Shown one piece after another: positions 1 through 64,000 of a stretch of 64,000 nt of DNA; positions within the stretch are counted from its first letter, which is position 1, and the number at the start of each line of letters is the position of its first letter. The stretch lies in assembly GCF_024700885.2 (NCBI RefSeq), contig NZ_CP117016.1. The stretch is one strand, 5' to 3'. The DNA is from Escherichia coli. GTDB taxonomy: Bacteria; Pseudomonadota; Gammaproteobacteria; Enterobacterales; Enterobacteriaceae. The position numbers were made by a program, and so were the translations under genes. The notes below the pieces were generated by a model, which searched no databases, was not told the DNA's origin, and saw only the letters and a program-made list of their open reading frames with translations.

Positions 1-276
1 GCCATCGTGGAAGAACATGTCATCCAGCAGGGCACCATAATCCGGCTCGCTGATTTGCGAGCTGGCCTGCATCGCTTTCGAGGTCAGGCCGATTTTGTGG
101 CCTTTCAGCGTACGGCCTTCGGCAATTTTCAGGCGGACCCATTCGCGCTGTACGGCGTAGGCATCTTCGATGGTGATCTCCGGGTAATCCAGCGAGATCG
201 CGCGGATCTGTTCACGCTGTTTTTCTGCCTGATCCAGACGCTGGGCGATCAGGGTGTGGGTGTGTTTATCGAACAT
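1..276 (-). CDS. hpaH: 2-oxo-hept-ene-1,7-dioate hydratase HpaH, N-terminal part (gene runs off the window start)
   Basis: Minus-strand ATG at 274-276 translates [20 protein letters not shown]...; sits directly downstream of hpaF in the conserved hpa operon order. The listed plus-strand ORF 7..351 is its antisense shadow. Confidence 0.75.
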
Positions 277-343
277 GGCGATATCCTGTGGCATTGCCGG
301 ATGCGGCTGCGCCTTATCATCCGGCCTGGAAGCTGGTGCAAAT

Positions 344-724
344 TTATTTAAACAACGCGTGTACGTTGTTCTGTTTGAAATTCAACGTCGGGTGCAGCTC
401 TGCAATCTCAAATGAAAGCGCCAGGTAACGGCTCTCCATCAGTGAGGCGAAGTGCGTTTTAATCAGATCAAACAGCATTTCGCCCACTTTCTGACGGCTT
501 TCCAGACTGCGCCCGCTGCCGATTTTTAGCGTCATATGCACAAAGGCGTAATCGTGCTTGCCATCAGCCATTTGCCAGGTATCGATCCAGTGTGCCCGGC
601 TACGTATTCCCCCAAGCGGAAAAATCCCCGTCGCCGCCAGTGCGGTGTTAACACTGGCAAACAGCTCAGGTAAGCGGGCTTCTTGACGAATATTTTCAGT
701 ACATTCCACGATAAAGTGCGGCAT
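344..724 (-). CDS. hpaF: 5-carboxymethyl-2-hydroxymuconate delta-isomerase
   Basis: 126-aa ORF ([14 protein letters not shown]...) of CHM-isomerase size, ATG start, in hpa operon context. Confidence 0.85.
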
Positions 725-733
725 GGTGGTTCC

Positions 734-1585
734 TTACGCGGGAAGCGGGAAAACAGCGTTAACCTGACCAGTACCGGAGCTTGGGAACAGCTCGGTAATA
801 AACTCCACCTTGCCGTCGTATTTATCCCAGCCGAGCATCCCCAGCAGCATCACCGTGTCGTGCATATTGCCTTCGCCGTAGCAGTAGTCGGCGTACTCCG
901 GCAGCATATTGCAGAACTCTTTGAACTGGCCTTCGCGCCACAGCTTCACCACGCGCTCGTCCATCTGGCGGTCGAACTCGCGGGTGTAGCTGTTCATCCC
1001 TTCTTCTGCACGCTGATCGTCAATAAAGCGGTGCGATAACGAACCGCTGGCAAGGACCGCCACGGTACCGTCGTACTGTTCGATCGCTTTCAGAATCGCT
1101 TCGCCCAGCTTGCGGCTGTCGGCAAAATCGTGAACCGTGCAGAAAGCCGAAATGGAGACCACTTTGAAGTGCTTGTCTTCATTCATGTAGCGCATTGGCA
1201 CCAGCGTGCCGTATTCCAGTTTCAGGCTGGGAATATTGTGCGCTTTTGCCCGCACGCCGAGTTTTAAGGCTTCATCGGCAATAAGCTGCCCCAACTCCGG
1301 GTTGCCCTCGTAGTTGTAGGTCATGTCACGAATAAAATGCGGCAGCTCGTTACTGGTGTAGACGCCTTCAAAATGGTCTGCACAGTTGATGTGATAAGCA
1401 CTGTTGACCAGCCAGTGGGTATCGAAAACGATAATGGTATCGACGCCCATTTCCCGGCAACGCTTGCTGATCTCTTTATGCCCGTCGATCGCGCCCTGGC
1501 GGCAACCGTGGTTTTTCCCTGGCAGTTCAGAGAGATACATCGACGGTACGTGCGTGATCTTGGCGGCTAACGCTAACTTACCCAT
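734..1585 (-). CDS. hpaD: 3,4-dihydroxyphenylacetate (homoprotocatechuate) 2,3-dioxygenase
   Basis: 283-aa ORF (MGKLALAAKITHVPSMYL...), extradiol dioxygenase size and operon position. Confidence 0.88.
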   Translation of the reverse strand: MGKLALAAKITHVPSMYLSELPGKNHGCRQGAIDGHKEISKRCREMGVDTIIVFDTHWLVNSAYHINCADHFEGVYTSNELPHFIRDMTYNYEGNPELGQLIADEALKLGVRAKAHNIPSLKLEYGTLVPMRYMNEDKHFKVVSISAFCTVHDFADSRKLGEAILKAIEQYDGTVAVLASGSLSHRFIDDQRAEEGMNSYTREFDRQMDERVVKLWREGQFKEFCNMLPEYADYCYGEGNMHDTVMLLGMLGWDKYDGKVEFITELFPSSGTGQVNAVFPLPA

Positions 1586-1586
1586 A

Positions 1587-3053
1587 TCAGACTCCCCATT
1601 TCGGAATTGGATGGTCGCCCATGGAAATGCAGACGTTCTTCATTTCCGCGAACACTTCGAAGCTGTACTCACCGCCTTCACGCCCGGTGCCGGAGGCTTT
1701 TACGCCGCCAAACGGCTGGCGCAGGTCGCGCACGTTCTGGGTGTTGACGAACACCATGCCTGCTTCAATGCCACGCGCCAGGCGTAACACTTTGCTGACA
1801 TCCTGCGTCCAGATGTACGATGCCAGGCCGTACTCCACGTCGTTTGCCAGGCGTAAGCCTTCGGCTTCGTCTTTAAACGGCAGCAGGCAGGCGACCGGCC
1901 CGAAAATCTCTTCCTGGGCGACGCGCATACGGTTATCTACGTCTGCCAGCACGGTTGGGCGCAGGAAGTTGCCGCCTTTCAGATGTGCAGGCAGGTCAGA
2001 CGGTTTATCCGGGCCGCCCGCCAGCAGGGTTGCGCCTTCTTCAATGCCGAGACGGATATAGCCAGAGACTTTTTCCCAGTGCTGCTGGCTGATAAGCGCC
2101 CCAACCTGGGTATTCGGATCGTTCGGATCGCCCACGCGCAGACGGTTGGCGCGTTCGGCAAAGCGTTTAACGAATTCCGGGTAGATGCTTTGCTGAATAA
2201 AGATGCGCGAACCGGCGGTGCAGCGCTCGCCGTTGATCGAGAAGATGGTGAACAGGGCAGCGTCCAGCGCGCGTTCAATATCGGCATCTTCAAAAATCAG
2301 CACCGGCGATTTACCGCCCAGTTCCATGGAGTATTTTTTCAGCCCGGCGTTTTTCATGATGTTGCGCCCGGTGGCCGTACCGCCGGTGAACGACACGGCA
2401 CGTACGTCATGATGACGAACCAGCGCATCGCCTGCGGTTGCGCCGTAGCCCTGTACCACGTTCAGCACGCCCGCCGGAATACCGGCTTCCAGCGCCAGCT
2501 CACCCAGGCGGTCAGCGGTCAGCGGGGAGAGTTCCGACATTTTCAACACCGCGGTATTGCCCAGCGCCAGACACGGCGCGACCTTCCATGTGGCGGTCAT
2601 AAACGGCACGTTCCACGGCGATACCAGCGCACAAACGCCTACCGGTTGCACCAGCGTGTAGTTGAGCATCTTGTCGTCAACCGGATAGGTCTTGCCGTTC
2701 ATCTGCTGGCAGACTTCCGCGAAAAATTCAAAGTTGTGAGAAGCGCGTGGGATCAACACATTTTTGGTCTGATGGATTGGCAGGCCCGTGTCAGCGGTTT
2801 CCATCGCGGCGATCTCAGGCACGTTCTGGTCGATCAGATCGCCCAGACGGCGCATCAGGCGCGCACGCTCTTTCATCGGCAGATTGGCCCATTTCGGGAA
2901 CGCCTCTTTCGCTGCCGCTACCGCCTGATTGATCTCCGCTTCACCGCCAGAGGCCACATCCGCCAGCACTTCACCCGTTGCCGGATTGGTGGTCTGGAAG
3001 TAGTCGTTACCTGCAACATTTTTGCCGTTGATCCAATGATTTACTTTTTTCAT
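1587..3053 (-). CDS. hpaE: 5-carboxymethyl-2-hydroxymuconate semialdehyde dehydrogenase (NAD-dependent aldehyde dehydrogenase)
   Basis: 488-aa ORF with aldehyde dehydrogenase hallmarks (ELGGKSP; catalytic Cys in GERCTAGSR); 4-nt overlap with hpaG. Confidence 0.9.
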   Translation of the reverse strand: MKKVNHWINGKNVAGNDYFQTTNPATGEVLADVASGGEAEINQAVAAAKEAFPKWANLPMKERARLMRRLGDLIDQNVPEIAAMETADTGLPIHQTKNVLIPRASHNFEFFAEVCQQMNGKTYPVDDKMLNYTLVQPVGVCALVSPWNVPFMTATWKVAPCLALGNTAVLKMSELSPLTADRLGELALEAGIPAGVLNVVQGYGATAGDALVRHHDVRAVSFTGGTATGRNIMKNAGLKKYSMELGGKSPVLIFEDADIERALDAALFTIFSINGERCTAGSRIFIQQSIYPEFVKRFAERANRLRVGDPNDPNTQVGALISQQHWEKVSGYIRLGIEEGATLLAGGPDKPSDLPAHLKGGNFLRPTVLADVDNRMRVAQEEIFGPVACLLPFKDEAEGLRLANDVEYGLASYIWTQDVSKVLRLARGIEAGMVFVNTQNVRDLRQPFGGVKASGTGREGGEYSFEVFAEMKNVCISMGDHPIPKWGV

Positions 3054-4339
3054 TTCGCTGTTTCCTCACTCACAATTCGGTTCACCAGGCGGCCCACGCC
3101 TTCTACTTCCACTACTACTTCATCGCCAGGCACCACGTCAGATAAGCCTTTTGGTGTGCCGGTGGCGATCATGTCGCCCGGATTCAGGGTCATAAATTCG
3201 CTTAAGTAGGCGATCAGGAAGGGCACGCTGAAGATCAGATCGGCGGTGGTGCCTTTCTGGCGTAACTCGCCGTTGACGAAGGTGCGAAGGGTCAGATTAT
3301 GCGGGTCCGGGATCGCCTCTTTCGGCACGATGGTTGAAAGCATCGGCGTCAGTCCGTCGCGGCTTTTTACCCGCAGGTTAGGGCGGTAGTAGTTTTCCAG
3401 ATAGTCGCGAATGGCGTAGTCGTTACACACGGTGTAGCCCGCGACATAATCCATAGCATCGGCTTCGCTGACGTTACGCGCCTGCTTGCCAATCACCACC
3501 ACCAGCTCCGCTTCGTAGTGCATATACTCAATATTGTTCGGGCGCACGGAGGTCTGGTTATCGCCAGTGAGGGTATTCGGCGCTTTCAGGAACACCAGCG
3601 GTTCTTCCGGTGGCTTAAATTCCAGTTCGCTGGCGTGGTCGGCGTAGTTCAGGCCGAGGGCAAACAGCGTGCCGTGCGGGTGTGGCTGCGTTGGGAAGCT
3701 CTTGCGCGTGGTCACTTCACGTTCGTCCACTACCGGATTTTCCAGTGGCGGGAAACCTTCAGCGAGAACACGAACGCGATCGCCTGGCTGTATTTCCACG
3801 CGCGCCTGTGGCGTGCCGAGCAGAATGGCATCGCCTGGATTCAGCGTGGCAAATTCGCTCAGAGCGCTCAGCAACTGCGCGGCATTACGTTGTAAATCGG
3901 CGGTGTTCCAGTGATCGGCAGGACGTCCGTTGATCTCGGTATAGATGGTCAGATTATCGACATTGCTGAGAGCCACGGTTTCGCCAATGGGGCAGAATCC
4001 ATCACGACATTTTGCTTTGATTGCCGGGCGGTAAAAGCTCTCTTCCGGCAGGCTGACGTCGTTAGCCAGCGCATATCCGGCGATGTACTCTGCTGCATCT
4101 TCTTCACGTACTTTCGTCGCCGTTTTTCCCACAATCAGCGCAACAGTCGCACCGCTCAGTACCTTTTCACCCTGTGGAAAGGGAATCGGTTCACCGCAAC
4201 CAATCACCGTATTGCGCGGTTTAATAAACCAGACCGCAGTTTTAGGCGGGGCTTTGTAGGGGGATTGCTGGAACGCTTCCTGCCATGCATCAAGTTGGCT
4301 GCGATGGTTCAACGCTACGGCGAAGATAGTGCCTTTCAT
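3050..4339 (-). CDS. hpaG: bifunctional OPET decarboxylase / HHDD isomerase (FAH-family tandem domains)
   Basis: ORF 3050..4345; ATG at 4339 is preceded by GAGGAG and gives 429 aa (MKGTIFAV...); two FAH-like repeats are visible in the translation. Confidence 0.88.
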   Translation of the reverse strand: MKGTIFAVALNHRSQLDAWQEAFQQSPYKAPPKTAVWFIKPRNTVIGCGEPIPFPQGEKVLSGATVALIVGKTATKVREEDAAEYIAGYALANDVSLPEESFYRPAIKAKCRDGFCPIGETVALSNVDNLTIYTEINGRPADHWNTADLQRNAAQLLSALSEFATLNPGDAILLGTPQARVEIQPGDRVRVLAEGFPPLENPVVDEREVTTRKSFPTQPHPHGTLFALGLNYADHASELEFKPPEEPLVFLKAPNTLTGDNQTSVRPNNIEYMHYEAELVVVIGKQARNVSEADAMDYVAGYTVCNDYAIRDYLENYYRPNLRVKSRDGLTPMLSTIVPKEAIPDPHNLTLRTFVNGELRQKGTTADLIFSVPFLIAYLSEFMTLNPGDMIATGTPKGLSDVVPGDEVVVEVEGVGRLVNRIVSEETAK

Positions 4340-4345
4340 TACCAC

Positions 4346-4610
4346 TCCTCGGATTCGATCATCTTAATCATTAATATGTTAATGATTACTTTTATTCCCG
4401 ATTGCGTAGTTTGGCAAAAGTAAGTGATGTAAATGTGATCTAATTAACAAACTATTTACATTTAAAGATAATAAAATATTAAATATCAGTAAGTTAACAA
4501 AACATGCTCAATTTTGATAAAATGAAGAATTGCAGGGGCAGCGCAGTCCCGGTAACGTGATGATTAACTGTTTCTATATTAATGATTTTGAATTTTTCAG
4601 GGGGAAGATA
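4346..4610. promoter_or_regulatory. divergent hpaG / hpaR intergenic control region (AT-rich)
   Basis: 265-bp AT-rich spacer between divergently oriented hpaG operon and hpaR; promoters and operator are expected here but not mapped. Confidence 0.45.
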
Positions 4611-5057
4611 ATGCACGACTCACTAACCATTGCGTTGCTCCAGGCGCGAGAAGCGGCGATGAGTTATTTTCGCCCAATCGTTAAACGGCATAATTTGACA
4701 GAGCAACAGTGGCGCATCGTGCGTATTCTGGCGGAAAGCCCATCAATGGATTTTCACGATCTGGCGTATCGCGCCTGCATTTTGCGCCCAAGCCTGACCG
4801 GGATCCTCACGCGGATGGAACGCGACGGTTTAGTGTTGCGATTAAAGCCGATCAATGATCAGCGGAAGCTCTATATCTCGCTGACCAAAGAGGGGCAGGC
4901 CCTGTATAACCGCGCTCAGACACAGATTGAAGAAGCCTATCGGCAGATTGAAGCTCAGTTTACTGCCGAGAAAATGCAACAGTTAACCCATCTGTTAGAG
5001 GAATTTATTGCTCTGGGTAATTCCCGACAAGAAGACATTCCGGGCGATAATGAATAA
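4611..5057 (+). CDS. hpaR: MarR-family repressor of the hpa meta-cleavage operon
   Basis: ATG at 4611 after GGGGAAG; 148 aa (MHDSLTIALLQAREAAMSYF...), MarR-like winged-helix size, divergent from hpaG. Confidence 0.85.
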   Translation: MHDSLTIALLQAREAAMSYFRPIVKRHNLTEQQWRIVRILAESPSMDFHDLAYRACILRPSLTGILTRMERDGLVLRLKPINDQRKLYISLTKEGQALYNRAQTQIEEAYRQIEAQFTAEKMQQLTHLLEEFIALGNSRQEDIPGDNE

Positions 5058-5175
5058 CTTTTTAGTATCTGATAACCAGCATCTGGTTTTTCCATGGATG
5101 GCGGGTTACACCTTTTCATAAAGTTTTTGCTTTCCAGGCCGAAAATCTTGCATCGGTCCACAGGAAAGAGAAACC

Positions 5176-6840
5176 ATGTTAAAACGTATCAAAATTGTGA
5201 CCAGCTTACTGCTGGTTTTGGCCGTTTTTGGCCTTTTACAACTGACATCAGGCGGTCTGTTCTTTAATGCCTTAAAGAATGACAAAGAAAATTTCACTGT
5301 TTTACAAACCATTCGCCAGCAGCAATCCACGCTGAATGGCAGCTGGGTCGCGTTGTTGCAGACGCGTAACACCCTCAACCGCGCGGGTATCCGCTACATG
5401 ATGGATCAGAATAATATTGGTAGCGGTTCAACCGTTGCTGAGCTGATGCAGAGTGCCAGTATTTCGCTGAAACAGGCGGAAAAAAACTGGGCGGATTACG
5501 AAGCGTTGCCGCGTGACCCGCGTCAGAGCACCGCCGCAGCGGCAGAGATCAAACGTAATTACGATATTTATCACAATGCGCTGGCGGAGCTGATCCAACT
5601 GTTAGGTGCAGGCAAAATCAACGAGTTCTTTGATCAGCCGACCCAGGGATATCAGGACGGTTTCGAGAAGCAGTATGTGGCTTACATGGAGCAAAACGAT
5701 CGGCTCTATGATATCGCCGTCAGCGATAATAATGCCTCCTACAGCCAGGCGATGTGGATTCTGGTGGGCGTGATGATCGTCGTACTGGCGGTCATCTTCG
5801 CCGTCTGGTTCGGTATTAAAGCCTCGTTGGTAGCGCCAATGAATCGCCTGATTGACAGCATTCGTCATATTGCAGGCGGCGATCTGGTGAAACCGATTGA
5901 GGTGGATGGCTCTAATGAGATGGGGCAACTGGCAGAGAGTTTGCGCCATATGCAGGGAGAGCTGATGCGTACCGTCGGTGATGTGCGCAACGGGGCCAAT
6001 GCCATTTATAGCGGTGCCAGCGAAATCGCTACCGGCAATAACGATCTCTCTTCGCGCACCGAGCAACAGGCCGCTTCGCTGGAAGAGACGGCAGCCAGCA
6101 TGGAGCAACTGACCGCAACGGTGAAACAGAACGCCGAGAATGCGCGCCAGGCCAGCCACCTGGCGTTAAGTGCTTCTGAAACGGCGCAACGCGGCGGCAA
6201 AGTGGTAGATAACGTGGTGCAGACTATGCGCGATATCTCCACCAGTTCGCAGAAAATCGCCGATATTATCAGCGTAATTGACGGTATTGCCTTCCAGACC
6301 AATATTCTGGCTTTGAACGCGGCGGTTGAAGCAGCGCGCGCGGGTGAGCAAGGGCGCGGTTTTGCGGTGGTCGCGGGCGAAGTGCGTAATCTGGCCCAGC
6401 GCAGCGCCCAGGCGGCTCGCGAAATTAAAAGCCTGATTGAAGACTCGGTGGGGAAAGTGGATGTTGACTCTACGCTGGTCGAAAGCGCCGGGGAAACAAT
6501 GGCGGAGATTGTCAGTGCTGTGACCCGCGTGACGGACATTATGGGCGAAATAGCTTCTGCTTCTGATGAGCAGAGCCGTGGTATCGATCAGGTTGGCTTA
6601 GCGGTCGCTGAGATGGACCGGGTAACTCAACAGAACGCTGCGCTGGTGGAAGAATCTGCCGCTGCCGCCGCCGCGCTGGAAGAGCAGGCCAGTCGCCTGA
6701 CCGAAGCTGTGGCAGTGTTCCGGATTCAGCAACAGCAGCAACATCAGCGTGAAACATCGGCTGTGGTAAAAACCGTGACGCCAGCTGCGCCGCGTAAAAT
6801 GGCCGTAGCAGATAGCGGGGAGAACTGGGAAACGTTTTAA
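5176..6840 (+). CDS. tsr: methyl-accepting chemotaxis protein I (serine chemoreceptor)
   Basis: 554-aa ORF with N-terminal transmembrane segment, HAMP region, highly conserved MCP signalling domain and C-terminal NWETF pentapeptide. Confidence 0.92.
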
Positions 6841-6851
6841 TCGCCATAAAA

Positions 6852-6881
6852 ATGCCCGATAAGCAAAATGTTATCGGGCAT
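6852..6881. terminator. hairpin between convergent tsr and lgoT
   Basis: atgcccgataa...ttatcgggcat inverted repeat; the T-run lies on the minus-strand side, so mainly the lgoT terminator. Confidence 0.55.
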
Positions 6882-6888
6882 AGGGAGT

Positions 6889-8250
6889 TTAATCTTTACG
6901 CGGGTCGTTGATCGGCTGACGAACCAGGAAGATGTACGCCAGTGCCCCCGCTGCGGTGACGCAACCGCAGATGATTAGTGCCAGACGGAATGAGTGGGTG
7001 GTATCAACAATAAAACCAGTAATGATCGGCGCGAAAGAGGCGCAGATGAAGCTGGCAAAGTTCTGGATACTGCCCACCGACGCCGTCATGCGAGAAGCAA
7101 CTGCGACGTGGATCAAGCCCCAGCAGGATGTTCCGGCAAAGTGAATACAAAACAGTGCCATGCCAATCAGCAGAACCGCTGTCATGGATGTTGTCGCTTG
7201 CGGTACGACCAGCGTAAAGGCGGCAGAACAGAACATCCCGGCAATAATGCAGATCTTACGGCTTTTAATCGGAGCCATTCCCCCTTTGACCAGCCAGTCG
7301 GTAACGTAACCGTTGACCAGCATCCCGGCAGCCCCAAACAGGAAAGGGATAGCAGCCATCAATCCTGTGCTTTTTAAATCCAGGTTATAGGCTGTTTGCA
7401 GGTAACCAGGAAGCCAGGCCAGATACAGCCACGCAGTGTAGTTGATGCCACTGAATCCGAGCATCATTCCCCACATTGTGCGGTTACGGAACAGGCTGCG
7501 CCATTCGGCAAAACTGAGCGGATCTCGGCGGGCATTGACGCTACCTGCATTGAGATAAGCTTGTTCAACGGCAGTCAGTTCTACGTGCTCGCGGTTGCGA
7601 TAGAGCATATACCAGCCGATGGCGAGAAAAATCCCCAGTACACCAATGGTAATAAACATCCCGCGCCAGCCCATCACCAGCATCATCGCCGCCAGAATCG
7701 GTGGGCTTACGGCAACGCCAATGGTAGAAGCTGCGTTGAAGAAGCCCATCGGGCGTCCGCGCTCTTTGATGTTGAACCAGTCGTTAATGACTTTTACACC
7801 GCATGGGTTCATCGGCGCTTCACCAATCCCCATACCGATACGCACCAACACGAACTGCGTAAAGCTGTGAACCATGCCAGACATTGCCTGGAACAGTGAC
7901 CAGAAGAACATCCCCAGTCCCAGCATCAGGCGTGGGCCTTTACGATCCAATAGTGGGCCGCAAGGAAGTTGCGCAATGCCGTAAGCGAGTGAAAACACGG
8001 AGAGCAAAGCGCCGATTTCGGTGGCACTTAATCCCAATTCTTCACGAATTGTTAAATTTGCTACCGACAGCGAACTGCGGTCGAGATAATTGATTACCGC
8101 CGCAAAAAATAATAACAACATGGCGGTGGTTTGAATGCGTTTAATTCGGGTGCTGCGTTGAACTAATCCATCTGGTGGCACGGGAATATCTGCCGACGAA
8201 GATGGAGTAAATGAAGAACGCGGATCGAGGGTGATATTTTCTTTTTCCAC
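6889..8250 (-). CDS. lgoT: MFS transporter (L-galactonate transporter)
   Basis: 453-aa multi-TM ORF (MEKENITLDPRSS...), apparent GTG start; K-12 gene order tsr-lgoT-lgoR-lgoD. Confidence 0.85.
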   Translation of the reverse strand: MEKENITLDPRSSFTPSSSADIPVPPDGLVQRSTRIKRIQTTAMLLLFFAAVINYLDRSSLSVANLTIREELGLSATEIGALLSVFSLAYGIAQLPCGPLLDRKGPRLMLGLGMFFWSLFQAMSGMVHSFTQFVLVRIGMGIGEAPMNPCGVKVINDWFNIKERGRPMGFFNAASTIGVAVSPPILAAMMLVMGWRGMFITIGVLGIFLAIGWYMLYRNREHVELTAVEQAYLNAGSVNARRDPLSFAEWRSLFRNRTMWGMMLGFSGINYTAWLYLAWLPGYLQTAYNLDLKSTGLMAAIPFLFGAAGMLVNGYVTDWLVKGGMAPIKSRKICIIAGMFCSAAFTLVVPQATTSMTAVLLIGMALFCIHFAGTSCWGLIHVAVASRMTASVGSIQNFASFICASFAPIITGFIVDTTHSFRLALIICGCVTAAGALAYIFLVRQPINDPRKD

Positions 8251-8464
8251 GCCGGACTCCTGTATTTATAATTTTAATTGTTTACGTAATTGTGCATTAC
8301 GCAAGGTTGACATTAACGGCAGGTTAAAGTTTTAGGACTTTACTACCGCTCACAAAAACATTTTTAGTCGACTGATTGTGAGCATAGGTAAGCGGGAATT
8401 TCCCGGTATTTATCTTTTGATAAAACCGTGCACCCGCTAATAGTTTGCTGTTTTTAATCCGTAC

Positions 8465-9379
8465 TTAATGAGCATAACGCGTGTTCTCATTAATGGATCG
8501 AATCATTGATTGTTTAGCTGAATTCAAATGGTTACGGAGCGCAAGGGTGGCATCCAGGTCACTGCGGCAAATCAGAGCACTGAGAATGGTCATATGTTCA
8601 TCGACGGCAATGATATTGCGCTGTTTAAGATCGCTTTCGTCCCATTGATAGTGAAAATGAAAGATGACTGAGATGATCTCAAGCGATTGATCAAAAAAGA
8701 TATTGTCGGCAGCTGAAAGCAGTAAGGAGTGAAAATCTCTGTCAAGTTGCGAGAACATGCGAAAGCTATTGCCGATGTTGTCACGCAGTAGCCGATGACG
8801 TTCGAGCATGGTTTTCGCCTGCAGCCAGCGAGGATCATGATCAGGCAGGTTGAGAAAGTGCTGAAGTGAATGAGTTTCGAGCATTTCGCGTAGCTCAAAC
8901 AGCTGCTCAGCGTAGGATTGATCGAATTGCTTCATGCTCCACTGGCCGCGCTTTTCGCTTTGAATAAGATTATAACGGCCGAATTTTAAAAGATATTCTC
9001 TTACTACAACCGGGCTGACACCCGCGGCCCGAGCCAGTTGCAGTTCAGAAAAAGTTTCCCCAGGGCGTAACTGGCGCTGGTTTATCATCGTGAAAAAAGC
9101 CTGCTCAAACACTTTGTTTTGTTCACTCATTGAAGCGGTAGTACAGGCGAAACCGTCATCATGGTCAGGTTTACGCGCAATAACATAGTCGTTTCCAACC
9201 TGCGTTAAGACGCCGCATTCGCGTAAGTGGCTGAGAATATGACGCACTGTAGTGCGGCTGATGTTGTACATTTCCGCCAGCGCACTTTGCGATGGAAGTG
9301 GGGAAGGGATATGACCCCGCGCCATATCATCAATGACCTGGTTAATCACATTGTGGCGTAAATTTTGTGAACGACTCAT
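8465..9379 (-). CDS. lgoR: GntR-family transcriptional regulator of L-galactonate catabolism
   Basis: 304-aa ORF with N-terminal HTH (MYNISRTTVRHILSHL), AGGAGG RBS before the ATG. Confidence 0.85.
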   Translation of the reverse strand: MSRSQNLRHNVINQVIDDMARGHIPSPLPSQSALAEMYNISRTTVRHILSHLRECGVLTQVGNDYVIARKPDHDDGFACTTASMSEQNKVFEQAFFTMINQRQLRPGETFSELQLARAAGVSPVVVREYLLKFGRYNLIQSEKRGQWSMKQFDQSYAEQLFELREMLETHSLQHFLNLPDHDPRWLQAKTMLERHRLLRDNIGNSFRMFSQLDRDFHSLLLSAADNIFFDQSLEIISVIFHFHYQWDESDLKQRNIIAVDEHMTILSALICRSDLDATLALRNHLNSAKQSMIRSINENTRYAH

Positions 9380-9517
9380 ATTTTCCTCCTTGTGAGCCCA
9401 TTAAAACCCGATTTAAAACATTTTTATGCGTGTGTTTTCACAAAACAGATTTTCCGTTCCGCTGCCATTTTTCATTTTCATTGATATCTAAGGCAACAAA
9501 AAATGGAGAGCCGAATC

Positions 9518-10540
9518 ATGTCTACGATGAATGTTTTAATTTGCCAGCAGCCGAAAGAATTAGTCTGGAAACAACGCGAGATACCTATTCCGGGTGACAA
9601 TGAAGCATTAATAAAAATTAAGTCAGTCGGCATTTGTGGTACCGATATTCATGCCTGGGGTGGGAATCAACCATTTTTTAGTTATCCACGCGTTTTAGGC
9701 CATGAAATATGTGGGGAGATTGTTGGGCTGGGTAAAAATATTGCAAATCTTAAAAATGGACAGCAAGTAGCGGTGATCCCTTATGTTGCCTGTCAGCAAT
9801 GCCCGGCGTGTAAAAGCGGGCGTACCAATTGCTGTGAAAAAATTTCAGTCATTGGCGTGCATCAGGATGGCGGTTTTAGTGAGTATTTGAGCGTGCCGGT
9901 GGCGAACATTTTGCCCGCAGATGGTATTGACCCGCAGGCGGCAGCATTAATTGAACCTTTCGCTATTAGCGCTCATGCGGTGCGTCGCGCAGCCATTGCT
10001 CCCGGCGAGCAGGTGCTGGTGGTCGGGGCGGGGCCAATCGGTCTGGGCGCGGCGGCAATCGCTAAAGCCGATGGCGCACAGGTGGTGGTGGCGGATACCA
10101 GTCCGGCGCGCCGTGAACATGTGGCAACGCGTCTGGAATTACCTGTACTGGACCCGTCAGCCGAAGATTTTGACGCGCAGCTGCGGGCGCAGTTTGGTGG
10201 TTCGCTGGCGCAGAAAGTGATCGACGCGACAGGTAATCAACATGCGATGAATAACACCGTGAATCTGATTCGTCACGGCGGCACGGTGGTATTTGTCGGT
10301 CTGTTTAAAGGTGAGTTGCAGTTCTCCGATCCGGAATTCCATAAAAAAGAAACGACGATGATGGGTAGCCGCAACGCCACGCCGGAAGATTTCGCTAAAG
10401 TCGGTCGACTGATGGCGGAAGGGAAAATCACTGCCGACATGATGTTAACCCATCGCTATCCGTTCGCCACGCTGGCAGAAACCTACGAGCGCGATGTGAT
10501 TAACAATCGTGAGTTGATTAAGGGTGTAATTACTTTCTGA
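9518..10540 (+). CDS. lgoD: L-galactonate 5-dehydrogenase (Zn-dependent alcohol dehydrogenase family)
   Basis: ATG at 9518 (MSTMNVLICQQ...) gives 340 aa; GHE...GxVxxVG Zn-ADH motifs and Rossmann GAGPIG. Confidence 0.85.
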   Translation: MSTMNVLICQQPKELVWKQREIPIPGDNEALIKIKSVGICGTDIHAWGGNQPFFSYPRVLGHEICGEIVGLGKNIANLKNGQQVAVIPYVACQQCPACKSGRTNCCEKISVIGVHQDGGFSEYLSVPVANILPADGIDPQAAALIEPFAISAHAVRRAAIAPGEQVLVVGAGPIGLGAAAIAKADGAQVVVADTSPARREHVATRLELPVLDPSAEDFDAQLRAQFGGSLAQKVIDATGNQHAMNNTVNLIRHGGTVVFVGLFKGELQFSDPEFHKKETTMMGSRNATPEDFAKVGRLMAEGKITADMMLTHRYPFATLAETYERDVINNRELIKGVITF

Positions 10541-10566
10541 TAAGGCGAGATTATTAAAGTTGCCAT

Positions 10567-10602
10567 GCAGCGTCCGGGGAAGTGTTGGGCGCTGTTTTTT
10601 TT
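10567..10602 (+). terminator. rho-independent terminator downstream of lgoD
   Basis: GC-rich hairpin (cagcgtccgggg...gggcgctg) followed by T8. Confidence 0.6.
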
Positions 10603-10635
10603 GTTTCTTAATAGTGTGTTGTAAGCCGGAGAAGG

Positions 10636-10665
10636 CGTGTAGGTCGCACCTTATGCGACCTACAC
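10636..10665. repeat. REP-like palindrome
   Basis: gtaggtcgca-ccttat-gcgacctac palindrome in the lgoD/opgB intergenic region. Confidence 0.5.
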
Positions 10666-10677
10666 ATCAGTCAGGAA

Positions 10678-12969
10678 TTACCCTTCACGTTCTACCACTT
10701 TAATTTCCACCATGCCGATCCCGAGCTTACGCGGCGAGTGTCCGAGGATATTCCCTTCGTTGGTTGAGACAGGTTCCGGCGGCACAATTACCAGCGTGTC
10801 GGCATCGGTTGGGTTATCGAAATGCAGCGTGGTGGTGGTCACTTCATTGCCCAGCACAAGAGTTTGTTCTTCATTGCCTACGCGTACCGGAATAGGACGG
10901 CTGGCGTTATTGCCGTATGCTTTGGCGGTAATCACCAGGTCAAATTTCTTCGGCAGCGGATGCTTGTACTCGATTTTTACTTCGTCGCCCAGTTGCGCGT
11001 TGGACCAGCGGCCCCACGACTCCGGACGGGAAATCCCGCTAAACTGTTTCACCTCTTCTGGCGCACCGGCGACGTTAAAGATGAAACTGTCGGCTTTGTA
11101 GCGAATATCGTTATCAACAATCTTCAGCGTATCGACATTGCCTTTGTAACGCGCCATGTCGATGACCGTATCTTTAAATGCCGTTTTGCCCTTCCACATT
11201 GTTTTATCAACATGCTGGACAATTTGCTGACCGCCAAGCTGCCCTTGCGAGACACACCAGTCGGTGGAGAGTGCCAGTTCCGGAGCCCAAAGTTGTGCCA
11301 TCTTGTAGCAACGGTCAACCCAGACGAAATTGTCGCGTGGAGCGAAATCGGCCAGCTGGAAACGCAGCGGTGCTGAGTATTCGCTTTCCGGCAGCGGTTC
11401 CACGCGTTTGTCTGAAACCCGCAACAGCAGCGGCAAACGGAAATGGCTACCCGAGAAGGCAATCATGTTTTTCTGCTGGTCGATGGTGAACTCTTTCATC
11501 TCTTTAGGGAATTTCCACAGGCGGATGATATCCGGCTTCCACGCCAATGTTTTCTCTTTGATATTGAGGAAGATTTCCGACATTGACTGCCCGGATAAAC
11601 TGCTACGACCAAGTCCGAGATAGTTATCGCCACCGAGAATGTCCAGCACCGTCGCGCCGTTATCCATCGTGTTACGCTTCACCGCCAGCGTCTCTTGCTG
11701 CGGCTTGTCGCCACGGATGACAAAAAACAGGTTATTGCGATCCTGTTTATTAAGGTATTTCCACGCCGTGTTGTTCATCGCTAAATGGTCAGAAGAGACG
11801 ACGATGACGGTATCTTTAAACCACGGTGACGCTTTGATTTTGTTGATAAACGTCGCGATATTCTCCTGGCTGCAACTTACCGCGCTGAATGACTGATTCG
11901 GCTTACCGTCAAAATCATATTTTTTGCGGTTACAGGTACGCGAGATAAAACCATCCGGGTGATGGGTATCGACTGTCAGGGTAAACAGTGAGAATCGCTG
12001 ACCTGAGCGGGAAAGCTCTTCAAACTTTTTCCACGCTTCATCGAGAACGGTATCGTCGTAGAATCCCCAGTCGTTGCGATAGTGCGGGTCGGCTACCACG
12101 CTTTTCAGCTCTTCTGAGCCGTATAAGTGGTCGAAGCCATGCGACTTCAGGAACACATCTTTACCGGCAAAACGCAGATTTGCGCCCTGCACGAAATAGT
12201 TCTGATAACCCGAGTTTTTCAGGATATCTCCCAGACAGATGTTCTGCGGGAAGAAGCTGGAGACAGAGGCGGAGGCGTTGCCTTCAAAGGGGGCAAACAG
12301 CGGTATGCCGCACTGAGAAGCCACCATGCCCGCAATCGTGTAATCCGTTCCTGGCAGCTGCTGCGTGTGGCTGAAATCCAGGCCTTCATTTTTCAACGCG
12401 CCCAGTTCAGGCGTGAGATCCGGGAAAGCCTCGTTATCAAAATAGGTCCGCTCGAGACTTTCGCCGTAGATATAAACCAGGTTGAGTTTCGGGTCAGGGA
12501 TAGTTTTCGACGGCTCTTTATAATAAGCCGCAAAGTCCGGGTCGCCGTCGCGTGACTGGGATTTCACTAGTTCCGTTATCTGACGAAATGCCGGGCTGGC
12601 ATCCACTGAACCCAGCGCCAGTAAGAGTGCCAGCAGGCTGTAACCAAAATGGTGCGGATGATGGCGACGACGGCGCAGGATCCAGCCCAGCGCACCGAAC
12701 ACCGCCGTCAGCCCCAGCACAATGCCGATACCAGGCAGGATGTATTTACTGACACCAGCACCGGTCAGGCTGTTGGTTAAGGTATAGAGAACCGCGTCGT
12801 TAATACCATCGCCAGTAAAATAGTCGCTGGCAAACAGGGTGATATTTAAAACGACAAATAGCCCCAGTACCGTTAATGTGGCTGCAAACCACCAGGTGTT
12901 ACGTCCCGCTTTCCATGCGTAAATCAGCACAGAGGCGAGAAAAAGGGCGAAAGAGAGTAGTTCTGACAA
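10678..12969 (-). CDS. opgB: phosphoglycerol transferase I (osmoregulated periplasmic glucan biosynthesis)
   Basis: 763-aa ORF ([10 protein letters not shown]..., first codon TTG) with N-terminal TM segments and sulfatase-like domain. Confidence 0.9.
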
Positions 12970-13221
12970 CGGGCGATCCTCACTAAACCGGGCCGTTTAG
13001 CCAACGTTTAAGCTTTTTGAGAAGCACAATGTAATGGCGTCGCCATATTGCTGCAATTCTAGTGTCAAAAAAATGCGATGTTGTTAGGAATTAGTTTATA
13101 AACAGACTTTTTTGATTACGGTCGCTTCCCGTGTAACAGGGGAAAACCGTCCAGGAGCAGGGAAAAGGGCAGGAGAGAGCCGCGTCAGCCGGGTAACAGC
13201 TAAAACGCGGCGTTTCGCGGT

Positions 13222-13719
13222 TCAGGAAATGAAGTTCAGCCCCTGCTTTAACACCAGATCGCAGGCTTTGGTTTTCACCTTTTCTGCCAGCGGAGTCGTT
13301 CCGATATTATCCAGATTGAGTTGCTGACCATCTTTAGTTTTCAGCAACCCCTGAATGCCATCCAGATAATTGGTGTCTTCTTTTTGCTCTTCACTGTTCA
13401 GGCCCAGTTTTTCCAGTACCTGATTCTTGATGTTTTCGGCATCGGTTACCGAAGCCAGCTTTTGCTTCGCGCAGTATTGCAGAATGCCTGCGGCATTGTT
13501 CATGTTATCTGCGCTTAAGGCCTGGTTTCCGCTGCTAAGCAAGTTAGTTAATGACGCGAGCGACCAACCGCCTTCCTGTGTCGTGCTGTTTTGGTTGCCA
13601 AGTTCGCTGGCGGCGCTGGAGAGCGCATCTTTCCAGGACGCAGCATGCACCCCGGTGGAAATTAATGCGCTGGCGGCAATGGCACAGCACAGAAGATGTT
13701 TAACAGTTTTCATCATCAT
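13222..13719 (-). CDS. yjjA: uncharacterised secreted protein YjjA
   Basis: ~165-aa ORF with signal peptide (MKTVKHLLCCAIAASALISTGVHA); exact start among the MMM codons uncertain. Confidence 0.7.
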   Translation of the reverse strand: MMMKTVKHLLCCAIAASALISTGVHAASWKDALSSAASELGNQNSTTQEGGWSLASLTNLLSSGNQALSADNMNNAAGILQYCAKQKLASVTDAENIKNQVLEKLGLNSEEQKEDTNYLDGIQGLLKTKDGQQLNLDNIGTTPLAEKVKTKACDLVLKQGLNFIS

Positions 13720-13764
13720 TACTCAAGGTGGAATTGTGTCGCAGTATACCGCCAGAAACGGGGA

Positions 13765-14502
13765 TTAATACTCTTTACCCGTTACCCGGCTACGGTAGCT
13801 ATCCCAGTTGAAGATCACCCACAAACTGTTACCCAGGCGCATACGGTCCATCACGCGTTCGCCCAGCAACTTGGTCATCTCTTCCATATTACTGTTGGTC
13901 AGCATCCCGGTTGGGCGTTTGGAAGAAGAGCGGCGATCGACGATCTGGTTGATGATCACTTTTTCGTATTTCGATTCGGTCTGCACGCCGATCTCATCGA
14001 TCACCAGCAGATCAACGTTGCTCAGATCGTTAAGCAGTTGTTCTTCGCTGGTACCGCTATTCCTGAAGGTATCTTTCATCGCCGACATAATATCGGCCAC
14101 GGTGATGATCAATACGGATTTACCGCGTAGCAGCAGCTCGTTGCAGATTGCCGCCGCCAGATGGTTTTTGCCGGTTCCTGGCTTACCAGAAAAGATGAAG
14201 CTGGCGATGTTGCCGTCAAACTCTTCGACATACTGGCGCGCTTTGCTTAACGCATTCATCTGCCCTTCACACTCAACGCGATAGTTCTCAAAGGAGCAGT
14301 TCTGATGCAGTGGACGAATACCGGAGCGGTTAAAGGTGCGCTGCATTTTCATCGCCCGATTTTCACGTTCGAGAGCGGCGGAGCGGATCGCCCCTTGTTC
14401 TTTCTGCCAGGCCAGTAGTTCTTCACCCGTTTTGAAAGCAGGTTTGATATGGGCAGGCATCATTTTTTGCAGGCGTTGCATCAGGTCGCCAACGTTTTTC
14501 AT
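13765..14502 (-). CDS. dnaC: DNA replication protein DnaC (helicase loader)
   Basis: 245-aa ORF with Walker A GKPGTGKNHLAAA and the DnaC N-terminus. Confidence 0.92.
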   Translation of the reverse strand: MKNVGDLMQRLQKMMPAHIKPAFKTGEELLAWQKEQGAIRSAALERENRAMKMQRTFNRSGIRPLHQNCSFENYRVECEGQMNALSKARQYVEEFDGNIASFIFSGKPGTGKNHLAAAICNELLLRGKSVLIITVADIMSAMKDTFRNSGTSEEQLLNDLSNVDLLVIDEIGVQTESKYEKVIINQIVDRRSSSKRPTGMLTNSNMEEMTKLLGERVMDRMRLGNSLWVIFNWDSYRSRVTGKEY

Positions 14503-14504
14503 CG

Positions 14505-15044
14505 TTACCCTCTGAATCCTGGTGGAATTTGGCTGTCAGGTTCACTGACCGTATTCACATCTCGTTTCGGCAGTCCGCCGTTGCTGGCACGACCGATTTG
14601 CAGGCTGCGCGCCAGTTTTTGTTGCCACTGCACATGGTGAAAGACTTTACCTTCCGCCTGCCAGTAGGCAATGAATGAGGCCAGTTCTTCGGTGGTCACC
14701 GGCTCTCTTAGCGCCACGCCCCATAGCGCCGCCAGGCGGATAAAGTCGGCATCGGGTTGCCAGTCCGGATACATGGCGAATTTCCCCATGGGTACAGCTA
14801 CGGGAGCAGCTTGCGGTTCCTGATAGAGTTGATCGTCCAGAGCGACATCGCTTCCCGGACGCGCCAGCTTTTCTTCCAGCGCCAGCAGTTCAGCCAGGCG
14901 TGCAGGCGTGACGGCATAAAACGCCGGGGCATTGTTAGCAAATACGGCAACCACACCGCCTTCAGCTTTTGCCAGAACGGTTTGGTGATCGTGTACCAGG
15001 GCGTCAATACCAACGACGTCCGGGGTCAAAACTCTGGAAGACAT
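14505..15044 (-). CDS. dnaT: primosomal protein DnaT
   Basis: ATG at 15044 gives 179 aa ([19 protein letters not shown]...); directly upstream of dnaC. Confidence 0.9.
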
Positions 15045-15150
15045 ACTGTTTCTCAAATATGGAACGATGAACGAGAAGGGAGATAACTTTTATAGTAACA
15101 CACGGAGGAGAGGAGGCTGTCTCTCATCCGTGTGCTTAAGCGAGGCAATT

Positions 15151-15624
15151 TTATACGCGAGGGCGCTTGCGGTACAACCATAATCCAGGAATGGAAAGAC
15201 CGATGGATAACGCACCAACAATTGATGAAGCTGTAAGAAAGTTGGTTAACAGGGTAATCATCAACGGTTCGCTGTAACCTAGTTGGCTGATTTTTACCGC
15301 CGAAATCATTGCGGTATAAGCCGATATGCCAGGGAACATAGGAATAACAGCCGCCACGGTAAACACTTTCGGATGCGCCAGATACCAGCGCGACCATTGA
15401 ATACCAATGGTGCCGACCAGCATAGAAGCCATAAAAGTTGACCACTCAATATTCAGCCCGCTGGTCATTAAGATCATTCGGGAACCATGACCTATCGAGC
15501 CAAGCAGCGCACACCAGCGTAACGCCCGCACGGGAACGTTGAACACCATCGCAAAGCCGACCGCAGGAATGGCGGCGAGGATCATATCCTGCGCCAACGC
15601 TAACAGAAATTCGATCACACCCAT
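15151..15624 (-). CDS. yjjB: inner-membrane protein YjjB (ThrE-family companion)
   Basis: 157-aa hydrophobic ORF from the ATG at 15624; overlaps the yjjP 3' end. Confidence 0.8.
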
Positions 15625-16385
15625 CCGCGTAGCCCCCAAATCGTCAGTGCCATCACTACGCCGACGCAGGTAGCCAGTGTCAGCAGACTGGCGATCGCCC
15701 AGCGTGCCAGTCCGGTATTGATGTGGCCTTTAAACATATCGGCGACGGCATTAATCAACGGAAAACCCGGCACCAGCAGCAGAACGCTGGCGGCCATCGC
15801 GATAGTGGGTGTATTGCTGAAAGTGGGAAGTTGCAAAAGCAAACCGGAAATGGTGGTGGCGGCGAAAGCGGTGAGGCAAAAGTTGATCTGTGGATGAAGA
15901 TGACGTTGTGCCAGCAGCTGGCGGATATACATCGCGACCGTACTGGCAAAGAAGGTGATGACGGCACCATCCCAGCCACCTTTATTGAGTTTACAGAAAC
16001 AGGCGCAAGAAAGGCCGACCATTAAGGCTACCAGCCATCTCGGGTAACGTAATGGCTGAATTTGGCTAAATCGTTTCTCTACACCTTTGTAATCCAGCAG
16101 ATGATGCTCCGCCAGAATCACAATGTGCTGGACTTCAGTCACCACATGCATATTAATGCCGCGATCGTGATTTTTTCGTGTCGATGTCAGGCATTGCCCA
16201 TCTTTAATGGTTGTCAGCACTATGGCGTTCGAAGAGATAGAACTTTCGACGCTGTCCATTCCCAGCGCCCGACCCAGTCGTGAGGAAAGCTCATCAACCA
16301 ACGCGCTTTCCGCACCATGTTGCAAAAGAAATAATCCACACTGGATACAAAGCCGTGTTACGGCTCGCTGTTGCTCAGTTTGCAT
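15615..16385 (-). CDS. yjjP: inner-membrane protein YjjP (ThrE family)
   Basis: 256-aa ORF from the ATG at 16385 ([12 protein letters not shown]...). Confidence 0.8.
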
Positions 16386-16448
16386 AACTCGCCCTTTGTC
16401 ATAGACGTGATGCGTATTGTTCAGATAATGAGAATCCATTTGTATCAT

Positions 16449-17003
16449 GAAGCACGGTTGTTTTGCGGTAGGTTAAGATCAAAATTGCGCTGATTAATCT
16501 TGGTTATCAGGAGAAGCTCGGTGATAAAAAGCGAATTATCTCTCGTCGCAAACAAATTATCACATGAATATTATCACTATAATGAATTTATTGTTTAGCC
16601 TTTACGAATCAGGATAAAAGATAACTGGGCGCGTTTTTTAATTTTTACAAGTTAAAACTATCAGATTTTATTGAATAAATATTGATTGTGTGATCCCGCA
16701 TTCTGCGGGAAGGGATATCAGTTAATTATAAATTAAATGAATGAGAATTCTGTTTTTCATTAAGTATTTCTAACAACTTAATGTAGATATTTTAAATGTC
16801 TCCAGGCTATTTCACCAGGTTATCATTTGATGCTAACCTTCTGACACATGCAGTGGAGTTGTTGTGCAGCAGGAGTATGCTGATATGAAAGTGAATGCTA
16901 AGGATAATTTATTCGCTTAATCTATTAATTTGCTGGAAACATTTAAGGAATGAATATCCTGAATAAACCATCATGATTTATAGACAGTGGATGTGGAGGA
17001 AAT
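16449..17003. promoter_or_regulatory. AT-rich yjjP / yjjQ divergent intergenic region
   Basis: ~550-bp, very AT-rich spacer between divergent genes; an H-NS-type silenced promoter region is expected from K-12 knowledge. Confidence 0.4.
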
Positions 17004-17729
17004 ATGTTGCCAGGATGCTGCAAAAATGGAATTGTTATCAGTAAAATACCTGTTATGCAAGCAGGGTTAAAAGAGGTCATGAGGACTCACTTCCCTGAAT
17101 ATGAAATAATATCCAGCGCCTCTGCGGAGGACCTTACCTTATTACAATTACGTCGTTCCGGATTAGTCATTGCTGATTTAGCCGGTGAAAGTGAAGATCC
17201 ACGTTCTGTTTGTGAACATTATTATTCTTTAATCTCACAATATCGGGAAATTCACTGGGTTTTCATGGTGTCACGTTCCTGGTATTCCCAGGCAGTAGAA
17301 TTGCTCATGTGCCCTACGGCGACGTTATTGTCTGATGTTGAACCCATTGAGAATCTGGTCAAGACCGTTCGTTCCGGCAATACGCACGCAGAGCGTATCA
17401 GCGCCATGCTGACCTCTCCGGCAATGACTGAAACTCATGATTTTAGCTATCGCTCCGTCATTCTCACTCTTTCAGAGCGTAAAGTGCTGCGGCTATTAGG
17501 TAAAGGATGGGGCATCAACCAGATAGCTTCATTGCTTAAGAAAAGTAATAAAACTATCAGCGCCCAAAAAAACAGTGCGATGCGTCGACTGGCAATTCAC
17601 AGCAACGCTGAAATGTATGCATGGATAAATAGCGCGCAGGGTGCAAGAGAACTTAACTTGCCTTCTGTTTATGGAGATGCCGCAGAATGGAACACAGCCG
17701 AATTAAGAAGAGAAATGTCGCACTCATAG
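17004..17729 (+). CDS. yjjQ: LuxR-family transcriptional regulator YjjQ
   Basis: 241-aa ORF with C-terminal LuxR-type HTH. Confidence 0.85.
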
Positions 17730-18364
17730 AAAAATGCGTCATGAGTAGTATCGGTATTGAGAGTTTATTCAGAAAGTTTGCGGGTAACCCTTATAAGCTC
17801 CATACCTATACCAGTCAGGAGTCATTTCAGGATGCCATGTCGCGGATCTCGTTTGCGGCGGTCATTTTTTCTTTTTCTGCCATGAGAAGTGAGCGCAGAG
17901 AGGGATTATCATGCCTGACTGAACTGGCGATTAAGTTCCCGCGTACCCGGCGTTTAGTTATTGCGGATGATGATATTGAAGCTCGGCTGATTGGTTCATT
18001 GTCGCCATCACCGCTGGACGGTGTATTAAGTAAAGCGTCAACGCTGGAGATTTTTCATCAGGAACTCTTTTTGTCATTAAATGGTGTACGTCAGGCGACC
18101 GACCGACTGAACAATCAGTGGTACATTAATCAAAGCCGAACGCTAAGCCCGACGGAGAGAGAAATATTGCGCTTTATGTCGCGTGGCTACTCAATGACAC
18201 AAATTGCCGAGCAGCTTAAACGCAATATCAAAACGATCCGTGCACATAAATTTAATGTGATGTCGAAACTGGGCGTCAGTTCTGATGCAGGGTTGTTGGA
18301 GGCCGCAGATATTCTGTTATGTATGCGGCATTGCGAAGCAAGTAATGTGTTGCATCCCTATTAA
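17687..18364 (+). CDS. bglJ: LuxR-family transcriptional activator BglJ
   Basis: 225-aa ORF overlapping the yjjQ 3' end; C-terminal LuxR HTH ([18 protein letters not shown]). Confidence 0.85.
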
Positions 18365-18401
18365 TCCGCATGATGCCGGGTTTACTTCCCCGGCAGTGCT
18401 T

Positions 18402-19190
18402 TCATTTCAGCGTACAATCGCCACATTGCTGCACATCCGGTAACCGATAACGCTGGCAGCAAGTGCGGCGCACCAGCAGGCCGTCGCGCAGTACCACGGT
18501 ACGCCAGAGTGGATTATCTTCACCGTTCGTGAGCATTTTCTCAAAAAAGAGGGCATGGCGCAGCGATTCAACCGTCGCCTCGCCAAGCAGCTGCTTCATC
18601 TCAGTGAGATACCAGTTGATCAAATAACCGGTATTACTCCAGATAAGTTTGCCGTTGATCTCTCCCGTCGCTTCTAATGCCTGCACAACCGGAACCAGCG
18701 CCTGGCTGATTAACGTTTCCATTCGCTGCTGCGGCGAATGTAGTGTTGCGTTTTTATCTTCACACACATCGACCCAGAAACAGGCGGCGCGTCCGGTTTC
18801 GTGAAACTCAACGTGGAAATGTTCCGGCGACACATCTAATGCTTTTTCCTGCGTCAGCAGCGCCAACATTAATGGTTGCACCATCAGGCCGATATACCAT
18901 TGCGCCCATAGTGAGATCAGCGGTTTGTTCTCGCGGATCATCGTTGGTTGGTTGCGATAGATATGATCGGAATAGACCGCCAGTAGAGAACTTAGCGCAT
19001 TCGTTGATGACCATTGCGCCAGCGTCATGGCGTTAAGCGGAGCGGGTTCATCCAGGCGGATAAACTCGAGCAAATGTTCACGATGTTCGGCGATCGTCGT
19101 CCGTATGGCTTGTGCAAGCCCAGCATCCTGCGGCTGGAGATGCGTTCGCCAGATAACATCTTCATAGAGCGGTGCGGAACGATAGGCCAT
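18402..19190 (-). CDS. fhuF: ferric-siderophore reductase FhuF (2Fe-2S)
   Basis: 262-aa ORF ending in a C-C-x10-C-x2-C cluster (CCQRYRLPDVQQCGDCTLK). Confidence 0.9.
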   Translation of the reverse strand: MAYRSAPLYEDVIWRTHLQPQDAGLAQAIRTTIAEHREHLLEFIRLDEPAPLNAMTLAQWSSTNALSSLLAVYSDHIYRNQPTMIRENKPLISLWAQWYIGLMVQPLMLALLTQEKALDVSPEHFHVEFHETGRAACFWVDVCEDKNATLHSPQQRMETLISQALVPVVQALEATGEINGKLIWSNTGYLINWYLTEMKQLLGEATVESLRHALFFEKMLTNGEDNPLWRTVVLRDGLLVRRTCCQRYRLPDVQQCGDCTLK

Positions 19191-19330
19191 AATCGGGATA
19201 GTAATCTAAATGATAATGATTGCTAATCCTAGCGATAGGTTTACCCGATAGCAAGGGATTTCTCTGGCTTGCAAATGATAAAAATTATCATATGATATTA
19301 GTTATCATTATCAATGAAAGAGATGAAACC

Positions 19331-19567
19331 ATGTTGCAACGTACGCTGGGCAGTGGCTGGGGAGTGTTGCTGCCGGGATTGCTGATTGCAGGGCTGATGT
19401 ATGCGGATTTATCGCCGGATCAGTGGCGGATTGTCATTCTGATGGGATTAATATTGACGCCGGTGATGCTGTATCACAAACAGTTGCGGCATTACGTTTT
19501 GCTGCCATCGTGCCTGGCGCTTATTGCTGGCATCATGCTGATGATAATGAATTTGAATCAGGGATGA
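19331..19567 (+). CDS. yjjZ: small membrane protein YjjZ
   Basis: 78-aa ORF from the ATG at 19331 (MLQRTLGSGWGVLLPG...); position between fhuF and the leu tRNAs. Confidence 0.65.
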   Translation: MLQRTLGSGWGVLLPGLLIAGLMYADLSPDQWRIVILMGLILTPVMLYHKQLRHYVLLPSCLALIAGIMLMIMNLNQG

Positions 19568-19605
19568 AAAATCAGGGAAGAAACAAGAAAGGAAGTAAAG
19601 ATAAT

Positions 19606-19692
19606 TGGTGCGAGGGGGGGGACTTGAACCCCCACGTCCGTAAGGACACTAACACCTGAAGCTAGCGCGTCTACCAATTCCGCCACCTTCGC
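19606..19692 (-). tRNA. leuV: tRNA-Leu (anticodon CAG)
   Basis: 87-nt minus-strand tRNA: GCGAAGGTGGCGGAATTGGTAGACGCGCTAGCTTCAGGTGTTAGTGTCCTTACGGACGTGGGGGTTCAAGTCCCCCCCCTCGCACCA, with long variable arm and encoded CCA. Confidence 0.95.
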
Positions 19693-19726
19693 ACAGTCAT
19701 CTTACTTTTTTTGATATCGCCTCGTT

Positions 19727-19813
19727 TGGTGCGAGGGGGGGGACTTGAACCCCCACGTCCGTAAGAACACTAACACCTGAAGCTAGCGCGTCTACCAATT
19801 CCGCCACCTTCGC
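19727..19813 (-). tRNA. leuP: tRNA-Leu (anticodon CAG), variant copy
   Basis: Same 87-nt tRNA with one substitution in the variable arm (plus strand gtaagaac instead of gtaaggac). Confidence 0.93.
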
Positions 19814-19841
19814 CCAGTGCGAGCAATATCAACGTGGTTTT

Positions 19842-19928
19842 TGGTGCGAGGGGGGGGACTTGAACCCCCACGTCCGTAAGGACACTAACACCTGAAGCTA
19901 GCGCGTCTACCAATTCCGCCACCTTCGC
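19842..19928 (-). tRNA. leuQ: tRNA-Leu (anticodon CAG)
   Basis: Third tandem copy, identical to copy 1; first transcribed of the minus-strand leuQPV operon. Confidence 0.95.
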
Positions 19929-20049
19929 ATACCATCAATTCTTAAAAAGAATTGCTACCACGGAGGCGCATTCTAGTGGTTTTCAGCTTTTCGTCAATAG
20001 TTAATTATCGCCGGAGGTGTAATTGCTGGAAAAATGTCCATCAGGAAAC

Positions 20050-20215
<166 letters not shown>

Positions 20216-20228
20216 TGCGGCGGGATAC

Positions 20229-21260
20229 TTAACCTTTCTTCGCCTGGCGGGTCATAATGGCGCGATACACCTTGAAGCGCCCGGTTTGCGCGATCACTTC
20301 ATGGAAGCCAAATGTCTCATCCAGCACGTCCGGATAAGGCAGGAAGGCGTTCGCTACAATTCGCAGCTCGCCGCCGCTATTAAGATGACGCACCGCGCCG
20401 CGAATCAGCGTTTGCGCCGCATCGAGGCTGGTTTGCATCCCATCGTGGAACGGCGGGTTGGAGATGATCATATCAAAACGACCTTTCACCTCGGAAAAGA
20501 CGTTACTGGCAAAGACTTCACCTTCAACACCGTTGGCCGCAAGTGTTGCGCGGCTGGCTTCTACCGCTGGCGCAGAGACATCGCACAGAGTGAGACGAAT
20601 TTTCGGCGAATGGCGCGCAAAGGCAACAGAAAGCACGCCCGCGCCACAGCCGACATCCAGCACTTTACCTTTCGTGTGCGGAGTTAACGTCGAGAGCAGT
20701 AACTGGCTACCGACATCCAGACCGTCGCGGCTAAACACGCCCGGCAGCGTTTTGACCGTCAGGCCATCCACGTTATATTCGCCCCAGAATTTATCCGCAT
20801 CAAATTCCGGCTGTTTTTCCAGACGACCAAAATAGAGGCCGCAGCGACGGGCGCTGTCGACTTTATTCAACGGCGCATAATCTGCCAGCATCTGTTCGGC
20901 GCTGCGCACGCCGCTGCGGTTCTCGCCAACGACAAAAATATCCGTGCCCACCGGCAGCAGAGAAAGTAAATTCATCAACTGGAACTGGGCTTCCGGTTTA
21001 TTCTTCGGCCAGTAGTAGATCAGCGTATCGCAATCTGCGACGTCATCTGCCGTTGCGACCAGACTAAAACGGGCGTTATCCCCCATCTGGCGGCTTAACA
21101 CCTGCCAATGGTGGAATTGCTGGGTATGAGCACGGCTGGCCGCGGTATCTAAACGCGCGGGCAGGTCATCCTGTAAGTCTCCGGCAAACAGAATACGGCT
21201 TTGTTCGAAATCATCACTGTGACGCAGCAAGACTTCACTTGCCGGGGTAAATGCAGACAT
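20229..21260 (-). CDS. rsmC: 16S rRNA m2G1207 methyltransferase
   Basis: 343-aa ORF with SAM-binding [11 protein letters not shown] and NPPFH motif. Confidence 0.9.
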
Positions 21261-21362
21261 GGAATGCTCCTCAATTGATACTGGCGGCGATTATAGCCAT
21301 ATGTTGGCGCGGTATCGACGAATTTGCTATATTTGCGCCCCTGACAACAGGAGCGATTCGCT

Positions 21363-21776
21363 ATGACATCCCGACGAGACTGGCAGTTACAGCAACTGGG
21401 CATTACCCAGTGGTCGCTGCGTCGCCCTGGCGCGTTGCAGGGGGAGATTGCCATTGCGATCCCGGCACACGTCCGTCTGGTGATGGTGGCAAACGATCTT
21501 CCCGCCCTGACTGATCCTCTGGTGAGCGATGTTCTGCGCGCATTAACCGTCAGCCCCGATCAAGTGCTGCAACTGACGCCAGAAAAAATCTCGATGCTGC
21601 CACAAGGCAGTCGCTGCAACAGCTGGCGGTTGGGTACTGACGAACCGCTATCACTGGAAGGCGCTCAGGTGGCATCACCGGCGCTCACCGAATTACGGGC
21701 AAACCCAACGGCACGCGCCGCGTTATGGCAACAAATTTGCACATATGAACACGATTTCTTCCCTCGAAACGACTGA
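21363..21776 (+). CDS. holD: DNA polymerase III psi subunit
   Basis: 137-aa ORF (MTSRRDWQLQQLGITQWSLRRP...). Confidence 0.9.
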   Translation: MTSRRDWQLQQLGITQWSLRRPGALQGEIAIAIPAHVRLVMVANDLPALTDPLVSDVLRALTVSPDQVLQLTPEKISMLPQGSRCNSWRLGTDEPLSLEGAQVASPALTELRANPTARAALWQQICTYEHDFFPRND

Positions 21777-22191
21777 TTTACCAGCGGCTTACCACATTGA
21801 ACAACGCGCCCACGCCTTTCCGTGGAGTGAGAAAACCTTTGCCAGCAACCAGGGCGAGCGTTATCTCAACTTTCAGTTAACGCAAAACGGCAAAATGGCG
21901 GCGTTTGCGATTACGCAAGTGGTGCTGGATGAAGCTACATTGTTCAATATTGCGGTCGATCCTGACTATCAGCGTCAGGGATTGGGAAGGGCGCTGCTGG
22001 AACATCTGATCGACGAACTGGAAAAACGCGGCGTGGCGACGCTATGGCTGGAAGTCCGTGCCTCAAACGCTGCCGCCATTGCACTGTACGAAAGTTTAGG
22101 CTTTAACGAGGCGACGATTCGCCGCAATTACTACCCCACCACGGACGGTCGCGAAGACGCCATCATCATGGCGTTGCCAATCAGTATGTAA
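21745..22191 (+). CDS. rimI: ribosomal-protein S18 alanine N-acetyltransferase
   Basis: 148-aa GNAT ORF ([14 protein letters not shown]), overlaps the holD 3' end. Confidence 0.9.
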
Positions 22192-22205
22192 GACAAGGTG
22201 GAATA

Positions 22206-22883
22206 ATGAAGTGGGACTGGATTTTCTTTGATGCCGATGAAACGCTGTTTACCTTTGACTCATTCACCGGCCTGCAGCGGATGTTTCTTGATTACAGCGT
22301 CACCTTTACCGCTGAAGATTTTCAGGACTATCAGGCCGTTAACAAGCCACTGTGGGTGGATTATCAAAACGGCGCGATCACTTCATTACAGCTTCAGCAC
22401 GGGCGGTTTGAGAGCTGGGCCGAACGGCTGAACGTCGAGCCGGGTAAACTCAACGAAGCCTTTATTAATGCGATGGCGGAAATCTGTACGCCGCTGCCGG
22501 GCGCGGTTTCTCTGCTTAACGCCATTCGTGGCAACGCTAAAATTGGCATCATCACCAACGGCTTTAGCGCCTTGCAGCAAGTGCGTCTGGAACGCACGGG
22601 CCTGCGTGATTATTTCGATTTGCTGGTGATTTCCGAAGAAGTTGGCGTTGCCAAACCGAATAAGAAAATTTTCGATTATGCGCTGGAACAGGCGGGCAAT
22701 CCTGACCGTTCACGCGTGCTGATGGTTGGCGACACTGCCGAGTCCGATATTCTCGGTGGCATCAACGCCGGGCTTGCGACCTGCTGGCTGAATGCGCACA
22801 ATCGCGAGCAACCAGAAGGCATCGCGCCTACCTGGACCGTTTCTTCGTTGCACGAACTGGAGCAGCTCCTGTGTAAACACTGA
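22206..22883 (+). CDS. yjjG: HAD-family pyrimidine 5'-nucleotidase
   Basis: 225-aa ORF with HAD motif [10 protein letters not shown] and motif [14 protein letters not shown]. Confidence 0.9.
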
Positions 22884-22973
22884 TTGCCTCCCCCCCGTTG
22901 ATGGGTAAAATAGCCGCAATTTTTCGTTTTCAACAAGCGCGGCGCGATGCCGCTTACTCAAGAAGAAAGAATT

Positions 22974-23048
22974 ATGACGTTGTCTCCTTATTTGCAAGAG
23001 GTGGCGAAGCGCCGCACTTTTGCCATTATTTCTCACCCCAATAATTAA
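22974..23048 (+). pseudogene. prfC: 5' remnant of prfC (peptide chain release factor 3) interrupted by the prophage; attL region
   Basis: ATG at 22974 encodes [22 protein letters not shown], the RF3 N-terminus, then diverges inside the GTPase P-loop to NN-stop at 23046-23048. Confidence 0.75.
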
Positions 23049-23201
23049 GCCAAAATTAAAGCTCTTTTACTCTTTCAAAATCCTTTCAGTTAATTGAGGT
23101 TGAGCCATATAACTCATTTAAATACATTTAGTTATGTGGCTTCTTTAATTGAAAATTCTTTCATGTAACTTTAAATCGATCTGCTTGCTTTCATCAAAAA
23201 T

Positions 23202-23260
23202 CTGTACATGTGCTTGTACATAATGTACAAAACAGCAGAGGTGTTTTTTTATTTGTACAA
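23202..23260. promoter_or_regulatory. cluster of TGTACA-type palindromic sites upstream of int
   Basis: Perfect 17-bp palindrome ttgtacat-a-atgtacaa (23214-23230) plus flanking tgtacat and ttgtacaa half-sites within 60 bp, ending 9 bp before the int RBS. Confidence 0.5.
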
Positions 23261-23268
23261 GGTGAGTA

Positions 23269-24486
23269 ATGGCGCTGTCTGATGCGTGGTTGCGTTCAGT
23301 CGTTGGAAAGGAACGTGATAAGGTTTTGGTTAAATCCGATCGTGATGGTCTGTCTGTCAGAGTATCACCGAAAGGTCGCGTAGTGTTCCAATATCGTTAT
23401 CAATGGGCAGGGAAAGGTGAGCGCCTTGATATCGGAACTTACCCGGCAACTGGATTAAAAGAGGCCAGAGAAGAAGTTATCCGTCTCCGTGGTGAACTCG
23501 AGTCAAACCGCAATCCACGATTAGTCAGGCAGGCTGAAAAACGAAAAGCTACTGAAGCCATGACGGTAGAGTCTGTGATCCGTGCCTGGTATGAAGCATA
23601 TTGTGTAAAAAATAAAAAAGGTTCTGAACAGATACTCCGCTCGTTTGAGCTGCACCTGTTCTCTAAAATCGGGAATATCCCTCACGATGCAGCTACATTG
23701 CATGATTGGTTAGAAGTCCTGGAGCCTCTTAGCACTAAGACTCCAGCAATAGCAGACCGATTGCTAATTAACGCAAAGCAGGCCCATGTCTGGGCGTATA
23801 AGAGAAAGCTCATTGAAACTCGCCCACTGTCGGATATCACGGGTAAAGATATGGATATCCGTAAAGGTCAGAAGAAACGGTTTCTGACACATGATGAAAT
23901 TAAAATCCTTTATGCTGCGATCGATGGTTCTCGAATGGTTCCTAAATACCGGGCCTTCATTAAACTATTGCTGCATTTTGGCTGCCGTAGTTCAGAGCTA
24001 ATTACCGCCAGGGTGGACGATTTTGATTTCATTAATAAAGTATGGACTGTACCACCAGAACGACATAAGACTGGGGAGATAACAGGCGAACCGCTAAAGC
24101 GGCCCATTATTGAACCGGTTGAAGAGCTTATAAAGTACGCTATTTCTATGAACAATGGTTCCGATATGCTTTTTACTAAGGAAGGAAGCAGGGAACCCGT
24201 TGGTCGGACATCATTGCAGTCGCTGCCTTACAATTTAATGCAGTACGCATGGCGGCGTTTGGGGTATCAATTCCCTCATTGGTCTCTTCATGATTTGAGG
24301 CGAACAGCACGAACAAACTTTTCTGATCTTACTGCGCCTCATATTGCAGAAATAATGCTAGGTCATAAACTGCCAGGGGTATGGCAGGTTTATGACAAGA
24401 GCGATTATTTAGATGAACAGCGTAAAGCTTACCAGGCATGGTGGGAGAGAGTTGAATCGATAGTTACTTGTACTTGTTCAGACTAG
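23269..24486 (+). CDS. int: tyrosine site-specific integrase
   Basis: 405-aa ORF; C-terminal catalytic region with HDLRRTARTN and LGHKLPGVWQVYD (conserved R, H-x-x-R and Tyr); GGTGAG RBS. Confidence 0.9.
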   Translation: MALSDAWLRSVVGKERDKVLVKSDRDGLSVRVSPKGRVVFQYRYQWAGKGERLDIGTYPATGLKEAREEVIRLRGELESNRNPRLVRQAEKRKATEAMTVESVIRAWYEAYCVKNKKGSEQILRSFELHLFSKIGNIPHDAATLHDWLEVLEPLSTKTPAIADRLLINAKQAHVWAYKRKLIETRPLSDITGKDMDIRKGQKKRFLTHDEIKILYAAIDGSRMVPKYRAFIKLLLHFGCRSSELITARVDDFDFINKVWTVPPERHKTGEITGEPLKRPIIEPVEELIKYAISMNNGSDMLFTKEGSREPVGRTSLQSLPYNLMQYAWRRLGYQFPHWSLHDLRRTARTNFSDLTAPHIAEIMLGHKLPGVWQVYDKSDYLDEQRKAYQAWWERVESIVTCTCSD

Positions 24487-24619
24487 AACTGACATTTTGC
24501 ATAGGCAGAACGCAATTATGCATATTGCGGTATAATCCCCTTCTTAAAACTGTAAGAACTGCTTGCTAATCCTTGCAGTTTTTGATTATAACATTTTTAT
24601 TTGTTTATTAGGATTTTTG

Positions 24620-26752
24620 ATGGAACTGTTACAGGAACACGGGGCGATACTTAAAGTTGTAATCATGCCTACTACTGGGGAACAAACCATAATCCAAGGT
24701 TTCGATACTGGCCTCCTCAACCCAGAGATATCCAACATTCTTTTTTTATTGGCCAAAACACCAAAAGAAATTAGTGAGATTTTTGTCAATGAAAATGATA
24801 ACTTTCAGCCTACTCTAAGCGGGCTAAATCCTATTTTTTTAATATCTAAAGAAAATCTTGAAAAAATACCAGATATTTATCAAACGCCATTTTGCTTAAT
24901 TTTTTGTGCTAAAGAAGATTTTTCGTATGTTTGTGCTTTAAAAAAACATTTTGCTATACCACCTATAATTTGTTGCAATTCTAAACGCGCTGATCTACCA
25001 CTTAATAAGATTAATAGTATATACTCATTTGATAAGGTGCTCTTCTCTCGGTTGAAATTCATTGAGGATAAAATAAGAAAAAATCACAGTGAAAAGAAAA
25101 TATCAACGAAGTTGAAGCGAAGAGGGGCTTTATTTAATAAATCACCTTGGAGATCGACGCTTAACAATTCAACACTACCCAATGAGTTGTTAATTGAATC
25201 ACTTGGCTATATGCTATCTCCACCAAAAAGAATTAAAGATGGTAGTAGCAAAAGAGAGTTTATAGAAATAATACTTCATAGCGTTGATGCATACACCGAA
25301 TGTTTAAAGGAATTAGATATACCACTTCCAACGGAAGTCTTACTTTTTGCTCCGGGTATGCACTCTTTTTTATATGATAAAAATAATGACTTTTATGAGT
25401 TAATAACGGAAAATTTATCCACAATTGAGAAAAAATTCCTTATTGATGGAGTGTTGAGGAATCCAGGCTATTCTGGAATTAGACTTGATATAAATTCAGA
25501 TAGAAAAGAACTTTTTAAAAGTCCTGCTTTCCGTTACCTCACCTCACTAAGACGAGCTGAAATGCGATTAACAACAGCTGCGATTACTTTATTTAGCATA
25601 AATAAAAAAATCCCAGCAATAAGATTGCCAAATGCAATAAATCATTACTCCAATTATTTGAAAAATCTTGAAGATCTTGCAACTTCTTCTGGGATAAATA
25701 GTGAAGCATTCATCACTAAATCTAAAGCATTCAATACTGTTATTCGAAGAGCCCTTGGTTGCAAGTTGAGAACATATATAAGTAAAAACTATAGCGATTT
25801 GTCCTTTGTTTGTGATGTACCATTGGATTGGATTAGGTTTAATAACATACCTATAATGTTCAGTCATGAGATATCAAGAATAAATGCTACGCCTGGTAAC
25901 GTTCTTCTACAGAGCGCCTCTGCTTTTCCGCGCGTTTTAGTAAAAGCATCTGAGTTGAGAAAGGTTTTAGTTATACGTTCTTTTGAGCCTGATGATCACT
26001 TAAAGTTCATATTAGAGAACGCAATTGAGATATTTAAAAAACAGATGCCAGATCTTGATTGCGAGATTATTGATGTTAGATCGAAAGCTGAGTTTATTGA
26101 TGCTCTAAATCAATATCAAGGTCATATTCTTGTTATGGATTGTCATGGAAACCATGATGGCAATGGGAGTCATGGATGGTTAATAATAGGTGAGGATAAA
26201 GTGGACACTTGGAGTTTGAGAAAAATAGCAAGAATTCCTCCTATCGTAATTCTGAGTGCATGTTTAACATCTGCCCTAAGTGGTTCTCATGCCTCTGTTG
26301 CTAATGGCTTCGTTATAAGTGGTGCATTAAGTGTCATCGGAACATTACTGCCTGTAAATGCGATAGACTCTGCTGTTTTTGTAAGTCGGTTGATCTACCG
26401 GTTTTACGAGTTTCCTTCGACGCTATCTACAAATTTTACACATGTTAATGTAAGGCTTTTTCTTTCTGTTTTTCTTAGGATGTCCTATGCAAGCGATTTA
26501 ATAAGAGGATTTTTATCTGAAGATTTGATACCGAATAATTCATGGAAGAAAGATGCAGTTGATATTAACATGTATATAAACATGCTTCACCATGATTGGT
26601 ATGATTATGTAATTAACAAATTGACGATGTTAACGGGGCTCACGAAAAAAGATGTACTTGATTTTATCGATAGAAAATTATTCATAACCGAAACTATGTG
26701 CTATAGCCAAATTGGATTTCCAGATGCAATCACAATTAGTCTTAAAGATTGA
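24620..26752 (+). CDS. large AT-rich cargo protein with C-terminal caspase-like (CHAT-type) His/Cys protease signature; candidate defence protein
   Basis: ATG at 24620 (AGGA 6 nt upstream) gives ~710 aa. C-terminal region HILVMDCHGNHDGNGSHGWLIIGE...IPPIVILSACLTSALSGSH...GALSVIGTLLPVNAIDSAVFVSRLIYRFY has the His (HG) then Cys (SAC) spacing of clan-CD peptidases. N-terminal ~500 aa unassigned. Confidence 0.7.
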   Translation: MELLQEHGAILKVVIMPTTGEQTIIQGFDTGLLNPEISNILFLLAKTPKEISEIFVNENDNFQPTLSGLNPIFLISKENLEKIPDIYQTPFCLIFCAKEDFSYVCALKKHFAIPPIICCNSKRADLPLNKINSIYSFDKVLFSRLKFIEDKIRKNHSEKKISTKLKRRGALFNKSPWRSTLNNSTLPNELLIESLGYMLSPPKRIKDGSSKREFIEIILHSVDAYTECLKELDIPLPTEVLLFAPGMHSFLYDKNNDFYELITENLSTIEKKFLIDGVLRNPGYSGIRLDINSDRKELFKSPAFRYLTSLRRAEMRLTTAAITLFSINKKIPAIRLPNAINHYSNYLKNLEDLATSSGINSEAFITKSKAFNTVIRRALGCKLRTYISKNYSDLSFVCDVPLDWIRFNNIPIMFSHEISRINATPGNVLLQSASAFPRVLVKASELRKVLVIRSFEPDDHLKFILENAIEIFKKQMPDLDCEIIDVRSKAEFIDALNQYQGHILVMDCHGNHDGNGSHGWLIIGEDKVDTWSLRKIARIPPIVILSACLTSALSGSHASVANGFVISGALSVIGTLLPVNAIDSAVFVSRLIYRFYEFPSTLSTNFTHVNVRLFLSVFLRMSYASDLIRGFLSEDLIPNNSWKKDAVDINMYINMLHHDWYDYVINKLTMLTGLTKKDVLDFIDRKLFITETMCYSQIGFPDAITISLKD

Positions 26753-26859
26753 CAACTGTATGTAATAAATATGGCATACTTCCGGCACAGAGCGAATATA
26801 ACAGATCAGGTTTAGCTCTGTGCCATAGGTGTACCAACTCTCATCTGAGCTAATGCTCG

Positions 26860-27054
26860 TTACTCAATAACTCCCGCAAATTTGTAAATCTTGCGTGATG
26901 CCCATTTATTTGGGCATGATTTAATATCAGGATCTGGAAAGTCTGGCCTGTATTTCTGGCCAGTTCTCCTGTTTACGCTGTTCCAGCGAAGAACTGTCGA
27001 TACTGATACTCCACAGAAGTTGGCGACTTGTTTAGTTGTCATTAAGTTGTTCAT
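26860..27054 (-). CDS. small HTH DNA-binding protein, putative excisionase / early regulator
   Basis: 64-aa ORF (MNNLMTTKQVANFCGVSVSTVLRWN...) with strong GGAGGT RBS; start overlaps the upstream stop (TAATG). Confidence 0.5.
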   Translation of the reverse strand: MNNLMTTKQVANFCGVSVSTVLRWNSVNRRTGQKYRPDFPDPDIKSCPNKWASRKIYKFAGVIE

Positions 27055-27674
27055 TACTTTACCTCCTGCGGCGGCTCCGGTAGCGGCATCCAGTGGGTTA
27101 CTTTCGATGCCGGTTCTTCCACATCGTCAGTAACTGCCCACCATTTGTTTCTCGACCAATCGTAATACCCTTCGAAGGTATCGCACTCAGTCCAGCCGTA
27201 AGACTTCCCCCAACACCAAACATACTGTTTATCGTTCGGCATTCGCTCACTACAGCTTATCCAACCATCCGGAGTTACCGGAGAGTTGCCCGACAGCTCG
27301 TTCAACTTGTAAGTCTGGCTTACAGGTTTGGCACCATGAAGCATGGCGGCGCGGCAGGCGTTCCAGCCTTCATCAAAGCCGACTATGCCATTATTTAAAG
27401 ACGGAAGAGCATCCGGCACCACCGACACTGGCTGAGCCATATATAGCGGCTGAACATACCAGCCCTTTGATAACCAACTGTCAGCAATGTTTTTGCTCCT
27501 GGTTATTGCCGGAATACCTAAGCCATTGTCTGAATGAAGCCACGCCACCGGCTCTGCTTCCAGTGATGCCAGAGCAATTTCATAAGCAAGGCGCTCAACA
27601 TTGTCTCGCACGTCTAGGCTGCCGATTCGTTCTTTGATTTCTTTAATCTGTTCCTTATCGGTGTAAGTGGTCAT
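27054..27674 (-). CDS. phage protein with DUF551-like C-terminus
   Basis: 206-aa ORF ending ...KVTHWMPLPEPPQEVK, a motif I recognise from prophage DUF551 proteins. Confidence 0.65.
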   Translation of the reverse strand: MTTYTDKEQIKEIKERIGSLDVRDNVERLAYEIALASLEAEPVAWLHSDNGLGIPAITRSKNIADSWLSKGWYVQPLYMAQPVSVVPDALPSLNNGIVGFDEGWNACRAAMLHGAKPVSQTYKLNELSGNSPVTPDGWISCSERMPNDKQYVWCWGKSYGWTECDTFEGYYDWSRNKWWAVTDDVEEPASKVTHWMPLPEPPQEVK

Positions 27675-28030
27675 TATGCTCCAGCCTCCGGTGCTTTTGG
27701 CATTACTGCCCAGTGAGTGATATTAATATTTTCAAGGTCCCCGATCTGAAATGTCCACTGCCATTCTCCGGTTTCTTTTTGTCCCCAGGTGTACCAGAGA
27801 GAACGCCAGCCAATCAGCCAGCCTTCTCCGTTAGCATCAAATAACAGAACACTTTCATTTGCTGGTGGCAGTTCAACTGATACTGGTATTACTTTGTTTT
27901 CCTGTGCTGCACATTTAGCTTCAAGCGCATCGAATTTACGCTCCAGGTATTTAGCATCCGTTTCATTCACTTTCAGGTCTCGTGGTACACATCTCCCGTG
28001 AAGAAACCCTTCCATTTCGAAAACATTCAT
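27674..28030 (-). CDS. phage hypothetical protein (YfdS-like size and position)
   Basis: ~118-aa ORF; ATG at 28030 overlaps the upstream stop (ATGA coupling); the similar C-terminal ITHWAVMPKAP motif suggests relation to the neighbouring DUF551 gene. Confidence 0.55.
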   Translation of the reverse strand: MNVFEMEGFLHGRCVPRDLKVNETDAKYLERKFDALEAKCAAQENKVIPVSVELPPANESVLLFDANGEGWLIGWRSLWYTWGQKETGEWQWTFQIGDLENINITHWAVMPKAPEAGA

Positions 28031-28563
28031 GCGCATTTGCGTAACTCCGATAACTCGTTAAAACGTTCCATAAACATCCCGTAGGCATGGCCCGGAGCCA
28101 GTGGAATAACTTTGAACATCTCTGTTGCCGGGATACCTTCCAGTACTGGCCAGAAAGAGCCATCATCAAGCCCGAGGTCGCGGCGTTCAGTTGCCAGCAT
28201 GATGAGATCGGCATATTTCACAGGCGTGCTCATAACCGGGGGTAACCCGAATTTCTCACGGATTACGGCGTCTATTTTTTCTTCCATCCGTTTATAGTCA
28301 GGAAGAAGGCGTTTCAGTGGCGCGGGGATGTCCTGACAATACGCTTCTGTTGCATCATGCATTAACGCTTCAAAAGCAAACTCCTCCGGAACCAGTTTGC
28401 TGCAAAGCACCGCATGTTGGGCGACGCTGTAGAAGTGTGAAAGATGACCGGCAAAGCGACAGATATTTGAAAGGGAAACTGCGATATCGTTAATCACGAT
28501 GTCGTCTTTATTTATCCTGTCATAATAAAAATGCTTCCCGGAAAAAGTTTTAATAAATGACAT
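28027..28563 (-). CDS. HD-domain phosphohydrolase (YfdR-like 5'-deoxynucleotidase)
   Basis: ATG at 28563 preceded by GGAGAA; 178 aa; HD motif residues in RFAGHLSHFYSVAQHAV...LMHDATEAY. Confidence 0.75.
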   Translation of the reverse strand: MSFIKTFSGKHFYYDRINKDDIVINDIAVSLSNICRFAGHLSHFYSVAQHAVLCSKLVPEEFAFEALMHDATEAYCQDIPAPLKRLLPDYKRMEEKIDAVIREKFGLPPVMSTPVKYADLIMLATERRDLGLDDGSFWPVLEGIPATEMFKVIPLAPGHAYGMFMERFNELSELRKCA

Positions 28564-28657
28564 TTTGTTCTCCACTTTATATGCGCTGCACCGCGCTGAA
28601 TTTTGGTTAAAGAAAACCCTCGCCATCAGGCGATTATTGAGTTAATTACGTTTCCAT

Positions 28658-28679
28658 AAATGCCCCCGCAGGGGCATTT
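28658..28679. other. perfect 10-bp-stem hairpin between early-left genes
   Basis: aaatgccccc-gc-aggggcattt; it shares the 13-nt string tccataaatgccc with a site at 30300-30312. Confidence 0.35.
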
Positions 28680-28691
28680 GCAGTAATGAAA

Positions 28692-29516
28692 TCAGGCGGT
28701 GAAAGTACCAATAAAGGTTTCTACTTTGCTGTCTTTGAATTTTTCAACAAGCAGATCACGAAATTCGTTAGCCATTTCTTCCTGCACTGCTTCCAGCTGA
28801 ATAATGCGCAGAACCAGTACAGGGCGATCACCAGTGATAATGCTGAGGCGTAATTTAAACGGACGTTCTTTCAGGCCTTCAAACGGAACGCATTTAAACT
28901 CAAATGCTACTGGCATAATGTCTTTGGTTTTCGCTTCGACAGACTCCATCAGAGAGCGTTTGCCGCTGAAGTCATTGTCTTCAAAATCAGCGGTCTGGTT
29001 TGCTTCAATCGTGATTTTACGGACCGCCGCAGCCGCTTTTGTTGCCTGAATGGCGTCACCATTAGCATCAAAGCCCACAAGGTAGTCGGCCCAGTCTTCA
29101 ATCCATTCTGCCAGTGACTTCTGGGAGTTACGCTCGCCGTTAACAGACAACAGGGCAGAGAACGGTGCTGTCTTTTTCAGTTTGAGAGTGGCGGTGTTAT
29201 CTGCGTGACCTGGTTCATCAATAGTACCCAGGTTAAGCACACTGACGGCTCGCATATTATCAGCATCGATAAAGCAGCGGGTGCCTTCATCTGCAAGATC
29301 TTTAGAATAACGGGTAAAGTCATCGATGCTGGCAGTGGAAAGCGCACCACGGAAACGGAAGCGATTTAAATTAAATTTTTCCAGATCATGAATGCGGAAA
29401 TTCTCAGGCAATGCCACAGCATCGGCACCAATCTTACTGATAATTTCATTAACACCCTGAGCAGAAATAAGGGCATGGATTTGATTAATTGCGGTTGCGT
29501 CTAAGTTCTGAGACAT
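28692..29516 (-). CDS. phage protein, YfdQ-like (DUF2303-type)
   Basis: 274-aa ORF ([21 protein letters not shown]...), same length and order as CPS-53 yfdQ next to the HD-domain gene. Confidence 0.65.
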
Positions 29517-29581
29517 AATAAGTCCTCACTATATAAAGATATTCAGTGATGAGATAAATAATCAGTTTATTAAAAACGATA

Positions 29582-29944
29582 TTAACGACCTGCTGCGCGG
29601 AGTTTTCCGTCAGGTTCACCGGCAAGAGTCAGTAATTGTCCCTGGTCTTCCTGCAGAATAGTCAGGCGACCACCGCGATTGACATACATCGGCGTTTCGG
29701 TGGTGTCTTCTTCGGAAATTTTCCCGCGGTTAGTCGGGCGAACATATGAGAGTTTGTGTTTGATTTTTACACGGTTCTCATCAAACGGTTCGATTTCCAG
29801 GTTGAGCGAGACCTTACCTTTGGTTTTCGTGTTCATCACACCGGAAGCGACTTCACTGAGAACAGCGCCGATTTTGGTTTCAAATACGCCGCCGTCCAGC
29901 TCCCCGATAAATGCCTGCACATCAGTACTGCGTTCGCTAGCCAT
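29582..29944 (-). CDS. phage hypothetical protein (YfdP-like), first gene of the early-left operon
   Basis: ATG at 29944 preceded by GAGGAG gives 120 aa (MASERSTDVQAFIGELDGGVFETK...); the longer listed ORF 29582..30175 is an upstream extension. Confidence 0.6.
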   Translation of the reverse strand: MASERSTDVQAFIGELDGGVFETKIGAVLSEVASGVMNTKTKGKVSLNLEIEPFDENRVKIKHKLSYVRPTNRGKISEEDTTETPMYVNRGGRLTILQEDQGQLLTLAGEPDGKLRAAGR

Positions 29945-29992
29945 TTTGCTGCTCCTCATCATATCGACCCTGCAAGGTCGGTTGGTTTCTCC

Positions 29993-30127
29993 ACAAAACA
30001 GAGAAGAACACCTGCGGTGGCAGCCGCCCGGATGGATTGGGTTATGAGCCCGTCGTCCGGTGATGCCCTTCTCTGTTTTGTAAAAAGAGCGGTACCAGCC
30101 GGAAGCAAGTGTACAAACTGGTACCGC
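29993..30127 (-). other. two tandem stem-loops in the pL-proximal leader (candidate structured RNA element)
   Basis: SL-I has a 14-bp perfect stem, acaaaacagagaag (29993-30006) pairing with cttctctgttttgt (30068-30081). SL-II has a 10-bp perfect stem, gcggtaccag (30089-30098) pairing with ctggtaccgc (30118-30127). Neither is followed by a U-run on either strand. Confidence 0.35.
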
Positions 30128-30574
30128 CAAAGCAGTGGCTGTTGTGGTGGGGTTGTCACTCAGGCGTATGGTCAACCTGACAATCCGGTGTCCTCAACGG
30201 GGAAAGAGTAACCCCGCCATACTTACCGCCGCGCCATTTCGCGGATTACCACAACGCTGAGAGCACTTAGCCAGTTACGGCACCACACTTTGTCGCGGTT
30301 CCATAAATGCCCTCATCGTTGCACCCTGGTCTCTTCCCAGGCGTCAAACCGGATCGCCACGCTGGTTAGGCGTCTTATCAGCATCATCATTGACTTGCAC
30401 ATTCCGGCTACCTGGTTTGTTTGCCCGAGCAAGGAGTGGATTGTCCCCTTTAACGTCCCCAGACCGCTAACGACGCATGTGCCATACGCCGTGTTACAAC
30501 CAAATTTAGTTTAATCTTGCCTGTGTTATGTTTCTTTTAGATACATTATGTATCTCAAGGGTACATTGTCAAGT

Positions 30575-30599
30575 ATAAAAAAACCTGCCGAAGCAGGTT
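30575..30599 (-). terminator. rho-independent terminator of the cI transcript
   Basis: aacctgc-cgaa-gcaggtt hairpin followed on the minus strand by a U-run, just downstream of the cI stop. Confidence 0.65.
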
Positions 30600-30610
30600 A
30601 TAAATATTGA

Positions 30611-31285
30611 TTAGGCCTTTATTTTGTATCTTCTTGGTTTTCCCGAGAAAATCACTGTACCAATTATAGAGCAATTACCGTTAATCTTAATGTAAGGCTC
30701 AGGCCAGTTTGGGTTTAATGCTTTGAGATAACGCTGTGTTCCATCTTCTATCAATCGCTTGAAGGTGGTTTCGCCTGTATCGTGCATCAATGCAATAACG
30801 TCGTCACCGTGGCAGGCAGGGACTTCGGGATCAACAAAAATCATGTCTCCAGGGCGGTACTCATCAATCATTGAATCACCAATCACCCGCAAGATATAAG
30901 TCATTTCGCCACAGGGTACAGGGCAGGGGTAAGTTTCTGCTGTGCTCAAATCAACCTCAGAATAGCCAACTTCTTTCCATGCTCCGGCCTGTACCCATGA
31001 TATGACAGGGACTAACGTTATTTGTTTGTTAGTGATTGAAACATCAGGTTTTTTTGTGATGTTCGTGGTCTGGTGTTCTTGATCAAGCCATCCGACAGGC
31101 AGGTCGAAACATTTTTCGATGTGCCGCGCCATGCTGTCACCGATATTTTTAGTAGCACCATCTCCCATAAACCTGCTGGTCTGGGTTGGCTCGCGATCAA
31201 TCATGGTGGCAAAGGAAGAATTCCCGCCAACACCATCTCTCAGTTTTCTGGCGTTAGACCGCCGGATGTCATGGATTGTTTTCAT
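30611..31285 (-). CDS. cI: CI-type prophage repressor (HTH plus S24 LexA-like autopeptidase domain)
   Basis: 224-aa ORF; N-terminal HTH region and C-terminal S24 features (GDSM...; Lys in FKRL); divergent from cro. Confidence 0.85.
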   Translation of the reverse strand: MKTIHDIRRSNARKLRDGVGGNSSFATMIDREPTQTSRFMGDGATKNIGDSMARHIEKCFDLPVGWLDQEHQTTNITKKPDVSITNKQITLVPVISWVQAGAWKEVGYSEVDLSTAETYPCPVPCGEMTYILRVIGDSMIDEYRPGDMIFVDPEVPACHGDDVIALMHDTGETTFKRLIEDGTQRYLKALNPNWPEPYIKINGNCSIIGTVIFSGKPRRYKIKA

Positions 31286-31375
31286 AACGAAATTAAAACC
31301 TTTGTACCGATAAGGTACAAGTATCTTGAAGGTTCATTTCAATCATGTAATATGTATATCGGAGGTACATATTGT
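31286..31375. promoter_or_regulatory. cI / cro divergent promoter-operator region (pRM / pR)
   Basis: Palindrome ttgtacc-gataa-ggtacaa (31302-31320) plus ATGTA/TACAT half-sites around 31345-31375 that overlap the cro RBS. Confidence 0.6.
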
Positions 31376-31576
31376 ATGAAAGCGTATTGGGACTCTTTAA
31401 CCAAAGAACAGCAGGGCGAGTTGGCCGGAAAAGTTGGCTCAACACCTGGCTACTTACGGCTGGTTTTCAATGGTTATAAAAAAGCCAGTTTTGTGCTGGC
31501 GAAAAAACTTGAGCAATGCACGTCAGGTGCAATTACGAAATCTGACTTAAGACCGGATATCTATCCGAAAGATTAA
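31376..31576 (+). CDS. cro: Cro-like small repressor
   Basis: 66-aa ORF from ATG 31376 (GGAGG 10 nt upstream), divergent from cI; the longer listed ORF 31073..31576 is an upstream extension into the operator region. Confidence 0.7.
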   Translation: MKAYWDSLTKEQQGELAGKVGSTPGYLRLVFNGYKKASFVLAKKLEQCTSGAITKSDLRPDIYPKD

Positions 31577-31607
31577 CAGAACACCTTCAATTTTTAACCA
31601 CAGAACG

Positions 31608-32171
31608 ATGAGGCTAACCGTGGGTAAGTATCACTGGAAAGTAGAAAAACAGCCTGAGTGGTACGTGAAAGCTGTCAGAAAAACTATCGCAGCGTTGCCG
31701 GGTGGTTACGCTGAAGCAGCTGACTGGCTGGATGTAACAGAGAACGCATTATTTAACCGCCTTCGTGCCGATGGCGATCAGATTTTCCCGCTGGGATGGG
31801 CAATGGTTTTACAGCGCGCGGCTGGCACTCACTACATTGCGGATGCTGTCGCACAGTCTGCTGGTGGGGTGTTCGTATCGCTTCCTGAAATTGAGGAAGT
31901 AGAGAACGCCGATATAAACCAGCGCCTGCTGGAAGTCATCGAACAGATCGGGAATTACTCAAAGCAGATTCGTTCGGCAATCGAAGATGGGGTCGTGGAG
32001 CCACACGAGCAGACAGCAATTAATGATGAGTTGTATCTGTCAATTTCGAAGCTCCAGGAGCATGCAGCACTGGTCTACAAAATCTTTTGCGCTCCAGAAA
32101 AGAGTGACGCCCGCGAGTGTGCAGCTCCGGGCGTCGTGGCGTTTTGTGTCTGTGGAGAAACTAACGCATGA
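31608..32171 (+). CDS. CII-like / YdaT-like early regulatory protein
   Basis: 187-aa ORF in the cII position immediately after cro; family assignment is by position and weak resemblance only. Confidence 0.45.
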   Translation: MRLTVGKYHWKVEKQPEWYVKAVRKTIAALPGGYAEAADWLDVTENALFNRLRADGDQIFPLGWAMVLQRAAGTHYIADAVAQSAGGVFVSLPEIEEVENADINQRLLEVIEQIGNYSKQIRSAIEDGVVEPHEQTAINDELYLSISKLQEHAALVYKIFCAPEKSDARECAAPGVVAFCVCGETNA

Positions 32172-33004
32172 ACAGTTTAACGGCAAATAACCGTTTGTCG
32201 CAACAGCTGGTGGTCAGCGTCGCTGAACACCTGTTGTTACGGCATGAATGCAGATTACCAAATCACCTGGCTGTAAGTAACCACAGAGAACTTTACCTGA
32301 CTGTGGGGGGCGAGTTGTGCAAGAACTTAACCGCTGGTTTCGTGACGGAAGAGGGCTTTATGTCCATGTTATTCGTTGGGAGCCAGAAACACAGCGCGTT
32401 ATCTATCTTCGCAAAGACTACCCGCATGAGTGCTTTAGTCCTTTGTGGAAATTCAGGCGTGATTTTGTTGAGTGTGAAGGACCACCAGCACATTGATTCT
32501 GCCATTCCGGGACGTTACACTGTTCAGGCACCTTATAAAGCGGGTGTCGGGATTGGCGTCCTGGAATTGCATACGGCGACAATTGGCGCGTTAGCGTCTT
32601 TTTTGTTGCTACAACTCAGCTATACCCAAATTATGGTGGGCTGGGTGGGGGCACCGAAAGGTGCGCCGGTTTCCGTATGCGCCGGTTACGCCAACCCTGC
32701 TCAGTTCACCACCAGCGAAATTGGCGTTTCCGGTGGTGGAAGTTATCCATTGCATACGGAGGCTGCCATCATGGCTACTGTCCCAGCCCTCTCTCGTCTG
32801 AATGATGAAGACTTACATAAACTCAGTTATGTAACAACTGCACTACGTGCTCTGCGCAAGGTAACTCTTTCGGATCCGCAGGCGCATCAGGTTTTGGTAG
32901 AAACCCTTCTTAACTTGCAGGCTGAACGTATTCGTCTGGCGGATAAGGCTAATTTTCATATTCACCGTCTCCTGAATATCAGCGGAGGGCATCGTCATGC
33001 TTAA
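32168..33004 (+). CDS. phage hypothetical protein
   Basis: 278-aa ORF coupled to neighbours by ATGA overlap; no recognisable domain by eye. Confidence 0.45.
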   Translation: MNSLTANNRLSQQLVVSVAEHLLLRHECRLPNHLAVSNHRELYLTVGGELCKNLTAGFVTEEGFMSMLFVGSQKHSALSIFAKTTRMSALVLCGNSGVILLSVKDHQHIDSAIPGRYTVQAPYKAGVGIGVLELHTATIGALASFLLLQLSYTQIMVGWVGAPKGAPVSVCAGYANPAQFTTSEIGVSGGGSYPLHTEAAIMATVPALSRLNDEDLHKLSYVTTALRALRKVTLSDPQAHQVLVETLLNLQAERIRLADKANFHIHRLLNISGGHRHA

Positions 33005-33233
33005 TCCGTTGATCCTCAATATTTGCCGTTTGCTTCAGCGTAAAAAAACATCAATTCCTACAGTTGGGCAGTGGTACACCACACCTGCAGGGCATGTTCT
33101 ACGTGTTAGCTTGGTTGACCGTGAATGCCAGAAGGTGATTTGTGAACCGCTGGGCCGTAATTACCGCGTCAGTATGCCGCTTATAGCCTTTCGCTCCGGA
33201 AAAAACATGAAGCATCTCGGAGGTGCAGCATGA
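32997..33233 (+). CDS. phage hypothetical small protein
   Basis: 78-aa ORF with GGAGGG RBS; overlaps both neighbours. Confidence 0.4.
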   Translation: MLNPLILNICRLLQRKKTSIPTVGQWYTTPAGHVLRVSLVDRECQKVICEPLGRNYRVSMPLIAFRSGKNMKHLGGAA

Positions 33234-34048
33234 GTATGGAGCTGATGGTTAAAGCGATGAAAATTCGAGTGGGTAATCCATTGCGAAAACTGGTTCTGAT
33301 CAAGCTGGCTGATAATGCCAGCGATCAGGGTGAGTGCTGGCCCAGCTACCAGCATATTGCTGACCAGTGTGAGATTAGCAAACGTTCTGTGATGAATCAT
33401 ATTGCGGCCCTTTGTGAGTCCGGGCTGGTAAAAAAAGTCACCCGGAAAGGTGAAAAAGGTAACTCAAGTAATATCTATCTCCTTCATCTGGATGGTGCAG
33501 GAGATTCACTAGGGGGTAGTGCAAATAATTCACTATCTGGTGCAGCAAATTCACTAGGTAGTGCAGGAGTTGCACCAGGGGGTAGTGCAGGAGATTCACC
33601 CAGAACCAGTCACTCTTTTGAACCAGTCAAAGAACCAGTCAATGAACCAATAGCTGTTGGTGCATCAGTTGATGAGTCCGTGCGAGTTCGTTCAAACCGA
33701 CCGGAATACTCTCCGGAGTTTGAGCAGGCATGGCTGGCATATCCCAAACGTGCTGGTGGCAATTCAAAATCTGCAGCCTTCAAAGCCTGGAAAGCCCGTT
33801 TGAATGAGGGGGTAAACCCCGAAACCATGCTGGAAGGTGTGAAACGCTACGCGGGCTGGGTATCTGCGATGGGTAACAGCGGCACACAATTTGTGAAACA
33901 GGCTGTCACGTTCTTTGGTCCGGATCGTCATTTCGAAGAATCCTGGGAAGTTCCTGCGGTATCTGCAGCTAGACGTGAGGACCCGTACTTCAAAGCCAGT
34001 TACGACAACGTGGACTACAGCCAGATCCCGGCAGGATTCAGGGGGTGA
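33230..34048 (+). CDS. putative replication initiation protein (N-terminal winged-helix, Gly/Ser linker)
   Basis: 272-aa ORF; N-terminal segment LVLIKLADNASDQGECWPSYQHIADQCEISKRSVMNHIAAL resembles phage replication-initiator HTH domains; low-complexity GGSANNSLSGAANSLGS linker. Confidence 0.55.
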   Translation: MSMELMVKAMKIRVGNPLRKLVLIKLADNASDQGECWPSYQHIADQCEISKRSVMNHIAALCESGLVKKVTRKGEKGNSSNIYLLHLDGAGDSLGGSANNSLSGAANSLGSAGVAPGGSAGDSPRTSHSFEPVKEPVNEPIAVGASVDESVRVRSNRPEYSPEFEQAWLAYPKRAGGNSKSAAFKAWKARLNEGVNPETMLEGVKRYAGWVSAMGNSGTQFVKQAVTFFGPDRHFEESWEVPAVSAARREDPYFKASYDNVDYSQIPAGFRG

Positions 34049-34050
34049 TC

Positions 34051-34539
34051 ATGAGTCTTTTGAATGAAGTTCAGAAATTCATTGAAGCCCATCCGGGGTG
34101 TACTTCCGGAGACATTGCGGATGCTTTTGCAGGTTACTCACGGCAGCGCGTTCTGCAGTCAGCAAGCAAGTTACGTCAGAGTGGGCGTGTGGCTCACCGT
34201 TGTGAAGGAGATACACGCAGACATTTCCCACGCCTGACTGAGAGAGCGCAGGAGCCGGAACCACAACCAGTTCGTGAAACCAGACCTGTGCGCAATTTCT
34301 ATGTCGGCACTAACGATCCCCGGGTGATTTTGTGCCTGACCCGCCAGGCGGAAGAACTGGAGTCCAGGGGCTTATACCGTCGTGCTGCAACGGTGTGGAT
34401 GGCGGCATTCCGTGAAAGCTACTCCCAGCCAGAACGAAACAATTTTCTGGCGCGTCGTGAACGGTGTTTACGGAAAAGCAGTAAGCGGGCTGCATCAGGT
34501 GAAGAGTGGTATCTGTCAGGGAATTACGTGGGGGCTTAA
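34051..34539 (+). CDS. PerC-family transcriptional activator-like protein
   Basis: 162-aa ORF; segment AEELESRGLYRRAATVWMAAF matches the PerC-family core as I recall it. Confidence 0.5.
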   Translation: MSLLNEVQKFIEAHPGCTSGDIADAFAGYSRQRVLQSASKLRQSGRVAHRCEGDTRRHFPRLTERAQEPEPQPVRETRPVRNFYVGTNDPRVILCLTRQAEELESRGLYRRAATVWMAAFRESYSQPERNNFLARRERCLRKSSKRAASGEEWYLSGNYVGA

Positions 34540-34865
34540 TGACGACGTTAACTCAATGCCAGCAGCAGGTGCTGGATATGCTGATTTCTTACCAGAAAGA
34601 ACGTGGCTTCCCGCCAACCAATCAGGAGGTGGCAACCATGCTGGGATACCGTTCGGTGAATGCAGCGGTGGAGCATCTTCGCGCACTGGAGAAAAAAGGC
34701 GTCATCACGATAAAGCGTGGCGTGGCCCGGGGGATAACGCTTCATACCGCGGTGAAGGACGACGACAGCGAGGCTGTCGGGATTATCCGCTCACTGCTTG
34801 CCGGTGAGGAAAACGCAAGGCTGCGTGCAACCCACTGGCTACATGAGAGAGGCCTGAAAGTATGA
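34539..34865 (+). CDS. small protein with LexA-type N-terminal DNA-binding domain
   Basis: 108-aa ORF (MTTLTQCQQQVLDMLISYQKERGFPPTNQEVATMLGYRSVNAAVEHLRALEKKGVI...) closely resembling the LexA winged-helix domain; no peptidase domain. Confidence 0.55.
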   Translation: MTTLTQCQQQVLDMLISYQKERGFPPTNQEVATMLGYRSVNAAVEHLRALEKKGVITIKRGVARGITLHTAVKDDDSEAVGIIRSLLAGEENARLRATHWLHERGLKV

Positions 34866-35251
34866 AACTGATCCTGCCTTTCCCGCCCAGCGTGAATACG
34901 TACTGGCGACACCCTAACAAAGGGGCGTTTGCTGGTAAAAGCCTGATAAGCACGGCGGGGCGCAAATTCCAGAGCGCGGCGTGCGCAGCAATAGTTGAGC
35001 AGTTACGTCGTCTGCCGAAACCAACGTCGGCACCTGCTTCAGTGGAGATCGTGTTGTTTCCTCCGGATAACCGGATCCGCGATCTGGACAACTATAACAA
35101 GGCACTGTTTGACGCCCTGACCCACGCGGGTGTGTGGGAAGACGACAGTCAGGTGAAAAGAATGCTGGTGGAGTGGGGACCGGTTATCCCGGAAGGGAAG
35201 GTCGAGATCACTATCAGTAAGTACGAGAAAACGGCGGGTGCAGCCGCCTGA
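34862..35251 (+). CDS. rusA: Holliday-junction resolvase RusA
   Basis: 129-aa ORF with the RusA signature (PPSVNTYWR..., DLDNYNKALFDAL). Confidence 0.85.
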   Translation: MKLILPFPPSVNTYWRHPNKGAFAGKSLISTAGRKFQSAACAAIVEQLRRLPKPTSAPASVEIVLFPPDNRIRDLDNYNKALFDALTHAGVWEDDSQVKRMLVEWGPVIPEGKVEITISKYEKTAGAAA

Positions 35252-35270
35252 TTAAGAGGAGAAACGAAGT

Positions 35271-36080
35271 ATGAATAATCTGATGGTCATTGATGGTATT
35301 GAAGTTCGTCGTGATGCTTATGGACGTTATAGCCTGAACGATCTGCATCGCGCAGCAGTAGCATCTGGTGCAAATGCCAGAACCAAGGAGCCAGGAAAGT
35401 TTCTTTCCAGCCAACAAACTGTTGAGCTTGTTCATGAATTGACCAACACCCAGAATTTGGGTGTTGACCCGGTGAGTGTGATTCATGGGGGAAATGAACG
35501 GGGAACGTATGTCTGTAAGGAACTGGTGTATGCCTATGCAATGTGGATCAGCCCGTCATTCCATCTGAAGGTGATCCGTACTTTCGATATGGTAACCAGC
35601 GCACCGGAAAAATTATCCGGGCAGGCTGCTGACAAGATGCAGGCTGGAGTGATTCTGCTGGACTTTATGCGCAGGGAGTTAAACCTGTCTAACTCATCTG
35701 TGCTTGGGGCCTGTCAGAAACTCCAGGAGGCTGTTGGCTTACCGAATCTGGCACCGCGTTATGCCATTGATGCTCCTGCTGACGCGCCTGATGGCTCAAG
35801 CCGCCCCACGCTGTCACTGAGTGCACTGCTGAAGCAGTATGGTATCCGCCTGACGGCTAATCAGGCATATCACCAGATGGCGAAGCTGGGGATCGTCGAA
35901 CAGCGCGAACGATACAGCCGTACAGCGATTAACAACATCAAAAAATTCTGGTCGCTGACAGCGAAAGGCTGCATGTTCGGCAAGAACATCACCAGTCCCG
36001 CAAATCCGCGCGAGACGCAGCCGCATTTCTTCGAATCCCGATTCCCTGAGCTGTTAAAGCTGCTCGATACCGTTCATTGA
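35271..36080 (+). CDS. KilA-N domain protein
   Basis: 269-aa ORF; N-terminal KilA-N-like region (MVIDGIEVRRDAYGRYSLNDLHRAA...); AAGAGGAG RBS. Confidence 0.7.
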   Translation: MNNLMVIDGIEVRRDAYGRYSLNDLHRAAVASGANARTKEPGKFLSSQQTVELVHELTNTQNLGVDPVSVIHGGNERGTYVCKELVYAYAMWISPSFHLKVIRTFDMVTSAPEKLSGQAADKMQAGVILLDFMRRELNLSNSSVLGACQKLQEAVGLPNLAPRYAIDAPADAPDGSSRPTLSLSALLKQYGIRLTANQAYHQMAKLGIVEQRERYSRTAINNIKKFWSLTAKGCMFGKNITSPANPRETQPHFFESRFPELLKLLDTVH

Positions 36081-36081
36081 G

Positions 36082-37077
36082 GTGACCGTGAGAGCACTAC
36101 TGACCCCTGAAATTGCCCCGCGTATGGGGATCGTATTGTTCAGGCCAGGTTCAGAGCTGATGCCCCTGTTTATGCAGGGGCGTGTCCTGCTGGAGCCTGA
36201 GCCGGAACGTTATTCATCTTTCGCCAGTGGTGCCGTTCCGGCGGCATCACAACCGCTGGCGGATGATCCTGCCGTTCGGGCCGTGTTCCGCAATGAGGCA
36301 GTGATCCGTCGTGCTGGTGGCGTGGAATGTCTTGAAAGCTGGTTACTTCGTGAAAAAGGCTGCCAGTGGCCTCATTCCGACTGGCACAGCGAGAACATGA
36401 CCACAATGCGACACGCGCCGGGCGCAATCCGTCTGTGCTGGCACTGCGATAACCAGCTGCGCGATCAGTTCACGGAACGGCTGGAATCAATGGCAACGGA
36501 TAACTGTGCCCGCTGGGTGTTGTCTGTTGTGCGTCGGGATCTCGGTTTTGATGACAGTCACGTTGTGACAATGCCGGAACTGTGCTGGTGGCTGATTCGT
36601 AATGACCTGGCGGATGCCTTACCGGAAAGTGCAGCCCGTAAGGCACTGAGATTACCAAAGCCTGTTGTGCCGTCTGTCACCCGGGAAAGTGACCTTGTGC
36701 CTTCGGTTCCTGCCACCAGCATCATCCAGGATAAAGCGAAAAAGGTGCTGGCGCTGAAAGTGGATCCGGAGTCGCCGGAGTCTTTTATGTTACGCCCAAA
36801 ACGTCGCCGCTGGGTTAATGAAAAGTACACGCGCTGGGTTAAGACACAGCCGTGTGCATGTTGTGGAAAGCCCGCTGATGATCCCCACCACCTGATAGGT
36901 CACGGTCAGGGTGGAATGGGAACAAAAGCGCATGACCTCTTTGTGTTGCCTTTGTGCAGAAAGCATCACGACGAGCTGCATGCGGATACCGTGGCATTTG
37001 AAGAGAAGTATGGCTCTCAGCTGGAGCTGATATTTCGTTTTATCGATCGTGCGCTGGCAATTGGCGTATTGGCGTAA
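36082..37077 (+). CDS. DUF968-family phage protein
   Basis: 331-aa ORF (GTG start as listed, or ATG at 36124) with C-terminal C-x-C-C ... H-H motif (CACCGKPADDPHHLIGHG...LCRKHHDELH). Confidence 0.65.
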   Translation: MTVRALLTPEIAPRMGIVLFRPGSELMPLFMQGRVLLEPEPERYSSFASGAVPAASQPLADDPAVRAVFRNEAVIRRAGGVECLESWLLREKGCQWPHSDWHSENMTTMRHAPGAIRLCWHCDNQLRDQFTERLESMATDNCARWVLSVVRRDLGFDDSHVVTMPELCWWLIRNDLADALPESAARKALRLPKPVVPSVTRESDLVPSVPATSIIQDKAKKVLALKVDPESPESFMLRPKRRRWVNEKYTRWVKTQPCACCGKPADDPHHLIGHGQGGMGTKAHDLFVLPLCRKHHDELHADTVAFEEKYGSQLELIFRFIDRALAIGVLA

Positions 37078-37090
37078 GTGGAGAACGAGC

Positions 37091-37843
37091 ATGAACCTTG
37101 AAGCCTTACCAAAATATTACTCCCCAAAATCTCCAAAATTGAGCGATGACGCACCGGCGACAGGCTCAGGTGGTTTAACGATTACGGATGTGATGGCTGC
37201 GCAGGGGATGGTGCAGTCGAAAGCACCGCTTGGGTTTGCCTTATTCCTGGCAAAAGTTGGTGTTCAGGATCCTCAATTTGCGATTGAAGGTCTGCTCAAT
37301 TACGCGATGGCACTGGATAACCCGACATTGAACAAATTGAGTGAAGAAACCCGGTTACAGATCATCCCTTACCTTGTGAATTTTGCCTTTGCTGATTATT
37401 CCAGGTCTGCGGCAAGTAAGGCTCGCTGTGAGCATTGTGCTGGTACTGGATTTCATAATGTATTGCGCGAAGTGGTGAAACACTCCAGAAGCGGGGAATC
37501 TGTTATCAAGGAAGAGTGGGTGAAGGAACTATGTCAGCATTGTCATGGTAAGGGAGAAGTCAGCACAGCGTGCAGAGGGTGTAAGGGTAAAGGTATTGTC
37601 CTGGATGAAAAAAGGACCCGGCTTCATGGCACGCCTGTTTATAAGATTTGTGGGCGTTGCAATGGAAACCGGTTTAGCCGTTTACCAACCACACTGGCGC
37701 GGCATCATGTCCAGAAGCTGGTACCAGACCTGACGGATTATCAGTGGTACAAAGGATATGCAGATGTCATTGATAAACTGGTTACAAAGTGCTGGCAGGA
37801 AGAAGCATATGCAGAGATACAATTGAGAAATGTGACAAGATAA
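37091..37843 (+). CDS. putative late-gene antiterminator (Q-like, zinc-finger rich)
   Basis: 250-aa ORF from ATG 37091 (GGAG RBS); several CxxC pairs (CEHCAGTG, CQHCHGKG, CRGCKGKG, CGRCNG); sits immediately upstream of the tR'-like terminator and lysis cassette. Confidence 0.45.
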   Translation: MNLEALPKYYSPKSPKLSDDAPATGSGGLTITDVMAAQGMVQSKAPLGFALFLAKVGVQDPQFAIEGLLNYAMALDNPTLNKLSEETRLQIIPYLVNFAFADYSRSAASKARCEHCAGTGFHNVLREVVKHSRSGESVIKEEWVKELCQHCHGKGEVSTACRGCKGKGIVLDEKRTRLHGTPVYKICGRCNGNRFSRLPTTLARHHVQKLVPDLTDYQWYKGYADVIDKLVTKCWQEEAYAEIQLRNVTR

Positions 37844-37950
37844 ATGGTTTTCGCCGAAGATGACGACATGATGCTTGCATTTTTCAAAAAATATGGATAA
37901 GATTTTCCCAACGATGGGCTTTGTATGTCTACCGTTGATAAGATTTAAGA

Positions 37951-37975
37951 ACCCGCCACTGAGCGGGTTTTTTTG
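37951..37975 (+). terminator. rho-independent terminator (tR'-like), copy 1
   Basis: acccgc-cactga-gcgggt hairpin followed by T7. Confidence 0.7.
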
Positions 37976-38132
37976 TGCCAGATGTCTCATGAAACTATGA
38001 AATGGATTGGTGCGTTAAACATTTTTTCTTATTATCTTTTAGATTTTGGAGAGATGGTTAACGTCTGTATTCCAGAAACTCGATGATTATTTAATAAATT
38101 AGTTTCAATGATGCTTCTAGGTTATGACTGTA

Positions 38133-38549
38133 ATGAAAAAGGTATTAATAGCAGCGATAGGTTTTTGTTTAGTTGGTTGTGCAGGTATGAAATTACCTGA
38201 GTATTCGCAAGTTAAAGCAAGTCCGTATTATACAGATTGCCGTGCGTTTGCCATGGATGTTTATAAAAATGATGGATACAGCAAAATTGCGAAAACTACT
38301 ATCCTTAGCATGGATGATGTGAAGGCTAGATATATTGTGACAGGGTGTGTAGTTGCTATGGGGAAAAACACTGTAGAGGAAATCAAAGCTGATCTCTCTG
38401 CTAAAGGGAGTTCTTTTGGGCTTATCAGTGGAGCTTGTTCTAGTGCGGCATGTCGGGTTGATGTAGAGCAGCAAATGAACGCTTATGTACTTGGTAGTTA
38501 TTATGCTGCAAATAAAAAATTCCCGGATAAAATGAAAGCAGAGTTTTAA
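38133..38549 (+). CDS. AT-rich lipoprotein (moron)
   Basis: Signal peptide with lipobox MKKVLIAAIGFCLVGC; ~138 aa from ATG 38133 (ORF from 38124); markedly AT-rich; bracketed by two copies of the same terminator. Confidence 0.7.
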   Translation: MKKVLIAAIGFCLVGCAGMKLPEYSQVKASPYYTDCRAFAMDVYKNDGYSKIAKTTILSMDDVKARYIVTGCVVAMGKNTVEEIKADLSAKGSSFGLISGACSSAACRVDVEQQMNAYVLGSYYAANKKFPDKMKAEF

Positions 38550-38627
38550 GTAAACCTTGTTTTCGATTATATGTCGAAGATAAATGTTAGTAACGGCATA
38601 ATAAGTAAATATATAGCTGTGATAGCA

Positions 38628-38650
38628 ACCCGCCACTGAGCGGGTTTTTT
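38628..38650 (+). terminator. rho-independent terminator, copy 2 (duplicate of 37951-37975)
   Basis: Identical acccgccactgagcgggt hairpin followed by T6. Confidence 0.7.
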
Positions 38651-38748
38651 GTACCTGTAAACTTGGTGCAGTACAGTAAACACGCTGGTGGTCGTGAATA
38701 CTGACTTTTTATCTTGCTGGCTTTTTAGACAAGAGTTATTGGTATGTC

Positions 38749-38976
38749 ATGTTAACCAGAAGGGAAAAAGACATGCTAAAACAGCAAGATATGACAGAAA
38801 CCGCCGCCGCAGTCCTTCATTTCTTACCTGCTGACAAGTGGGTAACGCCACGCATGATGACGAGAACTACCGGAGTAAGCGAAGCCCGGTGCCAGTTAAT
38901 ACTGACTCAGTTAGTTCTGGCGGGTCTGGCGAAGGATAACGGCGGGTACGGGAATAAATTCAGACGCTGCCAGTAA
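38749..38976 (+). CDS. small putative DNA-binding protein
   Basis: 75-aa ORF (MLTRREKDMLKQQDMTETAAAVLHFLPADKWVTPRMMTRTTGVSEARCQLILTQLVLAGLAKDNGG...) with a winged-helix-like segment. Confidence 0.4.
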   Translation: MLTRREKDMLKQQDMTETAAAVLHFLPADKWVTPRMMTRTTGVSEARCQLILTQLVLAGLAKDNGGYGNKFRRCQ

Positions 38977-39126
38977 TGGCGGTTTCCTGCTGTGAAAATG
39001 GGCGGCTGGTGGGTGTTGGTAGCACCTGCCAGCCATTCGCTCATGCTTACTGGTCACAAGCGAACCATGGCCCACTGCTTTAGCGCAAAAGCAGAGTGAG
39101 CCTACCAGAGTTACGCTTACTGATTC

Positions 39127-40179
39127 ATGAAAAATACTGTAAAAATAAACAGTGTTGATTTAATCAACGCTGATTGCCTGCATTTTATTCAGTCCCTGCC
39201 TGATGATTCCATTGACCTGATTGTTACCGATCCGCCGTACTTCAAGGTGAAACCCAACGGCTGGGACAATCAGTGGAAAGGGGACGAAGATTACCTTAAG
39301 TGGCTGGACCACTGTCTGGCCCAGTTCTGGCGGGTGTTAAAACCTGCCGGAAGCCTTTACCTGTTCTGTGGGCATCGCCTGGCATCTGATATTGAGATCA
39401 TGATGCGTGAACGTTTCAACGTGCTTAACCATATCATCTGGGCGAAGCCGTCCGGACGTTGGAATGGGTGTAATAAAGAAAGTCTGCGCGCATATTTTCC
39501 TGCCACAGAGCGCGTTCTGTTTGCTGAACATTACCAGGGGCCATATCGCGGCAAAAGTGACGGCTATGCAGCAAAAGAAAGGGAACTCAAACAGCACATA
39601 ATGGCACCGCTGATATCGTATTTCAGGGATGCTCGTGCCGAACTGGGTATAACGGCAAAACAAATTGCCGAAGCCACAGGTAAGAAAAATATGGTTTCCC
39701 ACTGGTTTGGTGCCAGTCAGTGGCAGTTGCCGAATGAGGCTGACTATCGGAAGTTACAGGCACTGTTTTCCCGTATAGCGGCAGAGAAGTTTCAGGAACA
39801 ACAACTGGAACAACCACACCACCAGCTGGTGGCATCTTATGATTCACTGAATCGTAAATATTCTGAATTGCTGGATGAGTTTAAATCTCTCCGGCGCTAT
39901 TTCTCCGTATCAGTCTCCGTGCCTTATACCGATGTCTGGATGCATAAACCCGTTCAGTTCTACCCGGGGAAACATCCGTGTGAGAAACCGGCGGATATGC
40001 TCAGGCAAATAATCAATGCCAGTAGTCGACCTGGTGATCTGGTTGCTGATTTTTTTATGGGATCCGGTTCCACAATAAAAGCAGCAATGGCGCTGGGGCG
40101 TCGGGCCTTAGGTGTTGAGCTTGAGTCAGAGCGGTTTAACCAGACAGTGAAAGAGATAAACGAGCTGGTGGGGAAATAA
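39127..40179 (+). CDS. orphan DNA methyltransferase (N6-adenine or N4-cytosine class, DPPY motif)
   Basis: 350-aa ORF; catalytic motif IVTDPPYF near the N-terminus and a C-terminal SAM-binding region (FFMGSGST); no adjacent restriction endonuclease gene. Confidence 0.85.
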
Positions 40180-40246
40180 TCTGGTGGCCACGTCAGGTGG
40201 CCTTTTTATTTCCATTACACAGCACCCGCATCTGCGAGGTGGGGTT

Positions 40247-40462
40247 ATGAAATCCATGGATAAGTTAACAACGGGTGTCGCCTATGGCACCTCAGCAGGT
40301 AGTGCCGGGTACTGGTTTTTACAGTTGCTCGATAAAGTCACGCCCTCACAGTGGGCGGCAATAGGTGTGCTGGGTAGTCTGGTATTTGGCCTGCTGACGT
40401 ACCTGACAAACCTTTATTTCAAGATTAAAGAAGATAAGCGCAAGGCTGCGAGAGGTGAATAA
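40247..40462 (+). CDS. class II holin (phage 21 S-type pinholin)
   Basis: 71-aa [32 protein letters not shown]... with dual-start motif M-K-S-M and two TM segments; near-identical to S21 as I recall it. Confidence 0.8.
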
Positions 40463-40959
40463 TGCCTCCATCATTACGAAAAGCAGTTGCTGCTGCTATT
40501 GGTGGCGGAGCAATTGCTATAGCATCAGTGTTAATCACTGGCCCAAGTGGTGACGATGGCCTGGAAGGTGTCAGCTACATACCATACAAAGATATCGTTG
40601 GCGTATGGACTGTATGTCACGGACACACCGGAAAAGACATCATGCTCGGTAAAACGTATACCGAAGCAGAATGCAAAGCCCTCCTGAATAAAGACCTTGC
40701 CACGGTTGCCAGACAAATTAACCCGTACATCAAAGTCGATATACCGGAAACAACGCGCGGCGCTCTTTACTCGTTCGTCTATAACGTGGGCGCAGGCAAT
40801 TTCAGAACATCTACTCTTCTTCGCAAAATAAACCAGGGCGATATCAAGGGCGCATGTGACCAGCTACGTCGCTGGGCATACGCTGGCGGTAAGCAATGGA
40901 AAGGCCTGATGACTCGTCGTGAGATTGAGCGTGAGGTCTGTTTGTGGGGGCAACAATGA
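40462..40959 (+). CDS. SAR endolysin (lysozyme, phage 21 R-type)
   Basis: 165-aa ORF with N-terminal Gly/Ala-rich signal-anchor-release segment ([20 protein letters not shown]) and a T4-lysozyme-like domain. Confidence 0.85.
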
Positions 40960-41423
40960 GCAGGGTAACCGCGATTATCTCCGCTCTGGTTATCTGCATC
41001 ATCGTCTGCCTGTCATGGGCTGTTAATCATTACCGTGATAATGCAATCGCCTACAAAGAACAGCGCGATAACAAGGCCAGTGAACTGGAGAAGGCGAACG
41101 CCACCATTACTGACATGCAGCAGCGCCAGCGTGATGCTGATGCACTCGATGATAAATACACGAAGGAGTTAGCTGATGCGAAAGCTGAAAATGATGCTCT
41201 TCGGCGCAAGCTTGATAATGGTGGTCGGGTGCTCGTCAAAGGAAAATGCCCTGTGCCATCCTCAGCCGAAACCTCCAGCGCCTCCGGCATGGGCAATGAT
41301 GCCACCGTCGAACTCTCTCCAGTTGCTGGACGAAACGTTCTCGGTATCCGGGACGGAATTATCCGCGACCAAACAGCACTGAGAACGCTTCAGGAATACA
41401 TCAGGACGCAATGCCTTCGATGA
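40956..41423 (+). CDS. i-spanin (Rz)
   Basis: ATG at 40956 overlapping the endolysin stop; N-terminal TM segment then coiled-coil-like periplasmic region. Confidence 0.75.
41176..41382 (+). CDS. o-spanin (Rz1), embedded in the +1 frame of Rz
   Basis: 68-aa ORF entirely within Rz; lipobox (LIMVVGCSS) and Pro-rich mature part ([16 protein letters not shown]). Confidence 0.65.
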
Positions 41424-42238
41424 TAGCGATAATTTTACTCATCATCCTTCACATCTGGCTCTGTAGACAGGATGGTGATCACTTCTTGAGTGAATCCAGA
41501 TTAAACATCTCATTGCTGATGCTTGATATTGAGCATCTTGCGCGCGGTAAGGGGCTGCGTTGAGATAAGGGCCAGTCATTACAAATACCAGGATTTAGCC
41601 TCGCATTCGCGGGGCTTTTTATTGCCATTACAAAAGCCACTCCCTACAGAGTGGCTTTGATAATGGCTTATACCCTACACGGGATAGCTTAACTGATATC
41701 CCTTTTAACGGATAAAGGTATTCAAGCCTGACACATCATGCGCTGTATCGTCGCCGTATTCCCGTATTAACAGAGACCGTAGCCCGACGGGGAACTCCTT
41801 CTGCGCGAGTGTGCGGGAATAATCAAAAACGATGCACACCGGGTTTTTACCGCGTTTATGGTTCGCGGGTTTGTCCCTCATGCTCGCCAGTCCTGTGCGG
41901 GGGTGGAAGAAACAGGACACTTACACAGATTCTTGTGGGCACGATGCTATGCCTTTCTGGATTATCCCGATGCCATTCATGCAAGGCGTTGTATCAGACG
42001 TTCGTCAGAGCTGTCAGGCTGACGGGTCCTCCCGGTGGGGTGGCCTGCCACGGGGCGGGAGCGTCGTGGAAAAAGGCTAGTTTTTGAAATTTCATTCGTC
42101 ATCACCACTACTATAATGTATTGATATTACAGTGATTTTATTTTTATGGTGTCGATTTTGATTGTTTTTTGTTCACCACTAACACCGTTTGCCTAAAGTT
42201 GTTCGCAAAATGCATGTTTAAAACATTCTGGAGCGGGT

Positions 42239-42733
42239 ATGGATCGAGAGTTAAAAAATCTGACGCTGAATATCAGTCAACTGGCGGCACTGTCAGGTGT
42301 ACATCGCCAGACTGCTGCGGCAAGGCTGCAAAATCTACCCGTTGCAGGGGGGCATGAAAGCAACCTCAAGCTTTATCGGGTGGTTGATATTGTGTCGGCA
42401 TTTCTGGCATTACCACCGCCGGTTGCAGAAGGCGAAATGGACGCGCATGAGCGCAAAGCCTGGTATCAGTCTGAACGTGAGCGTCTTAAGTTCGAACAGG
42501 AAACGGCGCAACTCATTCCGGCCAGTGATGTCAGACGGGAGTTTGCCATCTGGGCAAAAGCGGTCGTGCAGGTGCTGGAGACATTACCGGATATTCTGGA
42601 ACGTGACTGCGGTCTGCAGCCTGCCGCTGTGAGCCGTGTTCAGTCCATTATTGATGATCTGCGCGATCAGATAGCCCTGCGGGTGACCGAAGCAGGTGCG
42701 GATGATGAGGAGGAATTACAGCAGGAGGAGTAA
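42239..42733 (+). CDS. terminase small subunit
   Basis: 164-aa ORF with N-terminal HTH-like segment (NISQLAALSGVHRQTAAARLQ) and acidic C-terminus; immediately upstream of the large subunit with overlap. Confidence 0.7.
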   Translation: MDRELKNLTLNISQLAALSGVHRQTAAARLQNLPVAGGHESNLKLYRVVDIVSAFLALPPPVAEGEMDAHERKAWYQSERERLKFEQETAQLIPASDVRREFAIWAKAVVQVLETLPDILERDCGLQPAAVSRVQSIIDDLRDQIALRVTEAGADDEEELQQEE

Positions 42734-44835
42734 TGCTGGATCAGGAAACCGCAAAGGCAGCACGAACCGATTCAGGTTATATCCTTCGCGCACCGAGACG
42801 AATGCGGGTTGCTGATGCCGTTGCTCAGTATATGCGGGTGCCCATGGGGGCAGGGAACTCAGTCCCGTGGGATCCGCTGGTGGCACCGTATGTTATTGAG
42901 CCGATGAACTGCCTGGCCTCGCGTGAATACGACGCAGTGATATTTGTTGGCCCGGCACGAACCGGCAAGACTATCGGCCTGATTGACGGCTGGGTGATTT
43001 ACAACGTGATTTGCGATCCTGCTGATATGCTGATCATTCAGATGACGGAGGAAAAAGCCCGCGAACACTCCAAAAAACGACTCGCCAGAACGTTTCGCGT
43101 CAGCCCGGAAGTGGTCAGTCGCCTGAGTCCGAACAAAAATGACAACAACGTTTATGACAGAACATTCCTTGCTGGTAACTACCTGAAAATCGGCTGGCCG
43201 TCAGTCAATATCATGTCCTCATCAGATTATAAATGCGTCGCGCTGACGGATTATGACCGTTTTCCGGAAGATATTGATGGCGAGGGGGATGCTTTCTCTC
43301 TTGCCTCAAAACGTACCACAACATTTATGTCCAGTGGTATGACGCTGGTGGAGAGTTCCCCCGGCAGGGATGTGAAGGATGTGAAATGGCGACGGACTTC
43401 ACCGCATGAGGCTCCACCAACCACGGGTATACTGTCGCTCTATAACCGTGGCGATCGCCGTCGCTGGTACTGGCCCTGTCCACACTGCGGTGAGTATTTT
43501 CAGCCCTGCGGCGATGTGGTTGCTGGTTTCCGTGATATTGCCGATCCCGTTCTGGCAAGTGAGGCGGCTTATATTCAGTGTCCTTCCTGTTCAGGACGGA
43601 TTATGCCTGAACAAAAACGTGAGCTGAACGGACGTGGGGTCTGGTTGCGGGATGGTGAATCCATCAATGCGGATGGCAGTCGTTATGGTGATCCCCGACG
43701 CTCACGTATTGCGTCATTCTGGATGGAGGGTCCGGCAGCTGCTTACCAGACACTCTCGCAACTCGTTTACAAACTGCTTACTGCAGAACAGGAATACGAG
43801 ACAACCGGAAGTGAAGAAACACTCAAGACGGTTATCAATACCGACTGGGGATTACCTTATCTTCCCCGCGCCAGCATGGAGCAACGAAAAAGTGAACTGC
43901 TTGAGCAGCGGGCAGAGCCAGTTCCTTCCCGCAGTGTGCCGGATGGCGTTAATTTCCTTGTGGCGACAGTGGATGTGCAGGCGGGACGTCATCGCCGTTT
44001 TGTGGTTCAGGTAACAGGCTATGGCAGCCGTGGCGAACGCTGGATTATTGATCGTTACAATATCACGCAGTCATTGCGCGGTGACAGCGACGGGGAGAGC
44101 CAGCGAATTGATCCGGCCAGCTATCCGGAAGACTGGGATGTCCTGCTGACGGATGTTTTTCATAAAAGCTGGCCGCTGGCCTCCGATCCTTCTCAACAAA
44201 TGCGACTGATGGCAATGGCGGTGGACTCCGGCGGTGAAGACGGGGTCACTGATAATGCCTATAAATTCTGGCGTCGTTGCCGTCGTGATGGCCTTGGTAA
44301 ACGTATTTACCTGTTTAAGGGCGACAGCATCCGGCGCGCAAAACTGATCACCCGTACATTCCCTGATAACACCGGACGAACGGGCCGACGGGCGCAGGCC
44401 GCAGGTGATGTGCCGCTCTGGCTTCTTCAGACGGATGCCCTGAAAGACCGGGTGAATAACGCGTTATGGCGTGACTCGCCAGGTCCAGGCTATGTGCATT
44501 TCCCTGACTGGCTGGGGAGCTGGTTTTACGACGAACTGACGTATGAAGAGCGGAGCAGTGACGGGAAATGGAGTAAGCCGGGTCGCGGTGCCAACGAAGC
44601 CTTTGACCTGATGGTGTATGCCGAGGCTCTGGTCATTCTGCATGGATACGAAAAGATCCGCTGGCCGGATGCACCGGAGTGGGCGAGCCGGGAAACCTGG
44701 CTGGAGTGTGTCCCGGACAGTACCGAACCGTCACCCTCACCGGAACCGGTATCCACGCCTGTTAAAAAACAAAAACGGAAGAAAACAGTAACTGACGATG
44801 TTAACCCCTGGCTGACTTCCGGAGGATGGTTATGA
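42733..44835 (+). CDS. terminase large subunit (lambda gpA-like)
   Basis: 700-aa ORF; ATPase Walker A region VGPARTGKT and C-terminal nuclease domain; GGAGGAG RBS. Confidence 0.9.
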   Translation: MLDQETAKAARTDSGYILRAPRRMRVADAVAQYMRVPMGAGNSVPWDPLVAPYVIEPMNCLASREYDAVIFVGPARTGKTIGLIDGWVIYNVICDPADMLIIQMTEEKAREHSKKRLARTFRVSPEVVSRLSPNKNDNNVYDRTFLAGNYLKIGWPSVNIMSSSDYKCVALTDYDRFPEDIDGEGDAFSLASKRTTTFMSSGMTLVESSPGRDVKDVKWRRTSPHEAPPTTGILSLYNRGDRRRWYWPCPHCGEYFQPCGDVVAGFRDIADPVLASEAAYIQCPSCSGRIMPEQKRELNGRGVWLRDGESINADGSRYGDPRRSRIASFWMEGPAAAYQTLSQLVYKLLTAEQEYETTGSEETLKTVINTDWGLPYLPRASMEQRKSELLEQRAEPVPSRSVPDGVNFLVATVDVQAGRHRRFVVQVTGYGSRGERWIIDRYNITQSLRGDSDGESQRIDPASYPEDWDVLLTDVFHKSWPLASDPSQQMRLMAMAVDSGGEDGVTDNAYKFWRRCRRDGLGKRIYLFKGDSIRRAKLITRTFPDNTGRTGRRAQAAGDVPLWLLQTDALKDRVNNALWRDSPGPGYVHFPDWLGSWFYDELTYEERSSDGKWSKPGRGANEAFDLMVYAEALVILHGYEKIRWPDAPEWASRETWLECVPDSTEPSPSPEPVSTPVKKQKRKKTVTDDVNPWLTSGGWL

Positions 44836-45044
44836 ATCAGAATGATATTGAAGCCATGATTCAGCGTTATACGGAAGCTGAAATGGCGGTGCTGGACGGA
44901 AAATCCGTCACCTTTAATGGTCAGCAGATGACCATGGAAAACTTATCTGAGATCCGGCAGGGACGGCAGGAGTGGGAGCGCCGCCTTGCGGCTCTGATTA
45001 CACGACGACGGGGGCATCCCGGGTACCGGCTGGCGAGGTTCTGA
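44826..45044 (+). CDS. head-tail joining protein (gpW-like)
   Basis: 72-aa ORF between terminase and portal; size and position as lambda W. Confidence 0.5.
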   Translation: MVMNQNDIEAMIQRYTEAEMAVLDGKSVTFNGQQMTMENLSEIRQGRQEWERRLAALITRRRGHPGYRLARF

Positions 45045-46552
45045 TGGCAATTCTTGATGATGTGATTGGCGTTTTTTCACCAGGATGGAAAGCGGCAAGG
45101 CTGCGTTCCCGTGCGGTGATCCAGGCTTATGAGGCCGTAAAAACGACGCGGACACACAAAGCCCGGCGGGAAAACCGAACTGCCGACCAGTTAAGCCAGT
45201 ACGGGGCCGTGTCGTTACGTGAGCAGGCCCGTTACCTTGATAACAACCACGATCTGGTTATTGGTGTATTTGACAAGCTGGAAGAACGGGTGGTGGGGAA
45301 AAACGGGATTATTGTCGAGCCACATCCGGTATTACGCAATGGGGCCATTGCCCGTGATCTGGCAGCGGAGATTCGCACCCGATGGAGTGAATGGTCTGTC
45401 AGCCCGGAAGTCACCGGGCAGTTTACCCGTCCGATGCTGGAACGTCTGATGCTGCGTACCTGGCTGCGCGATGGTGAGGTGTTTGCCCAGATGGTTTCCG
45501 GGCGCATAAACAGCCTGACGCCTTCTGCCGATGTTCATTTCTGGCTGGAGGCGCTCGAGCCAGACTTTATTCCCATGACCAGTGATGAGAGCAACAGGCT
45601 GAATCAGGGCGTGTTTGTTGATGACTGGGGGCGTCCCGAAAAATATCTGGTGTATAAAAGCCGTCCCGTATCCGGACGGCAGATGGAAACCAAAGAAGTG
45701 GATGCAGAGCGAATGCTGCATCTTAAATTTGTTCGCCGTCTGCACCAGATGCGCGGGACGTCTTTGTTGTCCGGTGTGCTGATCCGCCTCAGTGCCCTGA
45801 AAGAGTATGAAGATTCTGAGCTGACTGCAGCAAGGATCGCCGCTGCTCTGGGGATGTACATCCGGAAAGGCGACGGGCAGAGCTATGAACCGGATGGTAA
45901 TGGCAGCAAGGATAAGGAACGCGAGCTTACCATTCAGCCAGGCATTATTTACGACGATCTGAAACCCGGCGAAGAAATTGGAATGGTGAAGTCGGATCGC
46001 CCCAATCCTAATCTTGAAACTTTTCGTAATGGTCAGTTGCGTGCCGTGGCGGCGGGCAGTCGTCTGAGTTTTTCCAGTACGGCACGCAACTATAACGGCA
46101 CTTACAGCGCCCAGCGTCAGGAACTGGTTGAGTCTACTGATGGCTACCTGATCCTGCAGGACTGGTTTATTGGTGCCGTCACCCGCCCGATGTATCGTGC
46201 ATGGCTGAAACAGGCTGTGGCATCCGGTGTTATCAGGCTACCCCGTGATCTTGACCGTTCTTCACTGTATACCGCGGTGTATTCCGGACCAGTGATGCCG
46301 TGGATTGACCCTGTTAAGGAGGCTGAGGCCTGGAAAATCCAGATTCGTGGTGGAGCGGCGACAGAATCAGACTGGGTACGTGCTGGTGGTCGTAATCCGG
46401 ATGATGTCAAACGTCGGCGCAAGGCCGAAATTGATGAAAACCGCAAGCTGGATCTGGTATTTGATACCGATCCGGCCAGTGATAAAGGAGGCAGCAGTGC
46501 CGCAACGAAACGACAGGAGCCGCAGCACACCGACGACCAGTCCGAAGAATAA
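45044..46552 (+). CDS. portal protein
   Basis: ATG at 45044 overlapping the W stop (TGATG) gives 502 aa; position between terminase/W and the prohead protease. Confidence 0.8.
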   Translation: MAILDDVIGVFSPGWKAARLRSRAVIQAYEAVKTTRTHKARRENRTADQLSQYGAVSLREQARYLDNNHDLVIGVFDKLEERVVGKNGIIVEPHPVLRNGAIARDLAAEIRTRWSEWSVSPEVTGQFTRPMLERLMLRTWLRDGEVFAQMVSGRINSLTPSADVHFWLEALEPDFIPMTSDESNRLNQGVFVDDWGRPEKYLVYKSRPVSGRQMETKEVDAERMLHLKFVRRLHQMRGTSLLSGVLIRLSALKEYEDSELTAARIAAALGMYIRKGDGQSYEPDGNGSKDKERELTIQPGIIYDDLKPGEEIGMVKSDRPNPNLETFRNGQLRAVAAGSRLSFSSTARNYNGTYSAQRQELVESTDGYLILQDWFIGAVTRPMYRAWLKQAVASGVIRLPRDLDRSSLYTAVYSGPVMPWIDPVKEAEAWKIQIRGGAATESDWVRAGGRNPDDVKRRRKAEIDENRKLDLVFDTDPASDKGGSSAATKRQEPQHTDDQSEE

Positions 46553-46565
46553 TTCCTGGTTCAGG

Positions 46566-48524
46566 ATGCAGGCTGGTCACCAGAGTGACGCGGATATTTA
46601 TATTTATGACGAGATTGGTTTCTGGGGGGTTACAGCGAAGCAGTTTATCAGTGATCTGAATGCACTGGGCGATATCACCCACATTAATCTCCATATCAAT
46701 TCACCGGGTGGCGATGTCTTTGAAGGCATCGCCATTTTTAATGCGCTGAAAACACATGGTGCGTCCATTACCGTTTATGTCGACGGTGTGGCGGCGTCAA
46801 TGGCGTCGGTCATTGCGATGGTGGGAAACCCGGTCATTATGCCGGAAAACACCTTCATGATGATTCATAAACCATTTGGCTTTACGGGCGGTGATGCGGA
46901 GGACATGCGCACCTATGCCGACCTGCTCGATAAGGTTGAGGCGGTTCTGTTACCCGCTTATGCACAGAAAACCGGGAAAACCACCGATGAAATTGCTGCC
47001 ATGCTGGCGGATGAGACCTGGATGTCCGGAGCCGAATGTCTGGCTCATGGATTTGCTGATCAGGTAACGCCAGCCGTTAAGGCAATGGCATGTATTCAGT
47101 CAAAACGTACAGAGGAATTTAAAAAGATGCCGGAATCCATTCGAAACATGATTACTCCGCCACGCAACAGTGCTCCACGCGTACCGGATGATGAACCAGC
47201 AGCACCCCGGACGCCAGTGCAGGCAGCAGCACCAGTGGTGGATGAAAACAGTATCCGTGCGCAGGTACTGGCAGAGCAAAAAGCGCGTGTAAACGGTATT
47301 AATGATCTGTTTGCCATGTTTGGCGGACGTTATCAGGCGCTGCAGGCTCAGTGCCTTGCCGATCCTGAGTGTTCGCTGGAGCAGGCCCGCGAGAAGCTGT
47401 TGAACGAGATGGGGCGCGAGTCCACGCCATCCAATAAAAATACCCCGGCTCATATTTATGCCGGTAACGGTAATTTTGTGGGGGACGGGATCCGCCAGGC
47501 GCTGATGGCGCGTGCCGGATTTGAAAAAACCGAACGTGATAATGTCTACAACGGGATGACTCTGCGTGAATATGCCCGTATGTCACTGACTGAACGGGGT
47601 ATTGGGGTTTCCAGTTATAACCCGATGCAGATGGTCGGTGCGGCGTTCACACACAGTACGTCTGACTTCGGTAATATTCTGCTGGATGTTGCGAACAAAG
47701 CCATTCTGCAGGGCTGGGAAGATGCCCCTGAAACCTATGAACAGTGGACGCGGAAAGGTCAGTTGTCTGATTTTAAAATTGCCCATCGAGTGGGTATGGG
47801 GGGCTTCAGTGCTCTGCGTCAGGTGCGTGAAGGGGCGGAATATAAATACGTCACCACCGGAGATAAACAGGCCACTATTGCACTGGCGACCTATGGCGAG
47901 CTGTTCAGTATCACCCGTCAGGCCATTATCAATGATGATTTGAATATGCTGACCGATGTCCCGATGAAACTGGGCCGTGCGGCGAAATCCACTATTGCCG
48001 ATCTGGTTTATGCCATTCTGACGTCTAACCCGAAAATCTCCACAGATAATGTAAGTCTGTTCGATAAAGCGAAACATGCAAACGTACTGGAGAGCGCTGC
48101 AATGGACGTGGCATCGCTGGATAAAGCCCGCCAGTTGATGCGCGTTCAGAAAGAGGGGGAGCGTCATCTGAATATTCGTCCTGCGTTCGTACTGGTACCG
48201 ACGGCGATGGAGTCTGTTGCTAACCAGGTCATTCGCTCCTCAAGTGTCAAGGGGGCTGACATTAACGCCGGTATTATTAACCCGGTGAAAGATTTTGCGA
48301 CCGTTATTGCAGAGCCTCGTCTTGATGATAACAGCCAGACCACCTTCTACCTGGCTGCGTCAAAAGGCTCCGATACGATTGAAGTGGCTTATCTCAACGG
48401 TGTGGATACGCCATATATTGATCAGATGGAGGGCTTCAGTGTGGATGGCGTGACAACGAAAGTGCGTATTGACGCCGGTGTCGCGCCAGTTGATCACCGC
48501 GGTCTGGTGAAATGTACGGCGTAA
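46566..48524 (+). CDS. prohead protease (ClpP/S49-like) fused to major capsid protein
   Basis: N-terminal ~200 aa has the ClpP-family fold signature (INSPGGDVFEGIAIF...VAASMASVIAM...MIHKP); C-terminal ~350 aa is capsid-like. Start assigned to the first ATG after the portal stop; weak RBS. Confidence 0.75.
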   Translation: MQAGHQSDADIYIYDEIGFWGVTAKQFISDLNALGDITHINLHINSPGGDVFEGIAIFNALKTHGASITVYVDGVAASMASVIAMVGNPVIMPENTFMMIHKPFGFTGGDAEDMRTYADLLDKVEAVLLPAYAQKTGKTTDEIAAMLADETWMSGAECLAHGFADQVTPAVKAMACIQSKRTEEFKKMPESIRNMITPPRNSAPRVPDDEPAAPRTPVQAAAPVVDENSIRAQVLAEQKARVNGINDLFAMFGGRYQALQAQCLADPECSLEQAREKLLNEMGRESTPSNKNTPAHIYAGNGNFVGDGIRQALMARAGFEKTERDNVYNGMTLREYARMSLTERGIGVSSYNPMQMVGAAFTHSTSDFGNILLDVANKAILQGWEDAPETYEQWTRKGQLSDFKIAHRVGMGGFSALRQVREGAEYKYVTTGDKQATIALATYGELFSITRQAIINDDLNMLTDVPMKLGRAAKSTIADLVYAILTSNPKISTDNVSLFDKAKHANVLESAAMDVASLDKARQLMRVQKEGERHLNIRPAFVLVPTAMESVANQVIRSSSVKGADINAGIINPVKDFATVIAEPRLDDNSQTTFYLAASKGSDTIEVAYLNGVDTPYIDQMEGFSVDGVTTKVRIDAGVAPVDHRGLVKCTA

Positions 48525-48547
48525 ACGTCGCAGACAACAACTCTGAT

Positions 48548-48567
48548 GGCCCGTAAGGGCTTTTTTT
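48548..48567 (+). terminator. hairpin plus T-run downstream of the capsid gene
   Basis: gccc-gtaa-gggc (GNRA-type loop) followed by T7; a second hairpin cagcccc-tgaa-cggggctg follows at 48579-48597. Confidence 0.45.
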
Positions 48568-48610
48568 GTACCTGAAATCAGCCCCTGAACGGGGCTGTGC
48601 GGAGACAGTT

Positions 48611-48934
48611 ATGGCAAAGAATTTTGTAGAAGAAGGAAAAACGGTGGCGATTGTTGCCAGTGCAGCCATCAGCAGCGGAGATCTGGTGCAGGTGGGTGAT
48701 GTTTTTGCGGTGGCACTGACCGATATTCCACAGGGTGAAACAGGCGACGGCCTGACCGAAGGTGTGTTTATGCTGCCTAAGCTGAAAACGGATGACATGA
48801 AAACGGGTAAGAAGGTTTATCTGAAGTCCGGAAAAGTTCAGCTGACTAACAGCGGCTCTGATCCGCTGGTCGGGGTTGTCTGGGCAGATGCCGGAACCAG
48901 TGCAGAAGAAGTGCCGGTAAAACTCAATGTCTGA
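48611..48934 (+). CDS. small head protein (DUF2190-like, possible head decoration)
   Basis: 107-aa ORF from ATG 48611 (GGAG RBS), directly after the capsid gene. Confidence 0.45.
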   Translation: MAKNFVEEGKTVAIVASAAISSGDLVQVGDVFAVALTDIPQGETGDGLTEGVFMLPKLKTDDMKTGKKVYLKSGKVQLTNSGSDPLVGVVWADAGTSAEEVPVKLNV

Positions 48935-49202
48935 TCCCTTTTCCCGGCTGGCAGCGCGTATGGATGCGATCACGGTCAGAAAGATGGGAAAGACAGCCTC
49001 GATTAATGATGTCGATATGACTGTGATCCCGGGAGAAACACTGGCAGAGCTGAATGCTCTGTCCGGACCTGCGGTCTCTCTGGTGGTGTTTTCTTCGGGA
49101 TACCGCCCACGGCGCGGGGATCGCGTTGTTTATGACGGACAACATTGGACGGTCACACGGCATGAACGCTTTAACGGTAAGCCAATGATCTTTATTGAGT
49201 AA
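48927..49202 (+). CDS. head-tail connector / head completion protein
   Basis: 91-aa ORF between head and tail modules; assignment by position only. Confidence 0.4.
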   Translation: MSDPFSRLAARMDAITVRKMGKTASINDVDMTVIPGETLAELNALSGPAVSLVVFSSGYRPRRGDRVVYDGQHWTVTRHERFNGKPMIFIE

Positions 49203-49213
49203 AGAGGTGTGGG

Positions 49214-49792
49214 ATGAAGGGGCTTGAGAATGCCATCCGCAATCTGAACAGCCTTGATACCCGTATGGTGCCACAGGCCAGCGCATGGGCGATAAACCGT
49301 GTGGCACAGAAAGCGGTCTCGGTTGCCACCCGGCAGGTTGCCGGGAATACCGTTGCGGGAGATAACCAGGTGAAAGGGATACCCCTGAAACTGGTACGTC
49401 AGCGTGTCCGGGTGTTTAAAGCCAGTCCGTCAGGAAAAATGACGGCCAGGATCCGCGTTAACCGGGGCAATCTGCCTGCCATTAAGCTGGGGACCGCCCG
49501 GGTCAGACTGACCCGGCGTGGTGGAAAACTGCAGTACCGTGGCAGCGTGCTGAAGGTGGGTAAATATCTTTTCCGGGATGCGTTTATTCAGCAACTGGCG
49601 AATGGTCGCTGGCATGTGATGCGGCGTATTGATGGCAAAAATCGTTACCCCATTGATGTGGTGAAAATCCCGCTGTCCGGACCGCTGACACAGGCATTTG
49701 AAGATGCCCGCGACCGCATCATTGCTGCGGAAATGCCGAAACAGCTGGGGTATGCACTGAAACAACAACTGAGGTTATGGCTGACCCGATGA
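49214..49792 (+). CDS. tail completion protein (lambda Z-like)
   Basis: 192-aa ORF, same length and position as lambda gpZ. Confidence 0.55.
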   Translation: MKGLENAIRNLNSLDTRMVPQASAWAINRVAQKAVSVATRQVAGNTVAGDNQVKGIPLKLVRQRVRVFKASPSGKMTARIRVNRGNLPAIKLGTARVRLTRRGGKLQYRGSVLKVGKYLFRDAFIQQLANGRWHVMRRIDGKNRYPIDVVKIPLSGPLTQAFEDARDRIIAAEMPKQLGYALKQQLRLWLTR

Positions 49793-50190
49793 ACCGACAT
49801 ACACAAATCCGCCAGGCCGTACTGGCACGCCTTCGGGAACAGTGTGGAGACAGCGCCACGTTTTTTGACGGGCTTCCGGCATTTATTGATGCGCAGGAAC
49901 TGCCTGCCGTGGCGGTGTGGCTGAGTGATGCTCAGTACACCGGAAAAATGACGGATGAAGATGACTGGCAGGCTGTTCTGCATATTGCTGTCTTCATCCG
50001 GGCACAGGCACCGGATTCAGAGCTGGATATGTGGATGGAGAGCACCATTTTCCCGGCTCTGAATGATATACCGGCACTTTCCGGACTCATCGACACCCTG
50101 ATCCCTCTCGGTTTTAACTATCAACGTGATAATGAGATGGCCACCTGGGCGATGGCGGAAATCACGTACCAGATCACGTACACGAATTAA
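49777..50190 (+). CDS. tail terminator (lambda U-like)
   Basis: 137-aa ORF immediately upstream of the major tail protein gene. Confidence 0.55.
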   Translation: MADPMNRHTQIRQAVLARLREQCGDSATFFDGLPAFIDAQELPAVAVWLSDAQYTGKMTDEDDWQAVLHIAVFIRAQAPDSELDMWMESTIFPALNDIPALSGLIDTLIPLGFNYQRDNEMATWAMAEITYQITYTN

Positions 50191-50195
50191 AGGAG

Positions 50196-50945
50196 GTGGC
50201 AATGACCACACCAAATCCACTGGCAAAAACGAAAGGTGCGGGAACGACGTTCTGGATGTACACCGGCAAGGGCGATGCGTTTGCGAACCCTTTATCGGAC
50301 ACTGACTGGCTGCGTCTTGCGATGGTGAAGGATCTGCAACCTGGCGAAATGACCGCTGATGCAGAAGATGACACTTATCTCGATGATGAAGATGCAGACT
50401 GGAAAACGACAACCCAGGGGCAGAAATCCGTCGGTGATACTTCGGCGACGCTGGCCTGGCGTCCGGGTGACAGCGGACAGAAAAAACTGGTTCAGTTGTT
50501 CGACTCCGGTGAAGTCTGCGCGTTTCGTATCAAATATCCCAACGGCACTGTTGATGTTTTCCGTGGCTGGCTGAGCTCACTGGGTAAAACCATTGCCTCA
50601 AAAGACGTGATGACCCGCACCGTGAAAATCAGCGGTGTGGGGCGTCCGTATCTGGCAGAGGAAGGCACTGAAACAGTGAGCGTTACCGGGCTGACGGTGG
50701 CACCGGCATCTGCCAGTGTAAAAGTGGGAGCAACCACCACGCTGACCTTTACAGTAAAACCTGACGGAGCCAGTGACAAAGCGATCAGTGTGCATTCGAC
50801 AGATCCACAGACTGCCACGGTGACCCTGAACGGGCTTGTGGCCACGGTGAAAGGCGTGAAGCAGGGCAGTGTCAGCATTGTGGGCATGACTTCTGACGGC
50901 GATTTTGTGGCAGTGGCTGCGGTGGCTGTCAGCGCCGCAGGTTAA
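50196..50945 (+). CDS. major tail protein (lambda V-like) with C-terminal Ig-like domain
   Basis: 249-aa ORF; C-terminal ~90 aa is a Big_2-type Ig-like repeat (VSVTGLTVAPASASVKVGATTTLTFTVKPDGASDKAISVHSTDPQTATV...). Confidence 0.8.
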   Translation: MAMTTPNPLAKTKGAGTTFWMYTGKGDAFANPLSDTDWLRLAMVKDLQPGEMTADAEDDTYLDDEDADWKTTTQGQKSVGDTSATLAWRPGDSGQKKLVQLFDSGEVCAFRIKYPNGTVDVFRGWLSSLGKTIASKDVMTRTVKISGVGRPYLAEEGTETVSVTGLTVAPASASVKVGATTTLTFTVKPDGASDKAISVHSTDPQTATVTLNGLVATVKGVKQGSVSIVGMTSDGDFVAVAAVAVSAAG

Positions 50946-50965
50946 CAGGACGCTACTCATCATTT

Positions 50966-50989
50966 GCCCCGGTTATCCGGGGCTTTTTT
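50966..50989 (+). terminator. rho-independent terminator after the major tail gene
   Basis: gccccgg-ttat-ccggggc hairpin followed by T6. Confidence 0.6.
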
Positions 50990-51002
50990 GCAGGTGGAGA
51001 AC

Positions 51003-51392
51003 ATGATGTTTCTGAAACAGGGCACGTTTAATTATGAAAAGCAGTCCGTGGTGCTCAGTGAGCTGTCCGGGCTGCAGAGAATTGAATATCTGGCGTTTGT
51101 TCAGCAGCGAACGGCAAAGTTTGATGCCGAAGAGGGAGAACTGCCGGAGGCTGAACGACAGATTGCTTTTCTGCGGATGGGGATGGATATCAATGCCTGG
51201 CTGGTTTCCCGCTCACTGTGGAATGCGGAACAGTCTCAGGATGTTGAGACGCTTTGCGCATCCGTTATTACAACATGGTCGTATGATGCCCTGGGAGCGG
51301 GGGCGGAGATGGTTCTGTCGCTGAGCGGTATGGGAGCCATTGAGAATGCCGGGGATTTGGAGCATGAGGTGCTGACGCCGGAAAAGTCCTGA
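51003..51392 (+). CDS. tail assembly chaperone (lambda G-like)
   Basis: 129-aa ORF from ATGATG at 51003 (GGTGGAGA RBS), immediately upstream of the tape-measure gene. Confidence 0.7.
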   Translation: MMFLKQGTFNYEKQSVVLSELSGLQRIEYLAFVQQRTAKFDAEEGELPEAERQIAFLRMGMDINAWLVSRSLWNAEQSQDVETLCASVITTWSYDALGAGAEMVLSLSGMGAIENAGDLEHEVLTPEKS

Positions 51393-51730
51393 CGCGGGAA
51401 ATGCAGTTTGTCATGCGGCTTGCCCGGGAGTTCCGGCGGGCAGACTGGCGGCGGATGCTGTCGGAAATGTCGGCCACTGAGCTTGGTGAGTGGGGCGATT
51501 ATTTCCGGATGCAGAGCTTCAGTGATGTGTGGATGGATGCGCAGTTTGCCTCGCTGAAGGCATTGATCGTGAGAATGGTGTCCGGTAGCAGTGATGCTGC
51601 GGTGGCTGATTTCAGCCTTTTACCGGAAGAGAACGGGATACCGGAGCGAACGGACGAAGAACTGATGCATCTTGGGGAAGGTATTTCCGGAGGTGTGCGT
51701 TATGGACCAGATAGCCAACCTGGTCATTGA
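51003..51730 (+). CDS. predicted G-T fusion product made by programmed -1 ribosomal frameshift
   Basis: The -1 frame is open from before the G stop through 51730; heptamer G-GAA-AAG at 51380-51386 lies 4 nt before the G stop, the lambda GGGAAAG position. Confidence 0.5.
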
Positions 51731-54700
51731 TTTGGGGATTGATGCGGCAGAGTTTAAAAATGAAATTCCCCGTATCAAAAACCTTCTGAATGGTGCAGCC
51801 AGCGATGCAGAACGGTCTTCTGCCCGTATGCAGCGTTTTATGGAGCGTCAGACTCAGGCCGCCCGGCAGACAATGCAGGCGGCTTCTTCGGCTGCAACAG
51901 CCGCATCCGTCCATGCGCAGACGGTGGAGAAGAGCGCACAGGCTCATGAACGCATGGCCCGCGAGGTGGAGCAAACCCGCCAGCGTATGGAGGCACTGAG
52001 CCAGAAAATGCGCGAGGAACAGGCGCAGGCCATGGCTCTGGCGGAGGCTCAGGATAAAGCGGCTGCCGCGTTTTATCGTCAGATTGACAGTGTGAAACAG
52101 GCCAGTGCGGGGCTGCAGGAATTACAGCGTATTCAGCAGCAGATCCGACAGGCCAGAAACAGTGGCGGGATTGGTCAGCAGGATTATCTGGCGCTGATTT
52201 CTGAGGTTACGGCGAAAACCCGTGTTCTTACGCAGGCTGAGGCAGAGGCTACCCGACAGAAAGTGGCGTTTATCCGTCAGCTTAAAGAGCAGGCAACCCG
52301 CCAGAATCTTTCTTCTTCTGAGTTGCTTCGTGCTAAGGCTGCCCAGCTGGGGGTAAGCAGTGCTGCAGAAGTGTATATCCGCAAAATGGAGCAGGCAGGA
52401 AAAGCCACACATTCGCTGGGTCTGAAAAGTGCAGCGGCCCGCCAGGAGATAGGCGTTCTGATAGGTGAACTGGCTCGCGGCAATTTAGGTGCGCTGAGGG
52501 GATCCGGGATAACGCTGGCTAACCGTGCCGGATGGATAGACACACTGATGTCACCGAAAGGCATGATGCTGGGCGGGGTTATTGGCGGTATTGCCGCGGC
52601 CGTCTATGGTCTGGGTAAAGCCTGGTATGATGGTCAGAAGGAGGGGGAAGAATTTAACCGCCAGTTGTCGCTGACGGGGCATTATGCCGGAGTCACTGCC
52701 GGGCAGCTGTGGACGCTCAGTCGTGCTATTTCCGGGAATGGTATTACGCAACATGCTGCAGCCGGTGCGCTGGCTCAGGTGGTGGGGAGTGGTGCATTTC
52801 GTGGAAACGATATCGGTATGGTGGCGAGAGCTGCCGCACAGATGGAGCGATCGGTTGGCCAGTCGGTCAGCGATACCATAAATCAGTTTAAGCGGCTGAA
52901 GGATGATCCTGTAAATGCCGCGAAGGCTCTGGACAATGAGCTGCATTTTCTTACTGCCACTCAGCTTGAGCAGATACGCGTCCTTGGGGAACAGGGGCGG
53001 TCCAGTGATGCGGCACGGATAGCCATGTCTGCACTGGCAGAGGAAACCGGTCGGCGTACTGCGGATATTGATAATAACCTCAATGCGCTGGGCAGTACGC
53101 TGAAGTATCTGTCTGATTTATGGAGTCGTTTCTGGGATGCGGCCATGAATATTGGTCGTGAAGACTCGCTGGATGAACAGATTGCCGCTTTACAGGAGAA
53201 AGTGTCGCGGGCGAAAAGACTCCCCTGGACGGCATCATCTTCTCAGGTTGAATACGATCAGCAGCGTCTTAACGATCTTCAGGAGAAAAAACGCCAGAAG
53301 GATTTGCAGGATGCAAAAGAGCAGGCAGAGCGGAATTATCAGGAGCAACAGAAACGCCGTAATGCTGAAAATGCTGCACTGAACCGGATGAATGAAACGG
53401 AAGCAGCACGACATCAGCGTGAAATTGCGCGTATTAATGCCATGCAGTACGCCGATCAGGCTGTCAGGGATGCGGCGATACAACGTGAAAATGAACGTTA
53501 CGAGAAAGCCCTGGCATCCGGTAAGAAAAAAACACGCGAACCCCGTAATGATGAGGCCACCCGGTTATTGCTGCAGTACAGTCAGCAACAGGCACAGGTG
53601 GAAGGACAGATTGCTGCTGCCAGACAGTCAGCAGGCATTGCCACGGAAAGGATGACAGAAGCGCATAAACAGCTTCTGGCTCTGCAGCAGCGCATCAGCG
53701 ACCTGGACGGGAAAAAACTGACGGCAGATGAAAAGAGTGTGCTGGCCCGTAAAGATGAACTGATTCAGGCACTGACGCTGCTGGATGTAAAACAGCAGGA
53801 GCTTCAGAAACAGACGGCACTCAACGAGCTGAAGAAAAAAACAATTCAGCTGACCAGTCAACTGGCTGAAGAAGAGCGCGCTCAGCGTCAGCAACATGAC
53901 CTGGATATCGCCACGGTGGGTATGGGTGATCAGCAGCGGCAGCGATATCAGGTACAACTGAGTCTTCGCCAGAAATACCAGCAACAGCTGGAGCAGTTGA
54001 GGCGGGATAGTGAGCAGAAAGGAACATATAACACGGATGACTACAGAAAGGCCGAGCAGGCGCTGACGGAGAGCCTGAACCGACAACTGAATGAGAATCG
54101 CCGTTACTGGCAACAGCTTGAAGTTGTGCAGGGTAACTGGAAAAACGGAGTCCTGCGTGCATTTCAGGATTTTACCGTGGATGCAGATAATACGGCAGGA
54201 ACAGCAGAACAGGTGTTCTCGTCAGCCTTCAGCAACATGGGAAATGGCCTGGCAACTTTTGTCACTACCGGCAAACTCAATTTCAAATCCTTCACCTCTT
54301 CTGTGCTGTCAGATATGGCGAAAATCCTGGCGCAGGCAACCATGATGAAATCGATAAAAGGGATTGGCAGTGTACTGGGATTTGATCTCAGCAGCCTTTC
54401 CCTGAATGCCAATGGGGGGATTTATCAGTCTGCTGATTTGAGTCGTTACAGTGGCACGGTGGTTAACCGTCCGACGTTTTTTGCTTTTGCAAAAGGCGCG
54501 GGTGTGATGGGGGAAGCTGGACCTGAAGCCATTCTGCCACTGCGTCGTGATGCTGACGGTAAGCTGGGGGTTGTGGCGGATATTGGTGGTTCAGGTATGG
54601 CGATGTTTGCCCCGCAGTACAACATAGAGATCAATAACGATGGCACGAACGGGCAGATAGGTCCGGCTGCCCTGAAGGTGGTTTATGACCTCGGGAAAAA

Positions 54701-54767
54701 AGCAGCAGCGGACTTTATGCAACAGCAGGCCCGTGATGGTGGTCGGTTAAGTGGAGCATATCGGTAA
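51702..54767 (+). CDS. tail tape-measure protein (lambda H-like)
   Basis: ~1021-aa ORF from ATG 51702 (GGAGGT RBS); long coiled-coil-rich central region and Gly-rich hydrophobic segment. Confidence 0.9.
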   Translation: MDQIANLVIDLGIDAAEFKNEIPRIKNLLNGAASDAERSSARMQRFMERQTQAARQTMQAASSAATAASVHAQTVEKSAQAHERMAREVEQTRQRMEALSQKMREEQAQAMALAEAQDKAAAAFYRQIDSVKQASAGLQELQRIQQQIRQARNSGGIGQQDYLALISEVTAKTRVLTQAEAEATRQKVAFIRQLKEQATRQNLSSSELLRAKAAQLGVSSAAEVYIRKMEQAGKATHSLGLKSAAARQEIGVLIGELARGNLGALRGSGITLANRAGWIDTLMSPKGMMLGGVIGGIAAAVYGLGKAWYDGQKEGEEFNRQLSLTGHYAGVTAGQLWTLSRAISGNGITQHAAAGALAQVVGSGAFRGNDIGMVARAAAQMERSVGQSVSDTINQFKRLKDDPVNAAKALDNELHFLTATQLEQIRVLGEQGRSSDAARIAMSALAEETGRRTADIDNNLNALGSTLKYLSDLWSRFWDAAMNIGREDSLDEQIAALQEKVSRAKRLPWTASSSQVEYDQQRLNDLQEKKRQKDLQDAKEQAERNYQEQQKRRNAENAALNRMNETEAARHQREIARINAMQYADQAVRDAAIQRENERYEKALASGKKKTREPRNDEATRLLLQYSQQQAQVEGQIAAARQSAGIATERMTEAHKQLLALQQRISDLDGKKLTADEKSVLARKDELIQALTLLDVKQQELQKQTALNELKKKTIQLTSQLAEEERAQRQQHDLDIATVGMGDQQRQRYQVQLSLRQKYQQQLEQLRRDSEQKGTYNTDDYRKAEQALTESLNRQLNENRRYWQQLEVVQGNWKNGVLRAFQDFTVDADNTAGTAEQVFSSAFSNMGNGLATFVTTGKLNFKSFTSSVLSDMAKILAQATMMKSIKGIGSVLGFDLSSLSLNANGGIYQSADLSRYSGTVVNRPTFFAFAKGAGVMGEAGPEAILPLRRDADGKLGVVADIGGSGMAMFAPQYNIEINNDGTNGQIGPAALKVVYDLGKKAAADFMQQQARDGGRLSGAYR

Positions 54768-55096
54768 TGGAGACGTTTCACTGGAAAGTGCGCCCGGATA
54801 TGAATGTGGTATCAGAGCCGAAAGTGGTGACAGTGAAGCTGGGCGATGGTTATGAACAGCGTCGTGCGGCGGGACTGAATAACCAGTTGTCGACTTACAG
54901 CGTGACGATACGTGTTCGTAAATGTGAACACCCATCTTTAAAAGCCTTTCTGGAACGGCACAGTGGCGTCCGCGCATTTCAGTGGACGCCACCTTATGAC
55001 TGGAAGCCGATCAGGGTGGTTTGTCGTAAATGGTCGGCAAGCGTGGGGGCGCTGTGGGTAACCATAACGGCAGATTTTGAACAGGTCGTGGCATAG
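54767..55096 (+). CDS. minor tail protein (lambda M-like)
   Basis: 109-aa ORF, the length of lambda gpM, in the M-L-K-I order. Confidence 0.8.
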   Translation: METFHWKVRPDMNVVSEPKVVTVKLGDGYEQRRAAGLNNQLSTYSVTIRVRKCEHPSLKAFLERHSGVRAFQWTPPYDWKPIRVVCRKWSASVGALWVTITADFEQVVA

Positions 55097-55105
55097 GAGG
55101 CCCTG

Positions 55106-55804
55106 ATGCAGGATATTCCACAGGAAACACATCATGAGACGACACGCCTCACTCAGTCAGCCCAGGTGGTGCTCTGGGAAATCGATCTGACAGAGGTCGG
55201 TGGTGAACGTTATTTTTTCTGTAATGAGCAGAACGAAAAAGGTGAGCCGGTCACCTGGCAGGGGCGGCAGTATCAGGCATACCCCATTCAGGGGACAGGA
55301 TTTGAACTGAACGGCAAGGGCAGTGCTGCCCGTCCGACACTGACGGTTTCTAACCTGCACGGTATGGTCACCGGTATGGCGGAAGATCTGCAGAGTCTGG
55401 TCGGCGGAACGGTGGTCCGGCGTAAGGTTTACGCCCGTTTTCTGGATGCGGTGAACTTCGTCAACGGAAACAGTGATGCCGACCCGGAGCAGGAGGTGAT
55501 CAGCAGCTGGCGCATCGAGCAGTGCAGTGAACTGAGTGCGGTCAGTGCTTCTTTTGTACTGTCCACGCCGACGGAAACGGATGGCGCTGTTTTTCCGGGG
55601 CGTATCATGCTGGCCAACACCTGCACCTGGACCTATCGCGGTGATGAGTGCGGTTATAACGGTCCGGCTGTCGCGGATGAATATGACCAGCCGACGTCCG
55701 ATATCACGAAGGATAAATGCAGCAAATGCCTGAGCGGCTGTAAGTTTCGCAATAACGTCGGCAACTTTGGCGGTTACCTTTCCATTAACAAACTTTCGCA
55801 GTAA
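55106..55804 (+). CDS. minor tail protein (lambda L-like)
   Basis: 232-aa ORF, the length of lambda gpL; C-terminal Cys cluster (CGYNG...CSKCLSGC). Confidence 0.8.
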   Translation: MQDIPQETHHETTRLTQSAQVVLWEIDLTEVGGERYFFCNEQNEKGEPVTWQGRQYQAYPIQGTGFELNGKGSAARPTLTVSNLHGMVTGMAEDLQSLVGGTVVRRKVYARFLDAVNFVNGNSDADPEQEVISSWRIEQCSELSAVSASFVLSTPTETDGAVFPGRIMLANTCTWTYRGDECGYNGPAVADEYDQPTSDITKDKCSKCLSGCKFRNNVGNFGGYLSINKLSQ

Positions 55805-55809
55805 ATCCC

Positions 55810-56553
55810 ATGACAGAGACAGAATCAGCGATTCTGGCGCACGCCCGGCGATGTGCGCCAGCGGAGTCGTGCGGCTTCGTGGTGAGAACGCCGGAGGGAG
55901 AAAGATATTTTCCCTGCGTGAATATCTCCGGTGAGCCGGAGGCGTATTTCCGGATGGCTCCGGAGGACTGGCTGCGGGCAGAAATGCAGGGTGAGATTGT
56001 GGCGCTGGTCCACAGTCACCCCGGTGGTCTGCCCTGGCTGAGTGAGGCCGATCGGCGGCTGCAGGTGCAGAGTGATTTGCCGTGGTGGCTGGTCTGCCGC
56101 GGGGCGATTCACAAGTTCCGCTGTGTGCCACATCTTACCGGGCGGCGCTTTGAGCACGGGGTGACGGACTGTTACACGCTGTTCCGGGATGCATACCATC
56201 TGGCGGGAATTGAGATGCCGGATTTTCATCGCGGAGATGACTGGTGGCGTAACGGCCAGAATCTCTATCTTGACAATATGGAGGCGACTGGTTTTTACCG
56301 TGTCGCACTGACAGAGGCGCAGCCGGGCGATGTGCTGCTGTGCTGTTTTGGTTCATCGGTGCCGAATCATGCCGCCATTTACTGTGGTGATGGCGAGCTG
56401 CTGCACCATATTCCTGAACAACTGAGCAAACGAGAGAGGTATACCGACAAATGGCAGCGACGCACACACTCCCTCTGGCGTCACCGGGCATGGCACGCAT
56501 CTGCCTTTACGGGGATTTACAACGATTTGGCCGCCGCATCGACCTTCGTGTGA
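55810..56553 (+). CDS. tail tip assembly protein (lambda K-like; JAB/MPN plus NlpC/P60 domains)
   Basis: 247-aa ORF; JAMM motif HSHPGG and an NlpC/P60-like Cys/His region (GVTDCYTLF...HAAIY). Confidence 0.85.
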   Translation: MTETESAILAHARRCAPAESCGFVVRTPEGERYFPCVNISGEPEAYFRMAPEDWLRAEMQGEIVALVHSHPGGLPWLSEADRRLQVQSDLPWWLVCRGAIHKFRCVPHLTGRRFEHGVTDCYTLFRDAYHLAGIEMPDFHRGDDWWRNGQNLYLDNMEATGFYRVALTEAQPGDVLLCCFGSSVPNHAAIYCGDGELLHHIPEQLSKRERYTDKWQRRTHSLWRHRAWHASAFTGIYNDLAAASTFV

Positions 56554-57098
56554 AAACGGGGGCTGAAGCCATCCGGGCGCTGGCCACGCAGCTTCCGTCG
56601 TTTCGCCAGAAACTGAATGAGGGCTGGTATCAGGTGCGCATTGCCGGGCGTGATGCAGGCGAAAATGAATTATCTGCCCGTCTTAATGAGCCGCTGGAAA
56701 ATGGTGCCGTGATTCACATCGTGCCGCGTATGGCGGGAGCTAAAAGTGGCGGTGTGTTTCAGGTGGTGCTGGGGGCGGCGCTGATTGCGGTGGCATGGTG
56801 GAACCCTGTGGGCTGGCTGGGTGCTGCGGCTGTATCGGGCATGTATGCGGCAGGGGCCAGTATGATTCTGGGTGGTGTGGCCCAGATGCTGGCACCGAAA
56901 GCCAGGACGCCCACGGCAGCCAGTACAGATAACGGCAAACAGAACACCTATTTCTCCTCACTGGATAACATGGTTGCTCAGGGCAATGTTCTGCCTGTTC
57001 TGTACGGTGAAATGCGTGTGGGGTCGCGGGTGGTTTCTCAGGAGATCAGCACGGCAGACGAAGGTGACGGTGGTCAGGTTGTGGTGATTGGTCGCTGA
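56451..57098 (+). CDS. tail assembly protein (lambda I-like)
   Basis: 215-aa ORF from ATG 56451 (GAGAGAGG RBS) overlapping the K 3' end; ubiquitin-like N-terminus and Gly/Ala-rich hydrophobic C-terminus. Confidence 0.75.
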   Translation: MAATHTLPLASPGMARICLYGDLQRFGRRIDLRVKTGAEAIRALATQLPSFRQKLNEGWYQVRIAGRDAGENELSARLNEPLENGAVIHIVPRMAGAKSGGVFQVVLGAALIAVAWWNPVGWLGAAAVSGMYAAGASMILGGVAQMLAPKARTPTAASTDNGKQNTYFSSLDNMVAQGNVLPVLYGEMRVGSRVVSQEISTADEGDGGQVVVIGR

Positions 57099-57158
57099 TG
57101 CAAAATGTTTTATGTGAAACCGCCTGCGGGCGGTTTTGTCGTTTATGGAGCATGACGA

Positions 57159-60100
57159 ATGGGTAAAGGCAGCAGTAAGGGGCATACCCCGCGCGAAGCG
57201 AAGGACAACCTGAAGTCCACGCAGTTGCTGAGTGTGATCGATGCCATCAGCGAAGGGCCGGTTGAAGGTCCGGTGGATGGGTTAAAAAGCGTGCTGCTGA
57301 ACAGTACGCCGGTGCTGGACAGTGAGGGGAATACCAATATCTCCGGTGTCACGGTGGTGTTCCGGGCAGGTGAGCAGGAGCAGACACCGCCGGAGGGGTT
57401 TGAATCCTCCGGTTCCGAGACGGTGCTGGGTACGGAAGTGAAATATGACACGCCGATCACCCGCACCATCACGTCGGCAAACATCGACCGTCTGCGCTTT
57501 ACTTTCGGCGTGCAGGCACTGGTGGAAACCACCTCAAAGGGTGACAGGAATCCGTCGGAAGTCCGTCTGCTGGTTCAGATACAACGTAACGGTGGCTGGG
57601 TGACGGAAAAAGACATCACCATTAAGGGCAAAACCACCTCGCAGTATCTGGCCTCGGTGGTGGTGGATAATCTGCCGCCGCGCCCGTTTAATATCCGGAT
57701 GCGCAGGATGACGCCGGACAGCACCACAGACCAGCTGCAGAACAAAACGCTCTGGTCGTCATACACCGAAATCATCGATGTGAAACAGTGCTACCCGAAC
57801 ACGGCACTGGTCGGCGTGCAGGTGGATTCGGAGCAGTTCGGCAGCCAGCAGGTGAGCCGTAATTATCATCTTCGCGGGCGCATTCTGCAGGTGCCGTCGA
57901 ATTATAACCCGCAGACGCGGCAATACAGCGGTATCTGGGACGGAACGTTAAAACCGGCATACAGCAACAACATGGCCTGGTGTCTGTGGGATATGCTGAC
58001 CCACCCGCGCTACGGCATGGGGAAACGTCTTGGTGCGGCAGATGTGGATAAATGGGCGCTGTATGTCATCGGCCAGAATTGCGACCAGTCAGTGCCGGAC
58101 GGCTTTGGCGGCACGGAGCCGCGCATCACCTGTAATGCGTACCTGACCACACAGCGCAAGGCGTGGGATGTGCTCAGTGATTTCTGCTCGGCGATGCGCT
58201 GTATGCCGGTATGGAACGGGCAGACGCTGACGTTCGTGCAGGACCGACCGTCGGATAAGGTGTGGACCTATAACCGCAGTAATGTGGTGATGCCGGATGA
58301 TGGCGCGCCGTTCCGCTACAGCTTCAGCGCCCTGAAGGACCGCCATAATGCCGTTGAGGTGAACTGGATTGACCCGAACAACGGCTGGGAGACGGCGACA
58401 GAGCTTGTTGAAGATACGCAGGCCATTGCCCGTTACGGTCGTAACGTCACGAAGATGGATGCCTTTGGCTGTACCAGCCGGGGGCAGGCGCACCGCGCCG
58501 GGCTGTGGCTGATTAAAACGGAACTGCTGGAAACGCAGACCGTGGACTTCAGCGTGGGTGCGGAAGGGCTTCGCCATGTACCGGGGGATGTCATTGAAAT
58601 CTGCGATGATGACTATGCGGGTATCAGCATCGGCGGGCGCGTGCTGGCGGTGAACAGCCAGACCCGGACGCTGACGCTCGACCGTGAAATCACGCTGCCA
58701 TCCTCCGGTACCACGCTGATAAGCCTGGTTGACGGAAGTGGCAATCCGGTCAGCGTGGAGGTCCAGTCCGTCACCGACGGCGTGAAGGTAAAAGTGAGCC
58801 GTGTTCCTGACGGCGTTGCCGGATACAGCGTGTGGGGGCTGAAGCTGCCGACGCTGCGCCAGCGCCTGTTCCGCTGCGTGAGTATCCGTGAGAACGATGA
58901 CGGCACGTATGCCATCACCGCCGTGCAGCATGTACCGGAAAAAGAGGCCATCGTGGATAACGGGGCGCACTTTGACGGCGACCAGAGCGGCACGGTGAAT
59001 GGTGTCACGCCGCCAGCAGTGCAGCATCTGACCGCCGAAGTCACTGCAGACAGCGGGGAATATCAGGTGCTGGCGCGATGGGACACGCCGAAGGTGGTGA
59101 AGGGCGTGAGCTTCCTGCTTCGCCTGACCGTGGCAGCGGATGACGGCAGTGAGCGGCTGGTCAGCACGGCCCGGACGGCGGAAACCACATACCGCTTCAC
59201 GCAACTGGCGCTGGGACGGTACACGCTGACAGTCCGGGCGGTAAATGCGTGGGGACAGCAGGGCGATCCGGCGTCGGTATCGTTCAGGATTGCCGCACCG
59301 GTAGCACCGTCGCGGATTGAGCTGACGCCGGGCTATTTTCAGATAACTGCCACGCCGCATCTTGCGGTTTATGATCCGACGGTACAGTTTGAGTTCTGGT
59401 TCTCGGAAAAGCGGATTGCGGATATCAGGCAGGTTGAAACCACAGCCCGCTATCTTGGCACGGCGCTGTACTGGATAGCTGCCAGTATCAATATCAAACC
59501 GGGCCATGATTATTATTTTTACATCCGCAGTGTGAACACCGTTGGCAAATCGGCATTTGTGGAGGCTGTTGGCCAGCCGAGTGATGATGCATCCGGCTAT
59601 CTGGATTTTTTCAAAGGCGAGATAGGGAAAAGCCATCTGGCTCAGGAGCTGTGGACGCAGATTGATAACGGTCAGCTTGCGCCTGACCTGGCTGAAATCA
59701 GGACGTCCATTACGGATGTCAGCAATGAAATCACGCAGACCGTCAATAAGAAACTGGAAGACCAGAGTGCGGCAATTCAGCAGATACAGAAGGTTCAGGT
59801 TGATACAAATAATAACCTGAACAGCATGTGGGCTGTGAAGCTGCAGCAGATGCAGGACGGACGCCTTTATATCGCGGGTATTGGTGCCGGTATTGAGAAC
59901 ACCCCTGACGGCATGCAGAGTCAGGTGCTGCTGGCGGCGGACAGGATTGCGATGGTTAATCCTGCGAATGGCAACACAAAGCCGATGTTTGTTGGTCAGG
60001 GCGATCAGATATTCATGAACGAAGTGTTCCTGAAATATCTGACGGCTCCCACCATTACCAGCGGCGGTAATCCTCCGGCATTTTCCCTGACACCGGACGG

Positions 60101-60638
60101 GCGGCTGACGGCGAAAAATGCCGATATCAGCGGTAGCGTGAATGCGAACTCCGGGACGCTCAACAACGTCACGATTAACGAGAACTGTCGGGTTCTGGGA
60201 AAACTGTCCGCGAACCAGATTGAAGGCGATCTCGTTAAAACAGTGGGCAAAGCTTTCCCCCGGGACTCCCGTGCACCGGAGCGGTGGCCATCAGGGACCA
60301 TTACCGTCAGGGTTTATGACGATCAGCCGTTTGACCGGCAAATTGTTATTCCAGCGGTGGCTTTCAGCGGTGCCAGACATGAACGGGAGAATAGCGATAC
60401 TTATTCGTCATGCCGCCTGATAGTGAAGAAAAACGGGGCTGAAATTTATAACCGAACGGCTCTGGATAATACTCTGATTTACACGGGTGTTATTGATATG
60501 CCTGCAGGCAGTGGCGTAATGACACTGGAGTTTTCTGTATCAGCATGGTGGGTAAATGGCTGGTATCCCACAGCAAGTATCAGCGATTTGCTGGTTGTTG
60601 TGATGAAGAAAGCCACTGCAGGCATCACGATTAGCTGA
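57159..60638 (+). CDS. tail tip / host-specificity protein (lambda J-like)
   Basis: 1159-aa ORF, size and position of lambda J, with fibronectin-III-like central repeats. Confidence 0.9.
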
Positions 60639-60656
60639 ATTTTATAACCCAGATAC

Positions 60657-60682
60657 GGGCGCCAGAAATGGCGCCTTTTTTA
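60657..60682 (+). terminator. rho-independent terminator after J
   Basis: gggcgcc-agaaat-ggcgcc hairpin followed by T6. Confidence 0.6.
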
Positions 60683-60705
60683 TTGCAGAAAAGCGAGAGG
60701 TAATT

Positions 60706-61305
60706 ATGCGTAAATTATGTGCTGTTATTCTGTCCACAGTAGTCTGGCTGGTCGCCGCTGGTACGCCAGCGAGCGCAGCAGAGCATCAGTCCACACTAAG
60801 CGCCGGGTATCTTCAGACCCATACTGATATGCCCGGCAACGATGACCTGAAGGGCATTAACGTGAAATACCGTTATGAATTTACGGACACGCTGGGGCTG
60901 GTGACGTCATTCAGTTATGCCAATGCCAAAGATGAGCAAAAAACGCATTACAGCGATACCCGCTGGCATGAAGATTCAGTGCGTAACCGCTGGTTCAGCA
61001 TGATGGCGGGGCCGTCTGTACGCGTGAATGAATGGTTCAGTGCTTATGCGATGGCAGGTGTGGCTTACAGCCGTGTTTCGACTTTTTCCGGGGATTATCT
61101 CCGCGTAACTGACAGCAAGGGGAAAACGCACGATGTGCTGACCGGAAGTGATGACGGTCGCCACAGCAACACGTCTCTGGCGTGGGGGGCTGGCGTGCAG
61201 TTTAACCCGACCGAATCCGTGGCCATTGATATTGCTTATGAAGGCTCCGGCAGTGGTGACTGGCGCACTGACGGTTTCATCGTGGGTGTCGGTTATAAAT
61301 TCTGA
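60706..61305 (+). CDS. lom: Ail/Lom-family outer-membrane beta-barrel protein
   Basis: 199-aa ORF with signal peptide and the Lom-type C-terminus ...AYEGSGSGDWRTDGFIVGVGYKF. Confidence 0.85.
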   Translation: MRKLCAVILSTVVWLVAAGTPASAAEHQSTLSAGYLQTHTDMPGNDDLKGINVKYRYEFTDTLGLVTSFSYANAKDEQKTHYSDTRWHEDSVRNRWFSMMAGPSVRVNEWFSAYAMAGVAYSRVSTFSGDYLRVTDSKGKTHDVLTGSDDGRHSNTSLAWGAGVQFNPTESVAIDIAYEGSGSGDWRTDGFIVGVGYKF

Positions 61306-61331
61306 TTAGCCAGGTAACACAGTGTTATGAC

Positions 61332-61359
61332 AGCCCGCCGGTTCAGGCGGGCTTTTTTG
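61332..61359 (+). terminator. rho-independent terminator after lom
   Basis: agcccgcc-ggttca-ggcgggct hairpin followed by T6. Confidence 0.6.
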
Positions 61360-61369
61360 TGGAGTGGAT

Positions 61370-63769
61370 ATGGCAGCAGTAAAAATCTCAGGTGTGCTGA
61401 AAGATGGTGCGGGAAAACCAATACAGAACTGCACTATTCAACTGAAGGCAAAGCGTAACAGCACCACGGTACTGGTGAACACGGTGGCCTCTGAAAATCC
61501 TGATGAAGCCGGGCGTTACAGCATGGATGTTGAGTATGGCCAGTACAGCGTCACCCTGCTGGTTGAAGGTTTTCCGCCTTCACATGCCGGGACCATTACC
61601 GTCTATGAAGGCTCCAGACCAGGTACGCTGAATGATTTTCTCGGTGCCATGACGGAAGATGATGTCATGCCGGAGGCATTGCGTCGTTTTGAGGCAATGG
61701 TGGAAGAAGTGGCACGCAACGCCGAAGCCGCCTCTCAGAGCGCAGCGGCGGCAAAGAAATCCGAAACTGCAGCGGCATCATCAAAGAACGCGGCGAAAAC
61801 CTCAGAAACGAATGCAGCTAATAGTGCACAGGCGGCAGCGACCTCAAAGACTGCATCGGCAAACTCCGCGACAGCAGCCAAAAAATCAGAAACCAACGCG
61901 AAAAATAGCGAGACAGCCGCAAAGACGAGCGAAACCAACGCAAAGTCCAGCCAGACGGCAGCGAAAACCAGCGAAACGAATGCCAAAGCCAGTGAAACTG
62001 CGGCAAAAAACAGCCAGGTTGCAGCAGCCCAAAGCGAGAGCGCGGCAGCCGGTTCTGCGACTTCAGCAGCTGGATCAGCAACTGCTGCGGCTAACAGCCA
62101 GAAAGCTGCGAAGACGAGTGAAACTAACGCAAAGTCCAGCCAGACGGCAGCGAAGACCAGCGAAACGAATGCCAAAACCAGCGAAACTGCGGCGAAAAAC
62201 AGTCAGGATGCAGCAGCCCAAAGCGAGAGTGCCGCAGCTGGTTCTGCAAGTGCGGCGGCTTCTTCTGCCACTGCATCAGCCAACAGTCAAAAAGCTGCAA
62301 AAACCAGTGAAACCAACGCAAAGGCGAGCGAGACTGCGGCGGCTAACTCGGCGAAAGCATCCGCTGCAAGCCAGACGGCAGCTAAAGCAAGTGAAGATGC
62401 AGCCAGAGAGTACGCAAGCCAGGCTGCGGAGCCGTATAAACAAGTTTTGCAGCCGCTTCCCGATGTGTGGATACCGTTTAACGATTCACTGGATATGATT
62501 ACGGGCTTTTCGCCGTCATATAAAAAGATTGTTATTGGTGATGATGAAATAACGATGCCTGGCGATAAGGTTGTAAAGTTTAAACGCGCATCAACTGCCA
62601 CATATATCAATAAATCAGGCGTATTTAGTGTTGCTAAAATTGATGAGCCACGATTTGAAAAAGAAGGTTTATTGATTGAAGGACAGCGCACTAACTATTT
62701 TGTTAAATCCAATATCCCCGCTGAATGGACGAGTACCAGCAATATCGATAAAACTAATAATGGTGTTGATGAATTTGGTTTTTCATATGCCAAAATGCGA
62801 ACAAAAGATAATATGACAGGACAATCATCTGCACTTAGTCTGCATACATGCAGTGCATCCCGGGGGATTGATGTTAGTGGCGATAATAAGTATTGCACTG
62901 TTTCATGCAGGGTTAAAGCTCCTGATGGTCTTCGTTGTCGTTTGCGTTTTGAAAAATACGATGGGTCGGTTTATACATTTTTAGGAGATGCTTATTTAAC
63001 TTTCGGAACTCTGATAATAGAAAAAACTGGCGGAGCAGCCAATAGAATAGCAGCTACTGCAACTAAAGATCCGGTTACAGGGTGGATTTTCTATGAGGCA
63101 ACTATAGAAGCTGTTGAAGGTGAAACCTTAATTGGCGCAATGATTCAGTATGCGCCGAAAAAAGGTGGTGTAACTGAAGCGGGAGATTATATTTACCTTG
63201 CAACACCACAATTTGAAAACGGCGGATGTGCTTCATCTTTTGTTATTACGACAACTGTACCCGCAACCCGCTCCAGTGATATGGTGACGATCCCAACTGA
63301 AAATAATATCTATAATAGACCGCTTACGTGCCTGGTCGAGGTTAATAGAAATTGGGGCGATATTCCTCCTAATGTAGCACCGCGTATTTTTGATTTTTCT
63401 GGTGTGCCACCTATTGAGTCAATTACATACGCTTTTAACACAACTGAGAAATATTACGGTCAGCTTTATATGCAAACTTATAAAGCGTCGACAAGTACTT
63501 ACGTTTCTAGTGTGTTTGCTGGTCGAACTGATGTTCGAAAATTCATTGGTGGTTTTAATATTTATTCTGATGGTACTAAACGAGTAGTTTCTAACGGTGA
63601 GGCTACTAAAACTATGAAAACGGAGTGGACGGGCGTAAAAACACGGACCTTTATTCGAATTGGAGGTCAAGCCACATCGGGAACTCGTCATCTATTCGGC
63701 CATTTGAGAAATCTTCGTCTCTGGCATAAAGAATTAACTGATGCGCAAATGGGGGAGAGTATTAAATGA
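61370..63769 (+). CDS. stf: side tail fibre protein
   Basis: ~799-aa ORF from ATG 61370 (GGAG RBS); Ala/Ser/Thr-rich repetitive shaft (AAKTSETNAK...) and an AT-rich C-terminal domain of different composition. Confidence 0.8.
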   Translation: MAAVKISGVLKDGAGKPIQNCTIQLKAKRNSTTVLVNTVASENPDEAGRYSMDVEYGQYSVTLLVEGFPPSHAGTITVYEGSRPGTLNDFLGAMTEDDVMPEALRRFEAMVEEVARNAEAASQSAAAAKKSETAAASSKNAAKTSETNAANSAQAAATSKTASANSATAAKKSETNAKNSETAAKTSETNAKSSQTAAKTSETNAKASETAAKNSQVAAAQSESAAAGSATSAAGSATAAANSQKAAKTSETNAKSSQTAAKTSETNAKTSETAAKNSQDAAAQSESAAAGSASAAASSATASANSQKAAKTSETNAKASETAAANSAKASAASQTAAKASEDAAREYASQAAEPYKQVLQPLPDVWIPFNDSLDMITGFSPSYKKIVIGDDEITMPGDKVVKFKRASTATYINKSGVFSVAKIDEPRFEKEGLLIEGQRTNYFVKSNIPAEWTSTSNIDKTNNGVDEFGFSYAKMRTKDNMTGQSSALSLHTCSASRGIDVSGDNKYCTVSCRVKAPDGLRCRLRFEKYDGSVYTFLGDAYLTFGTLIIEKTGGAANRIAATATKDPVTGWIFYEATIEAVEGETLIGAMIQYAPKKGGVTEAGDYIYLATPQFENGGCASSFVITTTVPATRSSDMVTIPTENNIYNRPLTCLVEVNRNWGDIPPNVAPRIFDFSGVPPIESITYAFNTTEKYYGQLYMQTYKASTSTYVSSVFAGRTDVRKFIGGFNIYSDGTKRVVSNGEATKTMKTEWTGVKTRTFIRIGGQATSGTRHLFGHLRNLRLWHKELTDAQMGESIK
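61740..62350 (+). repeat. in-frame tandem repeats inside stf
   Basis: ~189-bp unit at 61921-62109 repeated at 62110-62298 with a partial third copy, superimposed on degenerate 11-codon SETNAK-type repeats from ~61740. Confidence 0.6.
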
Positions 63770-64000
63770 AAGATTTAACACTCAAATTTGCAGACAGGGC
63801 CGACTTTTCGGCCTTTATGGAGAGTATTGGCTATTATGATGACGAGTCGATGCAGGATGATATTCTTATTGACGTGATAGGTAACGTGTACAAAGAAACC
63901 GGAGAACTGACTGAAGATGGCGAACCGGTATGTGTTAAGGAAGACGGATATTTTGTAAACGTGCGCATCATTAATGATGTGAAAACACCGTCAATATTCG
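63766..64000 (+). CDS. hypothetical protein after stf (possible tail fibre chaperone), truncated by the window end
   Basis: ATG at 63766 overlaps the stf stop (ATGA) with GGGGGAGAG RBS; translation MKDLTLKFADRADFSAFMESIGYYDD... does not resemble the lambda Tfa N-terminus I recall. Confidence 0.4.
   Translation, partial: MKDLTLKFADRADFSAFMESIGYYDDESMQDDILIDVIGNVYKETGELTEDGEPVCVKEDGYFVNVRIINDVKTPSIF

Follow-up and report, generated by a model that had tools for sequence, protein, structure and literature searches.

A yfdP-yfdQ-yfdR-yfdS module in the predicted early-left operon of an Ayreon-like Escherichia coli prophage

The yfd gene block and its described relatives

A close described counterpart of the genes considered here is found in Escherichia coli K-12, whose cryptic prophage CPS-53 (KpLE1), located at argW with IntS and TorI, carries yfdP, yfdQ, yfdR and yfdS in that order, encoding proteins of 120, 274, 178 and 120 aa, and after them yfdT. 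Multicopy yfdQRT or yfdQRS inhibits initiation at oriC in K-12, an effect that requires yfdQ, yfdR and either yfdS or yfdT and for which yfdP is dispensable, and in vitro replication from oriC is inhibited by extracts of cells in which YfdQRST was supplied in excess (PMC4776307). The K-12 YfdR protein binds domain I of DnaA in a Phe46-dependent manner and competes with DiaA and DnaB, although deletion of yfdQRST has no initiation phenotype and the authors allow for an overexpression artefact (PMC4776307). A yfdP/yfdQ/HD-phosphatase cluster is also common in the early-left operons of lambdoid phages (2025 paper, PMC12315714). The same set is present in that operon in ST64B, LLS, phiNP and SfV, which differ from the block described here in sequence divergence and in other flanking DUF551- or Eae-type genes; the SfV orf32 product is 100% identical to the YfdP protein examined here, and ST64B YfdQ is 57% identical to its counterpart. 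The YfdP-YfdQ pair is prominent in lambdoid phages without any Rec module.

The present analysis concerns a window of 64,000 nucleotides of E. coli DNA (contig NZ_CP117016.1), in which six co-oriented genes with short or overlapping junctions were found in the open reading frame list (Table 1), with a gap of 65 nt between yfdP and yfdQ and an overlap of 10 nt between yfdS and yfdR. Since the operon lies on the minus strand, transcription proceeds in the order P-Q-R-S, from 29944 down to 27674. BLASTP comparison with the K-12 proteins (MG1655, NC_000913.3) revealed full-length identities of 98.3% for YfdP (120/120 aa, E 3e-88), 99.3% for YfdQ (274/274 aa, E 0), 96.6% for YfdR (178/178 aa, E 9e-135) and 91.7% for YfdS (120/120 aa, E 8e-86), and the DNA is 95.5% identical to that of K-12 over 2414 bp (27550-29963 of the window). 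Judged by these sequences, such identity cannot be attributed to chance, and the block is almost certainly the yfdP-yfdQ-yfdR-yfdS module, an accessory gene set well known from lambdoid phages. The resemblance to the K-12 genes proposed in the first-pass annotation was therefore borne out by pairwise alignment, as were the sizes that it gave for the first three products; the fourth, put at about 118 aa, comprises 120 aa. Profile matches concur, with YfdP assigned to phrog_204 (E 1e-49; PF27127, a family without a model in the local Pfam copy, was seen on database homologues) and YfdS to phrog_583 (E 6e-80). YfdQ matched PF10065 with 309.7 bits, the cut-off being 26.6, over positions 2-269 of the 269-position profile, and the PDB entry 9o7m, 'YfdQ protein', with E 1e-44. 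DNA identical to this block occurs in E. coli WP2-S18-ESBL-08, where RefSeq labels the genes yfdP, YfdQ family protein and yfdR 5'-deoxynucleotidase. The module is thus already known, being named by standard pipelines such as that of RefSeq and described in the literature as a common early-left cluster, and its presence here carries little weight as a discovery.

Table 1. Features of the early-left region, with positions numbered from the first nucleotide of the window
Feature	Coordinates	Strand	Description	Basis
excisionase gene (xis)	26860..27054	-	64 aa, terminal operon gene	phrog_1553
mosaic DUF551 protein gene	27054..27674	-	206 aa	BLASTP, DUF551, phrog_60
yfdS	27674..28036	-	120 aa, C-terminal DUF551-like domain	phrog_583
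yfdR	28027..28563	-	178 aa, HD-domain phosphohydrolase, orthologue of the DnaA-binding protein	phrog_318; PDB 2gz4
hairpin after yfdQ	28658..28679	-	AAATGCCCC-TGCG-GGGGCATTT, just past the yfdQ stop codon, no T-run	
yfdQ	28692..29516	-	274 aa, DUF2303	Pfam PF10065; PDB 9o7m
yfdP	29582..29944	-	120 aa	phrog_204; RefSeq name yfdP; homologues with PF27127
leader	29945..30544	-	~600 nt from promoter to yfdP, no convincing gene	ORF list and sequence reading
DicF-derived hairpin	30082..30131	-	TTTGGCGGTACCAGTTT (16/17 to DicF), stem GCGGTACCAG/CTGGTACCGC, then TCTTTTT	alignment and fold
Qin-like leader segment	30133..30255	-	89% to K-12 Qin prophage sequence directly preceding dicF	
operator-like 20-mers	30527..30566	.	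two adjacent, ATGTA-N10-TACAT type, overlapping the promoter	repeat search
pL-like sigma-70 promoter, predicted	30545..30572	-	TTGACA-16 nt-CATAAT, 11/12 matches, leftward	promoter scan
intrinsic terminator	30582..30599	-	hairpin AACCTGCTTCGGCAGGTT then T-run, ends cI-type repressor gene	terminator scan
cI-type repressor gene	30611-31285			

The span originally described (27054-29944) does hold yfdPQRS, but it also contains a fifth gene (27674-27054) that had passed unmentioned. Its 206-aa product consists of a YfdT-like N-terminus, an unrelated middle section and a C-terminal DUF551 domain: identity to YfdT is 76% over the initial 42 aa, beyond which the protein is unrelated, and what CPS-53 and this prophage have in common of yfdT is confined to its first 42 codons. 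The DUF551 domain (PF04448) of the 206-aa protein, which was assigned to phrog_60, scores 62.5 bits, clearly over the cut-off of 22, whereas that of YfdS scores 21.1 bits, slightly under it. Hence yfdT itself is not conserved here, its place being taken by the mosaic DUF551 protein. The terminal gene matched the excisionase family phrog_1553 with E 2e-35.

The likeness to CPS-53 extends to the genes and their order but not to the prophage that carries them. The element is inserted in prfC, at the 5' end of the gene; identity of its integrase to IntS is a mere 22%, and BLASTP revealed no similarity between its excisionase and TorI, so that the argW, IntS and TorI combination characteristic of CPS-53/KpLE1 is absent. 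Instead, the prophage sequence within the window shows 98.4-99.8% identity to phage Ayreon (MF807953), with 99.8% over 19 kb, and the interval 26800-30620 is 100% identical to Ayreon and 98.4% identical to phage cdtI (NC_009514), such that these phages' early-left region shows essentially no difference from the block examined here. CPS-53 also has neither the promoter and operators nor the leader and immunity genes (~4 kb here versus ~0.6 kb in K-12).

Control region and leader

The first-pass annotation had placed the block in an early-left operon, a label that held up on inspection of the upstream region, where a predicted pL-like promoter comes directly after the terminator of the cI-type repressor gene. 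The Ayreon record annotates both a terminator and a promoter at the positions equivalent to 30582..30599 and 30545..30572. The operator-like 20-mers that overlap the promoter have related copies in the intergenic region of cI and cro (31318-31337 and 31351-31370), giving a repeat family (D1) of four copies and an inverted repeat (I1), and presumably bind the repressor, which carries an S24 peptidase domain (Pfam). Because the operator-like repeats of the pL-type promoter recur between cI and cro, the transcription unit would seem to be a true early-left operon, with the features predicted from sequence for a lambdoid one: a promoter beside the repressor gene, operators common with the rightward region, and xis in last position.

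Homology to CPS-53 ends at 29963, just within the leader. Further upstream, the Qin-like segment of the leader (110/123 identities, E 4e-44, blastn) is followed by a DicF-derived hairpin with a remodelled stem of 10 bp, in which a 19-nt deletion has taken out the 5' end of DicF. As at the Qin DicF locus (RF00039), a hairpin and U-tract end the element at the same relative position; unlike that locus, the 3' half has been swapped for a different self-complementary stem, and the gene downstream is yfdP instead of dicB. An Rfam search of the element returned no DicF match at E<=10, and in duplex energy with ftsZ it did not surpass 227 of 300 shuffled sequences, compared with 39 of 300 shuffles equally good for the K-12 DicF control. 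With neither an Rfam match nor ftsZ complementarity beyond that of shuffles, a functional copy of DicF was ruled out. Situated between the promoter and yfdP, the DicF-type hairpin and U-tract could nevertheless bring much of the transcription to an end. A second hairpin, located downstream of yfdQ, is annotated as a terminator at 28658..28679 in the Ayreon record. An STnc100 sRNA in the yfdQ-yfdR spacer (28520-28700) was considered and rejected, the Rfam match being weak and sub-threshold at 23 versus 47 bits.

YfdR and the proposed restraint of initiation

The HD motifs noted previously in the 178-aa product were confirmed by alignment. The metal-binding residues H50, H69-D70 and D119 of YfdR align to those of the HD protein Atu1052 (PDB 2gz4, E 5e-14), its closest solved relative, and the segment comprising H69-D70, E73 and D78 aligns to YfbR. 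With YfbR (PDB 2paq) the protein has in common the HD dyad, the following Glu and Asp (HDAxE...D.P.P.K) and the distal Asp motif, although overall similarity is marginal (E 0.64). The six substitutions that separate it from K-12 YfdR (R16K, K56Q, E60Q, F105Y, K151N and E170D) all lie outside the HD residues. Both Pfam scores are near misses (YfbR-like PF12917, 24.7 vs 25.9; HD_3 PF13023, 17.1 vs 22.5), and membership of the HD superfamily therefore rests on the motif and on homology to 2gz4. The enzyme class is a different matter. The description as an HD-domain 5'-deoxynucleotidase stands with respect to the HD residues, but YfdR scores 20.5 bits against the 122 required by the YfbR equivalog model (NCBIfam NF003009), and by this measure is not a YfbR equivalog. 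For K-12 YfdR, Zimmerman 2008 (quoted in PMC4776307) reported a nucleotide affinity far lower than YfbR's and termed the function of the protein elusive; the '5'-deoxynucleotidase' label rests on this K-12 biochemistry, with its low affinity. The phrog_318 assignment (E 5e-109) carries the label 'deoxyribonucleoside 5' monophosphate phosphatase'. The phage T5 deoxynucleotidase Dmp was examined as a homologue and discarded, since it has no BLASTP similarity to YfdR and belongs to a different PHROG, and the phrog_318 label is accordingly at most a functional analogy.

The report of replication inhibition by K-12 yfdQRST to which the first-pass annotation referred does exist (Noguchi & Katayama 2016), with the content stated there, and the genes required in K-12 are intact here in the form of yfdQ, yfdR and yfdS. 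By analogy, YfdQRS may restrain oriC initiation during phage induction, a proposal that is plausible but held tentatively. The cI-type repressor, with its S24 peptidase domain, would keep the promoter at 30572-30545 shut in the lysogen; SOS-triggered cleavage of the repressor would then permit leftward transcription through the 600-nt leader, yfdP, yfdQ, yfdR, yfdS, the DUF551 gene and xis. The HD-fold YfdR protein would bind domain I of host DnaA at the Phe46 surface also used by DiaA and DnaB and, in conjunction with YfdQ and YfdS, on which it would depend, would hold back oriC initiations during phage replication, which starts from a separate phage origin; a weak dNMP phosphatase activity would be a secondary trait. 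Action of YfdR on DnaA would thus take place at induction and benefit the phage. Other proteins are comparable in this respect: DiaA, DnaB and B. subtilis SirA use the same Phe46 surface of DnaA domain I as YfdR (PMC4776307), and lambda P, DiaA and SirA resemble YfdR in binding DnaA and lowering oriC initiation, a likeness in action, with lambda P binding domain III as opposed to domain I. Orthology, intact motifs and operon layout are established here; DnaA binding, the gene requirement and inhibition of initiation are K-12 results. Counting against the scheme are the need for multicopy supply in K-12, where deletion gave no initiation phenotype, the loss of most of yfdT here and the DicF-type hairpin ahead of yfdP. 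Identity and mechanism taken together were judged to be somewhat probable.

The YfdP-YfdQ pair and other readings of the module

Homologues of YfdP and YfdQ were found in 180 and 184 phage records, respectively, with matching genus counts, and yfdP lies directly upstream of the DUF2303/yfdQ gene here, in K-12 and in Vibrio, Xanthomonas and Pseudomonas phages (hhalign probability 99.2-99.4% for the pair in distant phages). YfdP and YfdQ are hence a conserved pair across distant phages, with YfdR and YfdS as separate add-ons. Their almost one-to-one co-occurrence in distant phages without an adjacent YfdR points to a function of YfdQ that is independent of YfdR and DnaA. According to a preprint (10.1101/413146), a resident phage is triggered to form plaques when YfdQ is produced, which lends support to the induction scheme. 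A YfdQ homologue is deposited as the 36-chain PDB entry 9o7m, for which no mention in the literature was found, and the number of chains suggests that YfdQ may form a large oligomer. A Foldseek search of the AlphaFold models of YfdQ and YfdP against PDB, with a fold library that did not include 9o7m, returned nothing at E<=0.001.

Restraint of initiation by YfdQRS has to be weighed against several other readings. YfdR could act mainly as an enzyme, a phage dNMP/NMP phosphohydrolase that reshapes nucleotide pools in lytic growth, with DnaA binding incidental. Its H...HD...D residues are intact, it carries the phosphatase and 5'-deoxynucleotidase names of phrog_318 and RefSeq, and homologues occur in 341 phage records, including lytic Bacillus, Caulobacter, Rhizobium and Stenotrophomonas phages without YfdP/Q; an enzymatic role fits better with the presence of these HD proteins in many lytic phages whose hosts differ in DnaA. 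However, the quoted nucleotide affinity is low, the YfbR equivalog and Pfam YfbR-like thresholds are missed, the latter narrowly, and the K-12 phenotype also requires yfdQ and yfdS/T, and an enzyme-first role is considered rather unlikely. The YfdP-YfdQ pair, for its part, could be an unrecognised DNA recombination or replication accessory standing in for a missing Rec module. The ORF list, Pfam and PHROGs revealed no exo/bet/gam, recET or erf in the early-left operon, and Ayreon, whose top strand carries 14 Chi sites and whose bottom strand carries 4, fits the 'no Rec module, many Chi' class (PMC12315714). In Vibrio phage 44E38.1 the pair is situated between a YqaJ-type exonuclease, an RNase T-like exonuclease and SSB, and a recombinase gene lies near it in Xanthomonas phage Sopo; the possible large oligomer of YfdQ and the reported sensitivity of a yfdQ deletion to MMS and H2O2 (cited in PMC4776307) are also consistent with such a role. 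Against this, phage ArgO145 combines the cluster with a complete Rec module, on which ground PMC12315714 argues against substitution, and the confidence of the models is moderate (pLDDT 74.5 for YfdQ, 68.9 for YfdP), so that a Rec substitute seems improbable. Equally doubtful is a wider scheme in which the pair, present in ~180 phage genomes and often beside exonuclease, SSB or recombinase genes, would be the functional core, possibly a large oligomeric DNA-replication/recombination accessory, with YfdR-DnaA binding an enterobacterial add-on and the DicF-derived hairpin a regulated attenuator of the module.

It is very unlikely that the block is cargo expressed in the lysogen to raise tolerance of oxidative, acid or alkylation stress, even though K-12 deletions of CPS-53, yfdQ or yfdS are described as more sensitive to H2O2, acid or MMS (quoted in PMC4776307). 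Lying behind a predicted promoter overlapped by operator-like repeats, in one predicted transcription unit with xis, yfdPQRS should be silent in a stable lysogen, and since CPS-53 has lost exactly this promoter/operator region, the K-12 stress phenotypes may reflect deregulated remnants. We give similarly little credence to the idea that at least one of the genes acts against anti-phage defence of the host, a common task of early accessory genes. The genes are located where the early accessory content is variable, phages exchange the DUF551 and N-terminal domains in a mosaic fashion, one Vibrio phage has a Tad2-like anti-defence gene close to the pair, and HD phosphohydrolases could degrade nucleotide signals, but none of the block proteins matched a known anti-defence family in Pfam or PHROGs. 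A role of the Yfd proteins in anti-phage defence itself was examined with PADLOC, which covers defence and not anti-defence proteins, and was dismissed in the absence of matches.

The K-12 experiments made use of a decayed remnant without promoter, operators or immunity region, whereas the Ayreon-like prophage shows yfdPQRS in a native, repressor-controlled setting. Plaque-forming Ayreon grows on K-12, providing a practical system in which to study YfdR-DnaA and YfdP-YfdQ roles in real induction. In the Ayreon record these genes are called 'hypothetical', and the DUF551 gene is mislabelled as valyl-tRNA synthetase.

Identity and coding content of the block

Comparison by BLASTP with the proteins encoded in the CPS-53 region of E. 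coli K-12 (NC_000913.3), a cryptic prophage carrying yfdP-yfdQ-yfdR-yfdS-yfdT, revealed full-length matches for YfdP (98.3% identity, 120/120 aa), YfdQ (99.3%, 274/274 aa), YfdR (96.6%, 178/178 aa) and YfdS (91.7%, 120/120 aa). The DNA of window positions 27550-29963 shows 95.5% identity to K-12 across 2414 bp, with one gap. Identification of the block as yfdP-yfdQ-yfdR-yfdS, which is established knowledge, is essentially certain. The first-pass annotation had proposed this correspondence from gene sizes and order, and the alignments bear it out, save that the fourth protein is 120 rather than ∼118 aa long, and that the span assigned to the four genes, 27054-29944, contains also a fifth gene. 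In the ORF list, six tightly packed genes share the same orientation. The yfdR start adopted is that of RefSeq and K-12, although a longer, 199-aa ORF is also present. The window is E. coli chromosomal DNA, and the stretch bearing the block is 100% identical to strain WP2-S18-ESBL-08, in which RefSeq names the products yfdP, YfdQ family protein, yfdR (5'-deoxynucleotidase), hypothetical protein and DUF551 protein.

Window coordinates of the block, its control region and associated prophage and host features
Feature	Position	Strand	Remarks
leuQPV cluster	19606-19928	minus	three tandem tRNA-Leu(CAG) genes
Left prophage junction	22974-23042		within first 23 prfC codons
CHAT-domain gene	24620-26752	plus	710 aa; between int and xis
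Excisionase gene	27054-26860	minus	64 aa
DUF551 mosaic gene	27674-27054	minus	206 aa
yfdS	28036-27674	minus	120 aa; 10-nt overlap with preceding gene
yfdR	28563-28027	minus	178 aa
yfdQ	29516-28692	minus	274 aa
yfdP	29944-29582	minus	120 aa
DicF-like stem and TCTTTTT	30131-30082		perfect 10-bp stem
Qin-like leader sequence	30255-30133		123 nt
Promoter TTGACA-16-CATAAT	30572-30545		11/12 matches in promoter scan; directly after terminator
Hairpin terminator	30599-30582		closes repressor gene
cI-type repressor gene	30611-31285		S24 peptidase domain
yfdN/yfdO block	33973-34542		97.7% identical to K-12

The HD motif predicted earlier for the 178-aa product is present, with H50, H69-D70, E73, D78 and D119 all retained; the six substitutions that distinguish the protein from its K-12 counterpart lie at other positions. 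The protein aligns with the HD protein Atu1052 (PDB 2gz4; E 5e-14) and belongs to phrog_318 (E 5e-109), but scores just under the Pfam cut-offs for the YfbR-like (24.7 versus 25.9) and HD_3 (17.1 versus 22.5) families, and falls below the equivalog model for the 5'-deoxynucleotidase YfbR (20.5 bits versus a cut-off of 122). The DUF2303 match extends over the full length of YfdQ (309.7 bits), which is homologous to the 274-aa 'YfdQ protein' of PDB 9o7m (E 1e-44), an entry deposited with 36 chains for which no mention was found in the literature search. YfdP had no match in the Pfam copy searched, though its database homologues carry PF27127, and the DUF551 match of YfdS is marginal (21.1 versus 22 bits). 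The 206-aa protein is a mosaic, in which a YfdT-like N-terminus (76% identity over the first 42 residues, the remainder being unrelated to YfdT) is joined via a different middle section to a clear C-terminal DUF551 domain (62.5 bits). The same protein is mislabelled 'valyl-tRNA synthetase' in the GenBank record of phage Ayreon (SJJBTUD_0030). The yfdQ-yfdR spacer contains a hairpin (AAATGCCCC-TGCG-GGGGCATTT) lacking a T-run, and the Rfam model of the Salmonella sRNA STnc100 matches positions 28520-28700 (minus strand) weakly, below its threshold (23 versus 47 bits).

Control region and resident prophage

The designation of the block as an early-left operon in the first-pass annotation is well supported at the sequence level, because a promoter directly follows the terminator of the repressor gene, and because a 20-nt ATGTA-N10-TACAT-type repeat occurs in two copies over this promoter and two in the cI/cro intergenic region, the pattern expected of shared operators. 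The same terminator and promoter were annotated by the depositors of Ayreon. A second block common to K-12, yfdN/yfdO (8385-8954 in the extracted CPS-53 segment), is separated from the first by about 4 kb in the window versus about 0.6 kb in K-12; the interval in the window holds the leader, promoter, operators, repressor, cro and others. From this, CPS-53 has the look of a relative in which a deletion of about 4 kb took out the immunity and control region, and the K-12 yfd genes studied to date are cut off from their native control.

The promoter lies about 600 nt from yfdP. On the minus strand, part of the intervening leader is 89% identical to K-12 sequence located just 5' of dicF, the sRNA gene of the Qin prophage. 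The 5' end of DicF is missing owing to a 19-nt deletion, 16 of 17 core nucleotides are kept, and the 3' half has been swapped for a different stem followed by TCTTTTT. The notion that this element is a working DicF was rejected, since the Rfam DicF model did not match the leader even at E<=10, and predicted pairing of the derived hairpin with the ftsZ leader was no better than that of shuffled sequences (227/300 as good, compared with 39/300 for true DicF as a control). The element probably descends from DicF and serves as a terminator or attenuator. Among 5426 complete E. coli genomes, 1423 carry the variant, without annotation, at >=80% coverage. Two genomes that were sampled encode a different repressor, of XRE type, and there too the variant immediately precedes yfdP-yfdQ-yfdR-yfdS.

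The resident prophage is closely related to Ayreon, with 99.8% identity over 19 kb from position 22997 and 98.4% over the 18 kb beyond; identity of 98-99.8% continues to the window end at 64000, the right end of the prophage lying outside the window. The block is also 98.4% identical to that of phage cdtI. At the left junction the window matches K-12 as far as TTTGCCATTATTTCTCACCC and then follows the Ayreon attP, which shares this core and brings its own substitute prfC 5' end. That the prophage might be CPS-53 itself was rejected on the grounds of its insertion at prfC, an integrase only 22% identical to IntS, and an excisionase (phrog_1553) for which no similarity to TorI was found by BLASTP. 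The CHAT-domain protein, whose gene lies in an island of low GC content (33-38%), was matched by PADLOC to its defence model BovA (E 1e-241); the gene is probably anti-phage defence cargo. On the host side, the tandem tRNA genes are the usual leuQPV cluster; as in K-12, rsmC, holD, rimI and yjjG come next.

Module composition and proposed inhibition of replication initiation

The phage distribution of each protein was examined by tblastn against 50,697 phage records. YfdQ (184 records; Xanthomonas 15, Stx2a phages 26, Vibrio 32) and YfdP (180 records; 15, 26 and 27, respectively) have nearly the same genus counts, whereas YfdR relatives (341 records) have quite another distribution, with Bacillus, Caulobacter, Rhizobium and other genera, and full-length YfdS (41 records) is confined to enterobacterial phages. 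A YfdP homologue is encoded directly 5' of the YfdQ homologue in Vibrio phage 44E38.1, Xanthomonas phage Sopo and Pseudomonas phage PG1 (hhalign probabilities of 99.2-99.4%, with E values of about 1e-19 to 1e-21; pairs at 2540-3828, 2574-3828 and 2609-3831 of the respective extracted segments), and no HD protein gene was found beside the pair in these three phages. Since the distributions differ and the pair occurs without an HD neighbour, the block is a composite, in which a widespread P-Q pair is combined with an HD protein that moves independently and with enterobacterial DUF551 genes of mosaic make-up; the conserved unit is YfdP-YfdQ, as opposed to yfdQRST.

The inhibition of replication initiation that the first-pass annotation attributed to the K-12 genes is indeed documented (Noguchi and Katayama 2016, PMC4776307). 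Multicopy yfdQRT or yfdQRS suppressed over-initiation mutants and inhibited initiation in wild-type cells, the effect requiring yfdQ, yfdR and one of yfdS or yfdT, with yfdP dispensable. The evidence for DnaA binding and for these genetic requirements comes only from the K-12 orthologues supplied in multicopy, deletion of the genes gave no initiation phenotype, and an overexpression artefact was conceded by the authors as possible. The mechanism is less certain than the block's identity. In the best-supported reading, the leftward promoter would open when the repressor is lost in an SOS response, whereupon YfdR, with help from YfdQ and YfdS, would occupy the surface of DnaA domain I to which DiaA and DnaB bind, and would dampen initiation at the host oriC during phage replication. 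The timing is inferred, as is any advantage for the phage.

Other roles are conceivable. YfdR could act chiefly as an enzyme, as its retained HD residues would permit; its nucleotide affinity, however, is much below that of YfbR (Zimmerman et al. 2008, as quoted in PMC4776307). The block might also confer stress tolerance on the lysogen or act in anti-defence, and the neighbours of the pair in phage 44E38.1 include a Tad2-like protein alongside a YqaJ-type exonuclease, an RNase T-like exonuclease and SSB. The last three are the company that might be kept by a recombination or replication accessory, a further role proposed for the P-Q pair. No recognisable recombination (Rec) module was found in the early-left operon, and Chi sites are strongly skewed, with 14 on one strand versus 4 on the other, both in the whole Ayreon genome and in the window from 22997 to 64000; together these features fit the 'no Rec module, many Chi' class of phages described in PMC12315714.

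Follow-up and report, generated by a model that had tools for sequence, protein, structure and literature searches.

The pL-like promoter and the noncoding gap

The window, i.e. the whole stretch of 64,000 nucleotides that was analysed, contains a lambdoid prophage with a leader region that matches phage Ayreon, and leaders in many E. coli chromosomes, at 100% identity. The features between the repressor gene and the first early-left gene are listed below in the direction of transcription, together with the evidence for each.

31285-30611, minus strand: gene of a cI-like repressor (LexA/S24 family)
30582-30599, minus strand: intrinsic terminator of the cI-like repressor gene (terminator scan; annotated as terminator in phage Ayreon)
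30540-30572, minus strand: pL-like early-left promoter (promoter scan, 11/12; palindrome search; promoter annotation in Ayreon)
30322-30496, minus strand: C1, a structured RNA of ~175 nt (covariance-model match, pair counts)
30251-30322, minus strand: C2, a long hairpin (fold -33.4 kcal/mol, z = -3.0)
30141-30255, minus strand: B, a conserved element preceding DicF-type sRNAs (alignment)
30082-30128, minus strand: a 10-bp hairpin, predicted to be a DicF-type Rho-independent terminator hairpin with a U5 run (fold, DicF alignment, homologues)
29990-30084, minus strand: the tRNA-like element A1, with a 14-bp stem as part of its basal helix of ~23 bp (fold -48.1 kcal/mol, z = -6.65)
29945-29981, minus strand: a small hairpin (29981-29966), the Shine-Dalgarno sequence GAGGAG (29956-29951) and the start codon of yfdP (29947-29945), read from the sequence

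The terminator of the repressor gene (30599-30582) was identified in a terminator scan as a 7-bp stem with a loop of 4, followed by TTTTTATA. Directly beyond it, on the minus strand, lies a pL-like, sigma-70-like promoter of the form TTGACA-16-CATAAT, which matches the consensus in 11/12 positions (-35 TTGACA at 30572-30567, -10 CATAAT at 30550-30545). A palindrome search revealed a perfect 15-bp palindrome, GATACATTATGTATC, at 30540-30554, which overlaps the promoter and is a putative operator. Transcription from pL is predicted to start near 30538. In the PGAP annotation of an identical prophage, yfdP (ATG at 29947-29945) is the first early-left gene and is followed by yfdQ and yfdR on the minus strand. 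Between the pL-like promoter and yfdP, ~590 nt are noncoding, in agreement with the long pL leader of about 570 nt given in a preliminary description of this DNA. As the end of the repressor gene and the promoter are followed by yfdP as the next gene on the minus strand, the gap probably represents the noncoding 5' portion of the pL transcript, the early-left transcript of a lambdoid prophage of the SfV/Ayreon type.

The whole leader folds better than shuffled sequence (z = -4.7). Two open reading frames inside the gap, one of 39 aa (minus strand) and one of 74 aa (plus strand), were ruled out as coding, as neither has a Pfam match. Rfam scans of the gap at permissive E-values gave nothing apart from noise matches on the wrong strand. 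The preliminary description had also regarded the phage as lacking an N-like gene. Consistent with this, the sole antiterminator in the PGAP annotation of the identical prophage is of the Q type, and Pfam revealed no N-like protein among the small early ORFs, including the two inside the gap. From 5' to 3', the gap is occupied by C1, C2, B, the DicF-type terminator hairpin and the tRNA-like element A1. Homologues of these cassettes were gathered with exact seed words of 19-23 nt, which bounds their diversity and makes invariance near the seeds partly a matter of construction.

The structured RNA C1

The structure of C1 was drawn by eye and by counting. It consists of hairpin H1 (9 bp, GCA loop), helix H2 around the variable hairpin H3, the invariant GGUAGCCGGAAUGUGCAAG, the variable hairpin H4, an H-type pseudoknot (NNGA/UCNN with the loop YUCACCA, of which CACC pairs with GGUG) and hairpin H6 (5 bp, GAAGAGA loop). 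The copy in the window scored 141.8 bits over the full length of the covariance model R1; H1, H2, the invariant 19-mer, the pseudoknot and H6 are present in order, and all helices pair. With the filters off, C1 was the single match of the covariance model in the window, the next best having an E-value of 1.1 on a scale that is rough for such models. A search with the invariant 19-nt word yielded more than 120 IMG/VR contigs and, from these, 99 distinct cores. In 25 representatives, and then in 70 distinct homologues aligned to the covariance model, 96-97% of the cells were paired; slid controls paired in 26-45%. Compensatory changes were found in the 70 homologues at 14 pairs, including a pseudoknot pair; this number and the degree of pairing were reached by 0 of 500 shuffles, a control that ignores kinship between the sequences. 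A coding function was ruled out: the variable hairpins shift the length out of frame, and the variable columns lack codon periodicity on either strand. No C1 family was found in Rfam 15, and PGAP leaves C1 without annotation. C1 is therefore a well-supported structured RNA that is missing from Rfam and from genome annotation. The literature on put, STnc100/Pas sRNAs, DicF, EcOnc sRNAs and the P1 transcriptome yielded no account of C1, B or the tRNA-like element, the Pas sequences not being comparable from the text.

C1 is widespread. It was detected in 1832 of 5426 complete E. coli genomes (about a third), with 553 places on plasmids. Among species-representative genomes it was confined to Enterobacterales, save for two short contigs of doubtful binning. 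It also occurs in P1-like phages, in the epsilon15-like phages phiV10 and SPN1S and in many lambdoid phages, and its unpaired blocks are invariant across P1-, lambda- and epsilon15-like phages. Each of 94 loci carries one copy. A tRNA lies within 1.5 kb of C1 in 33 of 124 loci, every one on the strand of C1, and these co-oriented neighbours fix the transcribed strand. In P1, C1 starts 2 nt past tRNA-Ile2, upstream of ban; in phiV10 and SPN1S the next elements are hairpin C2 and, behind it, tRNA-Arg(UCU). Such neighbourhoods suggest that tRNA-processing enzymes may define the ends of C1. In phiV10, a self-contained unit consists of C1, C2, tRNA-Arg and a DicF-type terminator and points the other way from the neighbouring structural genes. 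This argues for a noncoding transcription unit that reaches from C1 to the terminator, rather than for a mere leader. A promoter scan upstream of C1 in phiV10 returned no match to the consensus. In other lambdoid loci, the ORF clusters that recur downstream of C1 included no N-like gene.

Stable RNAs other than tRNAs are known from phage tRNA clusters, namely species 1 and 2 of T4, and the large phage noncoding RNAs GOLLD and ROOL lie near tRNAs. These RNAs are structured and abut co-oriented phage tRNA genes, as do C1 and the type II form of A1 described below. At ~175 nt, C1 is far shorter than GOLLD and ROOL; it is limited to phages of Enterobacterales, and neither Rfam model matched. Tentatively, C1 may represent an undescribed class of pseudoknotted phage RNA that acts on a shared host machine, be it as a put-like modifier of the polymerase or as a stable RNA for tRNA processing or for defence against tRNA-targeting systems. 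If this reading were true, the pL 'leader' would be a small noncoding-RNA operon. The partner of C1 could reveal a new route by which temperate phages manipulate the host at induction.

The position of C1 would also suit a cis-acting processive antiterminator RNA, similar to put or to EAR of Bacillus, which lets the polymerase pass the DicF-type terminator and later early-left terminators. C1, 175 nt long and with six helices, is the first structured element after pL, ~45 nt past the predicted start and upstream of the terminator, in a phage without N. The strong conservation of its unpaired stretches points to a macromolecular partner which, being common to unrelated phages, would be a host factor. 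We nevertheless regard this role as unlikely. Each phage has a single copy, the pR operon has none, and C1 resembles put neither in sequence nor in architecture. C1 is found behind different immunity-specific promoters at one junction, but in P1 it is located 2.3 kb inside an operon, abutting a tRNA, and no terminator separates it from ban. Downstream genes always share its orientation, yet in phiV10 it is the first element of a small tRNA unit closed by a terminator, an arrangement more like that of a stable RNA gene.

Shared cassettes in a mosaic leader

Comparison of the gap with phage records (blastn) revealed a mosaic, the separate parts of which match different unrelated phages. Leader homology starts at one and the same point behind different immunity-specific promoters. 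Leaders with both C1 and the tRNA-like element maintain the same order, with swaps: B is replaced by tRNA-Arg in locus L009 and by another module in L015, L107 and L149, and the leader of L171 has a protein-coding insert. The cassettes are bracketed by the complementary words GUUGUGG...CCACAAC, and STnc100-like modules share the junction words. The stem of C2 (CAACGAUGAGGGCA.../...UGCUCUCAGCGUUG) recurs with a different loop in phiV10, SPN1S, L009, L107 and L149. This loop takes differing inserts, which are long in other phages and in some of them include T-arm-like fragments.

Element B, closed by GUUGUGGU/ACCACAAC, matches Qin/Rac-like phages and a record named as Actinobacillus phage. It aligns with the stretch just upstream of the Rfam-validated DicF (76.7 bits) of PhiR42_1, which follows B immediately, and likewise in the Actinobacillus phage record. 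Of 113 collected copies of B, 94 have a GGYGG...CYGYC hairpin with a U-run in the next 130 nt; the terminators after the B copies comprise several different 'seed' and loop variants. The alignment is compatible with a closed, possibly pseudoknotted fold of B (94% paired). Covariation is weak and does not prove the structure, since the sequence of B is too invariant. The STnc100/PasD sRNAs (RF02076) are another cassette of these arrays, bracketed by the junction words GUGGUG...CACCAC; STnc100-like matches adjoin B/DicF in SfV, PhiR42_1, the Actinobacillus phage record and P1. The window differs in that STnc100 has no match inside the gap; a weak match (E = 0.097) is located past yfdQ, at 28520-28700.

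By sequence comparison, each cassette is thus conserved elsewhere, in the orientation of the window and with changes that preserve base pairs. That the cassettes are largely non-functional relics, i.e. tRNA-gene fragments and recombination junctions left by mosaic exchange with the hairpins as by-products, appears improbable in view of these changes, by which pairing has been kept in hundreds of copies. Such an origin would fit the mosaic leader with its recurring junction words GUUGUGG/CCACAAC and the T-arm-like fragments in the C2 loops of other phages, and a recent preprint explains tRNA-like sequences in the vicinity of prophage sRNAs as leftovers of insertion sites. Relics would, however, hardly be expected to preserve unpaired blocks without change across P1-, lambda- and epsilon15-like phages, nor the exact 6-nt spacing and the NCCA end of the type II tRNA-like element, nor a constant strand relative to the tRNAs.

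The two hairpins upstream of yfdP

The preliminary description had singled out two adjacent hairpins with perfect stems of 14 and 10 bp. Both inverted repeats are present. The 14-bp repeat (29993-30006/30068-30081) is the sole perfect one of this length with a loop of up to 100 nt in the 64-kb window, where shuffles expect 0.0; repeats as long as the 10-bp one (30089-30098/30118-30127) are not rare, with 12 centres in the window versus 5.5 expected. When the minus-strand transcript was folded, both regions surpassed shuffled sequences (z = -6.65 and z = -3.75, respectively), and homologues exhibit compensatory changes in the 10-bp hairpin as well as in the long stem and arm 2 of A1. The picture of two simple stem-loops did not hold for the 14-bp repeat, which belongs to a branched structure.

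The 10-bp hairpin (hairpin 2) extends to 13 bp (30128-30088) with a 15-nt loop and a folding energy of -21.2 kcal/mol (z = -3.75). The statement that neither hairpin is followed by a U-run was wrong in this case: C-UUUUU-A follows on the minus strand, with the U-run at 30086-30082, and a run of at least 5 U was found in 106/106 homologous copies. A G+C-rich 13-bp stem followed by C-UUUUU on the transcribed strand has the make-up of an intrinsic terminator. The consensus terminator scan missed hairpin 2 because its 15-nt loop exceeds the limit of 8; the loop, 15-19 nt in the homologues, is longer than those of typical terminators. Among 17 diverse homologues with the arrangement of the window, both sides changed with the pairing kept in 5 of the 11 pairs.

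DicF, a 53-nt RNA, is generated by early Rho-independent termination inside the ydfABC-dicF-dicB operon and processing by RNase E, with an alternative end produced by RNase III (PMC9438474). In a three-way alignment, the window contains B followed by a shortened DicF-like segment, and by sequence B and hairpin 2 correspond to the B and DicF arrangement of Qin-like phages. As in the DicF/Qin operon (RF00039), a noncoding RNA with B directly upstream lies inside a repressor-controlled early-left operon. The 3' hairpin likewise starts with UUUGGCGGUAyCAGUUU and ends with CCGCyCUUUUU, so that this opening stretch, the closing CCGC and the U-run of DicF are all retained. By analogy, transcription presumably terminates early within the operon, with read-through to the downstream genes. 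The segment differs from DicF in that the first ~20 nt (UUUCUGGUGACG) are absent, the perfect duplex of the stem is longer and carries a different loop, and the Rfam model gives no score: DicF (RF00039) had no match in 29940-30545 even at E <= 10, with an Rfam gathering threshold of 48 bits, whereas the same library scores the DicF of PhiR42_1 at 76.7 bits. In a crude duplex test against the ftsZ ribosome-binding site, the complementarity of the DicF-like RNA of the window was no better than that of shuffles (z = +0.48); canonical DicF was weakly better than shuffles by the same measure. A DicF-like regulatory role of the segment is unproven, because the Rfam model does not match and the 5' seed of DicF is missing. 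The homology of B and of the DicF terminator, the U-run, the compensatory pairs and the literature on DicF indicate that hairpin 2 is best read as a DicF-type internal terminator. The earlier suggestion that the hairpins could be an sRNA therefore came near the truth for the 10-bp hairpin, given its homology with the hairpin that terminates DicF at the 3' end and the shared conserved element upstream.

The 14-bp stem is the outer part of a ~23-bp helix (30084-30062/30012-29990) which closes a 49-nt two-armed junction (a three-way junction). Arm 1 spans 30060-30028, with the apical GGGCUCAUAACCC at 30051-30039, and arm 2 spans 30027-30014. A fold of 29988-30084, alignments and pair counts show that the copy in the window has the defining parts of A1, i.e. 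arm 1 with GGGCUCAUAAYCC, the two-armed junction and the closing helix. Its interior matches Klebsiella and other phages, in which it adjoins an annotated tRNA. A 23-nt word retrieved more than 120 contigs with 126 copies of A1 in two architectures. In type I (106 copies, the form of the window) a DicF-type terminator is followed by a helix of ~20-23 bp that closes arms 1 and 2; arm 1 has 7 bp, an internal loop, GGG/CCC and the loop CUCAUAA. In type II (20 copies, 70-71 nt long) the same arms are closed by GGCCUG/CAGGCC, followed by A/G-CCA (NCCA). Type II copies are located downstream of Q, in 18 of 20 cases exactly 6 nt past tRNA-Arg, Thr, Met or Asn. The A1 of the window, with its ~23-bp helix, has no CCA and thus lacks the acceptor-like stem of type II. 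A1 was rejected as a tRNA: ARAGORN accepted neither the window form nor type II, even with relaxed thresholds or in mitochondrial mode, and there was no Rfam tRNA match.

Within A1, CGGGCUCAUAACCC equals the anticodon arm of the E. coli initiator tRNA-fMet; for the apical GGGCUCAUAACCC the agreement extends over 14 nt. An arm presented on a long stem could mimic the initiator anticodon stem-loop and serve as a decoy or ligand, for example for the VapC anticodon nuclease or an initiation factor. A1 travels with phage tRNA genes, and GGGCUCAUAACCC is invariant in all 126 copies, a stretch that includes the seed word used for their collection. The idea is purely inferential and ARAGORN recognizes no tRNA, so that we consider such mimicry doubtful.

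The preliminary description had likened the two hairpins to the put RNAs of HK022, nascent stem-loops which bind RNA polymerase, confer resistance to terminators and thereby replace N. The put RNAs comprise two stems in ~70 nt and bind the zinc-binding domain of beta'; putL begins at +2/+3 of the pL transcript, and the L and R copies are alike in sequence (PMC9378689). For comparison, putL was taken from between cI and nun of HK022 and putR from between cro and cII; the two were mutually similar, as expected. The resemblance goes as far as a structured RNA in the early transcript of a lambdoid phage without N, with hairpins that are conserved through compensatory changes, but an identity with put is highly improbable: blastn against the window (word size 7) gave no match to putL or putR better than E = 19 within the gap, the distance of the hairpins from the predicted start site is ~410-550 nt, hairpin 2 carries the U-run of a terminator homologous to that of DicF, and hairpin 1 closes a tRNA-like junction which elsewhere occurs in tRNA arrays downstream of Q and not after early promoters. 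The second copy that had been sought near pR was not found either, as self-blast revealed no duplicate of any part of the leader, including the pR side, in the 64-kb window.

In place of put-like elements, the gap is likely to be a chain of shared and shuffled phage RNA cassettes at the head of the pL transcript, in which hairpin 2 ends a noncoding RNA. The promoter, start site, termination and processing in the following scheme are predictions from the nucleotide sequence. Upon induction, pL would drive the synthesis of a noncoding RNA of ~455 nt that mostly ends at 30082-30088, with hairpin 2 acting as an early Rho-independent terminator in the manner of the DicF terminator in the dicB operon. 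Host RNases may then cut out stable RNAs, namely C1 and a short DicF-like 3' RNA. Partial read-through would be the only way to yfdP-yfdQ-yfdR, and early-left expression in this N-less phage group therefore probably hinges on read-through of the DicF-type terminator. The seemingly empty ~600-nt 'leader' of a common E. coli prophage is packed with conserved RNA modules, which tie the classic DicF arrangement to a larger set of phage RNA cassettes that are shuffled and intermingle with tRNA genes.

The read-through RNA would bear the tRNA-like element on its long duplex ahead of yfdPQR. The long perfect helix may serve as a handle for RNase III-type processing and as a 5' stabiliser, parting the tRNA-like core from the downstream mRNA. 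In the tRNA arrays, the acceptor-like stem of type II with its NCCA end, an RNase P-type handle, may do the job of the long helix.

Probable RNA cassettes in the P1 ban operon and possible ones in the early-left operon

In the ban operon of phage P1, a stretch annotated as a 'dicF-like region' occurs together with three tRNAs, a match to STnc100 type RNA and the pseudoknotted RNA C1 (L003 782-883, 3191-3286). The sequence UUUUCUGGUGAUGAC, which is similar to the DicF 5' seed, follows 3' of C1. To judge from these sequence matches, the operon looks like one more array of the same RNA cassettes as those of the leader. A weak STnc100-like match (23.1 bits, E = 0.097; window 28520-28700, minus strand) was also obtained in the yfdQ/yfdR interval of the early-left operon. 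In P1, SfV, PhiR42_1 and the record named as an Actinobacillus phage, higher-scoring STnc100-like matches adjoin B/DicF (B being the conserved element that precedes DicF-type sRNAs or a terminator hairpin), suggesting that the early-left operon may contain additional RNA cassettes.

The C2 hairpin and element B

In some leaders (L107 and L149, from IMG/VR), the loop of the long hairpin C2 carries an insert of approximately 120 nt with two T-arm-like motifs, CUGGUUCAAUUCCAG and UCCGUUCGAUUCGGA; closing stems may thus serve as slots for tRNA-derived cargo. At its 3' side C2 shares sequence with element B: CGUUGUGG supplies the 3' strand for the stem of C2 (CAACG/CGUUG) as well as the 5' strand for the stem closing B (GUUGUGGU/ACCACAAC). 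Since some of these bases can pair in only one of the two stems at a time, the region may fold in alternative ways or contain a processing site common to both elements.

C2/B junction and copies of element B
Window 30248-30262 and 30141-30148, minus strand: shared C2/B junction, with equivalent junctions in L015, L097 and L171
L128 2380-2625: copy of element B
L129 2430-2630: copy of element B

The copy in L128, a record named Actinobacillus phage vB_Apl-pPE4, was approximately 85-95% identical to element B of the E. coli phages, and a duplicated tail (CCCCGCCACAACAACCCAUGUUGAUUACCUUUUGGCGGGUAUCC) is also present in the record. This points either to an element that moves between bacterial families or to a questionable host assignment.

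Possible antisense control module in the pR operon

Rfam matches to C4 antisense RNA (80.7 bits) and isrK RNA (58.9 bits), together with a weak match to the c4-a1b1 target site, were located in the pR operon; they lie either inside the Ash-family ORF (32168-33004) or upstream of it. This group resembles a P1/P7-type immI antisense control module within a lambdoid prophage.

Window 32515-32716, plus strand: C4 antisense RNA, isrK RNA and c4-a1b1 site

Surroundings of the integrase gene

Three tandem host tRNA-Leu(CAG) genes (window 19606-19928, minus strand) lie approximately 3.3 kb from the prophage integrase and bear no relation to the tRNA-like element of the leader. The integrase gene (23269-24486) is adjoined by an ORF of 729 aa (window 24563-26752, plus strand) with a CHAT (caspase-like protease) domain. 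An AIPR-family gene replaces this ORF at the same position in an otherwise identical prophage of another strain, and the position appears to be a variable cargo or defence slot.

Follow-up and report, generated by a model that had tools for sequence, protein, structure and literature searches.

A PerC-family gene and a truncated LexA homologue are independent accessory genes of the early operon in a lambdoid Escherichia coli prophage

LexA dimerizes through its C-terminal domain, and its isolated N-terminal fragment binds operators specifically and dimerizes on DNA; this fragment is normally removed by ClpXP, and its removal is required for full SOS induction. Such behaviour makes a repressor built from the N-terminal domain only physically plausible. 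The residues of LexA that contact DNA are Ser39, Asn41, Ala42, Glu44 and Glu45 (PMC3091678). Our literature search returned a single characterized phage-encoded truncated LexA homologue, gp6 of the Bacillus thuringiensis tectivirus GIL01 (PMC6182141). This protein of a temperate phage is made from the early operon after SOS induction and consists of the LexA winged helix alone, with neither a peptidase nor a dimerization domain; its recognition helix has diverged, with K38 being critical, and it binds a palindrome of its own and activates a late promoter.

A second group of described relatives is formed by PerC, encoded on the pEAF plasmid of enteropathogenic E. coli (EPEC), and PchA, PchB and PchC, encoded on prophage-like elements of enterohaemorrhagic E. 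coli (EHEC), which have the Pfam domain PF06069 in common, spread by horizontal transfer and are frequently associated with phages. Activation of ler has been described for Pch A, B and C (PMC5931665), and Pch relieves H-NS silencing, that is, acts as an anti-silencer (PMC4764244). PchD and PchE influence LEE only slightly, and the PerC-like proteins of E. coli PICIs either have no effect on LEE1 or repress it (PMC11773190). In Salmonella prophages the PerC label has at times been treated as a virulence marker (PMC8175864), and yfdN has been described as a PerC homologue unique to K-12 (PMC5931665). For the YfdN-type proteins and the LexA-like phage proteins of enterobacteria, our search of the literature found annotation-level mentions and no experiment.

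Here we analysed a 64,000-nucleotide stretch of E. coli DNA (hereafter, the window) that carries a lambdoid prophage of the SfV/mEp460 type, integrated in the chromosome beside yjjG; 24 kb of the window are 100% identical to strain MLI114. The rightward early operon of this prophage encodes, in order, a cII-like protein (31608), DUF4222 and Ash proteins, a small ORF, a replication protein, a PerC-like protein, a LexA-like protein, RusA, KilA-N, DUF968 and Q. The features that the following account draws on are these:

30611-31285, S24-type repressor of the prophage, ymfK-like (RefSeq)
33230..34048, + strand, replication initiator with HTH_36 and a DnaD/Phg_2220_C-like C terminus (Pfam HTH_36, E=1.8e-11; phrog_270 'replication initiation protein', E=3e-88)
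34045..34539, + strand, YfdN-type PerC-family gene, 164 aa from the GTG at 34045 (RefSeq start) or 162 aa from the ATG at 34051, with a predicted two-domain product
34048..34230, + strand, predicted N-terminal winged helix of the PerC-like protein (aa 2-62 of the 164-aa form; H-H-H-beta-beta, AlphaFold2 pLDDT ~82-91)
34342..34497, + strand, PerC domain (PF06069) in the three-helix C-terminal region (model helices 92-107, 111-124 and 128-150, pLDDT ~86-92)
34537..34541, + strand, TAATG stop/start overlap (stop TAA 34537-34539, start ATG 34539-34541)
34539..34865, + strand, LexA-N-terminal-domain-only gene, 108 aa (RefSeq WP_000210170.1, 'LexA family transcriptional regulator')
34539..34745, + strand, winged helix-turn-helix of the LexA-like protein (aa 1-69; recognition helix at ~34653-34694)
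34758..34847, + strand, two-helix C-terminal tail of the LexA-like protein (aa 74-88 and 93-103; model helices, pLDDT ~71-77), standing in place of the LexA linker and peptidase
34862..35251, + strand, RusA Holliday-junction resolvase of the 129-aa subtype (Pfam RusA, E=1.2e-14)
37049-37843, Q antiterminator, with the late genes under Q (RefSeq)

The replication initiator, labelled 'helix-turn-helix domain-containing protein' in RefSeq, opens a chain of stop/start overlaps that runs through to rusA: its stop codon and the initiating GTG of the PerC-like gene share a GTGA, and a TAATG and an ATGA follow in turn. No promoter or terminator was predicted on the + strand between 33000 and 35250, and the sole promoter-like match begins at 35252, just past rusA. 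Both genes of interest are thus accessory genes of the delayed-early (pR, nin-like) operon, situated between the replication gene and Q. From this position they probably belong to the lytic cycle, being switched off in the lysogen and expressed once the prophage is induced or a cell infected, and because the operon is of the pR type, with no internal promoter predicted, the LexA-like protein would act in lytic growth. An earlier note on this DNA, made from the sequence alone, had proposed that the LexA-like protein could link the prophage to SOS control; for the lysogen this proposal probably does not hold, as the SOS link of the prophage is its own S24-type repressor. The dam promoter annotated inside SfV orf40 is of low strength, all the more so in the window, whose version has a -35 element reading TGGCGC, and it gives no evidence of lysogenic expression.

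Several other elements were observed around this operon. Upstream of the replication genes, Rfam matches to the Hfq-binding RNA isrK (32528-32604, + strand, 58.9 bits) and to the C4 antisense RNA (32629-32716, + strand, 80.7 bits) lie in tandem in the prophage early region, inside a mechanically called ORF (32168-33004) and overlapping the annotated ash-family gene; the arrangement resembles the P1 immI and Gifsy-1 IsrK-type RNA control module. Between the integrase (23269-24486) and the early-left operon, a CHAT-domain protein of ~710 aa is carried as cargo (24563-26752, + strand); related genomes have an AIPR family protein in its position, which looks like a variable, defence-island-like slot. 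Upstream of the prophage, the host region holds three tandem tRNA-Leu(CAG) genes (19606-19928, - strand) and an Rfam naRNA4 (CssrE) match (20068-20150, + strand), both ordinary host content.

The region containing the two genes is widespread. It was matched in 2674 of 5426 complete E. coli genomes and in the phages Ayreon, mEp460, SfV, SfII, SfIV and cdtI as well as Stx2 phages; over 2 kb it is 100% identical in Ayreon and 97-98% identical in mEp460, SfV, 2H10 and the Stx2a, Stx2c and Stx2k phages. SfV orf40 and orf42 encode proteins 96-98% identical to the PerC-like and LexA-like proteins. The protein clusters of both comprise thousands of sequences from Escherichia, Shigella, Salmonella, Citrobacter and Hafnia. 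Thousands of genomes keep both as ORFs, as do homologues with identities as low as 25-48%, which shows that neither gene is a chance ORF. Both are already annotated, with PHROG families and RefSeq names, and are ordinary lambdoid accessory genes; the LexA-like one encodes a phage truncated LexA homologue with a family-specific tail.

The LexA-like protein matched the Pfam family LexA_DNA_bind (PF01726) with E=2.9e-19 and 69 bits (gathering cut-off 23.7 bits), its residues 1-65 covering the 65-position profile from end to end, and phrog_362 with E=1e-59. Its closest solved relatives were the E. coli LexA N-terminal domain and full-length LexA (E ~1e-15), with E=7e-16 for the N-terminal domain entry 1lea, and the E. 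coli LexA entries ranked ahead of two other solved LexA entries. Identity to E. coli LexA (1lea, 1jhh and 3jso) is 51% over residues 1-69, and the model of the protein superposed on the LexA-DNA complex 3jso with an rmsd of 1.0 Å over 67 residues. The description of the ~108-aa product in the earlier note as a LexA N-terminal winged helix is thus borne out, as is its statement that a peptidase domain is missing: the protein ends at residue 108, Pfam reported no Peptidase_S24 match in it, and the full-length LexA model TIGR00498 matched only at positions 1-91 of 203, with 70.8 bits against a cut-off of 110.95. The gene is therefore a phage gene coding for the LexA DNA-binding domain without the peptidase domain, as in the GIL01 gp6 type. 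Another peptidase-free architecture was seen in many ~160-aa proteins of the public library (P0272, P0273, P0276, P0279 and P0283), which carry two tandem LexA DNA-binding domains and look like single-chain pseudo-dimers.

Four of the five residues through which LexA contacts DNA are kept in the LexA-like protein (S39, N41, A42 and E45), together with H46 and the R64-G65-I66 wing. In the family alignment S39 is present in 18 of 18 members and N41 in 17 of 18. The exception is Glu44, which is a valine here, making position 44 hydrophobic in contrast to E. coli LexA, and is replaced across the family by V, A, F, T, L or Y; this replacement could alter the DNA specificity of the protein. As four of the five contacts are retained, the idea put forward in the earlier note, that the protein might act as an uncleavable mini-repressor at SOS boxes, is plausible. 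We regard SOS-box-type binding, which the retained residues suggest, as a tentative assignment whose chances fall somewhat short of even.

The remainder of the protein distinguishes it from both described systems. In comparison with E. coli LexA, it has no S24 peptidase with Ser119 and Lys156, no conserved Ala-Gly (Ala84-Gly85) cleavage site and no C-terminal dimerization domain, and its gene is phage-borne and lies in a lytic operon. In comparison with GIL01 gp6, it adds to the winged helix a conserved two-helix tail of ~35 aa, and unlike gp6 it belongs to a Q-antiterminator phage of Enterobacteriaceae. Within the tail, A97 and L101 do not vary, and the positions of I83, L86, L87 and W100 retain hydrophobic residues among homologues of 38-50% identity; since the tail is kept down to ~40% identity, the protein represents a maintained family (phrog_362) and not a truncated lexA pseudogene. 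A pair A88-G89 aligns near the LexA cleavage region AAGE, with no catalytic domain in cis; as a retained cleavage site it is doubtful, for the pair is not conserved, N, R, D, C or E replacing G89 in 9 of the 18 aligned sequences. With no S24 peptidase and no conserved cleavage site, the protein is predicted to be one that RecA* cannot inactivate. The tail may provide the dimerization that LexA obtains from its C-terminal domain; an AlphaFold2 model of a linked homodimer gave no confident dimer (pTM 0.35).

Downstream, the LexA-like gene has a stable neighbour. The ATGA overlap between it and rusA is found in the window, mEp460, SfV and mEp390 and in two metagenomic or genomic loci (L011 and L014), and rusA follows the LexA-like gene in 79 of 80 IMG/VR loci. 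That the overlap persists in mEp390, L011 and L014 despite a LexA-like identity of only 46-48% (RusA, 72-76%) could indicate that the LexA-like protein serves recombination or replication together with RusA, for instance by guiding the resolvase on DNA or holding it back, and is not a transcription factor. The link, however, is one-sided. RusA homologues occur in 322 phage records and the LexA-like protein in 61; ST64B-type phages encode an 80%-identical RusA without the LexA-like protein; SfIV and the Klebsiella phage ST846-OXA48phi9.1 carry the LexA-like gene with no annotated rusA directly downstream; and in mosaic phage genomes linkage can mean mere proximity. A role with RusA is on this evidence quite improbable. 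In the same Klebsiella phage (locus L009, 1-969) the LexA-like homologue, at 40% identity, lies two genes downstream of a homologue of DinI, a modulator of the SOS response, and SOS-related accessory genes may cluster in this lambdoid region.

Upstream, the relation to the PerC-like gene is looser. The TAATG overlap reported in the earlier note is present, yet the coupled unit that the note saw in it is contradicted by the distribution of the two genes. A 650-bp dam methyltransferase gene stands between them in mEp460, SfV, SfII, cdtI and Stx2c phages, and among 80 IMG/VR loci, chosen as those with a 98-100% identical LexA-like gene, the order perC-dam-lexA-like was found in 59, with direct adjacency of perC and the LexA-like gene in 17; the statistics for more distant contexts draw on only a few loci. 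SfV has the identical junction sequence, GGGGGCTTAATGA, with its ATG as the start of dam, so the TAATG coupling in the window is what remains when the dam cassette is missing. Either gene can also be found without the other. ST64B and related Salmonella phages have a PerC-like gene (68% identity) and no LexA-like gene, cdtI keeps the LexA-like gene with only 28 codons of the PerC-like gene left, and in mEp390 the LexA-like gene (47% identity) directly follows the replication gene, with no PerC-like gene. In K-12, the operon of the prophage CPS-53/KpLE1 ends truncated after a dam fragment (yfdM), without the LexA-like gene. The adjacency in the window is therefore incidental, and the two are separate accessory genes. 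This incidental adjacency, the N-terminal winged helix of the PerC-like protein and the two-helix tail of the LexA-like protein are features beyond those of the earlier note.

The PerC-like protein is identical to RefSeq WP_001373594.1 ('yfdN: PerC family transcriptional regulator') and matched phrog_1324 ('transcriptional activator') over its full length with E=1e-77. Pfam PerC (PF06069) was matched with E=1.7e-8 and 35.1 bits, above the gathering cut-off of 22.6 bits, at residues 98-149 of the 162-aa form, which confirms the assignment of the ORF at 34051-34539 as PerC-like. Sequence search with the protein matched no solved structure. In an AlphaFold2 model built with 16 homologues, a disordered Pro/Glu-rich linker (residues 65-86) separates the PerC domain from an N-terminal domain of ~60 residues, for which Foldseek returned winged helices of the ArsR/SmtB, MarR and Fur types with rmsd values of 1.9-3 Å; the winged-helix call rests on this model and on weak Foldseek E-values (0.03-0.1), and the domain is kept in homologues at 68-98% identity. 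The PerC domain also showed weak similarity to the ANR family (Aar) of small anti-activators, below threshold in NF033650 (22.8 bits against a cut-off of 32); such similarity has likewise been seen for the LEE-repressing PICI PerC-like protein (PMC11773190). ANR members are small single-domain proteins, whereas the PerC-like protein has 162/164 aa with a separate modelled winged helix and a disordered linker. It is, as modelled, a winged helix fused to a PerC domain and not a simple Pch-like protein.

The earlier note had drawn an analogy to the Pch proteins as activators of host virulence loci, and the strongest form of this view would make the PerC-like protein a Pch-type activator of LEE/ler and a functional pair with the LexA-like protein. 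The Pfam score above threshold is in keeping with such a role, as is the activation of ler by Pch A, B and C (PMC5931665), and one ler reporter strain had its MG1655 yfdN removed as a precautionary step. In contrast to PerC and Pch, however, the YfdN type is 164 aa long with an added winged helix, lying outside the ~90-position PerC profile, and a linker; its gene directly follows the replication gene within an operon of early lytic genes, unlike a moron, which would carry a promoter for itself; and it is widespread in non-pathogenic E. coli, being present in about half of the complete E. coli genomes and in K-12, whose YfdN (cryptic prophage CPS-53) belongs to the same family, has the same length and still bears the database label 'uncharacterized'. 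The PICI relatives are inactive on LEE or repressing (PMC11773190), PchD and PchE are of little effect, no LEE activation by the YfdN type is reported in the literature found, and the two genes of the supposed pair assort independently. The analogy is thus weak, and we consider the activator-and-pair explanation very unlikely. Given the gene distribution and operon position, the YfdN-type protein is probably not a dedicated virulence activator; by analogy with anti-silencing by Pch, it would most likely be a DNA-associated modulator of transcription or of nucleoid proteins in lytic growth. We also considered the gene as an obligatory part of the replication module, for instance as a helicase-loader substitute, and rejected this, since mEp390, L011 and L014 carry a related Rep without the PerC-like gene.

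To look for sites at which the LexA-like protein might act, we scanned the window with a position weight matrix of E. coli SOS boxes, which gives approximate scores. The only strong SOS box in the 64 kb was TACTGTAAAAATAAACAGTG at 39135-39154, with 22.4 bits on this approximate matrix, compared with a median of 20.9 bits for known boxes and 19.3 for the best of 30 shuffles. SOS boxes were not enriched in the window (CTGT-N8-ACAG with at most one mismatch, 26 against 20.4 expected). The box occupies codons 3-9 of a prophage DNA methyltransferase gene (ORF 39127-40179) in the late region, between Q and the holin gene, and both of its arms, CTGT and ACAG, are preserved in homologues of the methyltransferase gene (71-84% nucleotide identity) from phages of Citrobacter, Klebsiella, Providencia and Morganella. 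As a dedicated target of the LexA-like protein it was rejected, because it is present in phiNP and in the Providencia and Morganella phages without the gene, and mEp390 has the gene without such a methyltransferase. Since the box does not co-vary with the LexA-like gene, it is more likely a host LexA site, and the sequence suggests LexA control of, or LexA binding within, the late-region methyltransferase gene. Just upstream of the methyltransferase start lies an inverted repeat, GGCCCACTGCTTTAGCGCAAAAGCAGAGTGAGCC (39069-39102), which is nearly invariant across the same five phages as in the box comparison, even where its flanks diverge, and may form a hairpin in RNA or serve as a binding site for a protein.

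These results bear on whether the LexA-like protein might instead be a phage-specific regulator with its own operator, acting at a phage promoter and not on the host SOS regulon. The precedent is GIL01 gp6, with its distinct palindrome and activation of the late promoter P3 (PMC6182141); the systematic replacement of E44 in the family points the same way, and the faster evolution of the LexA-like protein than of RusA in the same loci (46-48% against 72-76% identity) fits co-evolution with a phage-specific target. Against these points, the late genes are under Q, so a late activator like gp6 is not needed; the LexA-like protein keeps S39, N41, A42 and E45, unlike the diverged recognition helix of gp6; and no conserved phage operator was identified as a candidate, the box at 39135 failing to co-vary with the gene. 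We judge a private operator the less probable reading, though still one to be taken seriously.

The explanation that we favour as a whole, while giving it slightly less than an even chance, is that the two are independent accessory genes of the lytic operon and that the LexA-like protein would be a RecA-insensitive binder of SOS-box-like operators. Under this explanation the protein would recognize CTGT-type half-sites, because the LexA recognition residues and wing are kept and E. coli LexA is the closest among the solved LexA structures. Co-transcription and translational coupling of its gene with rusA would let the product build up once induction or infection has set in and host LexA has become depleted. 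The protein, predicted to dimerize through its two-helix tail, would then occupy LexA-type operators, be they those of host SOS genes, of other SOS-controlled mobile elements or of a phage site. A more specific form, in which lambdoid phages carried by about half of the complete E. coli genomes use a stable, RecA-proof LexA mimic that re-closes LexA promoters during lytic growth, after the destruction of host LexA, and so silences the host SOS response and SOS-triggered competitors, with the tail supplying dimerization, seems to us unlikely; the competitors concerned would be colicins, LexA-controlled antirepressors of other prophages and SOS-induced toxins.

For the PerC family, the meaning of these observations is that the PerC label is not to be taken as a virulence marker. 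If the LexA-like protein has an operator of its own, it would be a second, Gram-negative case of the GIL01 gp6 principle, in which a LexA DNA-binding domain is recycled as a private phage regulator. If it binds SOS boxes, common prophages of E. coli and Shigella, including Stx prophages, would override the host DNA-damage response in the induced cell, and this could affect the induction of co-resident prophages, colicin release and mutagenesis under antibiotics.

Follow-up and report, generated by a model that had tools for sequence, protein, structure and literature searches.

Introduction

Several phages encode small lipoproteins that block receptors or confer serum resistance, among them Cor (phi80, N15 and mEp167), Llp (T5) and Bor (lambda). 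Lambdoid phages also produce short transcripts that run from the late promoter PR' to the terminator tR', namely the 6S RNA of lambda and StxS of Stx phages. As lambdoid-phage morons for comparison we take those of Juhala et al. 2000, together with HK97 gene 15 and lambda bor and lom. Morons, according to the criteria reviewed in PMC3594210, are extra genes that are absent from close relatives and have a deviant base composition and their own terminator. The region downstream of PR' is a recognized moron insertion site, where stx1 and stx2 operons, tRNA genes and anti-sRNAs have been found (PMC4104026). The modular theory of lambdoid phage evolution, in turn, invokes boundary or linker sequences, short conserved stretches at module borders that mark the limits of homology. 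A further background is the relaxed homologous recombination carried out by phage recombinases: to pair efficiently, Red-beta needs at least 23-27 bp and RecA at least 31-34 bp (PMC3945230).

We analyzed a 64-kb stretch of Escherichia coli DNA, referred to below as the window, in which a 677-bp AT-rich cassette with a lipoprotein gene lies between two copies of a terminator hairpin. The cassette, probably acquired horizontally, is a typical single-gene moron at the known hotspot 3' of PR'/tR' of an Ayreon/mEp460-type lambdoid prophage. Our preferred reading is that a single-gene lipoprotein moron sits between junction hairpins and has been moved by recombination within the repeat; including the model of its expression given below, we assign this reading a probability of about 0.7.

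In its general features the cassette resembles the lambdoid morons: it is an extra gene, missing from close relatives, of deviant GC content, with its own terminator and an envelope protein as its predicted product. It differs from them in that its promoter is only a candidate and its terminator is a second copy of the resident tR' hairpin. The position is that of the other PR'/tR' cargo, and late expression of the cassette, like that of stx, would depend on Q read-through; unlike this cargo, it encodes an uncharacterized lipoprotein and not a toxin, tRNA or sRNA, and it has no above-threshold Rfam match. As with Cor, Llp and Bor, the product is a small prophage lipoprotein with a predicted outer-membrane sorting signal. 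However, it matches no Pfam, NCBIfam or PADLOC model, and its predicted fold is all-helical with no informative neighbor; set beside these three proteins, its homologs are not tied to a single lysis cassette, and they turn up in phages of unrelated types, among them ~110 kb phage-plasmids. A PR' RNA stopped by the first terminator copy would have two hairpins and a length of about 65 nt, comparable to lambda 6S RNA and StxS; no Rfam family matched it above threshold. Finally, the hairpin is, like the linkers of modular theory, a short conserved sequence where homology starts and stops. In contrast to generic linkers, it is a predicted functional intrinsic terminator, and it occurs in far more contexts than neighboring terminators do.

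Layout of the locus

The gene order is DUF968/YdfU, Q, the 677-bp AT-rich segment, an ORF of 68-75 aa, a methyltransferase, holin, endolysin and Rz. The features discussed below are as follows.

37091..37843, + strand: Q antiterminator gene, 250 aa (Pfam PF03589, E 1e-53; annotated as Q in Ayreon and SfV)
37875..37915, + strand: putative late promoter PR' (read from the sequence by analogy with lambda PR')
37950..37974, + strand: terminator copy 1, tR' (exact repeat; 10-bp hairpin and U7; Ayreon and SfV annotation; single copy of empty sites)
37975..38132, + strand: cassette leader (weak sigma-70 candidate, conserved hexamer cores)
38133..38549 (or from 38124), + strand: lipoprotein gene (ORF translation, signal peptide and lipobox, homolog alignment)
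38550..38626, + strand: 77-nt AT-rich 3' untranslated segment of the cassette (sequence; absent from empty sites)
38627..38650, + strand: terminator copy 2 (exact repeat; hairpin and U6; top terminator-like match; start of homology with cdtI, PhiR40_1 and 569R4)
38651..40179, + strand: right-hand late module, outside the cassette (PF01555, phrog_331, Ayreon annotation)
38749/38773-38976, + strand: winged-helix-like ORF of 68-75 aa
39127-40179, + strand: N6/N4 DNA methyltransferase gene (Pfam PF01555, E 2e-42)

On the left side, the Q protein is a lambda-Q family member with a DnaJ-type CxxCxGxG zinc-finger insertion, and it matches the solved lambda Q structures 7UBM/7UBN and 4MO1. The segment 37875-37915 is what we take, from established knowledge of lambda PR', to be the late promoter, an assignment by likeness. 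It comprises a putative -35 element TTGCAT (37875-37880), a 17-nt spacer and a -10 element TAAGAT (37898-37903), with a probable start near 37910 and a -10-like pause element AACGAT at 37910-37915. The motif AACGATGGGC recurs 5' of the 24-nt hairpin behind other Q modules. Terminator copy 1 lies ~40 nt downstream of PR', at about +41 to +64 relative to the putative start, and this position identifies it as tR': it is the first predicted intrinsic terminator 3' of a PR'-like promoter, with the Q gene and the pause element in place. When Q is absent, copy 1 would end the PR' transcript after ~65 nt.

On the right side, the late module begins with a conserved tail of ~40 nt after copy 2. A match to phrog_331 also falls within this module, and holin, endolysin and Rz start from 40256. 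Between the two sides, GC content drops to 31-39% over 37900-38700, compared with ~50% on either side. The cassette is a discrete accessory unit directly after Q and PR', as the original prediction of a self-contained AT-rich cassette at the tR' position had it.

The two terminator copies

An exact search located AACCCGCCACTGAGCGGGTTTTTT twice in the window, at 37950-37973 and 38627-38650. No third copy was present in the 64 kb with up to 3 mismatches allowed, and the number of chance occurrences in 100 shuffles was 0. The repeat had been described as a 26-nt terminator present twice; two copies do flank the gene, but the exact repeat is 24 nt long. The T run of copy 1 has 7 residues (37968-37974) and is followed by GTGCC, whereas that of copy 2 has 6 (38645-38650) and is followed by GTACC. 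Because of these differences, similarity between the copies, allowing for a 1-nt indel and a single mismatch, extends over ~29-30 nt and no further, which disposes of the possibility that they are parts of a longer unrelated repeat.

In both copies, a G+C-rich stem of 7 bp (AACCCGC/GCGGGTT) encloses a loop of 6 nt, and a U tract comes next; the stem of copy 1 reaches 10 bp in its sequence context, plus U7. A scan with a terminator-like consensus ranked copy 2 at the top and did not list copy 1. Both copies are annotated as terminators in the GenBank record of Ayreon (MF807953), and the single copy of SfV is annotated likewise in its own record. Copy 2 is the predicted terminator of the cassette itself and, judged from the homology breaks described below, is also the first 24 nt of the downstream module.

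The lipoprotein

An AT-rich gene with a classic lipobox had been proposed between the two copies. Indeed, the ORF at 38124/38133-38549 encodes MKKVLIAAIGFCLVG immediately before a Cys, within DNA of 31-39% GC. The precursor has 138 aa when read from the ATG at 38133 or 141 aa from 38124; the start conserved between lineages is the ATG at 38133. The N-terminus combines a signal peptide with the lipobox LVGC, and Ala occupies position +2.

Homologs of this protein are 54-76% identical to it and keep the lipobox Gly-Cys (invariant in 8 homologs), Ala or Ser at +2 and four further cysteines. The residues invariant in the homolog alignment are G18, C19, C39, C75, C105 and C110. Comparisons with five homologs gave dN/dS values of 0.06-0.2 at dS >1, that is, with synonymous sites saturated. 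By this measure, the lipoprotein gene is under strong purifying selection.

Spurious ORFs are common in AT-rich DNA, a 147-aa antisense ORF overlaps the lipoprotein ORF, and the product of the latter has no family annotation. These points would suit a reading in which the ORF is not a gene and the AT-rich insert is non-coding or encodes an RNA. Such a reading is refuted by the substitution pattern, since dN/dS values this low at dS >1 count against it. So do the retention of the lipobox and the four other cysteines at 54-76% identity, a confident AlphaFold2 model (mean pLDDT 79) and the lack of any Rfam match at the family threshold in 37700-40400. We give it practically no credence and treat the ORF as a gene in what follows.

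The protein corresponds to mEp460 gp51, and public records name it either 'hypothetical protein' or 'lipoprotein'. Its match in PHROGs is phrog_4748, a family without known function. In Pfam, NCBIfam and PADLOC searches no model matched the lipoprotein, and hence none for Cor, Llp or Bor did, if those libraries hold them. When 1.8 billion representative proteins were searched exhaustively, there were only 9 matches and no annotated family. A profile search of the PDB likewise gave no annotated family or informative structural neighbor, and no informative neighbor was obtained for the predicted fold, which is a bundle of 4-5 helices.

The predicted path of the protein is export, attachment of lipid at Cys16 (138-aa precursor) and transfer to the outer membrane, the last step being predicted from Ala or Ser at +2. 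The mature form would be a small disulfide-bonded helical bundle. Superinfection exclusion or host interaction had been suggested originally as the role of such lipoproteins. From the predicted location of this one we can offer only a low-confidence guess at the function, namely a modification of the envelope that aids the lysogen, for example by exclusion of other phages or toxins. Being common, strongly conserved and uncharacterized, the gene is a reasonable candidate for a lysogenic-conversion phenotype.

Distribution of filled and empty sites

Over 37000-40200, the window matches Escherichia phage Ayreon (MF807953) at 100% identity and mEp460 at 99.6%, and among the matches listed these 3.2 kb occur at >=99.8% identity in many E. 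coli chromosomes. A comparison with related phages that lack the insert had been proposed along with the cassette, and it came out as expected: SfV and vB_EcoM-720R4 have the same flanks with one hairpin and nothing else, and the difference is exactly 677 bp, which is the spacing of the repeat. We found the cassette, always whole, in 214 of 5426 complete E. coli genomes (~4%), and the uninterrupted junction in 182 complete E. coli genomes, where a 200-nt empty-junction probe was fully covered. Twenty phage records also contain the cassette, including those of 15 Stx2c phages and one Stx2k phage, in which it is located between Q and stx2. The sequenced strains JJ1886 and JJ1887 carry the lipoprotein gene. 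More than one type of lysis cassette accompanies the gene, and some homologs have no Q context at all, being located in the early-left part of prophages or on phage-plasmids of ~110 kb.

Three of the features by which morons are recognized (PMC3594210) are present here. Presence and absence are documented by SfV and 720R4, by the 182 empty and 214 filled genomes and by one closely matched pair of loci (L085 and L123, see below). Base composition is deviant (31-39% vs ~50% GC), and the cassette has a predicted terminator of its own, the copy 2 hairpin with U6. In this respect the finding adds one more moron to the best-known moron hotspot, whose terminators and ORF are already annotated, without comment, in MF807953.

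In Stx2c phages the cassette appeared more conserved than its flanks (99.8% vs 95.1%), which would imply recent independent spread. This interpretation was rejected because Q, the cassette and the 75-aa ORF are all conserved at 99.5-99.8%, and the divergence is that of the methyltransferase (85.5%). Every E. coli cassette comes with one and the same Q module and is conserved no better than that module, so the E. coli data do not demonstrate mobility of the cassette alone. The right-hand partner of the cassette varies.

Origin of the repeat

Among 47 IMG/VR loci with the gene, both hairpins are present in every lambdoid locus that is not cut by a contig end. In most carriers the two copies are different alleles, distinguished by a loop base, the length of the T run and the tail. 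The usual form of copy 1 has G in the loop, 7 T and GTGCCTGATGT, with a GTGCC tail; that of copy 2 has A in the loop, 6 T and GTACCTGTAAAC, with a GTACC tail. Variation of the hairpin is mostly confined to this one loop position, with a single stem change in a few loci.

The hairpin also marks the points where homology with other phages begins and ends. In cdtI, PhiR40_1 and 569R4, which have a different, shorter Q, homology to the window starts exactly at 38627. In 689R6, which combines the same Q with another moron (own promoter, different terminator), homology ends at 37974. With a genome-wide probe, these break points recurred in hundreds of genomes. Among 135 sampled occurrences of the hairpin, the Q-leader context is joined to four different downstream contexts, and that of the methyltransferase module to several different upstream ones. 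The hairpin would thus be a conserved junction sequence that ends the Q module and begins alternative downstream modules. Because modules on both sides end or begin with it, a cassette placed between them would be bracketed by one copy on each side.

A more distant version of the cassette is found in Salmonella, where the protein is 74-76% identical (dS ~1.6) and the cassette follows a Q of an unrelated family. Its upstream hairpin reads AAGCCCGCCACTGAGCGGGT7GTACCTGAAAC. The downstream hairpin, AACCCGCATTGCGCGGGT5GTATCC, has diverged but is intact, with the T run kept. That this second hairpin still folds although its sequence has drifted is the main argument for selected termination, and it suggests selection for a stop of transcription after the gene.

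The original prediction explained the two copies as a duplication of the target terminator upon insertion: a mobile cassette would have entered a single tR' and duplicated ~24-30 bp of it. In the window, the copies are indeed identical over 24 nt and flank the insert exactly, as this explanation requires. Other observations speak against it. The copies differ in loop base, T-run length and tail in most carriers, and the Salmonella cassette has a diverged hairpin pair beside an unrelated Q. At empty sites the hairpin is the copy-2 allele, an allele like that of copy 1 (SfV) or a chimera of both, and not one ancestral sequence that was then doubled. Copy 2 belongs to the downstream module even when the cassette is absent, and the hairpin joins many modules. 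Within the 677 bp there is no transposase, integrase or terminal inverted repeat, so that, with differing copies and no recombinase ORF in 37974-38626, the cassette does not qualify as a transposable element. Target-site duplication is therefore largely refuted, and we regard it as very improbable; gain and loss by recombination inside the repeat account for these observations instead.

The clearest case of such an exchange is the pair of an empty (L085) and a filled (L123) locus. Their left flanks are 99.9% identical over 2939 nt and their right flanks 99.5% over 608 nt, and the two alignments overlap by the 29-nt repeat. The hairpin of the empty locus is chimeric: it has the loop and GTGCC of copy 1, then the tail of copy 2. 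Read at the nucleotide level, this is the signature of a crossover inside the repeat, and from the chimeric junction we infer that the direction was loss and not gain. More generally, loci with and without the cassette are intermixed among Q modules that are nearly identical.

In the mechanism that we favor, recombination between the 24-nt identities could excise the cassette precisely, leaving a chimeric single terminator, and recombination at the repeat could re-assort the unit of Q, PR', terminator, cassette and terminator with different right-hand modules. The length of the identity, 24 nt, falls inside the 23-27 bp range of Red-beta (PMC3945230). Pfam searches of the early-region ORFs tested yielded DUF551, DUF2303 and a YfbR-like protein only, and no single-strand annealing recombinase. 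With a filled and an empty member and a chimeric junction inside a 24-nt terminator, the locus provides an unusually clean natural example of moron gain, loss and re-assortment.

Expression of the cassette

A promoter check had been proposed along with the cassette; in 37976-38132 no site reached the scan threshold. One candidate was seen below it: TTGGTG (38007-38012) and TATTAT (38030-38035), separated by a 17-nt spacer, with 8 of 12 positions matched. Its Salmonella counterpart, TTGGTA-18-TATCAT, reaches 9/12. Leaders of the two lineages are 59% identical, and in their alignment TTGGT and TAT.AT are invariant, whereas the spacer differs. Conservation of these hexamer cores weakly indicates that the cassette has a promoter of its own.

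An annotated small ORF at 37973-38086 is probably spurious, as the corresponding Salmonella frame is open but lacks an ATG and shows weak similarity only. This ORF overlaps the terminator tail and the promoter candidate. At the other end of the cassette, the gap between the stop codon and the hairpin is ~15 nt in the Salmonella version (vs 77 nt here).

Candidate RNAs in this region were rejected. All Rfam matches in 37700-40400 were below threshold, including STnc130 (E 0.8), and the sub-threshold matches resembling Trp and Leu leaders are caused by the terminator hairpin. The ArcA-regulated sRNA-17 of an mEp460-like prophage maps to position 30089 of the window, ~8 kb away, and is unrelated to the cassette.

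Under the expression model that forms part of our preferred reading, constitutive PR' transcripts would stop at copy 1 in the lysogen, and the weak promoter in the leader would transcribe the lipoprotein gene. The leader transcript would stop at copy 2, and we infer an insulating role for this copy, which would keep Q-independent transcription out of the methyltransferase and lysis genes. Once the prophage is induced, RNA polymerase modified by Q would pass both copies, and the gene would also be expressed late. The extra terminator would cost nothing under Q antitermination.

A different view of expression is that the cassette has no promoter of its own and, like stx, is expressed only late, by Q read-through of copy 1, with copy 2 a neutral by-product. 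The protein would then serve lytic growth, for example by preventing adsorption of progeny to debris or by modulating the envelope before lysis. This view fits the lack of a promoter at the scan threshold in 37976-38132 and the location of the gene, which in lambdoid phages is always in the interval from Q to lysis and co-oriented with the late operon. It also draws on the negligible cost of terminators in a Q-antiterminated operon and on the many tail genes that are preceded by the same hairpin without an evident moron promoter. Several observations are harder to reconcile with it. Copy 2 is kept in every examined lambdoid locus not cut by a contig end, and in Salmonella it still folds into a hairpin and retains its T run; TTGGT and TAT.AT have stayed unchanged between lineages that are saturated at synonymous sites. 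In addition, the homologs in the early-left region of prophages and in ~110 kb phage-plasmids lack any Q context and must be expressed there in some other way. On balance, we consider late-only expression unlikely, though it deserves to be taken seriously, and we retain the model with a leader promoter and a dedicated terminator.

The hairpin at other loci

The exact hairpin, AACCCGCC[A/G]CTGAGCGGGTTTTTT, is present in >=120 IMG/VR contigs. Across the sample of 135 occurrences, its surroundings fall into 39 unrelated contexts upstream and 36 unrelated ones downstream; for two control terminators of the same phage, with ~133 occurrences each, the corresponding numbers are 1-2 and 2-5. Several distinct Q-type leader contexts precede the hairpin; in one of them the upstream ORF was confirmed as Q-like by PHROG, and a version with one mismatch follows another Q family in Salmonella. 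The hairpin also precedes major tail, baseplate and tail-fiber genes, at 11-25 nt from their start codons. In several myovirus-like loci, alternative ORFs for secreted proteins or lipoproteins, inserted between the baseplate-hub and spike genes, have it at their 3' boundary.

It is conceivable, though in our view doubtful, that the hairpin is a portable junction terminator of many unrelated temperate enterobacterial phages that works as a dedicated recombination linker. If so, cassettes could be plugged in or popped out anywhere in Q-antiterminated late operons while the late genes stay insulated in the prophage. Should the wider pattern hold, this would suggest that terminators serve as the long-postulated linker sequences of phage modular evolution.

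One further locus has two hairpin copies 3.9 kb apart, each before a tail-fiber or tailspike gene. The span between them includes one of those tail genes and two opposite-strand ORFs for membrane proteins that, by their look, resemble O-antigen-modification genes.

Contexts of the terminator hairpin

The exact 24-nt terminator hairpin, present in two copies in the window (37950-37973 and 38627-38650), was sampled in IMG/VR loci L020-L139. Across the 135 sampled occurrences, the sequence upstream fell into 39 unrelated contexts and the sequence downstream into 36, joined in 50 upstream/downstream combinations, and the edges of the hairpin were the points where homology breaks. Two control terminators from the same phage had 1-2 upstream and 2-5 downstream contexts.

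Alternative signal-peptide or lipoprotein ORFs were found beside the hairpin in myovirus-like tail operons of four loci:

L107, 8711-10545
L090, 8772-10786
L122
L095

Here, the interval from the baseplate-hub gene to the hairpin is occupied by differing ORFs for signal-peptide proteins or lipoproteins (119 and 122 aa; 243 aa; 262 aa), and a conserved baseplate-spike gene follows directly 3' of the hairpin. In this way the hairpin is the boundary of other alternative morons as well.

Another of the compared loci, L039, carries a hairpin pair:

L039, 1211-5143, minus strand: two exact copies of the hairpin with a spacing of 3909 nt

Each copy precedes a tail-fibre or tailspike gene, and MALTMLAANNA is the N-terminus of both gene products. 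One of these genes, for the 641-aa tailspike, lies between the copies; so do two membrane-protein ORFs of 120 and 480 aa on the other strand, which look like putative GtrA- and GtrC-type O-antigen-modification genes.

Flanks of the lipoprotein cassette

The Q gene upstream of the cassette (window 37091-37843) belongs to the lambda family; insertion of a DnaJ-type CxxCxGxG zinc-finger segment (PF00684, E 3e-7) brings its product to 250 aa, compared with 207 aa for lambda Q. On the other side, the approximately 40 nt behind the second hairpin copy (window 38651-38691, GTACCTGTAAACTTGGTGCAGTACAGTAAACACGCTGGTGG) are conserved despite a change of the right-hand module in phage PhiR47_1 (downstream context D3), and a diverged version of this segment stands behind tR' in other modules (context D2). 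In the Salmonella prophage version of the cassette (L012, 5433-5810), the second hairpin is followed by what reads, from sequence only, as a DNA-methyltransferase-like C-terminal end and then by holin genes, an arrangement that suggests loss of most of the methyltransferase by deletion.

The lipoprotein gene in other genomes

Homologues of the lipoprotein in replicons of ~110 kb resembling phage-plasmids gave matches in Citrobacter, Cronobacter and Buttiauxella; those inspected were from Citrobacter and from one metagenomic contig. In this inspected set (L011, 4441-4740, and L017, 751-1050) another small lipobox-bearing ORF (…LSGC/LSAC AFPDKDGD…) follows ~10 nt downstream of the homologue, and the two genes are possibly a pair. 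An IS1B-family element splits the cassette in one complete E. coli genome (NZ_OZ501612.1, about 4148013-4149440).

Other features of the window prophage

Two further features were recorded:

23269-26749, +: tyrosine integrase (23269-24483), then a 729-aa CHAT-domain (caspase-like) protein
30089-30114, +: sequence identical to the 5' part of sRNA-17

The gene for the CHAT-domain protein is a candidate defence or accessory gene of the prophage end. The small RNA sRNA-17 is modulated by ArcA in E. coli K1 RS218, where it is located inside an mEp460-like prophage (PMC7719688); its match in the window lies within the early-left region and has nothing to do with the cassette.
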